Source: a bacterium (GTDB taxonomy: Bacteria; Patescibacteriota; Patescibacteriia; Magasanikbacterales; GWA2-37-8). Taken from it: a DNA stretch of 40,196 nt. The notes under the pieces are model-generated. The model saw only the letters and a list, made by a program, of their open reading frames with translations, was not told where the DNA came from and made no database searches. Position 1 is the first letter of the stretch, and every line of letters starts with the position of its first letter. A program made the position numbers and the translations under genes. The stretch spans positions 1 to 40,196 of the forward strand of contig JAKANM010000002.1 of NCBI GenBank assembly GCA_021812425.1, in the 5' to 3' direction. Below, piece after piece: positions 1 to 40,196 of this stretch.

Positions 1-1
1 A

Positions 2-1189
2 GTGGTCGCGAATTCCAAAGATCCGGTGGTAAAGGCTTTTTGGCAGACCGAGTTCGAGGGTTACAACGATCGCTACAAACAAGAAGCAGTCGCCCCGATT
101 CAGAACAAAATTGGTCAATTTTTGTCGGCATCGATCATCCGAAACATCGTCGCTCAGGTAAAATCCAGGATCAATATTCGAGAGATCATGGATCAAAAAA
201 AGATTTTTGTGATGAACCTTTCGAAAGGCCGTATTGGCGAGGATAATTCGCGACTTCTTGGCGGCATGCTCATTACGCGTCTTCAGCTCGCCGCGATGGA
301 ACGAGTCGATACTCCGGAGAAAGACCGTAAAGATTTTTTTCTTTATGTTGATGAATTTCAAAATTTTGCAACTGAGAGTTTTGCCGGAATATTGTCAGAG
401 GCGCGCAAGTACCGGCTCGATCTCATCATGGCGCACCAATACATGGAACAACTTGACGAGAAGGTGTTGGCCGCCGTTATTGGTAACGTCGGGACAATGG
501 TGACGTTCCGGGTTGGTTCGTCTGACGCGGAAATTCTTGCCAAAGAATTTATTCCAACATTTATTGAGGAGGATTTGGTAAATTTGCCAAAATTTCAAGT
601 TTATCTGAAATTAATGATTGACGGCGTCGCGTCGAAACCTTTTAGCGCGACCACCCTAGCCCCGATTGCGAAGACCACCGATAGTTTTGAGAAAGTTGTA
701 CGGGTATCGCGTGAGCGCTATGCAATTCCTCGCGATAAAATTGAAGAAAAGATCATGCGTTGGAGCGGTATGGGTCCGGATGATGGAACGGATGATATGG
801 ATGATATGACCGAAGCCGCTAGTAAACCAGCAGCGGTTCCTGCGAGTCAGCCGTCGAGGCCGCCCGCCATTAGTCCTCAATCAAGGACTCAGTCTCAGTC
901 GAAGCCTTCACAAAGTAAACAGACTTTTTCCGGCAAACCCAGATTCGAACCGAGGGTAGGGGACCGGCCAAAACCAAGGTTAGACAGCAAACCGATTGTG
1001 AGGCCCCAGGTACCGCCTCCTCAGCCGAGAAAAGAACCGGTCCAGCCGCCAAAGGTTTCGCCGCCAACGGTGCCACCTATTGTAACGAAACCGCCCGAAG
1101 TACTTCCTTCGCCGAAAACTGAAATTAGCATCGCGCCAGTCTCAGGTCCAAAGAAAATTCCACCCGGCCAGGTAGTGAAGGTGGATTAG
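2..1189 (+). CDS. TraD/TraG/VirD4-family P-loop NTPase (type IV secretion coupling-protein-like). C-terminal part only; the 5' end is cut by the window edge.
   Basis: The ORF is open from the window edge. It has a Walker-B-like FFLYVDEFQNF followed by ARKYRLDLIMAHQYMEQL, typical of the TraG-D_C region. The last ~150 aa are a P/S/Q/K-rich low-complexity tail. Confidence 0.6.
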   Translation: MVANSKDPVVKAFWQTEFEGYNDRYKQEAVAPIQNKIGQFLSASIIRNIVAQVKSRINIREIMDQKKIFVMNLSKGRIGEDNSRLLGGMLITRLQLAAMERVDTPEKDRKDFFLYVDEFQNFATESFAGILSEARKYRLDLIMAHQYMEQLDEKVLAAVIGNVGTMVTFRVGSSDAEILAKEFIPTFIEEDLVNLPKFQVYLKLMIDGVASKPFSATTLAPIAKTTDSFEKVVRVSRERYAIPRDKIEEKIMRWSGMGPDDGTDDMDDMTEAASKPAAVPASQPSRPPAISPQSRTQSQSKPSQSKQTFSGKPRFEPRVGDRPKPRLDSKPIVRPQVPPPQPRKEPVQPPKVSPPTVPPIVTKPPEVLPSPKTEISIAPVSGPKKIPPGQVVKVD

Positions 1190-1192
1190 GGG

Positions 1193-1221
1193 TTGACAAA
1201 AGGTGATTATTTTGATATACT
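1193..1221 (+). promoter_or_regulatory. Sigma70-type promoter: TTGACA, 17 nt, TGaTATACT (extended -10)
   Basis: TTGACA at 1193-1198, TG at 1213-1214, TATACT at 1216-1221. It lies just after the stop of the upstream ORF. Confidence 0.55.
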
Positions 1222-1227
1222 CTTTTT

Positions 1228-1360
1228 CAGTTGGGCAACAATAAAAACGTTCCCAAAATTCGTTTAACGCCTTTATTGGCGGGGCGGACCTCGAAAAACG
1301 AGGGGTCGATTTAATCAGTAGTCTCAAAAAACATTTTGGGAACAAACAATACACAACACT
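1228..1360 (+). promoter_or_regulatory. Long structured 5' leader of the zinc-ribbon gene
   Basis: A perfect 11-bp long-range helix pairs GTTCCCAAAAT (1249-1259) with ATTTTGGGAAC (1333-1343). It encloses a hairpin GACCTCG-AAAAA-CGAGG..TC (1287-1307). TTGGG at 1231-1235 could pair alternatively with CCCAA at 1252-1256. A CA-rich stretch with no SD precedes the ATG. Confidence 0.45.
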
Positions 1361-1675
1361 ATGGCTTTCGGTACTGACAGACAGATGTATGATGTGAATT
1401 TGACCTGTGCAAAATGCGGGTCCCACATCTCTCAGCTGCCTTTCCAACCATCCGGTGACAGACCAGTGTACTGCAGTGACTGCAATCGAGCTTTCCGCCA
1501 AACACGCGGACCAAGCGCCGGTGGCAACATGCGCAGCTCCGGTCCTCGTCAGATGTACGACGTGAATCTCACGTGTGCTAGCTGTGGAACAGGCATCACT
1601 CAGTTGCCTTTCCAACCATCTGGCGACAAACCAGTTTACTGCCGCTCCTGCTTGCAGGCTCGCAGAAACGGTTAA
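1361..1675 (+). CDS. Tandem zinc-ribbon protein with two CxxC-x18-CxxC modules (CxxC-x17-CxxC-like family)
   Basis: RQMYDVNLTCxxCG..I.QLPFQPSGD.PVYCxxC occurs twice, at aa 7-41 and aa 63-97. The gene has its own promoter and terminator. Confidence 0.75.
   Translation: MAFGTDRQMYDVNLTCAKCGSHISQLPFQPSGDRPVYCSDCNRAFRQTRGPSAGGNMRSSGPRQMYDVNLTCASCGTGITQLPFQPSGDKPVYCRSCLQARRNG
1379..1651 (+). repeat. Intragenic tandem duplication; repeat units at 1379-1483 and 1547-1651
   Basis: The two 105-nt units encode near-identical 35-aa zinc-ribbon modules, with a period of 56 codons. Confidence 0.8.
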
Positions 1676-1692
1676 AGAATAATATCTTTCAG

Positions 1693-1724
1693 ATCCCTCA
1701 TCAGCAATGGTGGGGGATTTTTTT
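1693..1724 (+). terminator. Rho-independent terminator
   Basis: The stem pairs ATCCCTCATC (1693-1702) with GGTGGGGGAT (1709-1718), including G-U pairs. The loop is AGCAAT and a T-tract follows at 1719-1724. Confidence 0.6.
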
Positions 1725-1727
1725 ATC

Positions 1728-1756
1728 TTGAAATATTTAGGTTTTCATGATAGATT
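1728..1756 (+). promoter_or_regulatory. Promoter: TTGAAA, 17 nt, TGaTAGATT (extended -10)
   Basis: TTGAAA at 1728-1733, TG at 1748-1749, TAGATT at 1751-1756. The predicted TSS at about 1763-1765 coincides with the start of the repeated leader element. Confidence 0.45.
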
Positions 1757-1764
1757 GTAGCAGT

Positions 1765-1844
1765 TATATGGGCTTCGCCGCATATATTCTCATTCGTTCG
1801 GAAATGAAAATAAATTTTCATTTCACTCACTTATTTCGAATATG
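1765..1844 (+). repeat. 80-nt leader element, copy A, ending on the mnmA ATG
   Basis: It matches 7301-7380 at 68 of 80 positions without gaps. Hairpin 1 spans 1765-1786. Hairpin 2 is GAAATGAAAA-TAAA-TTTTCATTTC at 1801-1824. The last 20 nt (ACTCACTTATTTCGnnTATG, differing only at the two n positions) run into the start codon. Confidence 0.75.
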
Positions 1845-2936
1845 AACTCTCGAAAAAACAAAATTAAAGTACTTGTCGCCCTTTCCGGAGGAGTCGATTC
1901 ATCGGTTGCCGCCGCGCTTTTGGTTGCGTCGAAAAAGTACGAGGTAACGGGCGCGTTCATGATAAATTACGATGAGAAAAATCCGGACGGCGTGAATTGC
2001 TATCTGCATGATTACCGCGACGCGGTCCGAGTAGCCGCTAAACTTGGCATTCCGATTTTGAAGCTTGATTTCAAAAAAGAATATTCAGAAAAAGTATTGT
2101 CTTATATGTATTCTGAATACGAGAAGGGACGCACGCCGAACCCGGACGTGATGTGTAATTCGTTTATAAAATTTGGAAGCTGGCTCGATAAAGCGAAAGA
2201 GCTAGAGTTTGATTATCTGGCGACGGGACATTATGCTGTGACAAAAAATGGCAAGCTGTTGGTTTCACGGGACGAAAATAAGGACCAAACCTACTTTTTG
2301 CATCAGCTAAATAGAAATCAACTGGCGCACAGTATGTTTCCAATAGGGGAATACACTAAGCCCGAGGTTCGAAAGTTAGCGGAGAAATTTGATTTGCCAA
2401 CCGCGGACAAAGAAGAAAGTATGGGGATCTGTTTTATCGGCGAGGTTCCGATAAAGGAATTTTTACAGAAACGTATTGCGCTCAAACCGGGAAATATATT
2501 GTTTCAGGGCAAGGTAATCGGCGTCCATGACGGTTTGTCATTTTATACAATCGGCGAACGCCACCTCGGGGTTAAGACCAATGACAATCAACCGCTTTAT
2601 GTCCTTGATAAAAACATAAAATCAAACGAACTGATTGTCGGCCATGAGCACGACCCGATGCTGTATAAGAAAGAGTCTGAAATCGAAAAAGTGAATTGGA
2701 TAAGTGGACAAACGCTGAAATTTCCATTAAAATGTGAAGTACGATTGCGACATCGGCAGCCGCTTCAAAAGTGCGTTGTGATGATGGTTGACGGTCGAGT
2801 AATAGTGAAATTTGGTACAGATCAAAGAGCAGTAACACCAGGACAATTCGCGGTGTTTTACTTGCCTCGCCGAAGCCACAAAGGGGCGAAGGCAGGTAAA
2901 AATGGGGAATGTTTAGGCGGGGGAGTGATAAAATAA
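1842..2936 (+). CDS. mnmA: tRNA 2-thiouridine(34) synthase MnmA
   Basis: PP-loop motif VALSGGVDSSVAA and a full-length MnmA-like layout ending in CLGGGVI. A short basic insertion sits near the C-terminus. Confidence 0.9.
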   Translation: MNSRKNKIKVLVALSGGVDSSVAAALLVASKKYEVTGAFMINYDEKNPDGVNCYLHDYRDAVRVAAKLGIPILKLDFKKEYSEKVLSYMYSEYEKGRTPNPDVMCNSFIKFGSWLDKAKELEFDYLATGHYAVTKNGKLLVSRDENKDQTYFLHQLNRNQLAHSMFPIGEYTKPEVRKLAEKFDLPTADKEESMGICFIGEVPIKEFLQKRIALKPGNILFQGKVIGVHDGLSFYTIGERHLGVKTNDNQPLYVLDKNIKSNELIVGHEHDPMLYKKESEIEKVNWISGQTLKFPLKCEVRLRHRQPLQKCVVMMVDGRVIVKFGTDQRAVTPGQFAVFYLPRRSHKGAKAGKNGECLGGGVIK

Positions 2937-2939
2937 TAT

Positions 2940-4850
2940 ATGCTGACTTCAGAAGAACTTAGAAAAAAATATCTCGAATTTTTCAAATCAAAGGAACACA
3001 CAATAATTCCTTCTGCTTCGGTTATCCCGGAAAATGATCCGACGGTTTTGTTTACCACGGCCGGTATGCATCCACTGGTGCCATATCTTCTAGGAGAGAA
3101 ACATCCTGGCGGCAAGCGTCTTGCAAATGTACAGAAATGCATTCGTACTCAGGATATCGATGAGGTCGGCGACAATCGCCATGACACCTTTTTCGAGATG
3201 ATGGGGAACTGGTCGCTTGGTGATTATTTTAAGGAAGATGCGATTAAATGGAGCTGGGAGTTTTTGACTTCGCCGGAATATTTAAATTTGGATAAAGAAA
3301 AATTGGCAGTTTCGTTTTTTGAAGGTGAAAAAGAAACCAACATCCCGCGCGACGAGAAAGCGGCTGGAATTTGGAAGTCGCTTGGCCTGCCGGAGGAACG
3401 CATTGTCGCTTTGCCGAGGAAAAATAACTGGTGGGGTCCGGCTGGTCAGACCGGTCCGTGCGGCCCTGATACTGAGATGTTTTATTGGGCTGGTCCGACT
3501 AAACTTCCTCCGAAAGGCAGTAATCCCAGGGATAATGAAGATGATTGGTTGGAGATTTGGAATGATGTTTTCATGGAATATAACAAAATTAAAGGAATGG
3601 ATTTTGTTGATAATACTCATGGAAAAGAAATTTCCGTTCCTACTGATGAATATATATATGTTCAGCTCGCGCAAAAAAACGTCGATACCGGCATGGGGTT
3701 AGAGCGTACGCTGATGGTTCTAAACGGCTATGCCGATGTATTCCAAATCGACACTCTTTGGCCGTTGATCGAGACAATTCAGGAGCTCAGTGGCCACGAA
3801 TATGTCGAGGGTGGCAATGTAACTCGCGCGATGCGAATTATTGCCGACCATCTCCGTACCGCGACGATGATTATGGGCGACGATCGGGGGATAGGTCCGT
3901 CAAACACTGACCAAGGTTATTTGGTTCGCAGGTTGATCCGCCGCGCCGTGCGTTATGGCCGCCAACTTGGCATCAAGGATAATTTTGCCGGTGAAGTAGC
4001 GAAAAAAGTGATTAAAATATTTACGAAAGTTTATCCTGAACTGAAAAAGAATCAGGATTTTGTGCTGACAGAGATTGAGGGTGAAGAAAGTAAATTTAGA
4101 AATACTATCGAGCAGGGACTGAAAGAATTTGAAAAGTTGGTCGCAGGATTTAGGATGGCGTTTGAGAAAACCGGACAGGTGATCAAGGAAATTTCCGGCA
4201 GGCATGCTTTTAAACTTTATGATACCTATGGATTTCCGCTTGAAATGACACAGGAACTCGCTCTCGAGAACAGTCTCTCGGTGGATGTAGCCGGATTTGA
4301 AAATGCCTTCAAACAGCATCAGGAAACATCTCGCGCCGGGGCCGAGCAAAAGTTTGCGGGCGGGTTGGCTGATCACGGTGAAATGTCCACAAAATACCAT
4401 ACAGCTACGCACCTATTGCATGCCGCGCTCCACAAAGTTCTTGGCTCTCACGCTACTCAGAAGGGGAGTAATATCACATCTGAACGCATGCGTTTTGATT
4501 TTAGTCATCCGCAGAAAATGACAGCTGAGGAACTGGCGAAGGTCCAGGATTTGGTAAATGACGCCATCGATAATGATTATAAAGTGGTATGTGAGGAAAT
4601 GAGTTTCAAGGACGCAAAAGCAAAAGGCGCGATCGGGCTTTTCGAAAATAAATATCAGGATAAAGTAAAAGTTTATACCGTTGGCGATCCGAAGAAACCG
4701 GCGGTTGCCGAGGCCGAATCACCAACCTTCAGCCGTGAGGTTTGCGGCGGTCCCCATGTCGAACATACCGGCCTGCTCGGCAGATTCAAAATTATCAAAG
4801 AAGAGGCGGTTGGCGCCGGCGTTCGCCGTATCAAAGCGATCCTCGAATAA
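2940..4850 (+). CDS. alaS: Alanine--tRNA ligase, short form ending after the editing domain
   Basis: FTTAGMHP and DTGMGLER mark the catalytic core. HTATHLLHAAL and CGGPHV are the editing-domain zinc motifs. The protein is 636 aa and lacks a C-Ala domain. Confidence 0.9.
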   Translation: MLTSEELRKKYLEFFKSKEHTIIPSASVIPENDPTVLFTTAGMHPLVPYLLGEKHPGGKRLANVQKCIRTQDIDEVGDNRHDTFFEMMGNWSLGDYFKEDAIKWSWEFLTSPEYLNLDKEKLAVSFFEGEKETNIPRDEKAAGIWKSLGLPEERIVALPRKNNWWGPAGQTGPCGPDTEMFYWAGPTKLPPKGSNPRDNEDDWLEIWNDVFMEYNKIKGMDFVDNTHGKEISVPTDEYIYVQLAQKNVDTGMGLERTLMVLNGYADVFQIDTLWPLIETIQELSGHEYVEGGNVTRAMRIIADHLRTATMIMGDDRGIGPSNTDQGYLVRRLIRRAVRYGRQLGIKDNFAGEVAKKVIKIFTKVYPELKKNQDFVLTEIEGEESKFRNTIEQGLKEFEKLVAGFRMAFEKTGQVIKEISGRHAFKLYDTYGFPLEMTQELALENSLSVDVAGFENAFKQHQETSRAGAEQKFAGGLADHGEMSTKYHTATHLLHAALHKVLGSHATQKGSNITSERMRFDFSHPQKMTAEELAKVQDLVNDAIDNDYKVVCEEMSFKDAKAKGAIGLFENKYQDKVKVYTVGDPKKPAVAEAESPTFSREVCGGPHVEHTGLLGRFKIIKEEAVGAGVRRIKAILE

Positions 4851-4852
4851 CT

Positions 4853-5266
4853 ATGTTAAGGAATGTGATTGTTCATCTCTGGTCAATGCGCAAAGAATTT
4901 GCTAAGTATTTTATCATCGGCCTTAGCGCGTTGTTTACTGATATCGGCAGTTTGTATATATTGAAGGAGTATTTTCATCTCTCTCCGACGTTCGCGGTGG
5001 TGATGAATCAGCCGGTAATCATGGCCGGTGTTTTCTTTTTAAACAAGCATTGGTCGTTCAAAGCCGGGGGAGTGACCCATCGGCAGATGGTCAAATTTCT
5101 TAGTTTGGCGGCGTTTAACTACCTTTTTTCCGTGATCTGGATCTATTTACTTCATGACCGATTTGGTGTTTACTATCTCTACGCGCGAACACTGAATATC
5201 GCGCTAGCGGTGGCCTGGAACTTCCTATTATATAAGTATTGGGTGTACAGATCCGAACCCTCTTGA
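4853..5266 (+). CDS. GtrA-family membrane protein
   Basis: 137 aa with four predicted TM segments and a GtrA-like N-terminus, EFAKYFIIGLSALFTDIGSLYIL. I chose the ATG at 4853, 2 nt after the alaS stop, rather than the longer track ORF from 4742 that overlaps alaS. Confidence 0.65.
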   Translation: MLRNVIVHLWSMRKEFAKYFIIGLSALFTDIGSLYILKEYFHLSPTFAVVMNQPVIMAGVFFLNKHWSFKAGGVTHRQMVKFLSLAAFNYLFSVIWIYLLHDRFGVYYLYARTLNIALAVAWNFLLYKYWVYRSEPS

Positions 5267-5291
5267 CTTTATTTATTCATTGGGCTATACT
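5263..5291 (+). promoter_or_regulatory. Promoter: TTGACT, 17 nt, TATACT
   Basis: TTGACT at 5263-5268 overlaps the GtrA stop codon. TATACT is at 5286-5291, 24 nt upstream of the infA ATG. Confidence 0.55.
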
Positions 5292-5315
5292 ATCGCCCAG
5301 CTAAGTAAATCCTAA

Positions 5316-5531
5316 ATGGCTAAAAACGATATCATCGAACTTGATGGCCAGGTCGAAGACCTGTTGCCGGCCGCCACCTTCCGGGTAACTCTGGAAAGCG
5401 GTCAGAGCATCATCGCTCATTTGTCAGGTAAGATGCGTTTAAACAAAATTCGGTTGTCGATTGGAGATCGAGTAAAGGTAGAGATGACTCCATACGATTT
5501 GACCAAAGGCCGGATTACCTTGCGGTATTAA
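5316..5531 (+). CDS. infA: Translation initiation factor IF-1
   Basis: 71-aa S1-like OB-fold protein. The stretch [29 protein letters not shown] is typical of IF-1. Confidence 0.95.
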
Positions 5532-5556
5532 AAACTCATCAATAAATAGAATTTGT

Positions 5557-5628
5557 ATCAGCCGGTGCGGTGGAGCTCGATGAAAGATTGAGCGACGATA
5601 TCGCGGCAGTGGTTGATATTTTTTCTTT
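5557..5628 (+). terminator. Long imperfect hairpin plus T-tract between infA and rpmJ (terminator or attenuator)
   Basis: The arm at 5557-5573 pairs with 5601-5617 over about 17 positions, with 2 mismatches and several G-U pairs. TTTTTTCTTT follows from 5619. Confidence 0.4.
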
Positions 5629-5641
5629 GTAAAAATAAAAT
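5613..5641 (+). promoter_or_regulatory. Promoter: TTGATA, 17 nt, TAAAAT, ending 5 nt before the rpmJ ATG
   Basis: TTGATA at 5613-5618 lies inside the 3' arm of the hairpin. TAAAAT is at 5636-5641 and the ATG at 5647. Confidence 0.4.
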
Positions 5642-5646
5642 TTTGT

Positions 5647-5760
5647 ATGAAAGTACGAGCCTCGGTAAAGAAAATTTGTCAAAAATGCAAAATTGTCCGC
5701 CGCAACAGATCCTTGCGCGTGATTTGTGAAAGCAAAAAACATAAACAGCGCCAAGGTTAA
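5647..5760 (+). CDS. rpmJ: 50S ribosomal protein L36
   Basis: This gene is not in the ORF track. Hand translation gives [37 protein letters not shown] (37 aa), with the CxxC...CxxxH L36 zinc motif and the conserved position between infA and rpsM. Confidence 0.9.
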
Positions 5761-5790
5761 ATAATTCCATAGATTTTTAGATTAAATATT

Positions 5791-6177
5791 ATGCGTATCT
5801 CGGGTATAAACATTCCAAAGGAGAAAAAGATCGAAATTTCACTTCGATACGTTTTTGGCATCGGGCCGACTCTTGCCAAAAAGGTTTTACAATCCGCGAA
5901 GATCGACGGCGGTATCCGCACCAAGGATCTCACCAACGAGCAACAGGACATCATTCGTTCGATTGTGGAGAAAACCTACAAAATTGAAGGTGACCTCCGC
6001 CGCGAGATCCAGTCCAACGTCAAAGCCATGAAAGATATCAAATGCTTCCGCGGCATTCGTCATATGAAGCACTTGCCGGTTCGCGGACAGCGCACCAAAA
6101 CGAACTCACGCACTGTACGCGGCAATGTGAGAAAGACGGCTGTTAGCGGCAAGAAGCCGGCTGGCCTAAAGACCTAA
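5791..6177 (+). CDS. rpsM: 30S ribosomal protein S13
   Basis: MRISGINIPKEKKIEISLRYVFGIGPTLAKKVL and conserved operon position. Confidence 0.95.
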   Translation: MRISGINIPKEKKIEISLRYVFGIGPTLAKKVLQSAKIDGGIRTKDLTNEQQDIIRSIVEKTYKIEGDLRREIQSNVKAMKDIKCFRGIRHMKHLPVRGQRTKTNSRTVRGNVRKTAVSGKKPAGLKT

Positions 6178-6194
6178 ACTAAAGACTATATTTT

Positions 6195-6653
6195 ATGACT
6201 GATCAAATTCCAGCTAAAAAAACCGCTCCAGTTGCTAACGCAACCGGTACAACAGCTGCCAAACCGGCGGTTGATGTGAAGCCGAAAAAGAAAAAAGTTG
6301 TTCGTCAGGTGCCAAAGGGCAACGCCTATATCCAGGCCACCTACAACAATACCATCCTTACTATTACCGATCCGAACGGCGCTGTTCTTGGTTGGTCCTC
6401 ATCCGGAAGCACCGGTTTTAAGGGGCCAAAAAAGGCGACTCCTTATGCGGCAAGCGTGGTAGTAAAGGATTTGATGGAGAAAGTTGCCGATTACGGCGTG
6501 AAAGAGGTAAACGTCTTTATCAAAGGCATTGGCGGTGGCCGAGAAAGCGCGATCCGCGCGTTGCACACCAATGGCCTCAATGTTTTACAGATTACCGATT
6601 TGACTCCGATTCCGCACAACGGTTGCCGTCCGCCAAAACGCCGACGCGTCTAA
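6195..6653 (+). CDS. rpsK: 30S ribosomal protein S11, with an N-terminal extension of about 20 aa
   Basis: The core GNAYIQATYNNTILTITDPNG ... PIPHNGCRPPKRRRV is S11. An Ala/Thr/Lys-rich leader precedes the conserved core. Confidence 0.95.
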   Translation: MTDQIPAKKTAPVANATGTTAAKPAVDVKPKKKKVVRQVPKGNAYIQATYNNTILTITDPNGAVLGWSSSGSTGFKGPKKATPYAASVVVKDLMEKVADYGVKEVNVFIKGIGGGRESAIRALHTNGLNVLQITDLTPIPHNGCRPPKRRRV

Positions 6654-6675
6654 TATTTAATGGATTTCTAATACT

Positions 6676-7284
6676 ATGGCTCGAGATATCAGACCAAAAC
6701 ACAAATTATGCCGCAAGTACGGCGAGAAGCTTTGTGATTGCGCTAAGTGCCCGATCACCAAACGCAGTTATCCACCTGGTCAGCATGGACCAAATCAGAA
6801 ACGCGTTAAGCTTTCTGGTTTCGGCAAACAGCTTCGTGAAAAACAAAAAGTAAAACGAATTTACGGAATACTAGAGCGCCAATTTGCTAACTACGTTGCT
6901 GAAGCATCCAAGAAATCTGGCGATACCAGTAAATTCCTTCTTAGTTATTTGGAATCTCGTCTTGATAATGTGGTCTACCGCAGTGGCCTCGCGCCATCCC
7001 GCGCCGCAGCCCGCCAGCTTGTGACTCACGGTCATGTGCTTGTGAACGGCAAATCTCTTGATATCCCGTCTTATCGGGTTCGCGTCGGAGAAGCGGTTGA
7101 ATTGCACGCTACCAGCAAGAAGAGTAAATTATTCGAAAATATTGCTGAAACGATCAATAAGAAAGAAATGCCGGCTTGGTTAGCGGTTGATGCCAAAAAA
7201 TTATCGGCAAAAGTTTTAAATAATCCGACGGTTGAAAATCCCAACTTTGACGCGAAGTCCATCATTGGGTTTTACTCTCGTTAA
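6676..7284 (+). CDS. rpsD: 30S ribosomal protein S4
   Basis: N-terminal Cys cluster CRKYGEKLCDCAKC, an S4 RNA-binding domain (RLDNVVYRSGLAPSRAAARQLVTHGHV) and the conserved operon position. Confidence 0.95.
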   Translation: MARDIRPKHKLCRKYGEKLCDCAKCPITKRSYPPGQHGPNQKRVKLSGFGKQLREKQKVKRIYGILERQFANYVAEASKKSGDTSKFLLSYLESRLDNVVYRSGLAPSRAAARQLVTHGHVLVNGKSLDIPSYRVRVGEAVELHATSKKSKLFENIAETINKKEMPAWLAVDAKKLSAKVLNNPTVENPNFDAKSIIGFYSR

Positions 7285-7300
7285 TTTTAACGAATTTTTA

Positions 7301-7380
7301 TATATGAGCTTTGCCACATATAAACTCATTCGCTCGTAAATAAAAATAAATTTTTATTTAACTCACTTATTTCGTTTATG
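7301..7380 (+). repeat. 80-nt leader element, copy B, ending on the rpoA ATG
   Basis: It matches 1765-1844 at 68 of 80 positions without gaps. Hairpin 2 is TAAATAAAAA-TAAA-TTTTTATTTA at 7337-7360. It carries two compensatory pair changes relative to copy A. Confidence 0.75.
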
Positions 7381-8205
7381 GAGAACTATCTGTTACCCTC
7401 CAAGGTGGAATTCGAGGCCAGCGCTCAGCCGCATACCGCTATGGTAGTCATTACCCCGTGTTATCACGGCTATGGCACCACTCTCGGCAATGCTTTGCGC
7501 CGCGTTTTGCTTTCTTCTTTGCCTGGTTCGGCTGTCGAATATTTCAAGGTCAAAGGTGTACAGCATGAATTTAGCACGATCGAAGGCGTCAAAGAAGACG
7601 TTGTCGAGATTATGCTTAACTTGAAACAGCTCGCGGTTAAAATTTTTACCGATGAAATGGTAGTTTTGAACATTTCGAAGAAAGGACCTGGTCCGGTTAC
7701 TGCCGGAGACATCGAGCCAAACAGCAATGTCGAGATTATCAACAAAGATTTAGTAATCTGCAATCTTACCAAAAATCGTACTTTAGACATGGAAATTGCC
7801 GTCGGCCGCGGCCGCGGTTATCGTCCAGTCGAGGAGAAAGATCGCCAACACCAGGATCTGGGGACCGTTCTTACTGATTCGGTTTACACTCCTGTCAAAG
7901 ATGTTGGTTACCATGTTGAGTATACCCGCGTTGGCGACATCACAAACTACGAGAAATTGAATATGCTGATTGAAACGAATGGCACTATTTCTCCGCGCGA
8001 GGCGCTTTCGCAGGCCACACAAATCCTGATGGATCACTTTATGATCGTAGCAAACGGTTCGGCAAGTGGCGCCGAGACGAAGAGCGAGGAAGTCGTATCT
8101 GCGGTAGAAGAAGTTGCTGTTTCTTCGAAGGTTGAAACTGCCAAAGATGAAACAAAGGCTGAAAAACCGAAACGCAAAACAAAAAAGAAGAAGGGAGACG
8201 AATAA
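7378..8205 (+). CDS. rpoA: DNA-directed RNA polymerase alpha subunit: N-terminal domain plus a low-complexity tail, with no recognisable alpha-CTD
   Basis: TLGNALRRVLLSSLPGSAV and GRGRGY are alpha-NTD motifs. After about aa 222 only a 50-aa S/A/E/K-rich tail remains. rplQ starts 10 nt downstream. Confidence 0.9.
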   Translation: MENYLLPSKVEFEASAQPHTAMVVITPCYHGYGTTLGNALRRVLLSSLPGSAVEYFKVKGVQHEFSTIEGVKEDVVEIMLNLKQLAVKIFTDEMVVLNISKKGPGPVTAGDIEPNSNVEIINKDLVICNLTKNRTLDMEIAVGRGRGYRPVEEKDRQHQDLGTVLTDSVYTPVKDVGYHVEYTRVGDITNYEKLNMLIETNGTISPREALSQATQILMDHFMIVANGSASGAETKSEEVVSAVEEVAVSSKVETAKDETKAEKPKRKTKKKKGDE

Positions 8206-8215
8206 TTTTTAAAAT

Positions 8216-8566
8216 ATGCGACATCAAAAAAGAAAAGTTACACTTGACCGCAAGACCGGACCACGCCGAGCGCTTTTGACCGGATTGGCTGAGAGTTTGA
8301 TTTTGTACGAAAAAATGAAGACCACCAAGGCTAAGGCCAAGGCGGCTCGATCATTAGTTGAAAGGATGATTACCAAGGCGAAAGCAAACGATCTCAACTC
8401 CCGCCGTTGGTTGCTTAAGCATCTCCACACCAAAAATGCCGTTAATAAATTACTTGAAAATCTTGGTCCGCGTTATGCCGAACGCAAGGGCGGCTACACC
8501 AGAACGGTAGTTCTGAAGAATCGGGTAGGGGACGGATCTGAGGAAGTACTTATTGAATTAGTTTAA
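8216..8566 (+). CDS. rplQ: 50S ribosomal protein L17
   Basis: MRHQKRKVTLDRKTGPRRALL and GGYTRTVVL, with conserved position after rpoA. Confidence 0.95.
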   Translation: MRHQKRKVTLDRKTGPRRALLTGLAESLILYEKMKTTKAKAKAARSLVERMITKAKANDLNSRRWLLKHLHTKNAVNKLLENLGPRYAERKGGYTRTVVLKNRVGDGSEEVLIELV

Positions 8567-8567
8567 T

Positions 8568-8921
8568 ATGACACGAACAAAACATCATAAACAAGAAATC
8601 GACGCGACTGGTCAGGCTCCTGGACGTCTAGCTACTCAAATTGCCTCTCTTCTCATGGGTAAGCATAAGCCTACTTATGAACTTCATATTGATAAAGGCG
8701 ACAAGGTAGAAGTGTCCAATGTCGATAAGATGGTATTTACCGGCAAAAAAATCGAACAAAAAATTTATCGCCACCACAGTATGCATCCGGGTGGTTTGAA
8801 GGAAATCCCGGTAAAGATGGTGATGAAGGACATGCGCGATATCCTTAGTCTTGCGGTAATGAAAATGTTGCCAAAGAATAAATTACGCGCCGGCCGGATG
8901 AATCGACTCCATTTTAAATAA
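8568..8921 (+). CDS. rplM: 50S ribosomal protein L13 (short, 117 aa)
   Basis: IDATGQAPGRLATQIASLLMGKHKPTY and MLPKNKL are L13 motifs. Both termini are shorter than the E. coli protein. Confidence 0.9.
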   Translation: MTRTKHHKQEIDATGQAPGRLATQIASLLMGKHKPTYELHIDKGDKVEVSNVDKMVFTGKKIEQKIYRHHSMHPGGLKEIPVKMVMKDMRDILSLAVMKMLPKNKLRAGRMNRLHFK

Positions 8922-8931
8922 ACCATTCTGT

Positions 8932-9339
8932 ATGACTAAACTTAACATTAAAGAAAAGCAAAATCGCGCCGTTGGCCGCCGCAAAGAAGCGGTCGCCCGT
9001 GTTCGAGTCGACAAAGGAACTGGCAAGATTGTCGTGAACGGTAAGCCGTTTGAGCAATATTTTTCACATTTTACCATGCAGACGACCGTCCTCGCGCCAC
9101 TCAAGGCGTTGGGCAAGGAAAAGGATCTTGATTTTTCGATCAAGGTTGTCGGTGGCGGCATGAAGGGACAGTCAGTCGCCGTTCAGCACGGTATTGCGCG
9201 CGCGCTTGTGATCTGGAACGATGATTTCAAAAAGACATTGAAGTCACTCGGTCTACTTAGCCGCGATGCTCGCGTCAAGGAACGCAAGAAGTTTGGTTTG
9301 AAGAAAGCTCGTCGCGCACCGCAGTGGTCAAAACGCTAA
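8932..9339 (+). CDS. rpsI: 30S ribosomal protein S9
   Basis: GRRKEAVARV and the C-terminal RDARVKERKKFGLKKARRAPQWSKR. Confidence 0.95.
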   Translation: MTKLNIKEKQNRAVGRRKEAVARVRVDKGTGKIVVNGKPFEQYFSHFTMQTTVLAPLKALGKEKDLDFSIKVVGGGMKGQSVAVQHGIARALVIWNDDFKKTLKSLGLLSRDARVKERKKFGLKKARRAPQWSKR

Positions 9340-9352
9340 AAATACTAAAAAT

Positions 9353-9379
9353 AAACCGCCTAACTCGGGCGGTTTTTTT
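9353..9379 (+). terminator. Rho-independent terminator of the ribosomal-protein operon
   Basis: AAACCGCC (9353-9360) pairs with GGCGGTTT (9368-9375) around a 7-nt loop. A T-tract runs to 9379. Confidence 0.75.
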
Positions 9380-9380
9380 C

Positions 9381-9410
9381 TTGACCGGCTTCAGATAACC
9401 ATGTTAAGGT
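9381..9410 (+). promoter_or_regulatory. Possible promoter: TTGACC, 18 nt, TGtTAAGGT
   Basis: TTGACC at 9381-9386, TG at 9402-9403, TAAGGT at 9405-9410. The -10 hexamer is weak. Confidence 0.3.
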
Positions 9411-9447
9411 CAGTAAGGCGATTCTTTAACAACAAACGAGGTCGGTC

Positions 9448-10128
9448 GTGATAAAGCCAATTTACGTGATTCGAGAAGCGGCAGTTAGTGATAAGCAGAT
9501 GTCGTACGTCGTGAGCGCAATTGAAGCGTTTTTGAAACTCTTGTCGGTTCTTAAGCTGGTACCTGTCATTCAAACCGACGTGATCGTCGAATCCGGGAGG
9601 ATACTGTCACCCTATCTGTCTGAAGCATCGTTTGGCAGTCCGCCAAAAATCATGGTTGACTCCAATCTCCTGGCGAGTCTAATAGAAGATGATTCGTGCA
9701 AACGAGGTTCTCTCTCGGACCCTAAGCCGTATTATGTCGTTGTCGTCAATCGTGATCTTCGCTGGGACAGCAAGGATCCGTCCAGGATCTACGGCCTCGG
9801 CTCTCATGCGCATAGCGCGATCATTACGGTCAGGGATTATTTTTCTAAGACTCGGCTCGCAAACGATACCGAGGAACGCATCAAGAATACGACCATTCAT
9901 GAGTTAGGACACATGTTTGGTTTGATTCCCGGAACTCGAGTGGCTGATGTAATAGTTGGAAAGTATGGAAAACATTGTGCCAACAAATGCATTATGCAGT
10001 CACGTGCTGAGCCGGCCACCGGTCTCGTTGGTATAGAGCTTGATAGCGCGCTCTGTAAGAGTTTCTGCCTACGCTGTTTTGTTCACCTTATAGTTGAGGG
10101 ATGGAAAATCCGATCGGATCATCGCTAA
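9448..10128 (+). CDS. Zinc metalloprotease, archaemetzincin-like (HExxHxxG plus Cys cluster)
   Basis: HELGHMFGL at aa 151-159, then CANKCIM and CKSFCLRC. The start is GTG at 9448, preceded by GAGG with a 6-nt spacer. Confidence 0.5.
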   Translation: MIKPIYVIREAAVSDKQMSYVVSAIEAFLKLLSVLKLVPVIQTDVIVESGRILSPYLSEASFGSPPKIMVDSNLLASLIEDDSCKRGSLSDPKPYYVVVVNRDLRWDSKDPSRIYGLGSHAHSAIITVRDYFSKTRLANDTEERIKNTTIHELGHMFGLIPGTRVADVIVGKYGKHCANKCIMQSRAEPATGLVGIELDSALCKSFCLRCFVHLIVEGWKIRSDHR

Positions 10129-10173
10129 TGATCCGAAGACCACGTCCGAGAGGTCTCTAGGTGGTGCTCGCGC

Positions 10174-10249
10174 TAAAAACAGGCGTTCATCACTTTTGTT
10201 TCTCATCCGCCAGCTAGTGGATTGGAAGCAGGAGTGACGCCTGTTTTTT
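10174..10249. terminator. Large symmetric hairpin flanked by an A-tract and a T-tract (bidirectional-type terminator)
   Basis: ACAGGCGT (10179-10186) pairs with ACGCCTGT (10237-10244). The stem extends with one bulge and encloses an inner hairpin ATCCGCC...GTGGAT. AAAAA lies 5' and TTTTTT lies 3'. Confidence 0.5.
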
Positions 10250-10254
10250 AATCC

Positions 10255-10283
10255 TTGTCATTTAACACTAAGCGGGGTAAAAT
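10255..10283 (+). promoter_or_regulatory. Promoter: TTGTCA, 17 nt, TAAAAT, ending 7 nt before the ATG at 10291
   Basis: TTGTCA at 10255-10260 and TAAAAT at 10278-10283. The track's TTG start at 10255 is this -35 box. Confidence 0.5.
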
Positions 10284-10290
10284 TAGCATT

Positions 10291-11733
10291 ATGTCATATT
10301 CAGTCGCTCAAAATACTTCCTTTCTGACCATTGCCTCAATCATGCAAAAGATTGTTTCTTTTGTCTATTTTACAATCGTGGCCAGGATTATCGGCGTCGG
10401 CAATACTGGCAGTTATTTTTTTGCCATTACCTTTACGACGATATTTACGGTCGTTGCCGATTTCGGGATGGGGCCGATACTGACGCGCGAAGCCGCTAAG
10501 TTTTCAAATCGCGTGAATGATTATATGAACACGGTCCTAGCCTCCAAAATTTTGTTTGGGATAATCGCATATTTTTTGGTAGTTTTTTTTGTCGTGATAT
10601 TAAAGTATCCTCTTGATCTTCGCAATCTGATTTTGCTCTCCGGCGTGACGATGTTTTTTGACAATCTGCAGTCGAATTTTTTCAGTATTTTCCGCGCGCA
10701 AAAAGATTTGGTTTACGAATCAGTCGCCATCGTTATTTCTCAGATCTTGACAATGATAATCGGCACGACCGCTCTGTTATTTCACGGATCATTGATCTGG
10801 CTGATCGCCGCCTATACTATCCCAAGTGCCATTATTGTCTTATACGGCGCTTTTTTTGTAAAACGGGTTTATCATTTCAGAATTCGCCCAATGGTTGATC
10901 GGGAAATTTTCAAACAGTTTTTATTATTGGCGTTGCCTTTCGCCTTGGCTGGTTTGTTGGGGAGACTATATTCGTATAGCGATTCGCTTATCATGTCGAA
11001 GCTACTGACGCCGCAGGATCTTGGATGGTGGAGCGTTCCATATAAGGTTACTTTTGCGTTTCAATTTATTCCGGCGGCGCTTTCAGCGAGCGTTTATCCG
11101 GCGATGAGCAGCTTTACTGTCACTGACCCCGGCAAGATCGGAGAGTTGTTTGTTCGAGCCTGGAAATATTTATTTATTATTATTTTTCCCCTGTCGCTCG
11201 GACTCATAGCTGTCGCTCGTCCGGTGATTGTCCGTCTTTATGGGGTGCAGTATCTGCCGTCGGTGCCAGTTTTTAGAATTTTGTTGGTAAGTTTGTTTTT
11301 CAGCTATTTAACTATCATCTCCGGCTCGCTGTTGAATGCTACCAATCATCAAAAAATTCAGACCGGTCTAATCGCGATTGTTTTGGTGGTAAATGTAATT
11401 CTGAATTTAATTTTAATTCCTAAATTTGGCATTATCGGCGCGGCGTATGTCGCGCTTTTTAGTAACATTTTGCTGTGGTTGCTTGGTCTAATGTTCATCC
11501 GCCGAGTGATTGTCTTGCCAGGCCAAAAACTTTTACGCAACGCCGCGCATATTTTATCTCTTGCCATCGTCATGTCGGTATTGGTATATTTACTTACACT
11601 GCATTTTAGTATTATTTTAACGATTCCGATTGGTGCAGCGGTATACGGGGCATTGCTGTTTCTAACGGGTGCAATTGATCCTGCGCTTTTGAAAAATTAT
11701 CTGCAAAGGCTTAACTTTAAAAAAATTGTATGA
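10291..11733 (+). CDS. Polysaccharide or oligosaccharide flippase (Wzx/MOP superfamily)
   Basis: About 480 aa with 12 or more hydrophobic segments and a Wzx-like N-terminus. It lies directly upstream of glycosyltransferases. I chose the ATG at 10291 over the TTG at 10255. Confidence 0.7.
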   Translation: MSYSVAQNTSFLTIASIMQKIVSFVYFTIVARIIGVGNTGSYFFAITFTTIFTVVADFGMGPILTREAAKFSNRVNDYMNTVLASKILFGIIAYFLVVFFVVILKYPLDLRNLILLSGVTMFFDNLQSNFFSIFRAQKDLVYESVAIVISQILTMIIGTTALLFHGSLIWLIAAYTIPSAIIVLYGAFFVKRVYHFRIRPMVDREIFKQFLLLALPFALAGLLGRLYSYSDSLIMSKLLTPQDLGWWSVPYKVTFAFQFIPAALSASVYPAMSSFTVTDPGKIGELFVRAWKYLFIIIFPLSLGLIAVARPVIVRLYGVQYLPSVPVFRILLVSLFFSYLTIISGSLLNATNHQKIQTGLIAIVLVVNVILNLILIPKFGIIGAAYVALFSNILLWLLGLMFIRRVIVLPGQKLLRNAAHILSLAIVMSVLVYLLTLHFSIILTIPIGAAVYGALLFLTGAIDPALLKNYLQRLNFKKIV

Positions 11734-12845
11734 AGAAACTTATAGTGACGCTGGAGTACCCTCCTCAGGTAGGCGGTATTTCTTCATACGTTCACAATTT
11801 TCTTCTGCACACAAAACCCGATGAGTATGTCCTGTACGCTCCGGAAATGCCGGGAGCAAAAGAGTTTGATTCGAAATTTTCCTGGAAAACATATCGATAT
11901 AATCCGTATTTTCCTTTTTGGCCGCATTGGCTTAGGATGTTTTTTCAAATTTTGAGCATAATGAGGAAGGAGAAAATTTTTGTAATCCATATTCACCAAG
12001 TGTTACCTTGTGGGTATCTCGCCTGGATGATACTGAAAATTAAAAAAATACCTTACGTAATTTTTTTGCACGGATCTGATGTCGCGATTGGCACTAGAAA
12101 CAATTGGAAAAAGGCCTTATTTTCCTTTGTTTTGCGTCACGCTCGCAAGGTGGTCGTTAACAGCCGTTTCCTCGAAAATAAAGTTAAACAAAAAATTGAC
12201 AAACCTGTTCCACTCACAGTTTTCTATCCGTGTCCGAGTGATAGGTTTCTACAAAAAATCCCTGATGAACAGCTTGTCGCGCTAAAAAAACAGCTGGCCT
12301 TGCAGGGTAAAAAGGTTGTGCTGACCGTCAGCCGCATGGTGGACGGCAAGGGCTACCCGCACATTATCAGGCTTCTTAGCGATGTTTGCCGCGAAATACC
12401 AAATATCGTGTGGCTTTTTATTGGCGACGGCCCCAAAAAGCAAACTATTGTCGATCTGGTACAGCGAAATTATTTGCAGAATGTCGTCCGTTTTCTTGGC
12501 GCTATGCCGAACGATGAACTTCCGAAATATTATCAGCTTGCCGATCTGTTTGTGCTTCTTAGCCACCAGGATGAGGAAGCCGAGGAGAGTTGGGGAAGTG
12601 TTTTTCTCGAAGCGTCGGCCAGCGGCGTTCCAATAATCGCCGGACGCGTCGGCGGAGTGGAGGAGGCGGTAGAAAATATGCGGACGGGAATTGTGGTTGA
12701 TGTCTATCAGAGTAAGGCAGTGGTAAGTTCTATTGCGTCTTTGCTCAGTAACGAAAAATTTGCGGCTGAACTTGGCCGTAACGGCAGGGAGCGGGTGCAG
12801 AAAGAATTTCGCTGGGAGACGCAGATTTCCAAACTTGAAATTTAA
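11730..12845 (+). CDS. Glycosyltransferase family 4 (GT-B, group 1)
   Basis: The C-terminal E-x7-E region reads EESWGSVFLEASASGVPIIAGRVGGVEEAV. There is a 4-nt overlap with the flippase stop. Confidence 0.8.
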   Translation: MKKLIVTLEYPPQVGGISSYVHNFLLHTKPDEYVLYAPEMPGAKEFDSKFSWKTYRYNPYFPFWPHWLRMFFQILSIMRKEKIFVIHIHQVLPCGYLAWMILKIKKIPYVIFLHGSDVAIGTRNNWKKALFSFVLRHARKVVVNSRFLENKVKQKIDKPVPLTVFYPCPSDRFLQKIPDEQLVALKKQLALQGKKVVLTVSRMVDGKGYPHIIRLLSDVCREIPNIVWLFIGDGPKKQTIVDLVQRNYLQNVVRFLGAMPNDELPKYYQLADLFVLLSHQDEEAEESWGSVFLEASASGVPIIAGRVGGVEEAVENMRTGIVVDVYQSKAVVSSIASLLSNEKFAAELGRNGRERVQKEFRWETQISKLEI

Positions 12846-12854
12846 AAAACTCCG

Positions 12855-13625
12855 ATGAAACCATTGATTAGTGTTATTATCCCGGTTTATAATCACGCTC
12901 ATTCTCTTGAGCGATCGTTGTTTTCTCTTTATAAACAAACATACCGTCCAATCGAGATTGTGATTGTTGACGATGGCAGTACTGACAATTTTCGGGGGAC
13001 GATGGATAAAATTTTGAAAAAAGATTGGACACAAAATTTGTCCATTAAAATTTTCCAGCAAGAAAATCGGGGAGCAGCCGCCGCGCGCAATCGCGGTTTG
13101 TCGGAGGTTGGCGGCGATTACATTATTTTTTGGGACGCGGATACGATCGGAATGGAACAGATGTTTGAGAAAATGCTGACGGCTTTGGAATCGAATCCAA
13201 CAGCCAACTACGCCTATTCACAATACAAGTTTGGTTGGAAGAAAATGAAGAGCCGGCCGTTTGATGCCGCCAGTTTGAAAGAAAATAATTATATTGATAC
13301 GACTACCCTGATAAGGCGAACGGCTGCCCTCCCGTTTGATGAAAATATTAAACGTCTTCAGGATTGGGATCTGTGGCTTACTATGCTGGAAAAGAAGCAG
13401 ACGGGCATTTTTGTTCCGGAAGTTTTGTTTAGGAAGATTGTTTGCGGTCGAAATGGGATCAGCAACTGGCTGCCGAGTTTTTTTTATCGACTTCCATGGA
13501 AAACTAGAGCGGTTCGGGAGTATGAGGCGGCTCGGCAGGTAATTCTGAATAAGCATTCGCGTCAAGGGCAAGGAGTGGCGTCAAGAGAACAAGACCGAAG
13601 ACATGAAACAGAGCCGGTGAAGTAA
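12855..13625 (+). CDS. Glycosyltransferase family 2
   Basis: ISVIIPVYNHAHSLERSL, VDDGSTD and the DxD motif in FWDADT. The 3' end overlaps the convergent gene by 122 nt. Confidence 0.8.
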   Translation: MKPLISVIIPVYNHAHSLERSLFSLYKQTYRPIEIVIVDDGSTDNFRGTMDKILKKDWTQNLSIKIFQQENRGAAAARNRGLSEVGGDYIIFWDADTIGMEQMFEKMLTALESNPTANYAYSQYKFGWKKMKSRPFDAASLKENNYIDTTTLIRRTAALPFDENIKRLQDWDLWLTMLEKKQTGIFVPEVLFRKIVCGRNGISNWLPSFFYRLPWKTRAVREYEAARQVILNKHSRQGQGVASREQDRRHETEPVK

Positions 13626-14907
13626 TGTTAATTATGAGAAGTGAAATAAAGCCGGCACGCTGAGAAGCGGGCAATTTTTTTAATTTTAGGGCGACATTAT
13701 AAAGAAAAACCAACCAGACACTGAATCCGATTATGCCTAGTTCCACAAGAATTTCCAAATACCCCCAGTCGTAGCTAGTCGTAGTGATAATTTTCTTTTC
13801 GACCGGGCTGAAGACGGAAACAGTGGAACCGAGGCCTCTGCCAAAAAAAGGATGTTCGGCAATCTGATTGAATATTTTTGGTAATAAGAGCATGCGGCTG
13901 AGTGAACTTTCTTCCAGGTTTGGGGTTACTATGCTTTGAATTCGGAGGCCAAAGACTTCCAGGCCAAAGCTTTTGCCTCTACTCGAAATCAGAAAAAGAG
14001 TCGAAAAAATAATCAGAAATATTGTTACTGAGCCTGTTAAAATACATAGCCAGCGTTTCCAATTTTTGCGGGTAAATAATATCAGTGTCCCGATTACGAA
14101 CGCGATTAGGTAAATACGAGTCAGGTTGAGAGCTAAAAAGAAAAGCAACAAAATTATATAAAAATATTTTTCTTTTTTATGAATTGCAGTGTAGATAAAG
14201 TAAAGCAGAACGGGGATGAGCAGTAATTGTTCGTTGAGTACGATGCGATAGAAATTAAATTCAATCAGAGTGATTTTCCCGTTCGCAATGTCTCTAAACC
14301 AGTGATAAAACGCATCCTGGAGCTGTAAATAGCCGCCGGTGAAGCCAATATAGGTGAATAGGAGAAATATGGCTTGTCCCAGAATGGCGGCCTGTAATGC
14401 CAAATAACAGAACTTTCGCCAAGCCGAATTTCTAAGCAAATCACGCAGTGGAAAATAATAAAGTAAGAACAGATAGGGGGCAGCGTCAGAAATAACGATC
14501 GAACGGGGGTTAGAAAAATACAAACCTCGCAAAAGTCCCAGCGTGGCGATAATTAACATTTCGAAAATAATTAATTTATCTTTATCAATCTGACGAATGC
14601 TTTTGATATTTTGCAAAAAATAGATTGCTAGACTGGTAAGGAGCAGGAGCGACCGCAGTGTGACGCCCGAAATTTGCAGGAAGCTACCGGACCCATCCAG
14701 AATCATTTCTCCGGCAATTATATACCAACCGAAAATATTTTTTTTGACCAGCAAAAACATGGTAACGAGGAGGACTAATATTGCGACCGAGGTATTTAAA
14801 AAATGCGAATTTTGGTTTAGCGGAGTAGTGGGTTGGAAATAAAACGAAAAAATTCTAATTCCAAGATAAATGAGAAGAAGGAAAGTCGCGCTAAATTTCT
14901 TCGACAT
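13504..14907 (-). CDS. O-antigen ligase/polymerase family (Wzy_C-like) membrane protein
   Basis: 467 aa and polytopic, next to the flippase and glycosyltransferase genes. It has a large loop and TM pattern typical of the family. Confidence 0.6.
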   Translation of the reverse strand: MSKKFSATFLLLIYLGIRIFSFYFQPTTPLNQNSHFLNTSVAILVLLVTMFLLVKKNIFGWYIIAGEMILDGSGSFLQISGVTLRSLLLLTSLAIYFLQNIKSIRQIDKDKLIIFEMLIIATLGLLRGLYFSNPRSIVISDAAPYLFLLYYFPLRDLLRNSAWRKFCYLALQAAILGQAIFLLFTYIGFTGGYLQLQDAFYHWFRDIANGKITLIEFNFYRIVLNEQLLLIPVLLYFIYTAIHKKEKYFYIILLLFFLALNLTRIYLIAFVIGTLILFTRKNWKRWLCILTGSVTIFLIIFSTLFLISSRGKSFGLEVFGLRIQSIVTPNLEESSLSRMLLLPKIFNQIAEHPFFGRGLGSTVSVFSPVEKKIITTTSYDWGYLEILVELGIIGFSVWLVFLYNVALKLKKLPASQRAGFISLLIINITSPALFHVFGLVLLTPLLALDANAYSELPAEPPHTPEPL

Positions 14908-14909
14908 AT

Positions 14910-15827
14910 TTATGTTAAGCTGGTCGATTCAAATAACGGCTGGCCAGAAATAAAGTTGGCGGCGGTTTGCCCCTTTTTTCCTTCGAGTTGCAACGATAAG
15001 ATTTCAATTGCGCCATTTTTTGTGCCTACAAAAATTCTACGGTCGTTAATTTTTGTTTCACCGGCCGGAATTCGTAAATTAGAAATCTTTATTTCGAGTA
15101 GTTTTAATCTTTTGCCGTTCCACATGGTCCAAACTCCCGGCCAGGGTGATAAGCCGCGGTATTGGTTATAAATTTCAACAGAGGTTTTTTTCCAGTCGAT
15201 CCGTCCGTCATCGCGGGAAAATATTTTACAGAACGTCGCTTCGTTTTCTGTTTGCGCTGTTGGTGTTATTTTCCCGTTTAGATATTCCGGAAGAGTTTTG
15301 ATGAGCAATTCCTCAGCCGCCGGTTCCATTCTTTTTTGAAGATTGAGGTATGTTTCATCGGCCGAGATTTGGATTTTTGCCTGCGACAAAATCTGCCCAT
15401 GGTCCATTTTTTCGTCCATGAGCATGATTGTAATACCGGTTTCCGTTTCGCCATTAACAATTGCGGTCTGGATCGGAGAGGCGCCGCGATATTTTGGAAG
15501 TAGGGAAGTATGGATATTAATGAAACCGAATTTTGGCAGTTCTAAAATTATTTTCGGAATGATAAGTCCATACTGGCAAACTACCGACAAGTCCCAGTTT
15601 TTGGTTCCAAGTTCCAAATTTTTGAGTGATTCCGGCTGGAGAATATTTAGTCCGTGTTGCTCGGCTAAAATTTTTACCGGTGATTTCGAAATTTCATGTT
15701 TGCGTCCCGCCTGCCGGTCTGGCTGGGTTACGACGGCGACAATGTCATAGTTTTTATTTTTAATCAGGGCGCTCAACATTGCGGCGCCGAAGTCATGCGT
15801 TCCGAAGAAAATTATTTTTGCATGCAT
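14910..15827 (-). CDS. fmt: Methionyl-tRNA formyltransferase
   Basis: IIFFGTHDFG, HTSLLPKYRGASPIQ, and position downstream of def. Confidence 0.9.
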   Translation of the reverse strand: MHAKIIFFGTHDFGAAMLSALIKNKNYDIVAVVTQPDRQAGRKHEISKSPVKILAEQHGLNILQPESLKNLELGTKNWDLSVVCQYGLIIPKIILELPKFGFINIHTSLLPKYRGASPIQTAIVNGETETGITIMLMDEKMDHGQILSQAKIQISADETYLNLQKRMEPAAEELLIKTLPEYLNGKITPTAQTENEATFCKIFSRDDGRIDWKKTSVEIYNQYRGLSPWPGVWTMWNGKRLKLLEIKISNLRIPAGETKINDRRIFVGTKNGAIEILSLQLEGKKGQTAANFISGQPLFESTSLT

Positions 15828-15830
15828 ATG

Positions 15831-16319
15831 CTACTTTGGGTCAACACGCCGAAGGTCGGTGGCTTTTTCAATGTAGAGATGTCCGTTTAGGTGATCGACT
15901 TCATGTTGGATAATTCGCGCGAAAAAATTTTCAGCGACAAACTCGATCTTCTTACCGTTTTTGTCGAGGCCAGTGACTTGAATTTTTGCCGCCCGTTTCC
16001 TTTGGCCGTACATCCTTGGGATTGAGAGGCAACCTTCTTCGTCGGTTAGTCCGCGCATCGATAATTTTTTCCAGGTTGGGTTAAATAGCGCGAGATCCTC
16101 GCGCTTGTTTAGGTCGTTATATTCCTTGATCAACGTAAAAAGTTGGATTGGCCTTCCGACCTGAACGGCCGCGAGTCCGACTCCATTTTTGACATACATG
16201 GTTTCCACCATGTCTTTAATAAATTTTTGCATTTCCCGGCTTTTTATTTCATCCGCGGAAACCAGCGCGCTAGGCGCGTGGAGCATTGGATTCGGTTCGA
16301 GTACGATGTCGTAGACCAT
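15831..16319 (-). CDS. def: Peptide deformylase
   Basis: All three signature motifs are present: GVGLAAVQVG, EGCLS and HEVDHLNG. Confidence 0.95.
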   Translation of the reverse strand: MVYDIVLEPNPMLHAPSALVSADEIKSREMQKFIKDMVETMYVKNGVGLAAVQVGRPIQLFTLIKEYNDLNKREDLALFNPTWKKLSMRGLTDEEGCLSIPRMYGQRKRAAKIQVTGLDKNGKKIEFVAENFFARIIQHEVDHLNGHLYIEKATDLRRVDPK

Positions 16320-16325
16320 ATTTAT

Positions 16326-18185
16326 TTATAGACTAAGAAGTGTATTAGGGTTTGGGTCGACTTTCCAGTTTTCCGGGACTATCTTCATTATCGAACGTAA
16401 CTGCCGTTTATAGTCGGTGTAGGAAAGTTTAAGAATAATCGCCTGCCAATATCTGCCTTTTTGAATGGGAGGAAAAAGTTCCAGCGGCGGGGTTATTTTA
16501 GTATCAGTCGGCTCTTTAGTCAACCCGTTAAGCTGGCGGAAAAGTCGCTCGCTTTCCGCCTTACCGGATTCTTTAGTCGTGGCGCCAAGGAACAGTTTTA
16601 GTAAATATTTATAAGGAGGATAACCGAAATTTTTTCGCTGTTCGAGTTCAGCGACATAAAAAGCTTCTGGATTCGGAAGACTTGCATAAACCGGATGTTC
16701 GGGATGATTGGTCTGAACGTACAAAGAGCCAGTCTCGTTCATTCGGAAGGCCGCATCGTGAAGCAGATCCCACAGGTGTTCCGCCGAGCGGTATTCGGGA
16801 ACGAAAAGGGGAGTGTCGGCGTCGATAAATGCCATTAAAGAAATATTTTTCCAATTTAGATGAGACCAGGCAAGTTGAGTGCCGATTATTATTTGATTTT
16901 TTTCCGGTTTTATAAGTTTTAGGGTCTCTTCAGAATTTTCAATATTTATAATTTCTCTTTTGTCATCCGGCAGAAGTTTTTTGATTTCACGAAGGACCGC
17001 TTCCGTTCCCTTGCCATAGTACATTAAATTAACCCCGCCGCACCCGACGCAGCCCGCGGGCATCGGCTGAGCGATTCGGCAATAATGGCAGGCCATTTCG
17101 CCGCGAGATTCATGGTAGGTCTGAGCTTGTTGGCATTTGCTACACCTAAGGACGGCGGAGCAATCACGACACATGACATATGAAGCGCTGCCGCGTCGGT
17201 TGCAGTAGAGAAAGATACTGCCGTTTTTAGCGGCGGTAATAGCATCCTGAAGAATTAAACTGAGTGAGCCAAAATTTTTCATTCCGGTTTCGTGCCGCAT
17301 ATCGATGAGATTTGGAAAAAGAGGTCTCGGAAGAATAGCTTCCCTCTGGTGGTCATAGACATTGTGCCGCGCGAAAAAGTAGTTTTCAACTGTCGGGGTA
17401 TGGCCGATGATATGGACAGCTGCTCCAAAATATTTTGCCGCGATGATGGCGGCGTCTCTGGCGTGCAGGCGTGGCGCGGAATCCCAACTTTTATGGCTAG
17501 GACTCCAATCTTCGTCGATAATAATTGTTTCGAGGTTAGCGTAAGACATCAGAAGTGCCCGGCGAGTGCCGAGAATGATTTTCGTTTCACCCTGCCAGAT
17601 TTTTATCCAGGCACTGAATAGATCTTTGTTGGAAAGGTAGCTGGTGACAATGCCGATTGATTTTTGGTTCGGAAGTAACTCAACGATTTCATTAACATCG
17701 GCGGCTTCAGGTACGATGATGAGGGTTTGACCAGCGGTCGAAATAATTTTTTTCAAGTACGATTTTTTATCGTCGAGATTATTGTATATGAACAATTTTG
17801 GTTTTTGGAATATTTTTTTGCCGGTAATCGGTTCGGTGGCTTGAACAATTAATTTGTTCAACATCCTTTTTTGCATCGGTGGAAGAGCGGACTTAATAAT
17901 ACTGCCGAGGGAGGTATGGTATAGTTCTGAAATTTCCTCGAGAAATTTTAGGCTTTCCGGATTAAAAAAAGGTCTTTCGTGAATGATTTTGTTGATGTAT
18001 TTTAGATTTTTAATCGATGAGGTGTGTGCAAGCGATCGGACGACCCCTGACTCATTCTTGCTTCGAAGCGGGATCTCAACCAACTGGCCGATTTTGATTT
18101 TGTCAGCTAAGTCGTCAGGCACGACATAATCAAAAAAGGGGAGAGTAATTTTCCCCCGTTTGACCGGTACCACGGCGGCGATCAT
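16326..18185 (-). CDS. priA: Primosomal protein N' (PriA) homolog with degenerate helicase motifs
   Basis: The PriA layout and the Cys-rich region CRDCSAVLRCSKCQ...CHYC...CVGCGG are intact. IIIDEDWSPSHKSWDSAPRLHARD aligns with the DEEH region. Walker A and motif VI are not recognisable. Confidence 0.75.
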   Translation of the reverse strand: MIAAVVPVKRGKITLPFFDYVVPDDLADKIKIGQLVEIPLRSKNESGVVRSLAHTSSIKNLKYINKIIHERPFFNPESLKFLEEISELYHTSLGSIIKSALPPMQKRMLNKLIVQATEPITGKKIFQKPKLFIYNNLDDKKSYLKKIISTAGQTLIIVPEAADVNEIVELLPNQKSIGIVTSYLSNKDLFSAWIKIWQGETKIILGTRRALLMSYANLETIIIDEDWSPSHKSWDSAPRLHARDAAIIAAKYFGAAVHIIGHTPTVENYFFARHNVYDHQREAILPRPLFPNLIDMRHETGMKNFGSLSLILQDAITAAKNGSIFLYCNRRGSASYVMCRDCSAVLRCSKCQQAQTYHESRGEMACHYCRIAQPMPAGCVGCGGVNLMYYGKGTEAVLREIKKLLPDDKREIINIENSEETLKLIKPEKNQIIIGTQLAWSHLNWKNISLMAFIDADTPLFVPEYRSAEHLWDLLHDAAFRMNETGSLYVQTNHPEHPVYASLPNPEAFYVAELEQRKNFGYPPYKYLLKLFLGATTKESGKAESERLFRQLNGLTKEPTDTKITPPLELFPPIQKGRYWQAIILKLSYTDYKRQLRSIMKIVPENWKVDPNPNTLLSL

Positions 18186-18187
18186 AT

Positions 18188-18982
18188 TTAGATTATAAAA
18201 TTGGCCGTGAGATATCCTACGCCGAATGGAGCTTCGTAGGCATAGGATTCATAGCGGTAATTTACATCACGCAGTATCCCCATCAGGATGAGAATTGGAC
18301 GAAAACCACATTCCGAGGCCCCGTTGACGAGTTCCTTGTCTAGCGAGAGCAATCCGGCGGTATTGTGTGACGCAAGCGCCTCCTGAATTTTTTTGTCGAA
18401 AATTTCTCCGTTTTTATTAAAGCCTGCCGGCGCGTCGTTTGAAAGCGCGTGTGATAAGTCGGCGGATGCAATTACCGCTATTCGTTTATTACTTTTCATG
18501 ATCTGTTCTTTGAGAAGCGTGCCAAACTCGAGATGCGTCTTTTCATCAAATTCTGAAAAACTGACCGGTAAAATTTTCGTGTCAGGCAGATGTTTGGTTA
18601 AATATAAAAGCGGAACGACTATACCATGATCAAGCTTCGGCTCGCTGATGATCACGGTTTCACAGGTGTGATCTATATTACAAGCGGAGCGAATGTTGTA
18701 TGGTAGGGTAATATCGCCATTAAAAGAAATTTTGGTAGCAAGATCTCCAAATTCCTTAAGATCACTCTCGTATTTTGGCGCCATATTTATGGCAAAAGCG
18801 TCGGGAAAATGTTGACCGTGCGGAGAGATAATTATGATGACATCAGGATGAGCGGTATAGATATCCTCTTCTAATTTCAAAAATGCCTGGCGCGTGTGGT
18901 CAATTTTTTTAATTGCGTCTTTGCCTATTGCCGGAATAAGCAACGGCGGGTGCGGGGTGATGGCGGCGAAAACTAACGACAT
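18188..18982 (-). CDS. Class III extradiol dioxygenase-like (LigB / MEMO-like fold) protein
   Basis: N-terminal AITPHPPLLIP ... IIIISPHG pattern and 264 aa length. Confidence 0.55.
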   Translation of the reverse strand: MSLVFAAITPHPPLLIPAIGKDAIKKIDHTRQAFLKLEEDIYTAHPDVIIIISPHGQHFPDAFAINMAPKYESDLKEFGDLATKISFNGDITLPYNIRSACNIDHTCETVIISEPKLDHGIVVPLLYLTKHLPDTKILPVSFSEFDEKTHLEFGTLLKEQIMKSNKRIAVIASADLSHALSNDAPAGFNKNGEIFDKKIQEALASHNTAGLLSLDKELVNGASECGFRPILILMGILRDVNYRYESYAYEAPFGVGYLTANFII

Positions 18983-18985
18983 ATA

Positions 18986-21211
18986 CTATTTCTTTTTGTT
19001 AGAAAGAGTTAAATTTGAAGTAGTAATCCATTCGGCGATTTTATGTGGTTCCTCAAAACTTTTTTTGTAGTTTGGGTTTCCGAGGGTGACAACAACGTAT
19101 TGTTTTTTCGTCTTTTTGGCCTCGACTAGCATTATCATAACTCCGCCCGCCTCGTCAGCAGAGCCTGTTTTAGTCGCGAGAATACGGTAATCCCTTTTCC
19201 TCAGCGGAATGTTCGTGAGAATCTGGTTGGTATTCTTGAGGCTGTGCGTAGATATTTTATCACGGGATTTAAGTTCAGTATAGGTATAAGATGGCGAGCT
19301 AAGAGCGTCTTTGATGGTTTTGTTCTCCAGTACCTTGGTAAAAATTTTTAGAAGATCGCGGGTGGTGGATTTATTGTTGGCGTCCAATCCAGTTACATCT
19401 TTCACACTGGTGTAATCCGCGCCCCACTCCTCAAGTCGAAGACTGATTTTTCGGACTAAACTGTCTTCACCAACGGAGGTATTTTGAGCGACCAATCGCG
19501 CCGCGCTGTTGTCCGAACCGACAAGCATTGTATAGAACATGTCTTCGTTGCGGACTTTATCGCCATTTTTTAGATTCAGCGTATTGGCCCCGGAGCTATA
19601 TTTTTTCTCGTCATAAATAGTGGCGCCTTTTAATTTGAAATCTTTATGAACAGCCTCATAGGCTGTCATGAGTTTAGTGAGAGAGGCGATGGAACGTCTG
19701 GTGTCAATATTTTTTCCGGAAACAATTCGCCCGCTTGGATATTCGGCAACCAGATACGAAGCGGAAGCGGCTTTGCCGTACAGATCGGTCACCGGGGTTC
19801 CGCTGTCACCTAAATATTTATTGCGCGCCGATGTCAGATTGTTGTTCACAAAAATTTGGTCGCCGGTTGGGATGTTCATGGCAGTCAGCAACTTAATGGT
19901 GATAATGTTCGATTTTTTATAACCAAGCGCGAGGAATGTGTCATCGTCGGCGAGCGGGCGTTTTTTTCCGCTATCCATCACGTAGATAATATCGCTATCC
20001 TGAACTTGGATAAGGACGCCGTCATTAAATTTAATCGGGTTATCCGCGGTTTGGTAGGCGGAAAGTTCTTTTAGTTTGTGTTTTTCAACAGGCAGGGATT
20101 TGAAATTAGTCTCTAAAATAACCTGATCAATAATGGGGTATAGGACGTTGTCCTTCATGAGATAAAAGGTATTTGGAGCGTCGGAAATTTTGAAAATTAT
20201 ACCCTGCGGAGCAGTCGATGAGGTAGTGATTGGTGTTCCGATGTCGTATCCGACCAGATCTGATTCCGCGACATCGATCAATTCGTCGGGATTGAAACCG
20301 AGTTTTGCGATAACCGCGGCGGAGGCAAACGGTCGGAGCGTATCGTAGTCAAGGAGGTAGGTCGATGACTCGCTGTGTAAAAGCGAATAATTCGGGAAGG
20401 CGATTTCCGGTCCGATTTTGTAATTTTGCAGATCGATTTCGCTGGTTTTGATTGCTAGTCGCGGATCGACGCGCGTGATAAGGGCGGTCCTGCTTTTGAA
20501 TTCTCGGCGGGTGCCATTATCGATCAGCCAATAATCGCTTGAACTTGCGGATTGGAGCAAGGTTCCGTTTGGATAAACTTGCGAAAACCAGGTGTTCCAA
20601 ATGCGCCAAAAATTAGCGTTGCCGTGCAGGTGAGGAGTGTATGTGTATAAAAATGCGGTCGCCCAAGTCGCCGGGGTAACATCAGTATCGTCGATGCGGA
20701 TCGGGGTATCTTTTTTCTTAACCAACGGACGGTCCTGATTGTCATAGTACCAGCGGATGACGCCGGCTGTGCCGTCGATCTGTTTGCCCAAACCGCGATA
20801 TTTTTGAACTCTAGGATCACTGAGATAGCAACCATCGCAGACCGCGTATCCGGTGGCCCAGTCTAGCTGACGCTGAGTCGGTGAGTCATCGGTCACGAGG
20901 CTTTGTTCCTTTTGGAGCGTTACCAGTAAAAATTTAGGATTTATCTGGTAATTTTGGGAAGCAGTATAAATAATATCGGCGGCATTTTTCATCGTGCCGC
21001 TAGCATCTTCAAATTGTCCGGTTCGAATATAACTGCCTTTGTCGTTCAGAAACGCCTGAATATCGTTCCGATCCAGACTGCGGTAGTCTTGCATCTCCGG
21101 ATCTGAAATTATAAAAGCCGGGTTAAAGTCGGCTTGTGCGAGAACAGCGTTCGACAAAAGGAAAAAAACCGCCACTCCCGGAGTAAATTTTTTTATAAAC
21201 GAAAATAGCAT
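18986..21211 (-). CDS. Secreted D-alanyl-D-alanine carboxypeptidase (peptidase S11-like) with an uncharacterised N-terminal region of about 480 aa
   Basis: It has an N-terminal signal or TM segment. The C-terminal domain carries SLTK (SxxK), SDN (SxN) and KTG motifs. Confidence 0.7.
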   Translation of the reverse strand: MLFSFIKKFTPGVAVFFLLSNAVLAQADFNPAFIISDPEMQDYRSLDRNDIQAFLNDKGSYIRTGQFEDASGTMKNAADIIYTASQNYQINPKFLLVTLQKEQSLVTDDSPTQRQLDWATGYAVCDGCYLSDPRVQKYRGLGKQIDGTAGVIRWYYDNQDRPLVKKKDTPIRIDDTDVTPATWATAFLYTYTPHLHGNANFWRIWNTWFSQVYPNGTLLQSASSSDYWLIDNGTRREFKSRTALITRVDPRLAIKTSEIDLQNYKIGPEIAFPNYSLLHSESSTYLLDYDTLRPFASAAVIAKLGFNPDELIDVAESDLVGYDIGTPITTSSTAPQGIIFKISDAPNTFYLMKDNVLYPIIDQVILETNFKSLPVEKHKLKELSAYQTADNPIKFNDGVLIQVQDSDIIYVMDSGKKRPLADDDTFLALGYKKSNIITIKLLTAMNIPTGDQIFVNNNLTSARNKYLGDSGTPVTDLYGKAASASYLVAEYPSGRIVSGKNIDTRRSIASLTKLMTAYEAVHKDFKLKGATIYDEKKYSSGANTLNLKNGDKVRNEDMFYTMLVGSDNSAARLVAQNTSVGEDSLVRKISLRLEEWGADYTSVKDVTGLDANNKSTTRDLLKIFTKVLENKTIKDALSSPSYTYTELKSRDKISTHSLKNTNQILTNIPLRKRDYRILATKTGSADEAGGVMIMLVEAKKTKKQYVVVTLGNPNYKKSFEEPHKIAEWITTSNLTLSNKKK

Positions 21212-21220
21212 ACTCTAATA

Positions 21221-21229
21221 ATTATAGCA
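21221..21229 (-). promoter_or_regulatory. Extended -10 promoter TGcTATAAT, 9 nt upstream of the ATG at 21211
   Basis: The minus strand reads ...CCATGCTATAATTATTAGAGT-ATG, in the 61-nt gap after the clpB stop. Confidence 0.45.
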
Positions 21230-21272
21230 TGGTGGGCGGTTTGTGAATAGGGAAGTCAGCAGGAATAATTTG

Positions 21273-23921
21273 TTAAGCGGCGCGCTTCTTTGTGGCGAAG
21301 GTGAGGCCGGTTTTAGTGGCGGAAATTTCGACAGTGTCTCCCTCGGAAACAGCGCCGTTGATGATATTCAAAGCGAGTTGGTCGAGAAGTTTATTCTGCA
21401 TTACGCGCTTCAAGGGTCGGGCGCCGTAATCGGGGTTGAAACCGGCTTTGGCGAGAAACTTTTTGGCTTTTTCGTCGACCTCCAGGGAAATCTTTTTTTC
21501 CGCGGTTAGCCGTCGTTCAACATTTTTCAGTTGTAATTCAACAATCCGTTTGATGTCGTTTTCGGTCAAGGAATCAAAAATAATTATTTCATCGATCCTA
21601 TTTAGGAACTCCGGTCGGAAATGATTGTGGAGCTCATCCATAACTTTATCCCGCATCGAATCGTCGGCGGTTTTCTTGCCTTCATCGTGAAATCCAAATT
21701 CGCCGCGTTTTTTTGAATTTTGTATAAGTTGACTGCCAATATTGCTGGTCATGATGATGACGGTATTTTTGAAATTGACTTTGCGGCCTTTGGCGTCCTT
21801 CACATGCCCTTCGTCCAGAATTTGCAGGAGGATATTAAAAATATCATGATGGGCCTTTTCGATTTCATCAAACAAAATAACAGCATATGGCCGGCGGCGG
21901 ACGATCTCGGTCAATTGGCCGCCCTCTTCGTAGCCGACATAGCCGGGAGGGGAGCCGATAATTTTGGAGACGCTGTGTTTTTCCATGAATTCGCTCATGT
22001 CGACGCGCACCAACGCTTCCTCGGTATCGAACATAAATTCAGCGAGACTTTTTGCTAGTTCGGTTTTACCGACTCCGGTCGGTCCGAGGAACAAGAATGA
22101 TCCGATCGGTCGGTTCGGTTCGGAAACACCAGCGCGTGATCGGCGGAGCGCGTTCGCGACGGCTTTAATTGGTTCGGCTTGTCCGACGATGCGGCCGGCA
22201 AGAATTTTTTCAAGACTTCCGAGTTTACTACCTTCACTCTCAAGCATTTTTTTGACAGGAATTCCGGTCCAGCGGGCGACGACGCGGGCAATATCTTCCT
22301 CGGTTACTTCTTCCTTCAGGATGCCGTGTTCTTTTTGGGCAACGCTCAGCCTTGTCTCTTCCTCGTGCATGCTGCGCTGTAAATCCGGGATTCGTCCATA
22401 GCGGATTTCAGCGACTTTTTGGAGATCGCCGCGTCGCTCCTCGATTTCCGCCTGTTGCTTCAGATGTTCGATCTCGCGCTTGCTTTTGTGAATCATGCCA
22501 ATGAGATCTTTTTCGTTTTTCCATTTTACTTCGATAGCGTGCATTTTTTCATTCAGATCGGCGATTTCTTTTTCCAGTTTTGTAAGGCGTTCTTGAGAGC
22601 CGACGTCGGTTTCTTTTTTTAGGGCGCGTTTTTCAATTTCATGTTTGATTAGAGTTCGTTTCATTTTATCGAGCTCTTCCGGCATCGAATTTATTTCAAG
22701 CCGGAGCGCAGAGGCCGCCTCGTCGATGAGGTCGATGGCTTTATCCGGAAGGAACCGGTCAGAGATGTAACGAGAGCTTAGTTTGACGGCCGCCACGATG
22801 GCCGGGTCGGTGATGCGAACACCATGATGTATTTCATATTTTTCTTTAATTCCGCGGAGTATAGCGATCGCGTCATCCTCATTTGGTTCATTAATCATGA
22901 CTGGCTGGAAGCGGCGTTCAAGCGCGGCATCCTTCTCAATATATTTTTGGTATTCCTTCAGAGTCGTCGCGCCGATGGCGTGTAGTTCACCGCGCGCCAA
23001 CATTGGTTTCAGTAGATTTGATGCGTCGATCGCGCCCTCAGAACCGCCGGCGCCGATAATCGTGTGCAGTTCATCGATAAATAAAATAATTTTGCCGGCG
23101 GCGTTGTTGATCTCTTTCAAAACTGTTTTAAGGCGTTCTTCAAATTCGCCGCGGAATTTTGTCCCGGCCACTAAAGAGCCGATATCGAGAGAAATAATTT
23201 CTCTGTTTTTGAGCGAGTCGGGAACGTCGCCGTTCACTATGCGTTGAGCGAGTCCTTCGGCTACGGCGGTCTTGCCGGTGCCGGGTTCGCCGATGAGAAC
23301 AGGATTATTTTTGGTGCGTCTTGTCAGAATCTGCATCACCCTCCTAATTTCATCATCGCGGCCGATCACTGGATCAATTTTTTCCTTGCGGGCAAGGTCG
23401 GTCAAATTTTTGCCATATTTTTCGAGTACGTTATATTTGCTTTCCGGTTCGGGCGAATCAACTCTTTGATTGCCTCTGATGCTGGCGAGGACTTTTAGAA
23501 CGGAATCGTAGTTAATTCCTTGCGGGACGAGAATGTCAGCAACAGGATTTTTTACAACCAAAAAAGCCAAAAATAGGTGTTCAATGCTGATGTATTCATC
23601 GCTCATCTTTTTTGCTTCGTGAGACGCGTTTTGAAACAGATTCATGGTTGACTGGCTGAGGATAATTTGGCCGACCGAACCCTCATCCATGGCTGTTCCT
23701 TGCTTCGGGAGGTGATTGATTAAATTTTGGACGGCAGTTTCGAGGTGTGATGTATTGCCGCCGAGTTTTTTAATGATCGCGGGGACTGTACCTTCCTTGT
23801 CTTGTATAAAAGCCAAAAAAAGATGTGGCGGTTCGATTTGCGCTTGGCCATTTTCGTGGGCGAGGCGCGCCGCTGTTTGGATTGCCTCTTGTGATTTATG
23901 GGTAAAATTTTGTGGCATCAT
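21273..23921 (-). CDS. clpB: ATP-dependent chaperone ClpB
   Basis: 882 aa with two AAA+ modules (GEPGTGKTA and GPTGVGKTE), a long coiled-coil middle domain and a Clp N-domain. Confidence 0.95.
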
Positions 23922-23933
23922 AGGTTGTTGGTA

Positions 23934-23960
23934 TTATCACTCGCATATATGGAGTGATAA
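23934..23960. promoter_or_regulatory. CIRCE-like inverted repeat TTATCACTC-N9-GAGTGATAA (putative HrcA operator)
   Basis: A perfect 9-bp inverted repeat with a 9-nt spacer. Each half differs from the CIRCE consensus TTAGCACTC-N9-GAGTGCTAA at one symmetric position. It sits 4 nt downstream of the clpB -10 box and 12 nt upstream of the clpB ATG. Confidence 0.65.
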
Positions 23961-23964
23961 AATT

Positions 23965-23993
23965 AGTATAACAATGCTAGCTTTTTTTGTCAA
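23965..23993 (-). promoter_or_regulatory. clpB promoter: TTGACA, 17 nt, TGtTATACT
   Basis: On the minus strand, TTGACA is at 23993-23988 and TATACT at 23970-23965, preceded by TGT. Confidence 0.6.
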
Positions 23994-23996
23994 TTA

Positions 23997-24005
23997 TGGT
24001 ACAAT
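23997..24005 (+). promoter_or_regulatory. Extended -10 element TGgTACAAT upstream of thpR
   Basis: TG at 23997-23998 and TACAAT at 24000-24005, 31 nt before the ATG at 24037. There is no good -35. Confidence 0.35.
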
Positions 24006-24036
24006 TTTAACGTATTCTTTAATTTGAATCTAAAAT

Positions 24037-24597
24037 ATGAGGATTTTTCTTGCTTTTCCATTACCAGAGGAGGTTAAGGCAGTGGCGCGAAAAGCGGTTT
24101 CGCAACTCGTAAAATCGTTTCCTAAATTGCCGGTTTTATGGATTCGCGACGAAAATTTACACGTGTCGATGGAATTTTTGGGTGATATCAACCAGGCGCA
24201 ACTTCTCGTTTTCAACGATATTATACATGATGAAGTCTCCAAAACACCAGCCTTCGAATTTCAGTTGGGAAAATTGGATTGCGTGCCGGACTTTATTAAA
24301 CCTCAGGTTCTCATTCTTAGAGTAAAGGAAAAAGATGGCAATGTCAGTTATGAACTACGACGCAGGATTCAGCAAAGGTTGATTGCAAACAAAATACCGC
24401 CGGATGAAAAATCATGGATTCCTCATATCACGATCGGCCGCATTAAGAAACCATCGGAGTTAAATGTTAATTTTTTTGAGCAATATTCGGTCGATGGTAC
24501 TGCCTGGAAAGCAGAGCAATTGGATTTATATAATAGTACGCTTACGCCGGAAGGGGCAATCTACGAAATGCTCAAAACTTTTCCGTTAATGAAATAA
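24037..24597 (+). CDS. thpR: RNA 2',3'-cyclic phosphodiesterase (2H family, LigT/ThpR)
   Basis: Two HxT/S motifs (LHVSMEF and PHITIGR) at the expected spacing; 186 aa. Confidence 0.8.
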   Translation: MRIFLAFPLPEEVKAVARKAVSQLVKSFPKLPVLWIRDENLHVSMEFLGDINQAQLLVFNDIIHDEVSKTPAFEFQLGKLDCVPDFIKPQVLILRVKEKDGNVSYELRRRIQQRLIANKIPPDEKSWIPHITIGRIKKPSELNVNFFEQYSVDGTAWKAEQLDLYNSTLTPEGAIYEMLKTFPLMK

Positions 24598-24602
24598 TAA
24601 TC

Positions 24603-25349
24603 ATGAGCCTGAATATTTTGGGAGTGCGAATTGACATAGTCAGCAAAGTAAAAGCTCTTCAGGTTATTGAAGAGTTTTTAATCTCTGGAGAACAGCGTCT
24701 GGTTTTTACCCCCAACCCGGAAATGCTGGTTAAGGCAGGGTCAGACGGATATTTCAAAGAAATTTTGAATAGGGGATCGTTGAACCTTTGCGATGGGGTA
24801 GGTATGGTGTTTGCCGGTCGTCTGTCTGGCCAGAAAATTTCGCGATTGCCGGGAGTAGATTTTATGGTTGACCTATGCGAGCTAGCTGAACAAAAAAAGT
24901 ATTCAATCTATTTATTGGGTAGTTTAAGTGATGAAGTTCTTAAAATGACGAGTAAAAATCTATTAAAAAAATTTCCAGAATTAATTATTGCCGGGTATGA
25001 CAGGGGGCCGATGGTAGCAGATGGGCCGGGGAGACAAATGAGCGGCGATCAGGCTGTGATCGATAGAATTAATGAGGCTAAGCCGGACATTTTATTTGTG
25101 GCGTTTGGCATGGGGAAGCAGGAAAAATGGCTGGCGGAAAATTTATCGAAAATGCCAAGCGTAAAAATCGGCATGGGCGTAGGTGGCGCCTTTGATTATT
25201 TGTCGGGAACTGTCTCGCGCGCTCCTAGACTTATGCGTAAAATTGGTTTAGAATGGCTGTATCGTTTATTGAATCAGCCCAGGCGTTTTGGCAGGATTTT
25301 CAACGCCACGCTGAGGTTTTCTTATTTAATTTTAAAAGAAAAAGTGTGA
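24603..25349 (+). CDS. WecB/TagA/CpsF-family glycosyltransferase
   Basis: FTPNPEM, GVDFM and GVGGAFD family motifs; 248 aa. Confidence 0.8.
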   Translation: MSLNILGVRIDIVSKVKALQVIEEFLISGEQRLVFTPNPEMLVKAGSDGYFKEILNRGSLNLCDGVGMVFAGRLSGQKISRLPGVDFMVDLCELAEQKKYSIYLLGSLSDEVLKMTSKNLLKKFPELIIAGYDRGPMVADGPGRQMSGDQAVIDRINEAKPDILFVAFGMGKQEKWLAENLSKMPSVKIGMGVGGAFDYLSGTVSRAPRLMRKIGLEWLYRLLNQPRRFGRIFNATLRFSYLILKEKV

Positions 25350-26803
25350 TCAGAACTCGTTTTGCCCCCAGCCCCACCGGTTACCTTCATGTCGGCGGTC
25401 TTCGTACGGCTTTGTATTCTTATTTGTTTGCGAAAAATCAAGGCGGAAAATTTTTATTGCGCATTGAGGACACGGATCGGGAGCGGTTCGTGGCTGACGG
25501 GACGCAGAACATTATAAATTCGCTTCAGTGGGCCGGGATTGTTCCTGATGAGGGCGTCGTGAATTTTAAGTTAGACAAGCTGGTACAAAAGGGTGATAAA
25601 GGTCCGTATATTCAGTCGGAGCGACTTGATATTTATAAAAAATTTGCTGACGAGCTGGTGGAGGCGGGGAACGCGTATCATTGTTTTTGTACGCCTGAAC
25701 GTTTGCAGGAACTTCGTGATACTCAGCAAAAGAATAAACAGCCCACCGGTTATGATCAGCACTGCCTCAAAACGATGCCGATTGACGAAGCCAAAAAACG
25801 GGCGCGAGACGGTGAGAAAAATGTCATCCGCCTAAAGATGCCTAAGACAGGTGAAACCGTGTTTAACGACTTGATACGAGGCCCTGTGACCTTTCAAAAC
25901 AAACTGGTTGATGATCAGGTACTCCTGAAGTCCGACGGGTATCCGACCTACCACTTGGCGGTGGTGGTCGACGATCATCTCATGGAAATAACGCATGTTA
26001 TTCGCGGCGAAGAATGGATTAGCAGTACGCCAAAACATCTTCAGCTTTATAAATATTTTGGCTGGAAGCCGCCGGAGTTCGCGCATTTGCCGCTTCTTCT
26101 TAATGCCGACAAATCAAAACTCAGCAAGCGCCAGGGTGATGTGGCTGTCCATGAATATATGCAAAAAGGTTATTTGAAGGAAGCGCTGATAAATTTTGTG
26201 GCTTTTCTGGGCTGGAATCCCGGGACCGAACAGGAGCTTTTCACGCTCGATGAATTAGTGAAAGAGTTTAGTCTGGAAAAAGTGAACAAGACCGGCGCGG
26301 TCTTTAATATTGATAAATTAAATTGGTTTAACAAGGAATACATCAAAAAATTGTCTGACGCTGAACTGGCTGGTCGAAGCATAAATTATTTTAGAGGCGC
26401 ATTAAGTCTGGAACAATTGAAAAAAATAGTTCCTTTGGAACGCGAGCGCGTGACGACGCTTTCCGAGTTGCCGGCGGCTTTGGCATTTGCCGTAAGACTC
26501 CCCGAGTACGAGAAAGAATTTCTGATTTGGAAAAAGGGTTCGATCGAAGAGGTGCGAAAAATTTTGCCGGAATTACATAAATTTTTGTCCGGCATAGCAG
26601 AAAAAAAATGGAACAAATCCGATCTGGAGAAGTTGGTAGGGGAGTGGGTGATAAAAAACAGCTATTCCAACGGTAGTGTGCTTTGGCCAATGCGGGTGGC
26701 GCTGTCAGGCCAGCAAAATTCGCCGGGACCGTTTGAGATCGCCGAAGTGCTTGGAAAGGATGAATCAATGGCTAGGATAACCACCGCTCTTCAAAAAGTC
26801 TGA
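25346..26803 (+). CDS. gltX: Glutamate--tRNA ligase
   Basis: HIGH motif in RFAPSPTGYLHVGG and KMSKS motif as KLSKR. I chose the GTG start at 25346, which overlaps the upstream TGA as GTGA, over the track ATG at 25253. Confidence 0.9.
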   Translation: MIRTRFAPSPTGYLHVGGLRTALYSYLFAKNQGGKFLLRIEDTDRERFVADGTQNIINSLQWAGIVPDEGVVNFKLDKLVQKGDKGPYIQSERLDIYKKFADELVEAGNAYHCFCTPERLQELRDTQQKNKQPTGYDQHCLKTMPIDEAKKRARDGEKNVIRLKMPKTGETVFNDLIRGPVTFQNKLVDDQVLLKSDGYPTYHLAVVVDDHLMEITHVIRGEEWISSTPKHLQLYKYFGWKPPEFAHLPLLLNADKSKLSKRQGDVAVHEYMQKGYLKEALINFVAFLGWNPGTEQELFTLDELVKEFSLEKVNKTGAVFNIDKLNWFNKEYIKKLSDAELAGRSINYFRGALSLEQLKKIVPLERERVTTLSELPAALAFAVRLPEYEKEFLIWKKGSIEEVRKILPELHKFLSGIAEKKWNKSDLEKLVGEWVIKNSYSNGSVLWPMRVALSGQQNSPGPFEIAEVLGKDESMARITTALQKV

Positions 26804-26830
26804 GGACGGTTTTTTCAATCCTTAAAAATA

Positions 26831-26839
26831 TGCTATACT
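26831..26839 (+). promoter_or_regulatory. Extended -10 promoter TGcTATACT, 6 nt upstream of the ATG at 26846
   Basis: TG at 26831-26832 and TATACT at 26834-26839. A weak -35, TTTTCA, lies 16 nt upstream. Confidence 0.5.
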
Positions 26840-26845
26840 GAAGAT

Positions 26846-28078
26846 ATGAAAGTCAAGCATATTTTTTATTTTGTTATTTTCGCTGGGATGAGCATGTTTT
26901 TGAGTCGTGCTTTTTTTGTTTCTGCGGCGAATGTCGGCGGGTCAAGCGACGAAATCCAGGTTTTGAATCAGGAAATTTCCAAAAGGAAAGATAAAATTAG
27001 GGAACTCGAGAATACGATCGGTAATTATAAAAAAATAATCAGTGAGAAGGAAACTCAGGCGGTGTCGTTGAAAAATCAACTTGATATTATCGGTAACCGC
27101 GTCACCCAAATTGGGACGGATATTGAATTAACTAAGGAAAAGATCAAAGAAAATCAGCTCGAAATAGACGCGCTCAATATTTCGATCGGCGATAAACAAA
27201 AAATTATTGATAAACAGAAAAAACTGATCGCGAAAATAATTCAGAGCGTTCATTTCGGAGAGCAGAAAAATTATTTGGAAATAATGTTGACCTATAATAA
27301 TTTCGCTGATTTTTATAACGACCTGCGTTCAATTGAGAGCATCGATGCCGATCTTGGACGTTCCGTGAAGACACTTCGCCTCGCGATGCAGGATCTGTCC
27401 GAGCGTCAAAAACAGGTGCACACCAAACAGCTGGTTTTTCAGAATTTGCAGAATGAGTTAGAAGGAAAAAAAGGTGAACTGGTGAGTCAGGAAACCGCCA
27501 AGGAAACCTTGTTGTTTCAAACCAAATCATCCGAGGCTAAATTTAGGACTTTATTATCGAGCCTAAAAGAACAGTACCAGGTAATCGAAACCGAACAGCG
27601 CACGTTCGAACAGCAGCTGCAAAAAAAATTGGAGAAAGAACAAAAAATCGTCGCGACCGGATCGGTTATCATGAGTTGGCCGGCTTCAAGCCGCGTCATC
27701 AATGCCGTGTTTCATGATGAAAGTTATCCTTTTAAGCGGGTGTTTGAGCACAGCGGCATCGATATTAAAGCCAGCTATGGCACGCCAATCAAGGCGGCCG
27801 CATCCGGTTATGTGGCGCGCGCGCGACGTTGTAGTGTCGCTTCGTGTTATAGCTATATTTTAGTTGTTCATACCGGAAGCATCTCGAGCGTCTATGGTCA
27901 TTTGAGCGGAATTAACGTGACTGAAGATCAATTCGTAAATCGAGGAGATATTATCGGTTATTCCGGTGGTACGCCCGGGACGGTTGGCGCCGGGCCGTTT
28001 GTGACCGGTCCGCATTTGCACTTTGAAGTCCGTCAAAACGGCATTCCGGTAAATCCGATGCCTTACATGGCTCCCTAG
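26846..28078 (+). CDS. M23-family peptidoglycan DD-metalloendopeptidase with an N-terminal coiled coil (EnvC-like)
   Basis: Signal or TM segment, a long coiled-coil region, and LytM motifs HSGIDI and GPHLHFEV. Confidence 0.85.
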   Translation: MKVKHIFYFVIFAGMSMFLSRAFFVSAANVGGSSDEIQVLNQEISKRKDKIRELENTIGNYKKIISEKETQAVSLKNQLDIIGNRVTQIGTDIELTKEKIKENQLEIDALNISIGDKQKIIDKQKKLIAKIIQSVHFGEQKNYLEIMLTYNNFADFYNDLRSIESIDADLGRSVKTLRLAMQDLSERQKQVHTKQLVFQNLQNELEGKKGELVSQETAKETLLFQTKSSEAKFRTLLSSLKEQYQVIETEQRTFEQQLQKKLEKEQKIVATGSVIMSWPASSRVINAVFHDESYPFKRVFEHSGIDIKASYGTPIKAAASGYVARARRCSVASCYSYILVVHTGSISSVYGHLSGINVTEDQFVNRGDIIGYSGGTPGTVGAGPFVTGPHLHFEVRQNGIPVNPMPYMAP

Positions 28079-28086
28079 AAGTAATT

Positions 28087-29049
28087 TTATTTTTCTCCGC
28101 TGTGAAATCGTTTGTGAACGCTTCTTAATTGTGGATTGGTGACATGGGTGTAAATCTGAGTGGTCATGATATTTTTGTGTCCCAAAAGTTCCTGGACGGA
28201 GCGCATGTCGGCGCCCTGCGTTAAGAGATCGGTAGCGAAACTGTGACGCAACGTGTGCGGCGTCGCTTCAATCGGCAATCCGGCCATGGCGGTATATTTT
28301 CGAACCAGCCTTTCTATTGAACGCGGTGTCAGGCGGTGTTCGTTATCATTTTTATCTTTTTTGTAGTTAATGAATAGGGGAGGTAGGAGGTCCTTCCTGG
28401 TAGCCAGATATCCGGACAGCCATTTTATGGCGCGTGAAGATAGAAAAATTACCCGCGTTGATCCTCCTTTGCCGGAAATATTTAATTCGAGCTCCGTTAG
28501 TTTTTTATTTAGGAGATCTTTTAGGTTGAACATCCGTATATTAAGCGACGTTAGTTCTGATACCCGCATACCGGTGGAGAAGAAGACCTCCAAAATCGCG
28601 CGGTCGCGTTTACCCTCAAGCGTGGTTAGGTCTGGCATGTTAAGCATTTTTTCAACTTGGTCAAAACGCAGGAATTTTATCGCCTTGTCCTTGTCGGTTA
28701 ATTTTGGCAGTTTAATTTTTTCCGCGGAAAGCGAAACGATGTCCCGGGTCGCAAAAAAATTCAATAGATTGCGCAAGGCGATCAGGTAATAGTTCTGGGT
28801 GGTCTTCATGATATATTTGCCGCCCCCGTCCTGTTTGCGCGATAAGTATAGTCGGTAGTTCCAAATATGCTCACTGGTTAGCTCGTGGGGCTTTAAATCT
28901 GATTGGTTGGTATGATCTAGCCAGAGGGTGAATATTTTTAGGAAGTTATGGTAGTTTTTCGTTGATACCGGCGATAAACCCTTCTCAACCTCGCAATAAT
29001 CCAGGAAATCGGGGATGTGCTTTATGATGGGTTTGTTTGATTTGTCCAT
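28087..29049 (-). CDS. Tyrosine recombinase, XerC/XerD-like
   Basis: Catalytic motifs TPHTLRHSFAT and LGHKNIMTTQIYTHV. I chose the ATG at 29049 over the TTG at 29076. Confidence 0.8.
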   Translation of the reverse strand: MDKSNKPIIKHIPDFLDYCEVEKGLSPVSTKNYHNFLKIFTLWLDHTNQSDLKPHELTSEHIWNYRLYLSRKQDGGGKYIMKTTQNYYLIALRNLLNFFATRDIVSLSAEKIKLPKLTDKDKAIKFLRFDQVEKMLNMPDLTTLEGKRDRAILEVFFSTGMRVSELTSLNIRMFNLKDLLNKKLTELELNISGKGGSTRVIFLSSRAIKWLSGYLATRKDLLPPLFINYKKDKNDNEHRLTPRSIERLVRKYTAMAGLPIEATPHTLRHSFATDLLTQGADMRSVQELLGHKNIMTTQIYTHVTNPQLRSVHKRFHSGEK

Positions 29050-29100
29050 ATAGATGGTTTTTACTGTGCTTAACAAGCCACTTAATCTATGTTATACGAC

Positions 29101-29129
29101 ATTATATAATACCGCAATATTACAGTCAA
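29101..29129 (-). promoter_or_regulatory. Promoter: TTGACT, 17 nt, TATAAT
   Basis: On the minus strand, TTGACT is at 29129-29124 and TATAAT at 29106-29101, about 50 nt upstream of the recombinase ATG. Confidence 0.55.
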
Positions 29130-29159
29130 ACTATTTTATTCACACTGCCCTTTCTCCCG

Positions 29160-30155
29160 TTACTTCCAATAAATTCGATCGCCGAACCGAAGATCAACGT
29201 ATTCCAACGGATGATTATTATTCAAAAATATCTGTAGCTTTGAAACTTGTTCATCAATATTGTCGTTGGGTTGGAAGACGACCTTAAACGGTTTATTGGT
29301 AATGGCTGTAATCCCCGCTCCTGATATGTCATTGATAAAATAGGCCGTCTTTATTGTTTTGACCCGCTGAAGGGCGTTATACAGCGCCACCACGCCTTGC
29401 ATGGTTTTATTGTCCAGCAAACGATCATTTTCGCCGGTTTTTTGTGGTTTTTGGTCATAAATTACCGGGTAATCGCCGAATTCCTCCGTAATCCCCTGAT
29501 AATTCGGCACGTGAATGCCGGCAATGAAAGTGGAAGTTGGTGTTTTGACGCTCGTGGTGGTGGCTATCGTTGAAGTCGGATAGATAAACTCACTTGAACT
29601 GATGCTACGGAGATATTTTATATTCATTCCCTCTCCGTCCAGTAAATAATACGCTTCGCCATTGTCATAGATTCCAGCCGTGGTTTTTTCCTGAAGTTGT
29701 ACGACCAAACTGTTTGGAAAAACTTTAGTTACGGTAACGGAATTTAATAAAAAGTTATTGTTTAGAGTTTGTTCCAGAGAATTTTTGTTAAAAAGAAAAT
29801 AATTATTCACCGGCCAGACTGCGCTATGCGGCGTAAGCCGATCGTTTACGATTTTGGCGATTTCGGACTCGGTAATAATTTTTAGACCTAAATAATTGAC
29901 TTTATTTATTCTGAAGTACGGTAAATAGAGCAAAAGACCAATCCAGGAGATAATAAAAATCGGTAAAATCGTCCCTCTGATTTTTATTCGAGATTTTTTA
30001 TTTTTAGTTTTATACGGATTGTATAGTCTTATAGCCTCCGCATCCTCATGCTGTCGATAGTGACTGTGGTTTGATTTATTTCGAGCCAAAAAGTGCCAGC
30101 CTTTGGTTACTGACTTATGTTCACGATGTTTTTTCCCAGAGCCGTAAAAATGCAT
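29160..30155 (-). CDS. ftsQ: Cell division protein FtsQ/DivIB-like (POTRA domain)
   Basis: Basic cytoplasmic N-terminus, a single TM segment (ILPIFIISWIGLLLYLPYF), then a POTRA-like VNYLGLKIITESEI segment. I chose the start at M38 (30155) to avoid an 86-nt overlap with alr. Confidence 0.55.
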   Translation of the reverse strand: MHFYGSGKKHREHKSVTKGWHFLARNKSNHSHYRQHEDAEAIRLYNPYKTKNKKSRIKIRGTILPIFIISWIGLLLYLPYFRINKVNYLGLKIITESEIAKIVNDRLTPHSAVWPVNNYFLFNKNSLEQTLNNNFLLNSVTVTKVFPNSLVVQLQEKTTAGIYDNGEAYYLLDGEGMNIKYLRSISSSEFIYPTSTIATTTSVKTPTSTFIAGIHVPNYQGITEEFGDYPVIYDQKPQKTGENDRLLDNKTMQGVVALYNALQRVKTIKTAYFINDISGAGITAITNKPFKVVFQPNDNIDEQVSKLQIFLNNNHPLEYVDLRFGDRIYWK

Positions 30156-30180
30156 CTGAATAATATTTACTCTGATTCTA

Positions 30181-31296
30181 TTATACCACGATTCTTGTAA
30201 GATGTGGATTAATTTTTGTGGTGATTTCGTAGTTAATCGTTCCAGGCGATAGTTCCGCGAGCTCATCAGCGGTTATTTCTTCTTTTCCAGACTGGCCGAT
30301 CATGGTTACTATGTCCCCCGCTTTGGCATTACTTTCGCCATTGATTTCGACCATCATCAGATTCATACATATGCGACCGCGAATCGGACAGCGTCGGCCT
30401 TTAATGATTACCTCGGCTTTGTTGCTCCAGACGCGATCGTAGCCGTCATAATAACCGATTGGAATAATACCAATCGTACCGGCCTTTTTCATGGTGTAGG
30501 TACCGCCATAACTGATTTTTGTTCCTTTTTTAACCTTTTTTACTTGAATTAATGTGCTTTTCCAGCTTAATACCGGTCGCAGTTTAATAATTTTTCGACA
30601 AAATGGAGCAGGATAAAGTCCGTAGGTGCCGAGTCCGATTCGGACCGCGTCAAGCCTGGAATCTGGGTATAATAATGAGGCGGCCGTACAAGCAACGTGC
30701 CTGATTGGCGCGTCGATCCCATGTTTTTTTATTATTTGGTCCGCCTGCATTAGTATTGATAATTGTTTTTTTGTAATTGTGCTGGAGGCTTCGCTTGAAG
30801 AAAAATGACTCCAGATGCCTTCCAGCCGCAGATGTGAAAGTCTTTTTATTTCGGAAACAAAGGTCTCCATATCATCGAGAGTAATGCCGACTCTGGTGGT
30901 GCCGGCGTCAATTTTGAGGTGTGTGACTCCGGTCAAACCAACTCTCTCCCCTACTCGATCAATAAATTTTGCCTGATCAAGTCGATAAATCGGCAAAATA
31001 ATATTTTTTTTCAATGATTCGATTATCGCGTCTTCATCGAGCGGATAGAATGATAATACTTGGATCGGTTTTTTTATGCCGCCGGCGCGGAGCAACAAGG
31101 CTTCGTCTAGGCTAACCGTTGCCAGCCGATCAACTTCAGGAGCTTCCTCACAGATGCGTGCGACTTCAAGAATCCCATGCCCATAGGCATTGGCTTTGAC
31201 GACGGGAATTAATAAGACTGATGGTCCAATTAATTCCCGAAAGGCCTTTAGATTGTGCTCGATCGCGGAGCGTGAAATTTCCACCCAGCTGAGCAT
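30181..31296 (-). CDS. alr: Alanine racemase
   Basis: PLP-lysine motif VVKANAYGHG and a 371-aa two-domain layout. Confidence 0.9.
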   Translation of the reverse strand: MLSWVEISRSAIEHNLKAFRELIGPSVLLIPVVKANAYGHGILEVARICEEAPEVDRLATVSLDEALLLRAGGIKKPIQVLSFYPLDEDAIIESLKKNIILPIYRLDQAKFIDRVGERVGLTGVTHLKIDAGTTRVGITLDDMETFVSEIKRLSHLRLEGIWSHFSSSEASSTITKKQLSILMQADQIIKKHGIDAPIRHVACTAASLLYPDSRLDAVRIGLGTYGLYPAPFCRKIIKLRPVLSWKSTLIQVKKVKKGTKISYGGTYTMKKAGTIGIIPIGYYDGYDRVWSNKAEVIIKGRRCPIRGRICMNLMMVEINGESNAKAGDIVTMIGQSGKEEITADELAELSPGTINYEITTKINPHLTRIVV

Positions 31297-31303
31297 ATTC
31301 TTA

Positions 31304-32542
31304 TTAAATTTTATCGAAGCCAGTGTATTTTTGAAGAACTTCAGGAATATTTATCGAGCCGTCCGATTGCTGATTATTTTCGATAATAGCCAGCATTGGT
31401 CGATCGCTTGAAACAGTTCCGTTTAGCGTGTGAGCAAATTGACGCTTGCCGTCGCTAGTTTTGAATTTGATGTTACTTCGTCTTGCCTGGTAGTCGGTGG
31501 TGTTGCTGGTAGAAGTAAGCTCGCGGTATCTCCCCTGCCCGGGAAACCAACCCTCACAGTCGAATTTTTTTGCCGCCGGAAAACCCAGATCGCCCGAGCA
31601 AACATTTACCACCTGGTAGTGCAGTCCGAGCGAGCTGATAAATTCTTCCTCGGCTTTTAGTAATTCATCGTGCAATTTCGCTGATTGATCAGGGGAAGCA
31701 AAAACCACCATTTCAACTTTATAAAATTGGTGTACGCGAAACAGTCCCTTGGTATCTTTTCCATAACTGCCAGATTCGCGCCTGAAGCACGGCGTAATGG
31801 CCACATATTTTTTGGGTAACATCTTTTCTTCCAACACTTCGTCCGCATGCATATAAATCATCGGCACCTCGGAAGTTCCGATTAGAAATAGATTGTCTTC
31901 GCCCGGATTTACCGAGTAGACTTCATTTTTATCAGCCGGAAAAAATCCGGTGCCGTACATAGCGGATTCCTTCACCAATATCGGCGGTAAAACTAATTCA
32001 AATCCGCGCGCGACCATGAAATCAACCGCGTATTGCATGATCGCCCTCTCGAGAATCGCAATTTTGCCTTTTAGATAATAAAATCTTGAGCCGGATGTGT
32101 TGGCGCCGCGTTCCATATCTATCCCCTCCTTAGCATGTTCGACCTCGAAGTGTTCCCTCGGCGCGAAAGTAAAAGCAGGTTTTTTGCCGACAGTTTTAAT
32201 TACCTTATTTTCACTGTCGTCTTTACCAATCGGCGTCGAAGGATCATTAATATTCGGGATTTTAATCAGCAACTGCAGAAGTTCGGTATCGTTATTTTTA
32301 AGCCCATCTTCTAGCTCACTGATCTCAGTCCCAACCTTCTTCATATTGGCGATTTCCGCCGCTGACGGTTTTGTTTTCGATTTTTCGTTTCTTTTTGCCC
32401 GCAGGGACTCGATTTTTTTTTGCAAATCATTTTTTTCGGAATCAAGCGAAAGCAACCTCTCCATGTCAACTTTAACATTCCTGGAAAGATTATTTTTTTC
32501 AACAAGTTTTTTGTTCTCCCTGATAAATTTAATATCTAGCAT
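31304..32542 (-). CDS. serS: Serine--tRNA ligase
   Basis: N-terminal coiled coil beginning MLDIKFIRENK and class II motifs FRRESGSYGKDTKGLFRVHQFYKVE. I chose the start at the second Met (32542). Confidence 0.9.
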   Translation of the reverse strand: MLDIKFIRENKKLVEKNNLSRNVKVDMERLLSLDSEKNDLQKKIESLRAKRNEKSKTKPSAAEIANMKKVGTEISELEDGLKNNDTELLQLLIKIPNINDPSTPIGKDDSENKVIKTVGKKPAFTFAPREHFEVEHAKEGIDMERGANTSGSRFYYLKGKIAILERAIMQYAVDFMVARGFELVLPPILVKESAMYGTGFFPADKNEVYSVNPGEDNLFLIGTSEVPMIYMHADEVLEEKMLPKKYVAITPCFRRESGSYGKDTKGLFRVHQFYKVEMVVFASPDQSAKLHDELLKAEEEFISSLGLHYQVVNVCSGDLGFPAAKKFDCEGWFPGQGRYRELTSTSNTTDYQARRSNIKFKTSDGKRQFAHTLNGTVSSDRPMLAIIENNQQSDGSINIPEVLQKYTGFDKI

Positions 32543-32567
32543 AAATTTGGTTGTACACATTTTTTAT

Positions 32568-32972
32568 TCAAATGACAGAATGTCCTTTTAGTAAGGAACT
32601 ATGATAGATTTCGGGGTGAAAGGCTCTAATTCTGACAATCTTCACATCCGGAAAAGCTTTTTTTAGTCCGTCGATGAAAAATTTTTGATCATAGCCGAGC
32701 GCAATAATATTTGGATTTTCATTGCGAATTACCGCATACTTATCGTTTCCGATTCGTCCGAGCGAAACCTTGTCGGTGAGGTTGAGCGCCTTGAGATTTT
32801 GGACGCGCTTATCCTCAGTGTTGAGTGGAGCGTGATTTTTCACCTTTTTAACAGTCCGGTCCCGCGCCACGATCACCACAAGGCTATCGCCAAGTTTCTT
32901 CGCTTTTTTTAGGAAATATTCATGTCCGGGATGAAGAGTGTCGAAAGTTCCAAACGCCATCACTTTTTTCAT
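32568..32972 (-). CDS. Cytidylyltransferase-fold nucleotidyltransferase (RibL/TagD-like)
   Basis: GTFDTLHPGHEYFL (HxGH motif) and about 134 aa length. I chose the ATG at 32972. Confidence 0.6.
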   Translation of the reverse strand: MKKVMAFGTFDTLHPGHEYFLKKAKKLGDSLVVIVARDRTVKKVKNHAPLNTEDKRVQNLKALNLTDKVSLGRIGNDKYAVIRNENPNIIALGYDQKFFIDGLKKAFPDVKIVRIRAFHPEIYHSSLLKGHSVI

Positions 32973-32980
32973 AAGCAATG

Positions 32981-34438
32981 TTATTTTTCGGGACGAAGCG
33001 TCGGAAATAAAATTACTTCCTTCAGATTTTGCGCTCCAACCAAAAGTTTTACCAGGCGGTCGATGCCCATCCCGAGGCCAGCGGTCGGCGGCATGCCGTG
33101 TTTCATCGCTTCGATGAAATCCTCATCATATGGCATGGTTTCCTCGTCACCTTTTGAACTGAGTTGCTTTTGTTCGATGAATCGCTGTTCTTGATCCAAT
33201 GGATCATTTAATTCCGAAAAGGCGTTGCACAGTTCGTTGCCTCCGACACAAAGCAATTGGAAACGTTCGACGTAATTTGGATTTTCTGGTTTACGTTTGG
33301 CTAGCGGTGACAATTCCACCGGATGATCAGTGACAAAAATTGGGTTTATTATAAAAGGTCTGGCAAATTTTTTGTAGATATCGTCGATTAACTTTCCGCG
33401 TCCATTATTTTTATCAATGCCATCAATTTTTAGCTCAACGGCTTTTTTGTACATTGATTTTTGATCAGCAAAGTCCTCGATGTCAAACTTGGCATGCTGT
33501 TTGAGTAGAGCCCGCATCGTGACGCGCGGATACGGCGGCGTAAAATCAACTTCACCCTCGGTGGTTTTGAATTTTAGATTGAGTCCGGCCGCGGCAATAA
33601 GTTTCGGTAGAAGATCCTCAATCAGATTCATGAGCATATTGTAATCGGCGTAGGCCCAGTAAAATTCAATCTGCGTAAACTCCGGGTTGTGATTCTGATC
33701 GATACCCTCATTTCGAAAACATTTTGCGACCTCGTACACCTTTTCAAATCCGCCGACGATAAGACGTTTTAAATAAAGCTCGGGTGCGATGCGAAGATAG
33801 AGCGGAATATCAAGCGCGTTGTGGTGTGTGACAAATGGTTTTGCCAAAGCCCCGCCGTAAAGTGTCTGGAGGATCGGCGTCTCGACTTCATAGAAACCGT
33901 GGTCATCGAAATAATGTCGCAATTCACGGACGAGCTTGCTCCGAATCTTGGCAATTCGCATGGATTCTTCGTTTGACAACAAATCGAGGTAACGTTTGCG
34001 GTAACGCTGTTCCTGATCAGTAAGTCCGTGCCACTTTTCTGGTAACGGCAGTAAGGCCTTCGAAATCAATCGGATTGTTTTGATCAGAATGCTGATCTCC
34101 CCTTTGTGGGTGGTAAACATTTTGCCGTCTACCTCAAAAAAATCTCCGAGATCAAAATTTTTATTAAAAAAAGCGTAATCTGTTTCTCCTAGATCAGTTT
34201 TTGACAGGACGATTTGCAGACTGGTAGATTCATCCCTCAGGTGGCAAAAAGTAAGTTTTCCCATTTCTCGTCTCGACATGAGTCTGCCGGTGACCTTTAC
34301 CGGAGTCCCCTCTGGCAAGGCTTTTGCTTCGAGAAGAGTAAAAGTGCGGTCGACGCGCGCGGGGTATGGATCGAGGTTGGCTTTTTGAATGGCATCCAGA
34401 TGTTCAAGTCGGGCGGCTTCTTCGGTTTGATGCTGCAT
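32981..34438 (-). CDS. lysS: Lysine--tRNA ligase (class II)
   Basis: OB-fold N-domain, FRNEGIDQNHNPEFTQIEFY, and the C-terminal GMGIDRL motif. Confidence 0.9.
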   Translation of the reverse strand: MQHQTEEAARLEHLDAIQKANLDPYPARVDRTFTLLEAKALPEGTPVKVTGRLMSRREMGKLTFCHLRDESTSLQIVLSKTDLGETDYAFFNKNFDLGDFFEVDGKMFTTHKGEISILIKTIRLISKALLPLPEKWHGLTDQEQRYRKRYLDLLSNEESMRIAKIRSKLVRELRHYFDDHGFYEVETPILQTLYGGALAKPFVTHHNALDIPLYLRIAPELYLKRLIVGGFEKVYEVAKCFRNEGIDQNHNPEFTQIEFYWAYADYNMLMNLIEDLLPKLIAAAGLNLKFKTTEGEVDFTPPYPRVTMRALLKQHAKFDIEDFADQKSMYKKAVELKIDGIDKNNGRGKLIDDIYKKFARPFIINPIFVTDHPVELSPLAKRKPENPNYVERFQLLCVGGNELCNAFSELNDPLDQEQRFIEQKQLSSKGDEETMPYDEDFIEAMKHGMPPTAGLGMGIDRLVKLLVGAQNLKEVILFPTLRPEK

Positions 34439-34444
34439 AGAGTT

Positions 34445-34906
34445 TTATTTGATCTCCTTGATCAGGTAAACCATTTTGCCGGAAGGAACAGCAATCTCTA
34501 CCTTTTCACCAACTTTATGGCCTATGAACGCCTCTCCGAGGGGAGATTCGTTCGAGATTAAGCCTTTGGTGGGGTTTATTTCCTGTGGTCCGACGATAGT
34601 GTATTTTTTTTCTTTACCGTTCAATTCGACCGTGATCGTGTCCCCGATCGATATCATGCCGGTGCTTTGTTTAACGATGATTTTCGCGCTGTTAATGATC
34701 TTTTCAACCTCAATCAGTCGACCCTGCGCCCAGGCCATATCCTCTCTCGCCTGGTGGTATTCGGCATTTTCGGATAAGTCACCTTGTTGCTTCGCCTCAT
34801 CGATGCGTTTGGCAATTTCTGGTATCGTCGAATTTTTTAGCGTTAAAAATTCTTTTTTTAATTCGTCGAGGCTGTCAGCGGAAAGGTAATGTATATTTTC
34901 ATCCAT
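34445..34906 (-). CDS. greA: Transcription elongation factor GreA
   Basis: 153 aa with the coiled-coil acidic tip DLSENAEYHQAREDMA and a C-terminal globular domain. Confidence 0.9.
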   Translation of the reverse strand: MDENIHYLSADSLDELKKEFLTLKNSTIPEIAKRIDEAKQQGDLSENAEYHQAREDMAWAQGRLIEVEKIINSAKIIVKQSTGMISIGDTITVELNGKEKKYTIVGPQEINPTKGLISNESPLGEAFIGHKVGEKVEIAVPSGKMVYLIKEIK

Positions 34907-34958
34907 AGATATTATATTCTGGGGATATGATAATAAATTGTATATTAAAACTTGCTTT

Positions 34959-34986
34959 AGTATAACACAAAGTTAGTCGGAGTCAA
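34959..34986 (-). promoter_or_regulatory. greA promoter: TTGACT, 16 nt, TGtTATACT
   Basis: On the minus strand, TTGACT is at 34986-34981 and TATACT at 34964-34959, preceded by TGT. It starts 12 nt after the mrdA stop. Confidence 0.5.
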
Positions 34987-34997
34987 ACAGACAATAA

Positions 34998-36977
34998 TCA
35001 CAAATATTTTTTACCCCACCAATCAAGAAACTTCTCCGCGATTGGCTCAGCAACAGCCGATCCTTCGCCGCCATCCTCGATTAGCACGGTGACTACAATT
35101 TTGGGATTTTGGTAGGGAGCAAACGAGGTGAACCAAGCGTGCGTCGGATGAGTTTTGCTCCATTGGGCGGTACCGGTTTTGCCTGCCGATTGGAAAGATA
35201 AAGCTCCAAGTTGTTTACAGCTTCCAAGGGTAACACAATCGCGCATCCCTTGGCGGACGATTTCTAAATTACTGTTTGAAATACCATTAAGATGTTTTTT
35301 TGGAAAATCTAGGTCGGTAACTTTTTTGGTCATCGGGTCGACGGTTTTCTGTACTAAATGCGGAGTGACCAGATATCCCCCATTCGCGACTGCCGCGGTC
35401 CAAACGCCTACCTGCAGAGGGGTCACGAGGAGGTCTCCCTGACCGATTGAAACATTATAGGTATCGCCGACATACCAGGTTTCGCCTTTGGTTTTCTTTT
35501 TCCAATCTTTGCTCGGAATAAATCCGGCGCTCTCGTTGGGCAGGTCGACAGCGGTTTTTTGGCTAAGCCCGAACATTGAAAAATATTTATTTAGACGATC
35601 AATTCCGAGGCCGATGAAATTTTTATACCCGCCGCCGACGTAGTAAAAAAAAGTATTTACCGACCAGGCAAGCGCTTTTGTGACGTTCGTAATTCCATGA
35701 CCTCCGGCTTTCCAGTCTTTATAGAATGTCCCCCCGACTTCAATTCCTCCAATACTGCTAACAACAGTATTTTTTGTCACGATATTTTCCTCGAGCGCCG
35801 CCGCCGCCACTAGCAATTTAACGGTGGATCCCGGCGGGTATAGGCCGCTGATTACGCGATTAAAAAGAGGGTTGTCCGGATTGTTCAAATAGGATGAATA
35901 TTTATTTTTATCGATACCATTTACAAATTCATTATTGTCAAAAGCCGGCCAGCTTACCAGCGCCAAAATTTCTCCATTAGTCGGGTTCATGGCGAGCGCG
36001 GAGATGCGATGCTTTCCGGTACTGTCGGCTGTTTCTTTGACTAGTTTTTCCATAAATTTTTGAGCATCCAGGTCAAGCGACACTATCAAATCATTTCCCG
36101 GCATCGGAGGCTCCATCGCGAGCACATTTTGCTCCTTGCCGATCGCGTTTACCTCAATTTTTTTTAACCCGTAAACGCCGCGCAGATTAGATTCGTATTT
36201 TTTTTCAAGACCAGTCTTGCCTATAAGATCGGATGTTGAATAGCCGTTTGATCGGTTGCTCTGAAGTTCGCTGTCGCTCAATTTTCCAACATAACCTATT
36301 ATATGAGAAAGACTTGGCACCAGAAGCGGTTCTGACGTGGTGTTGGTCGTAAAATAATATCCGCGCTTAGTCCCCCCCTCAACGATGACTCCCGGCAAGG
36401 AATCGTTTTTAACATAAAGACTAAGAGCGGTATCGTAGTCCAGGTGATCTTTAATGGTAATTGATTCATAACTATATGGACCAAATTTTTTTAACAATGA
36501 TTCGACATCGGCCGGGTTAATGCCGGTGAGACGTGAGAGCTGGTCCAGGATCTGCGCGCGCTCCAGCGCGTCACGAGGGAAGTCCTGGGGCACGATTGCT
36601 AAGGAAAAATTTGGAATGTTTTTGATCAGGTCACGGTTGAATCGATCGTAAATAATCCCCCGCTCAGCCAAAATTGGCAGTAAACGAATTCGATTGCCTT
36701 CGGCTAACATTCGATAGTAATCACCATTAATAACTTCCAGCTGGAAGACCCGAAGAAAAATCGAAAAAATTCCGATGCTGATGATCAATAAAAAGAACCA
36801 AAGTTTTTTTCGGTTGATGCCGGTGCCGATGTAGTTGTTTGTGTGTGAGATTGACAATTTACCGGGCGCATCCCCTTCCGGATCAAAGGACTCTTCTACC
36901 CAGGAAGTTTTGTATTTTCCATGTAGATTATTGTCTCCGAGGAGGCCTTTTTCAATTTTGAACGGATTTTGCGGCAT
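34998..36977 (-). CDS. mrdA: Penicillin-binding protein 2 (elongasome transpeptidase)
   Basis: STVK, SVN and KTGTA motifs, an N-terminal TM anchor, and position after mreBCD. Confidence 0.85.
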   Translation of the reverse strand: MPQNPFKIEKGLLGDNNLHGKYKTSWVEESFDPEGDAPGKLSISHTNNYIGTGINRKKLWFFLLIISIGIFSIFLRVFQLEVINGDYYRMLAEGNRIRLLPILAERGIIYDRFNRDLIKNIPNFSLAIVPQDFPRDALERAQILDQLSRLTGINPADVESLLKKFGPYSYESITIKDHLDYDTALSLYVKNDSLPGVIVEGGTKRGYYFTTNTTSEPLLVPSLSHIIGYVGKLSDSELQSNRSNGYSTSDLIGKTGLEKKYESNLRGVYGLKKIEVNAIGKEQNVLAMEPPMPGNDLIVSLDLDAQKFMEKLVKETADSTGKHRISALAMNPTNGEILALVSWPAFDNNEFVNGIDKNKYSSYLNNPDNPLFNRVISGLYPPGSTVKLLVAAAALEENIVTKNTVVSSIGGIEVGGTFYKDWKAGGHGITNVTKALAWSVNTFFYYVGGGYKNFIGLGIDRLNKYFSMFGLSQKTAVDLPNESAGFIPSKDWKKKTKGETWYVGDTYNVSIGQGDLLVTPLQVGVWTAAVANGGYLVTPHLVQKTVDPMTKKVTDLDFPKKHLNGISNSNLEIVRQGMRDCVTLGSCKQLGALSFQSAGKTGTAQWSKTHPTHAWFTSFAPYQNPKIVVTVLIEDGGEGSAVAEPIAEKFLDWWGKKYL

Positions 36978-36983
36978 ATTTAT

Positions 36984-37508
36984 CTACAGCGAGTGGTAGG
37001 TAATTTTTCGTTTCGTGAAAAGAAGGGAGATCGCGTAGGCGATCAACAGCGACAACGCGTTTATAAAAATTTCCGAAGCGAAGTATGTCAAATTAGGCAA
37101 CTGAAGCACATCGGTTTTTTTGTAAAAAAAATAAATTGTTAGGAGAAGCGCGTAGGAAAAAATTTCGTAGAAAAATATTCCGAGAGCGCCAAGAAAAAAA
37201 ATATTATACCATGAAAAATTTGAAAAAATTTCAAATATCCGCCGGGTGACAACTATCGTCGATATCATCGCTAGCGCGGTTAACCCAAACGGCAACGACG
37301 AGAACAGGTCGGTGGTAAGGGATATGATCAAGGCAAGCCAAAGGGCTGAAAGATTGTTGCGGTAGACTATTAACCAAAGGAACGTCAGGAGCGCGATGTT
37401 TATTCGATTAAATGGAAACGGCAAAAGATAAACGGCCGTAATTTGTGCTAAGAAAATCATTAACAGCGCCCCGAATAATTTTGCCAGGGTTCTTAGGGTT
37501 TGGAGCAT
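36984..37508 (-). CDS. mreD: Rod shape-determining protein MreD
   Basis: 174-aa polytopic membrane protein between mreC and mrdA. The call rests on synteny. Confidence 0.6.
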   Translation of the reverse strand: MLQTLRTLAKLFGALLMIFLAQITAVYLLPFPFNRINIALLTFLWLIVYRNNLSALWLALIISLTTDLFSSLPFGLTALAMISTIVVTRRIFEIFSNFSWYNIFFLGALGIFFYEIFSYALLLTIYFFYKKTDVLQLPNLTYFASEIFINALSLLIAYAISLLFTKRKITYHSL

Positions 37509-37509
37509 A

Positions 37510-38313
37510 TTATTGGGTGAGAAGTACGCTCACTGACGTGAGTTTAGAAAAGTCAGTCGCGGGTGTTATGATTGCCTGTTGAAAAGGTTTGTATGGTTCG
37601 TTCTCGATTTCCGCGACCGTGCCGATGAGTAGTCCCCTTGGAGTCGTGGTCTCAAGTCCGGAGGTAACAACTTGGTTATTGACCAGCACCACTTCATCGC
37701 GGGGTATCAGGTTCATTTTCAGGCTGATGCCGAAACCACCTTCGATAACGCCCAGGCTTTTGTCGTGGTTTAGGATCGTGGAGCCAATTCGACTGGAATT
37801 ATCGTTGAGGAGTCTCACTATGGAAATAGTATCAGCGATTTTAATAATTTTCCCAATCAGTATGCCGTCATTCACCACAACCGGATCGTTAATCGTTATT
37901 CCGTCATTGCCACCGCGGTCAATAATAATGGTTTTGTCAGTGCCGATAATTTCCCTGCCGACGACCTCAGCCAGAATATGCTTAATTTGTTTTTTTTTAA
38001 AATAATTAAGCTGGGTTTGTAATTCGGCATTTTCAGCGCTTAGTTGGGTTAACTCAGAAGTAAGAAGCAGGTATTTTTCGGCGTCGATGCTACACTCGTT
38101 ATAGGCCTTGATAAAATCCTCGCGGTTTTTAAAAAATTGATAATTGTCTGTCATGCGGATGCTAAGTCCATGAACTCCCCCCAACGCCGGTATGGAGAAG
38201 CTTCTTATCCAGTTCTCGTACTGCCGAAGCCAGCCCAAATAATGCAAACCAACCACCAACACAAAAACAACCCCTACGGTTAGATATATTTTTCGTGTCT
38301 TTGAGGGAAGCAT
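37510..38313 (-). CDS. mreC: Rod shape-determining protein MreC
   Basis: N-terminal TM segment, coiled coil (LTSELTQLSAENAELQTQL), C-terminal beta domains, and synteny. Confidence 0.8.
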   Translation of the reverse strand: MLPSKTRKIYLTVGVVFVLVVGLHYLGWLRQYENWIRSFSIPALGGVHGLSIRMTDNYQFFKNREDFIKAYNECSIDAEKYLLLTSELTQLSAENAELQTQLNYFKKKQIKHILAEVVGREIIGTDKTIIIDRGGNDGITINDPVVVNDGILIGKIIKIADTISIVRLLNDNSSRIGSTILNHDKSLGVIEGGFGISLKMNLIPRDEVVLVNNQVVTSGLETTTPRGLLIGTVAEIENEPYKPFQQAIITPATDFSKLTSVSVLLTQ

Positions 38314-38332
38314 AGTTATGCTTTAGAGCTAT

Positions 38333-39388
38333 TTATGATTTCTGAGGCCGGGCAGGGATGGGGTAAATAGCTACATCGCGGAGAAGATTGTCATCATCAA
38401 GCAACATGCCGAGGCCGCGTACAACCGAAGTCAGTGGGTCGTCAGCGATTCGCACCGGAATCTCGATAGCGCGGTGAATCAGTTGGTCAAAGCCGCGCAG
38501 TAGCGCGCCGCCGCCTGAGAGCAAGATCCCTCGTTCGTGAATATCCGCCACTAATTCCGGCGGAGTAATTTCAATAATATCCTTGATGCTGTCTACAATT
38601 ACACGCAGAGATTTGATCATCGCTTCACGAACTTGTGTGTCATTGATCATGACCTCGCGTGGCAAACCGGTTAGAAGATCACGTCCTCTCATCGGAAATT
38701 GAAGTGGCTCGGAAAGATCAATCGCCGATCCAACTTTAATTTTTATTTCTTCCGCCTGCCGCTCGCCAAGCAGTAAATTAAAGACATCGCGGGCGTACTG
38801 GACAATATTTCTGTTTAATTCATCACCGGCAATTTTAATCGATTTTCTGGTCGTAATGCCGCTGAGTGAAATTACGGCGATTTCGCAGGTGCCGCCGCCC
38901 ATTTCCACAATTAAGTTTCCGAGCGGTTCTCGAACCGGCATCCTCGAGCCGATTGCCGAAGCCATCGACTCTTCGACGATCCATACTTCGCGGGAGCCGC
39001 TGTTTATCACGGCGTCACCGATCGCGCGGCGTTCCACCTCCGTGATGTCAACCGGCGCCCCGATGACGATCCTTGGCCGCGACAAAAAATTGAGAGAGGT
39101 ATCCTCATAAACTTTGTCGACAAAATAACGAAGCATTTTTTCAGTGACTTCAAAATCCGAAATAATACCGTGCGTGAGCGGCCTCGTCGTCACAATGTGG
39201 GGCGGAGTCTTGCCAAGCATATCTTTCGCTTCATGGCCGACCGCCAGAATTTGTTCGGTTTTGGTGTTTACCGCGACTACACTCGGTTCGTTGATTATCA
39301 CTCCCCTACCCTTCACATAGACTAAAGTATTCGCGGTCCCAAGATCAATCCCGATTTCTTTTCTGAATTTTCTGAAAAAATTAGACAT
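38333..39388 (-). CDS. mreB: Rod shape-determining protein MreB
   Basis: Actin-fold motifs IGIDLGTANTLVYV and LSGGGALLRG; 351 aa. Confidence 0.95.
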   Translation of the reverse strand: MSNFFRKFRKEIGIDLGTANTLVYVKGRGVIINEPSVVAVNTKTEQILAVGHEAKDMLGKTPPHIVTTRPLTHGIISDFEVTEKMLRYFVDKVYEDTSLNFLSRPRIVIGAPVDITEVERRAIGDAVINSGSREVWIVEESMASAIGSRMPVREPLGNLIVEMGGGTCEIAVISLSGITTRKSIKIAGDELNRNIVQYARDVFNLLLGERQAEEIKIKVGSAIDLSEPLQFPMRGRDLLTGLPREVMINDTQVREAMIKSLRVIVDSIKDIIEITPPELVADIHERGILLSGGGALLRGFDQLIHRAIEIPVRIADDPLTSVVRGLGMLLDDDNLLRDVAIYPIPARPQKS

Positions 39389-39779
39389 AGTTACTGTTAC
39401 TGTGTTTGTAGTTGGAAAAAATTATTAGCTCAACAAAAATAAAAAATATGATTAATATAATCGCGTTCCACCAAAATAACAAACCTTGTGAAAGTAAAAT
39501 GAGAATCAGTATAACTGCCAGGCCCAAAAGAATCCCCTGTCGGAAAGTACGCCGCACGTGTCGAAATACCACCTCGTCATTTTTCATGCTGAGGTGCTTG
39601 ATCAAAAAACCAACCACGGAGAATGTCCCGACAATCGCCATAAATAGGCTTAGATAAAAGGAAATCAGGCCGATAAGGTTGTCACTAAGCGGTGAGATAT
39701 TTAATAATACAAAAATCCAGATCGTCCAGGAAAGCAGACTGCCGATAAACATTAAAAAAAGATACAAACGTAATGTCAT
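39381..39779 (-). CDS. Hypothetical 4-TM membrane protein, overlapping the mreB start by 8 nt
   Basis: 132 aa with four hydrophobic segments and no recognisable motif. The stop/start overlap suggests translational coupling with mreB. Confidence 0.5.
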   Translation of the reverse strand: MTLRLYLFLMFIGSLLSWTIWIFVLLNISPLSDNLIGLISFYLSLFMAIVGTFSVVGFLIKHLSMKNDEVVFRHVRRTFRQGILLGLAVILILILLSQGLLFWWNAIILIIFFIFVELIIFSNYKHSNSNYV

Positions 39780-39789
39780 AGGTTTAGCT

Positions 39790-39818
39790 ATGTTAGCTGA
39801 TTATTAAGTTTTGAGCAA
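39790..39818 (-). promoter_or_regulatory. Promoter: TTGCTC, 17 nt, TAACAT, ending 10 nt before the ATG at 39779
   Basis: On the minus strand, TTGCTC is at 39818-39813 and TAACAT at 39795-39790. A GC-rich hairpin (GCCCGCC-GACA-GGCAGGC, 39819-39836) immediately upstream may terminate the DUF721 transcript. Confidence 0.4.
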
Positions 39819-39840
39819 GCCTGCCTGTCGGCGGGCAGTA

Positions 39841-40134
39841 TTATGATAAGTAACGGATTTTTAGGACATGGCCGCCAGGCACGGCTTTATTGATTTCTTC
39901 GATTATTGAGTTTTCATAAAGCTTGATTTCTCCGGCGGCGGTGGAACTTAGGCAAGCGATCGTTAAGGTCTGATTTTTGAAATATGCGGGAGCGGCGACA
40001 GTTTTGATCCCCTCGCCGAACCGACTGACCAGGATTTTTTCCGCCTCGGCGATAATTTGTGACGCCCGAACACCACGCACCAGAGGTGAGTTAAAATTTC
40101 TATTTTTTAAAATGTCCGCAAATAAATTCATCAT
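39841..40134 (-). CDS. DUF721 (DciA-like) domain protein
   Basis: 97 aa with a pattern typical of DUF721 proteins: RASQIIAEAEKIL...AYFKNQTLTIACLSSTAAGEIKL. An extended -10, TGtGATAAT (40157-40149), lies 14 nt upstream of the ATG. Confidence 0.55.
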   Translation of the reverse strand: MMNLFADILKNRNFNSPLVRGVRASQIIAEAEKILVSRFGEGIKTVAAPAYFKNQTLTIACLSSTAAGEIKLYENSIIEEINKAVPGGHVLKIRYLS

Positions 40135-40196
40135 AATAGTTAGTCGTAATTATCACACTCGGTATTCGCAAATTTCCTTGAAGTCGCAAAATCCGC

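Follow-up and report, generated by a model that had tools for sequence, protein, structure and literature searches.

A multi-copy, insertion-polymorphic repeat with an RNA-like fold that usually ends on a start codon in Magasanikbacteria-type Patescibacteria

In the window analysed here (the whole stretch of 40,196 nt, about 40 kb), the genes mnmA and rpoA are each preceded by a copy of the same 80-nt sequence, which we call copy A and copy B, respectively (Table 1). A repeat search of the window returned the two as a direct repeat that aligns without gaps at 68 of 80 positions (85%), and together with the ORFs of mnmA and rpoA this confirmed the original prediction that both copies end on the ATG of the gene behind them. 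The other two-copy, non-tandem repeats of the window did not exceed 35 nt at ~70% identity. The covariance model described below scored copy A at 94.8 bits (1762-1844) and copy B at 89.4 bits (7298-7380), and the next-best match in the window reached just 11 bits, so that the window holds exactly two copies. The ORFs that open on the two ATGs are long, and their N-termini align with the N-termini of relatives. The nearest named relatives of the window carry the label Magasanikbacteria. Patescibacteria have tiny, tightly packed genomes and are not available in pure culture; to our knowledge, little has been reported about how translation is started, or genes are regulated, in these bacteria.

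Table 1. Features of the two element copies and their surroundings in the window.
Feature	Position	Strand	Remarks
Terminator-like hairpin and T-run of the upstream zinc-finger gene	1691..1720	+	
Promoter-like site TTGAAA-17-TAGATT	1728..1756	+	Upstream of copy A; 9/12 matches, TG extension
Copy A, whole element	1765..1844	+	Fills the stretch between the promoter-like site and mnmA; repeat search and covariance model
Copy A, hairpin 1	1765..1786	+	S1 TATATG, GGC-UUC-GCC top, S2 CATATA; MFE and centroid structure
Copy A, closing helix, 5' strand TATATTC	1783..1789	+	Overlaps the 3' foot of hairpin 1
Copy A, conserved pyrimidine-rich unpaired strand TCATTCGTTCG	1790..1800	+	Invariant or near-invariant alignment columns
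Copy A, hairpin 2, 10 bp, A/U-rich	1801..1824	+	Sequence and length vary across the family
Copy A, second conserved pyrimidine-rich unpaired strand ACTCACTTATTTC	1825..1837	+	Alignment columns
Copy A, closing helix, 3' strand GAATATG	1838..1844	+	Last three bases are the mnmA start codon
mnmA (tRNA 2-thiouridylase; tRNA_Me_trans)	1842..2936	+	Behind copy A; Pfam PF03054, PF20259, PF20258
Copy B, whole element	7301..7380	+	Occupies the rpsD-rpoA spacer
Copy B, hairpin 1	7301..7322	+	Weaker, with A.C/A internal loop; sequence reading and fold
Copy B, closing helix, 5' strand TATAAAC	7319..7325	+	Compensatory with 7374-7380
Copy B, hairpin 2	7337..7360	+	Fold and covariation
Copy B, closing helix, 3' strand GTTTATG	7374..7380	+	Last three bases are the rpoA start codon
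rpoA	7378..8205	+	Behind copy B; Pfam PF01000, PF01193 (RpoA N-terminal domains)

Across the family, the element begins with hairpin 1, in which a 5' strand, S1 (TATAKG), and a 3' strand, S2 (CATATA), enclose a GC-rich top. A conserved unpaired strand, CTCATTCGYTCG, leads to hairpin 2, which spans 11-98 nt and is free in both sequence and length, with subfamilies that are common to several genomes. After hairpin 2 comes a second conserved unpaired strand, CTCACTCATTTCG, and the element closes with WW, TAT and then G or A. Its length is usually 80-90 nt and rises to ~120 nt when hairpin 2 is long. A closing helix of 7 bp, formed by UAUAWWC (19-25) and GWWUAUG (74-80, hereafter S3), contains the start codon. 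Because the foot of hairpin 1 and the closing helix share bases 19-22, both cannot be complete at once. This second, long-range covarying helix can also be given as CATATAWWC with GWWTATG; it was absent from the original prediction, as was any reading of the element as mobile.

Copies A and B differ at 12 element positions (7, 12, 16, 23, 24, 33, 37, 42, 55, 60, 75 and 76). The two compensatory changes that had been described in hairpin 2, G37-C60 to U37-A60 and G42-C55 to A42-U55, are exactly as claimed. Positions 23/76 and 24/75 are also compensatory, with UU/AA in copy A and AA/UU in copy B, so that paired changes account for eight of the 12 differences. The predicted fold of copy A has -17.3 kcal/mol (z = -3.8), and that of copy B is weaker, at -8.0 kcal/mol (z = -1.55, about -1.6, relative to shuffles).

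Further copies were sought with a 25-nt pattern, CATATANNCTYATTCGYTCGNAAAT, drawn from sequence that five copies have in common, with no constraint on either hairpin top, the variable pairs or the 3' end. The pattern had 80 exact matches, in 78 stretches from 22 species-representative assemblies, as compared to an estimated chance expectation of ~0.3. Nearly all of these assemblies are Magasanikbacteria or Patescibacteria and a few have doubtful labels; one genome, MFRA01, accounts for 17 matches. A covariance model was then built from 60 copies and run on 671 kb of sequence in loci of 8-20 kb, where it found 109 copies at E<=1e-8; the proposal of a dispersed module was thereby upheld. Viral contigs contained zero pattern matches, and a phage origin was rejected on this ground. 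With Rfam 15, no family attained its gathering score on the window. At E<=10, nothing lay over either copy except RsaJ on the opposite strand, with 14.9 bits against a gathering score of 100, and at E<=1 nothing overlapped the copies in five related loci. The element is thus unmatched to a named RNA family, as first reported, and we found no prior description of it in the literature.

The element is non-coding, in that the short ORF of copy A is cut in copy B and missing from other copies. A leader peptide was rejected for the same kind of reason: the 25-codon ORF that runs from position 4 of copy A is stopped in copy B and in L007 (L numbers denote loci of relatives), and L012 has no ATG for it. 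In being small, non-coding and multi-copy (80-120 nt, 109 copies), the element resembles a MITE. No terminal inverted repeats of at least ~10 bp were found in the MAFFT alignment A3, where the two ends, TATAKGGGC... and ...TTTCGWWTATG, share only TATA/TAT.

The covariation of hairpin 2, first seen between two copies, holds in sets of 60 to 109. In alignment A3, hairpin 2 is 90% paired and has double changes at six of its ten pairs; in the 109 copies, 90.6% of cells are paired and all ten pairs are doubly changed. The closing helix is 95% paired in alignment A3 (columns 28-34 with 88-94), where two pairs covary (UA 35 / AU 17 and UA 36 / AU 17), and 93.7% paired in the 109 copies. For the lower stem of hairpin 1, S1:S2, 84% of cells are paired in 60 copies. 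In shuffle controls on alignment A3, 0 of 500 attained the observed covariation score, and sliding the partners lowered pairing to 35-50%. The 109 model-aligned copies have double changes at 14 of 17 pairs, and again 0 of 500 shuffles attained any of five measures. The W-W pair types differ inside single hairpin-2 subfamilies, which argues that they do not stem from one inherited event. In the subfamily that ends in GAAAATA, S2 has ATATTTTC, and the whole closing helix has therefore changed together there. The element is accordingly structured, with covarying helices in a 5' UTR, as expected of a riboswitch or other cis-acting leader. Two properties of the helices are of a different kind: the closing helix has only ~9% ensemble probability (ViennaRNA), and among the mismatches, read on the sense strand, A.C (41) outnumber G.U (15) in the 109 copies, which is unusual for sense-strand RNA.

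The end position of the element is ATG in 61 of the 78 pattern copies and ATA in 15. In the covariance-model copies it is ATG in 74 of 109 (68%) and ATA in 27. Nearly all ATG copies open a long ORF, and the copies that were missed by the pattern likewise end in ATG followed by a long ORF. In 20 downstream proteins that were scanned, Pfam domains start at residues 1-26 (within the first 8 residues in 17 of them), which indicates that the downstream ORFs begin at their true N-termini. These proteins are L4, L5, L9, L24, RpoA, TrmD, Adk, enolase, GlpX, LDH/MDH, ATP synthase a and gamma, SecE, UvrA, TopA, a UvrD-type helicase, a pseudouridine synthase, TatD, a GT2 glycosyltransferase and a response regulator. 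The downstream genes checked are unrelated and mostly housekeeping, so the view that the element precedes functionally unrelated genes was borne out across the Pfam-scanned targets; no functionally coherent set was found behind it, the genes ranging from those for ribosomal proteins to those for a glycosyltransferase, UvrA, TopA and PcrA.

Most ATA copies are not themselves the start of an ORF. There are those that form the leading unit of a tandem doublet, with the ATG at the end of the second unit, those that stop 2-13 nt short of a start codon (e.g., that of infB, which is GTG) and those that face a convergent gene. The conserved strands are about as well kept in non-fused as in gene-fused copies, and their conservation need not, therefore, stem from serving a gene. 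A test for faster decay of the non-fused copies gave no significant difference.

Of the 74 ATG-fused copies, 50 follow a co-directional gene and 31 of these lie <=26 nt from its stop codon, so that the usual setting is an intercistronic spacer that consists almost wholly of element. No -10 box was found at a constant distance upstream of the fused copies. Copy A, which stands behind a promoter-like site of its own, represents the less common setting. The start of transcription on the first bases of the element, suggested earlier for copy A, is not general, given how many fused copies follow a co-directional gene. The element contains no Shine-Dalgarno (SD) motif, as had been noted, but this does not set it apart: an SD-like motif precedes only 4 of the 39 window genes, and the lack of one is thus a trait of the genome rather than of the element. 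The base before the ATG of the window genes is usually T. In a host relative, the 16S rRNA has the anti-Shine-Dalgarno sequence CCUCC. Pairing of the conserved strands with this 16S rRNA was considered and judged to be at chance level, the best matches being 8-9 bp with several G.U; one match is near the 3' end, in a stretch that would correspond to helix 45 of E. coli. Hexamers resembling a -10 box are enriched 0-9 nt before ATGs, without a clean peak at 5-7 nt.

Conservation at orthologous positions in relatives, which would be expected of a riboswitch or other cis-regulatory leader, was absent. In a tblastn screen of N-termini, orthologous starts gave 49 empty and 7 filled comparisons. The rpsD-rpoA site is filled in the window and empty in seven relatives, including L007, L010, L012, L092, L093 and L094, and the empty spacers measure 18-27 nt. 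In L092, the closest relative (92% RpoA identity), this spacer reads TTTTAACGTATTTTATATATT-ATG, and in the window it reads TTTTAACGAATTTTTATATAT-G...CGTTTATG. Three lineages have this site filled, each by a different hairpin-2 subfamily. In the window the filled sites are those before mnmA and rpoA; the rpoA-rplQ site is filled solely in L007, and the rpmJ site in L012 and L026. The mnmA-alaS spacer, which is 3 nt in the window, is filled directly before alaS in L007 and before an inserted 134-aa ORF in L093. No copy was found in the syntenic regions of L010 and L094, and none was seen in the 4.3-kb contig L092. Close relatives differ in whether they have the element at a site and in the genes that it precedes; it thus behaves as mobile DNA, and this presence/absence polymorphism at orthologous sites is again as in a MITE.

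The 4-5 alignable junctions, at rpoA, rplQ, rpmJ and rplX, fit TAT on both sides, all of them in AT repeats, and they are fitted either by a TAT duplication or by no duplication with an element that ends in TATG. In a test of a 5-nt WWTAT duplication, the two bases 5' of S1 matched W75/W76 in 48 of 98 cases, as compared to 38.8 expected (p ~0.02). Empty sites carry no scars. The promoter-like site of copy A is as far from the 5' TAT of the element as the promoter of L094, where the mnmA site is empty, is from the ATG. From this comparison of sequences, mnmA may be a nearly leaderless gene that gained an 80-nt leader. Tandem doublets exist, and two copies that overlap tail to tail look nested, one in the tail of the other. 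Contigs of related MAGs end within copies. One orthologous pair of copies is 92% identical as compared to 62-82% for the adjacent gene, and in a second pair the element diverges faster than the gene. Around the copies in 9 genomes, neither a transposase nor any other recurrent or paralogous ORF was found. A metagenome scan for rpsD-rpoA alleles returned none beyond one known contig.

The element is therefore multi-copy, it fills some orthologous spacers and leaves others empty, most of its copies lie in sense orientation and end on ATG, and its pairing is kept by compensatory changes. The reading that we prefer, and to which we give about an even chance of being correct, is that of a non-autonomous, insertion-polymorphic interspersed element of Magasanikbacteria-type Patescibacteria, which serves as leader or intercistronic spacer, has an RNA-like fold and lands between TAT and G. 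Under this model, the element would insert at the TAT/G of a start codon, leaving TAT on both sides, and its own end would rebuild the ATG. It would be transcribed with the gene, as the whole leader in copy A or as the intercistronic spacer in copy B. The insertion may be tolerated in a lineage that lacks SD motifs because hairpins 1 and 2 could fold away and leave a G-poor, unstructured tail of 19 nt before the AUG. Since essential genes rely on the terminal AUG of the element, we infer that it must permit SD-independent initiation. Access to the AUG would be set by a competition between S1:S2, in which hairpin 1 forms and the AUG is free, and S2:S3, in which the closing helix forms and the AUG is paired. 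A trans-acting factor would probably make contact through the two conserved pyrimidine-rich strands that flank the base of hairpin 2; candidates are a ribosomal component (e.g., S1), an RNA-binding regulator and the enzyme that mobilises the element.

A bolder version, which we consider unlikely, is that of a start-codon-targeting selfish element that neutralises its own insertion at the RNA level, by supplying a replacement AUG together with either cleavage 5' of this AUG or juxtaposition of stop codon and AUG for re-initiation. If true, the element would parallel a self-splicing intron, but in the leader region, and would constitute a portable SD-independent initiation module in an uncultivated phylum.

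The weak closing helix, the excess of A.C over G.U and the conserved non-fused copies keep alive a reading in which the structure acts at the level of DNA. The element would then move as single-stranded DNA, like the PATEs derived from IS200/IS605, REPs or attC sites, with effects on mRNA being incidental; S2 would be an internal guide that pairs with the ends S1 and S3, and the strands beside hairpin 2 would be the recognition site of the enzyme. We regard this as a doubtful but serious candidate. S1 and S3, which both complement S2, form a nearly identical direct repeat, and in the AAAATA subfamily all three strands have changed together. An A.C mismatch on the sense strand corresponds to G.T on the other strand, the non-genic ATA copies are equally conserved, scarless empty sites would fit precise excision, and the overlap of one copy with another's tail looks like an insertion at a CAT within that tail. 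On the other hand, the surroundings of the copies showed no transposase, whether Y1/HUH or other, and hairpin 2 varies from 11 to 98 nt yet stays paired, which is typical of RNA stems. A 3-nt target by itself leaves the strict sense orientation and the exact placement at start codons unexplained, and antiparallel Watson-Crick pairing over 7 bp is, from general knowledge, unlike the guide contacts of IS608. The insertion-polymorphic sites tell against a host cis-regulatory leader, i.e., a riboswitch or protein operator of a regulon in which a bound loop stabilises the closing helix and hides the AUG, and in which mobility is only apparent, being gain and loss of an old regulator. A covarying closing helix around a conserved internal loop with a variable distal hairpin, an alternative hairpin that shares bases with the closing helix's 5' strand, copies placed in sense directly at the start codon, and many growth-related targets (rplD, rplE, rplX, rplI, rplQ, rpmJ, rpoA, secE, adk, eno, atpB, atpG, trmD and mnmA) would all fit such a leader. 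We nevertheless find it rather unlikely, as the closest relatives lack the element at orthologous sites and each species has it before different genes; the targets also include glycosyltransferases, membrane proteins, UvrA, TopA and PcrA. About a quarter of copies are off start codons and equally conserved, tandem and overlapping copies occur, and a ligand pocket would not usually have two pyrimidine-rich strands, as this loop does.

Two further readings would give the element a role at the 5' end of the message. It might be a device that removes the leader or couples translation, either because the fold directs cleavage just 5' of the AUG, autocatalytic or RNase-mediated, and so yields a leaderless mRNA, or because it places the upstream stop codon beside the AUG and lets ribosomes re-initiate across it; with either, insertion would be phenotypically silent. 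A conserved helix does have the AUG at its 3' edge, in 31 of the 74 fused copies no more than 26 nt separate the upstream stop codon from S1, the fold juxtaposes S1 and S3, the lineage lacks SD motifs and has -10-like boxes close to many ATGs, and in size and pattern of conservation the element is like small ribozymes as generally known. We consider this device quite improbable, however, as no Rfam ribozyme family was matched and the spacing from -10 to ATG gave no clean leaderless peak. A mobile promoter, in which the repeat would carry its own -35 and -10 and drive the downstream gene, seems very improbable to us. Near-identical regions upstream of non-homologous genes are the signature of reused promoters (PMC3575422), and S2 reads TATAWW. 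However, no promoter-like site was found inside copy A or copy B, most copies are intercistronic, right after a co-directional gene, and copy A already has an external promoter-like site. A start downstream of TATAWW would drop S2 from the RNA, yet S2 covaries with S3, and a hairpin 2 of 11-98 nt allows no fixed -35/-10 spacing across it. Finally, chance similarity in A/T-rich spacer DNA, with which the A/T-rich sequence and a copy B that folds no better than many shuffles would agree, has virtually no probability left and is refuted by the 68/80 identity, the 80 pattern matches and the scores of 89-95 bits.

The element precedes core genes (rpoA, ribosomal protein genes, adk and eno), where it replaces the whole initiation region up to the AUG without disabling them. 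As core genes stay functional behind it, it amounts to a natural, portable initiation region that needs no SD motif. For bacterial repeats, we found no description of exact placement on a start codon, and such placement points either to targets chosen in a novel manner or to strong selection. On the practical side, the repeat breaks assemblies and can be used as a marker of very recent strain divergence.

Several known systems share some of these properties. Correia elements of Neisseria have 26-bp terminal inverted repeats and a TA duplication. Like the present element, Correia (CREE), BOX, RUP and ERIC sequences are small, non-coding, multi-copy, insertion-polymorphic and gene-adjoining, and they are co-transcribed and form stable RNA folds that can alter expression of the neighbouring gene. 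They differ in having long terminal inverted repeats or modular boxes, in occurring in either orientation and in not being tied to the start codon, whereas in the present element only TATA is inverted, the most conserved parts are unpaired and 68% of copies lie in sense and end on ATG. REP and REPIN sequences are GC-rich palindromes of 20-40 nt, found mostly at the 3' ends of genes or between convergent genes and often in inverted pairs, and PATEs are moved by a Y1 (HUH) transposase that inserts them 3' of a fixed tetra- or pentanucleotide without duplication. With PATEs and REP/REPIN sequences our element shares the lack of terminal inverted repeats, hairpins near the ends, internal bases that pair with the ends and a probable short fixed target (REPIN review PMC8049555). 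In contrast to them, it has no Y1 transposase or RAYT in view, its 7-bp helix is an ordinary antiparallel one and its internal hairpin is highly variable; unlike REP/REPIN sequences, it lies directly before a start codon in 74 of 109 copies, and its pairs are tandem or divergent. Integron attC sites were considered and rejected: they have RYYYAAC ... GTTRRRY at the 3' end of a cassette, and here the closing helix is TATAWWC/GWWTATG and the flanks are core operon genes in conserved order.

Reused promoters are near-identical upstream regions that precede non-homologous genes, both within and between genomes (PMC3575422). Our element follows that pattern, but what is shared is a structured leader with a start codon instead of a promoter. 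Translational riboswitches and RNA thermometers (fourU, ROSE) are similar in that a helix sequesters the initiation region, a hairpin competes with it and covariation surrounds a conserved loop. The element differs from them in its incoherent gene set, in orthologous sites that are not conserved, in copies away from genes and in showing no evident logic of ligand or temperature. Rickettsia palindromic elements are likewise selfish repeats of a compact genome whose insertion is compatible with expression of the gene hit. They lie in frame inside the coding sequence and are translated, whereas the present element adjoins the coding sequence on its 5' side and provides the start codon. We would file it as a small interspersed repeat with two distinguishing traits: its end coincides with the start codon, and its RNA-like covariation surrounds unpaired strands that are conserved.

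Several of the related loci (L-numbers, fetched from assemblies of mostly Magasanikbacteria and other Patescibacteria) carried the element in tandem, overlapping or possibly internally deleted form. The tandem doublets recurred with one layout: a complete unit with TATA at its end, then a linker of 5 nt (TTAAG or TTAAA), then a second unit without the GC-rich top of hairpin 1. In three of the four loci, this second unit finished on the ATG of the gene; in L028 it finished on ATA. In the tail-to-tail pair, it looks, judging from the sequence, as if one copy had been inserted at CAT within the conserved tail of the other. At the 'empty' rplD start of L030, the sequence directly upstream reads ...TATAATTTTGAAAAATCATTTCGTTTATG; because its end resembles the element tail, this stretch may be an internally deleted remnant of the element.

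Coordinates of features in the window and in related loci
Feature	Location	Description
Hairpin followed by U-run	window 5553-5622	~70 nt, directly 3' of infA
rpmJ	window 5647-5760	37 codons (MKVRASVKK...), below ORF-list size
Direct repeat	window 1382-1483 and 1550-1651	102 nt, 76% identity, internal to 104-aa gene (1361-1675)
rpoA	window 7378-8205	275 aa
Tandem doublet	L021:6010-6168	
Tandem doublet	L049:3848-4003	
Tandem doublet	L064:5564-5717	
Tandem doublet	L028:2798-2989	
Tail-to-tail copies	L035:5822-5976	14-nt overlap
Group I intron	L019:6133-6331	69.9 bits, within 23S rRNA gene of related Magasanikbacteria MAG

Several element-bearing assemblies were labelled 'uncultured Gammaproteobacteria' or 'Candidatus Udaeobacter' (loci L018, L020, L021, L028, L029, L033 and others). 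These labels are probably wrong, since the sampled regions carry an element that is otherwise restricted to Patescibacteria.

The hairpin 3' of infA had near-identical counterparts in L010, L012 and L093, with two compensatory changes among its 26 predicted pairs, and a search of Rfam returned no match to it. It may represent a conserved terminator or attenuator ahead of rpmJ, or a small RNA. In both L012 and L026, the element was present at the rpmJ start itself. Elsewhere in the window, the 102-nt repeat units corresponded to two treble-clef zinc-finger (zf_Tbcl_2) units. The window RpoA is short, with Pfam matches confined to the N-terminal domain, and no alpha C-terminal domain was detected in it with Pfam.

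Across the whole window, only 4 of 39 gene starts were preceded by a Shine-Dalgarno-like motif, and T was the usual base 5' of the ATG. In the related loci, -10-like hexamers were enriched 0-9 nt upstream of ATGs. Taken together, these sequence features suggest that initiation is independent of Shine-Dalgarno motifs and perhaps partly leaderless.

Finally, we compared mismatches in the helices of the element family, hairpin 2 and the closing helix, among the 109 copies of the covariance-model alignment. With the start-codon pair excluded, A.C mismatches on the sense strand outnumbered G.U pairs by 41 to 15, which is the reverse of the usual RNA pattern.
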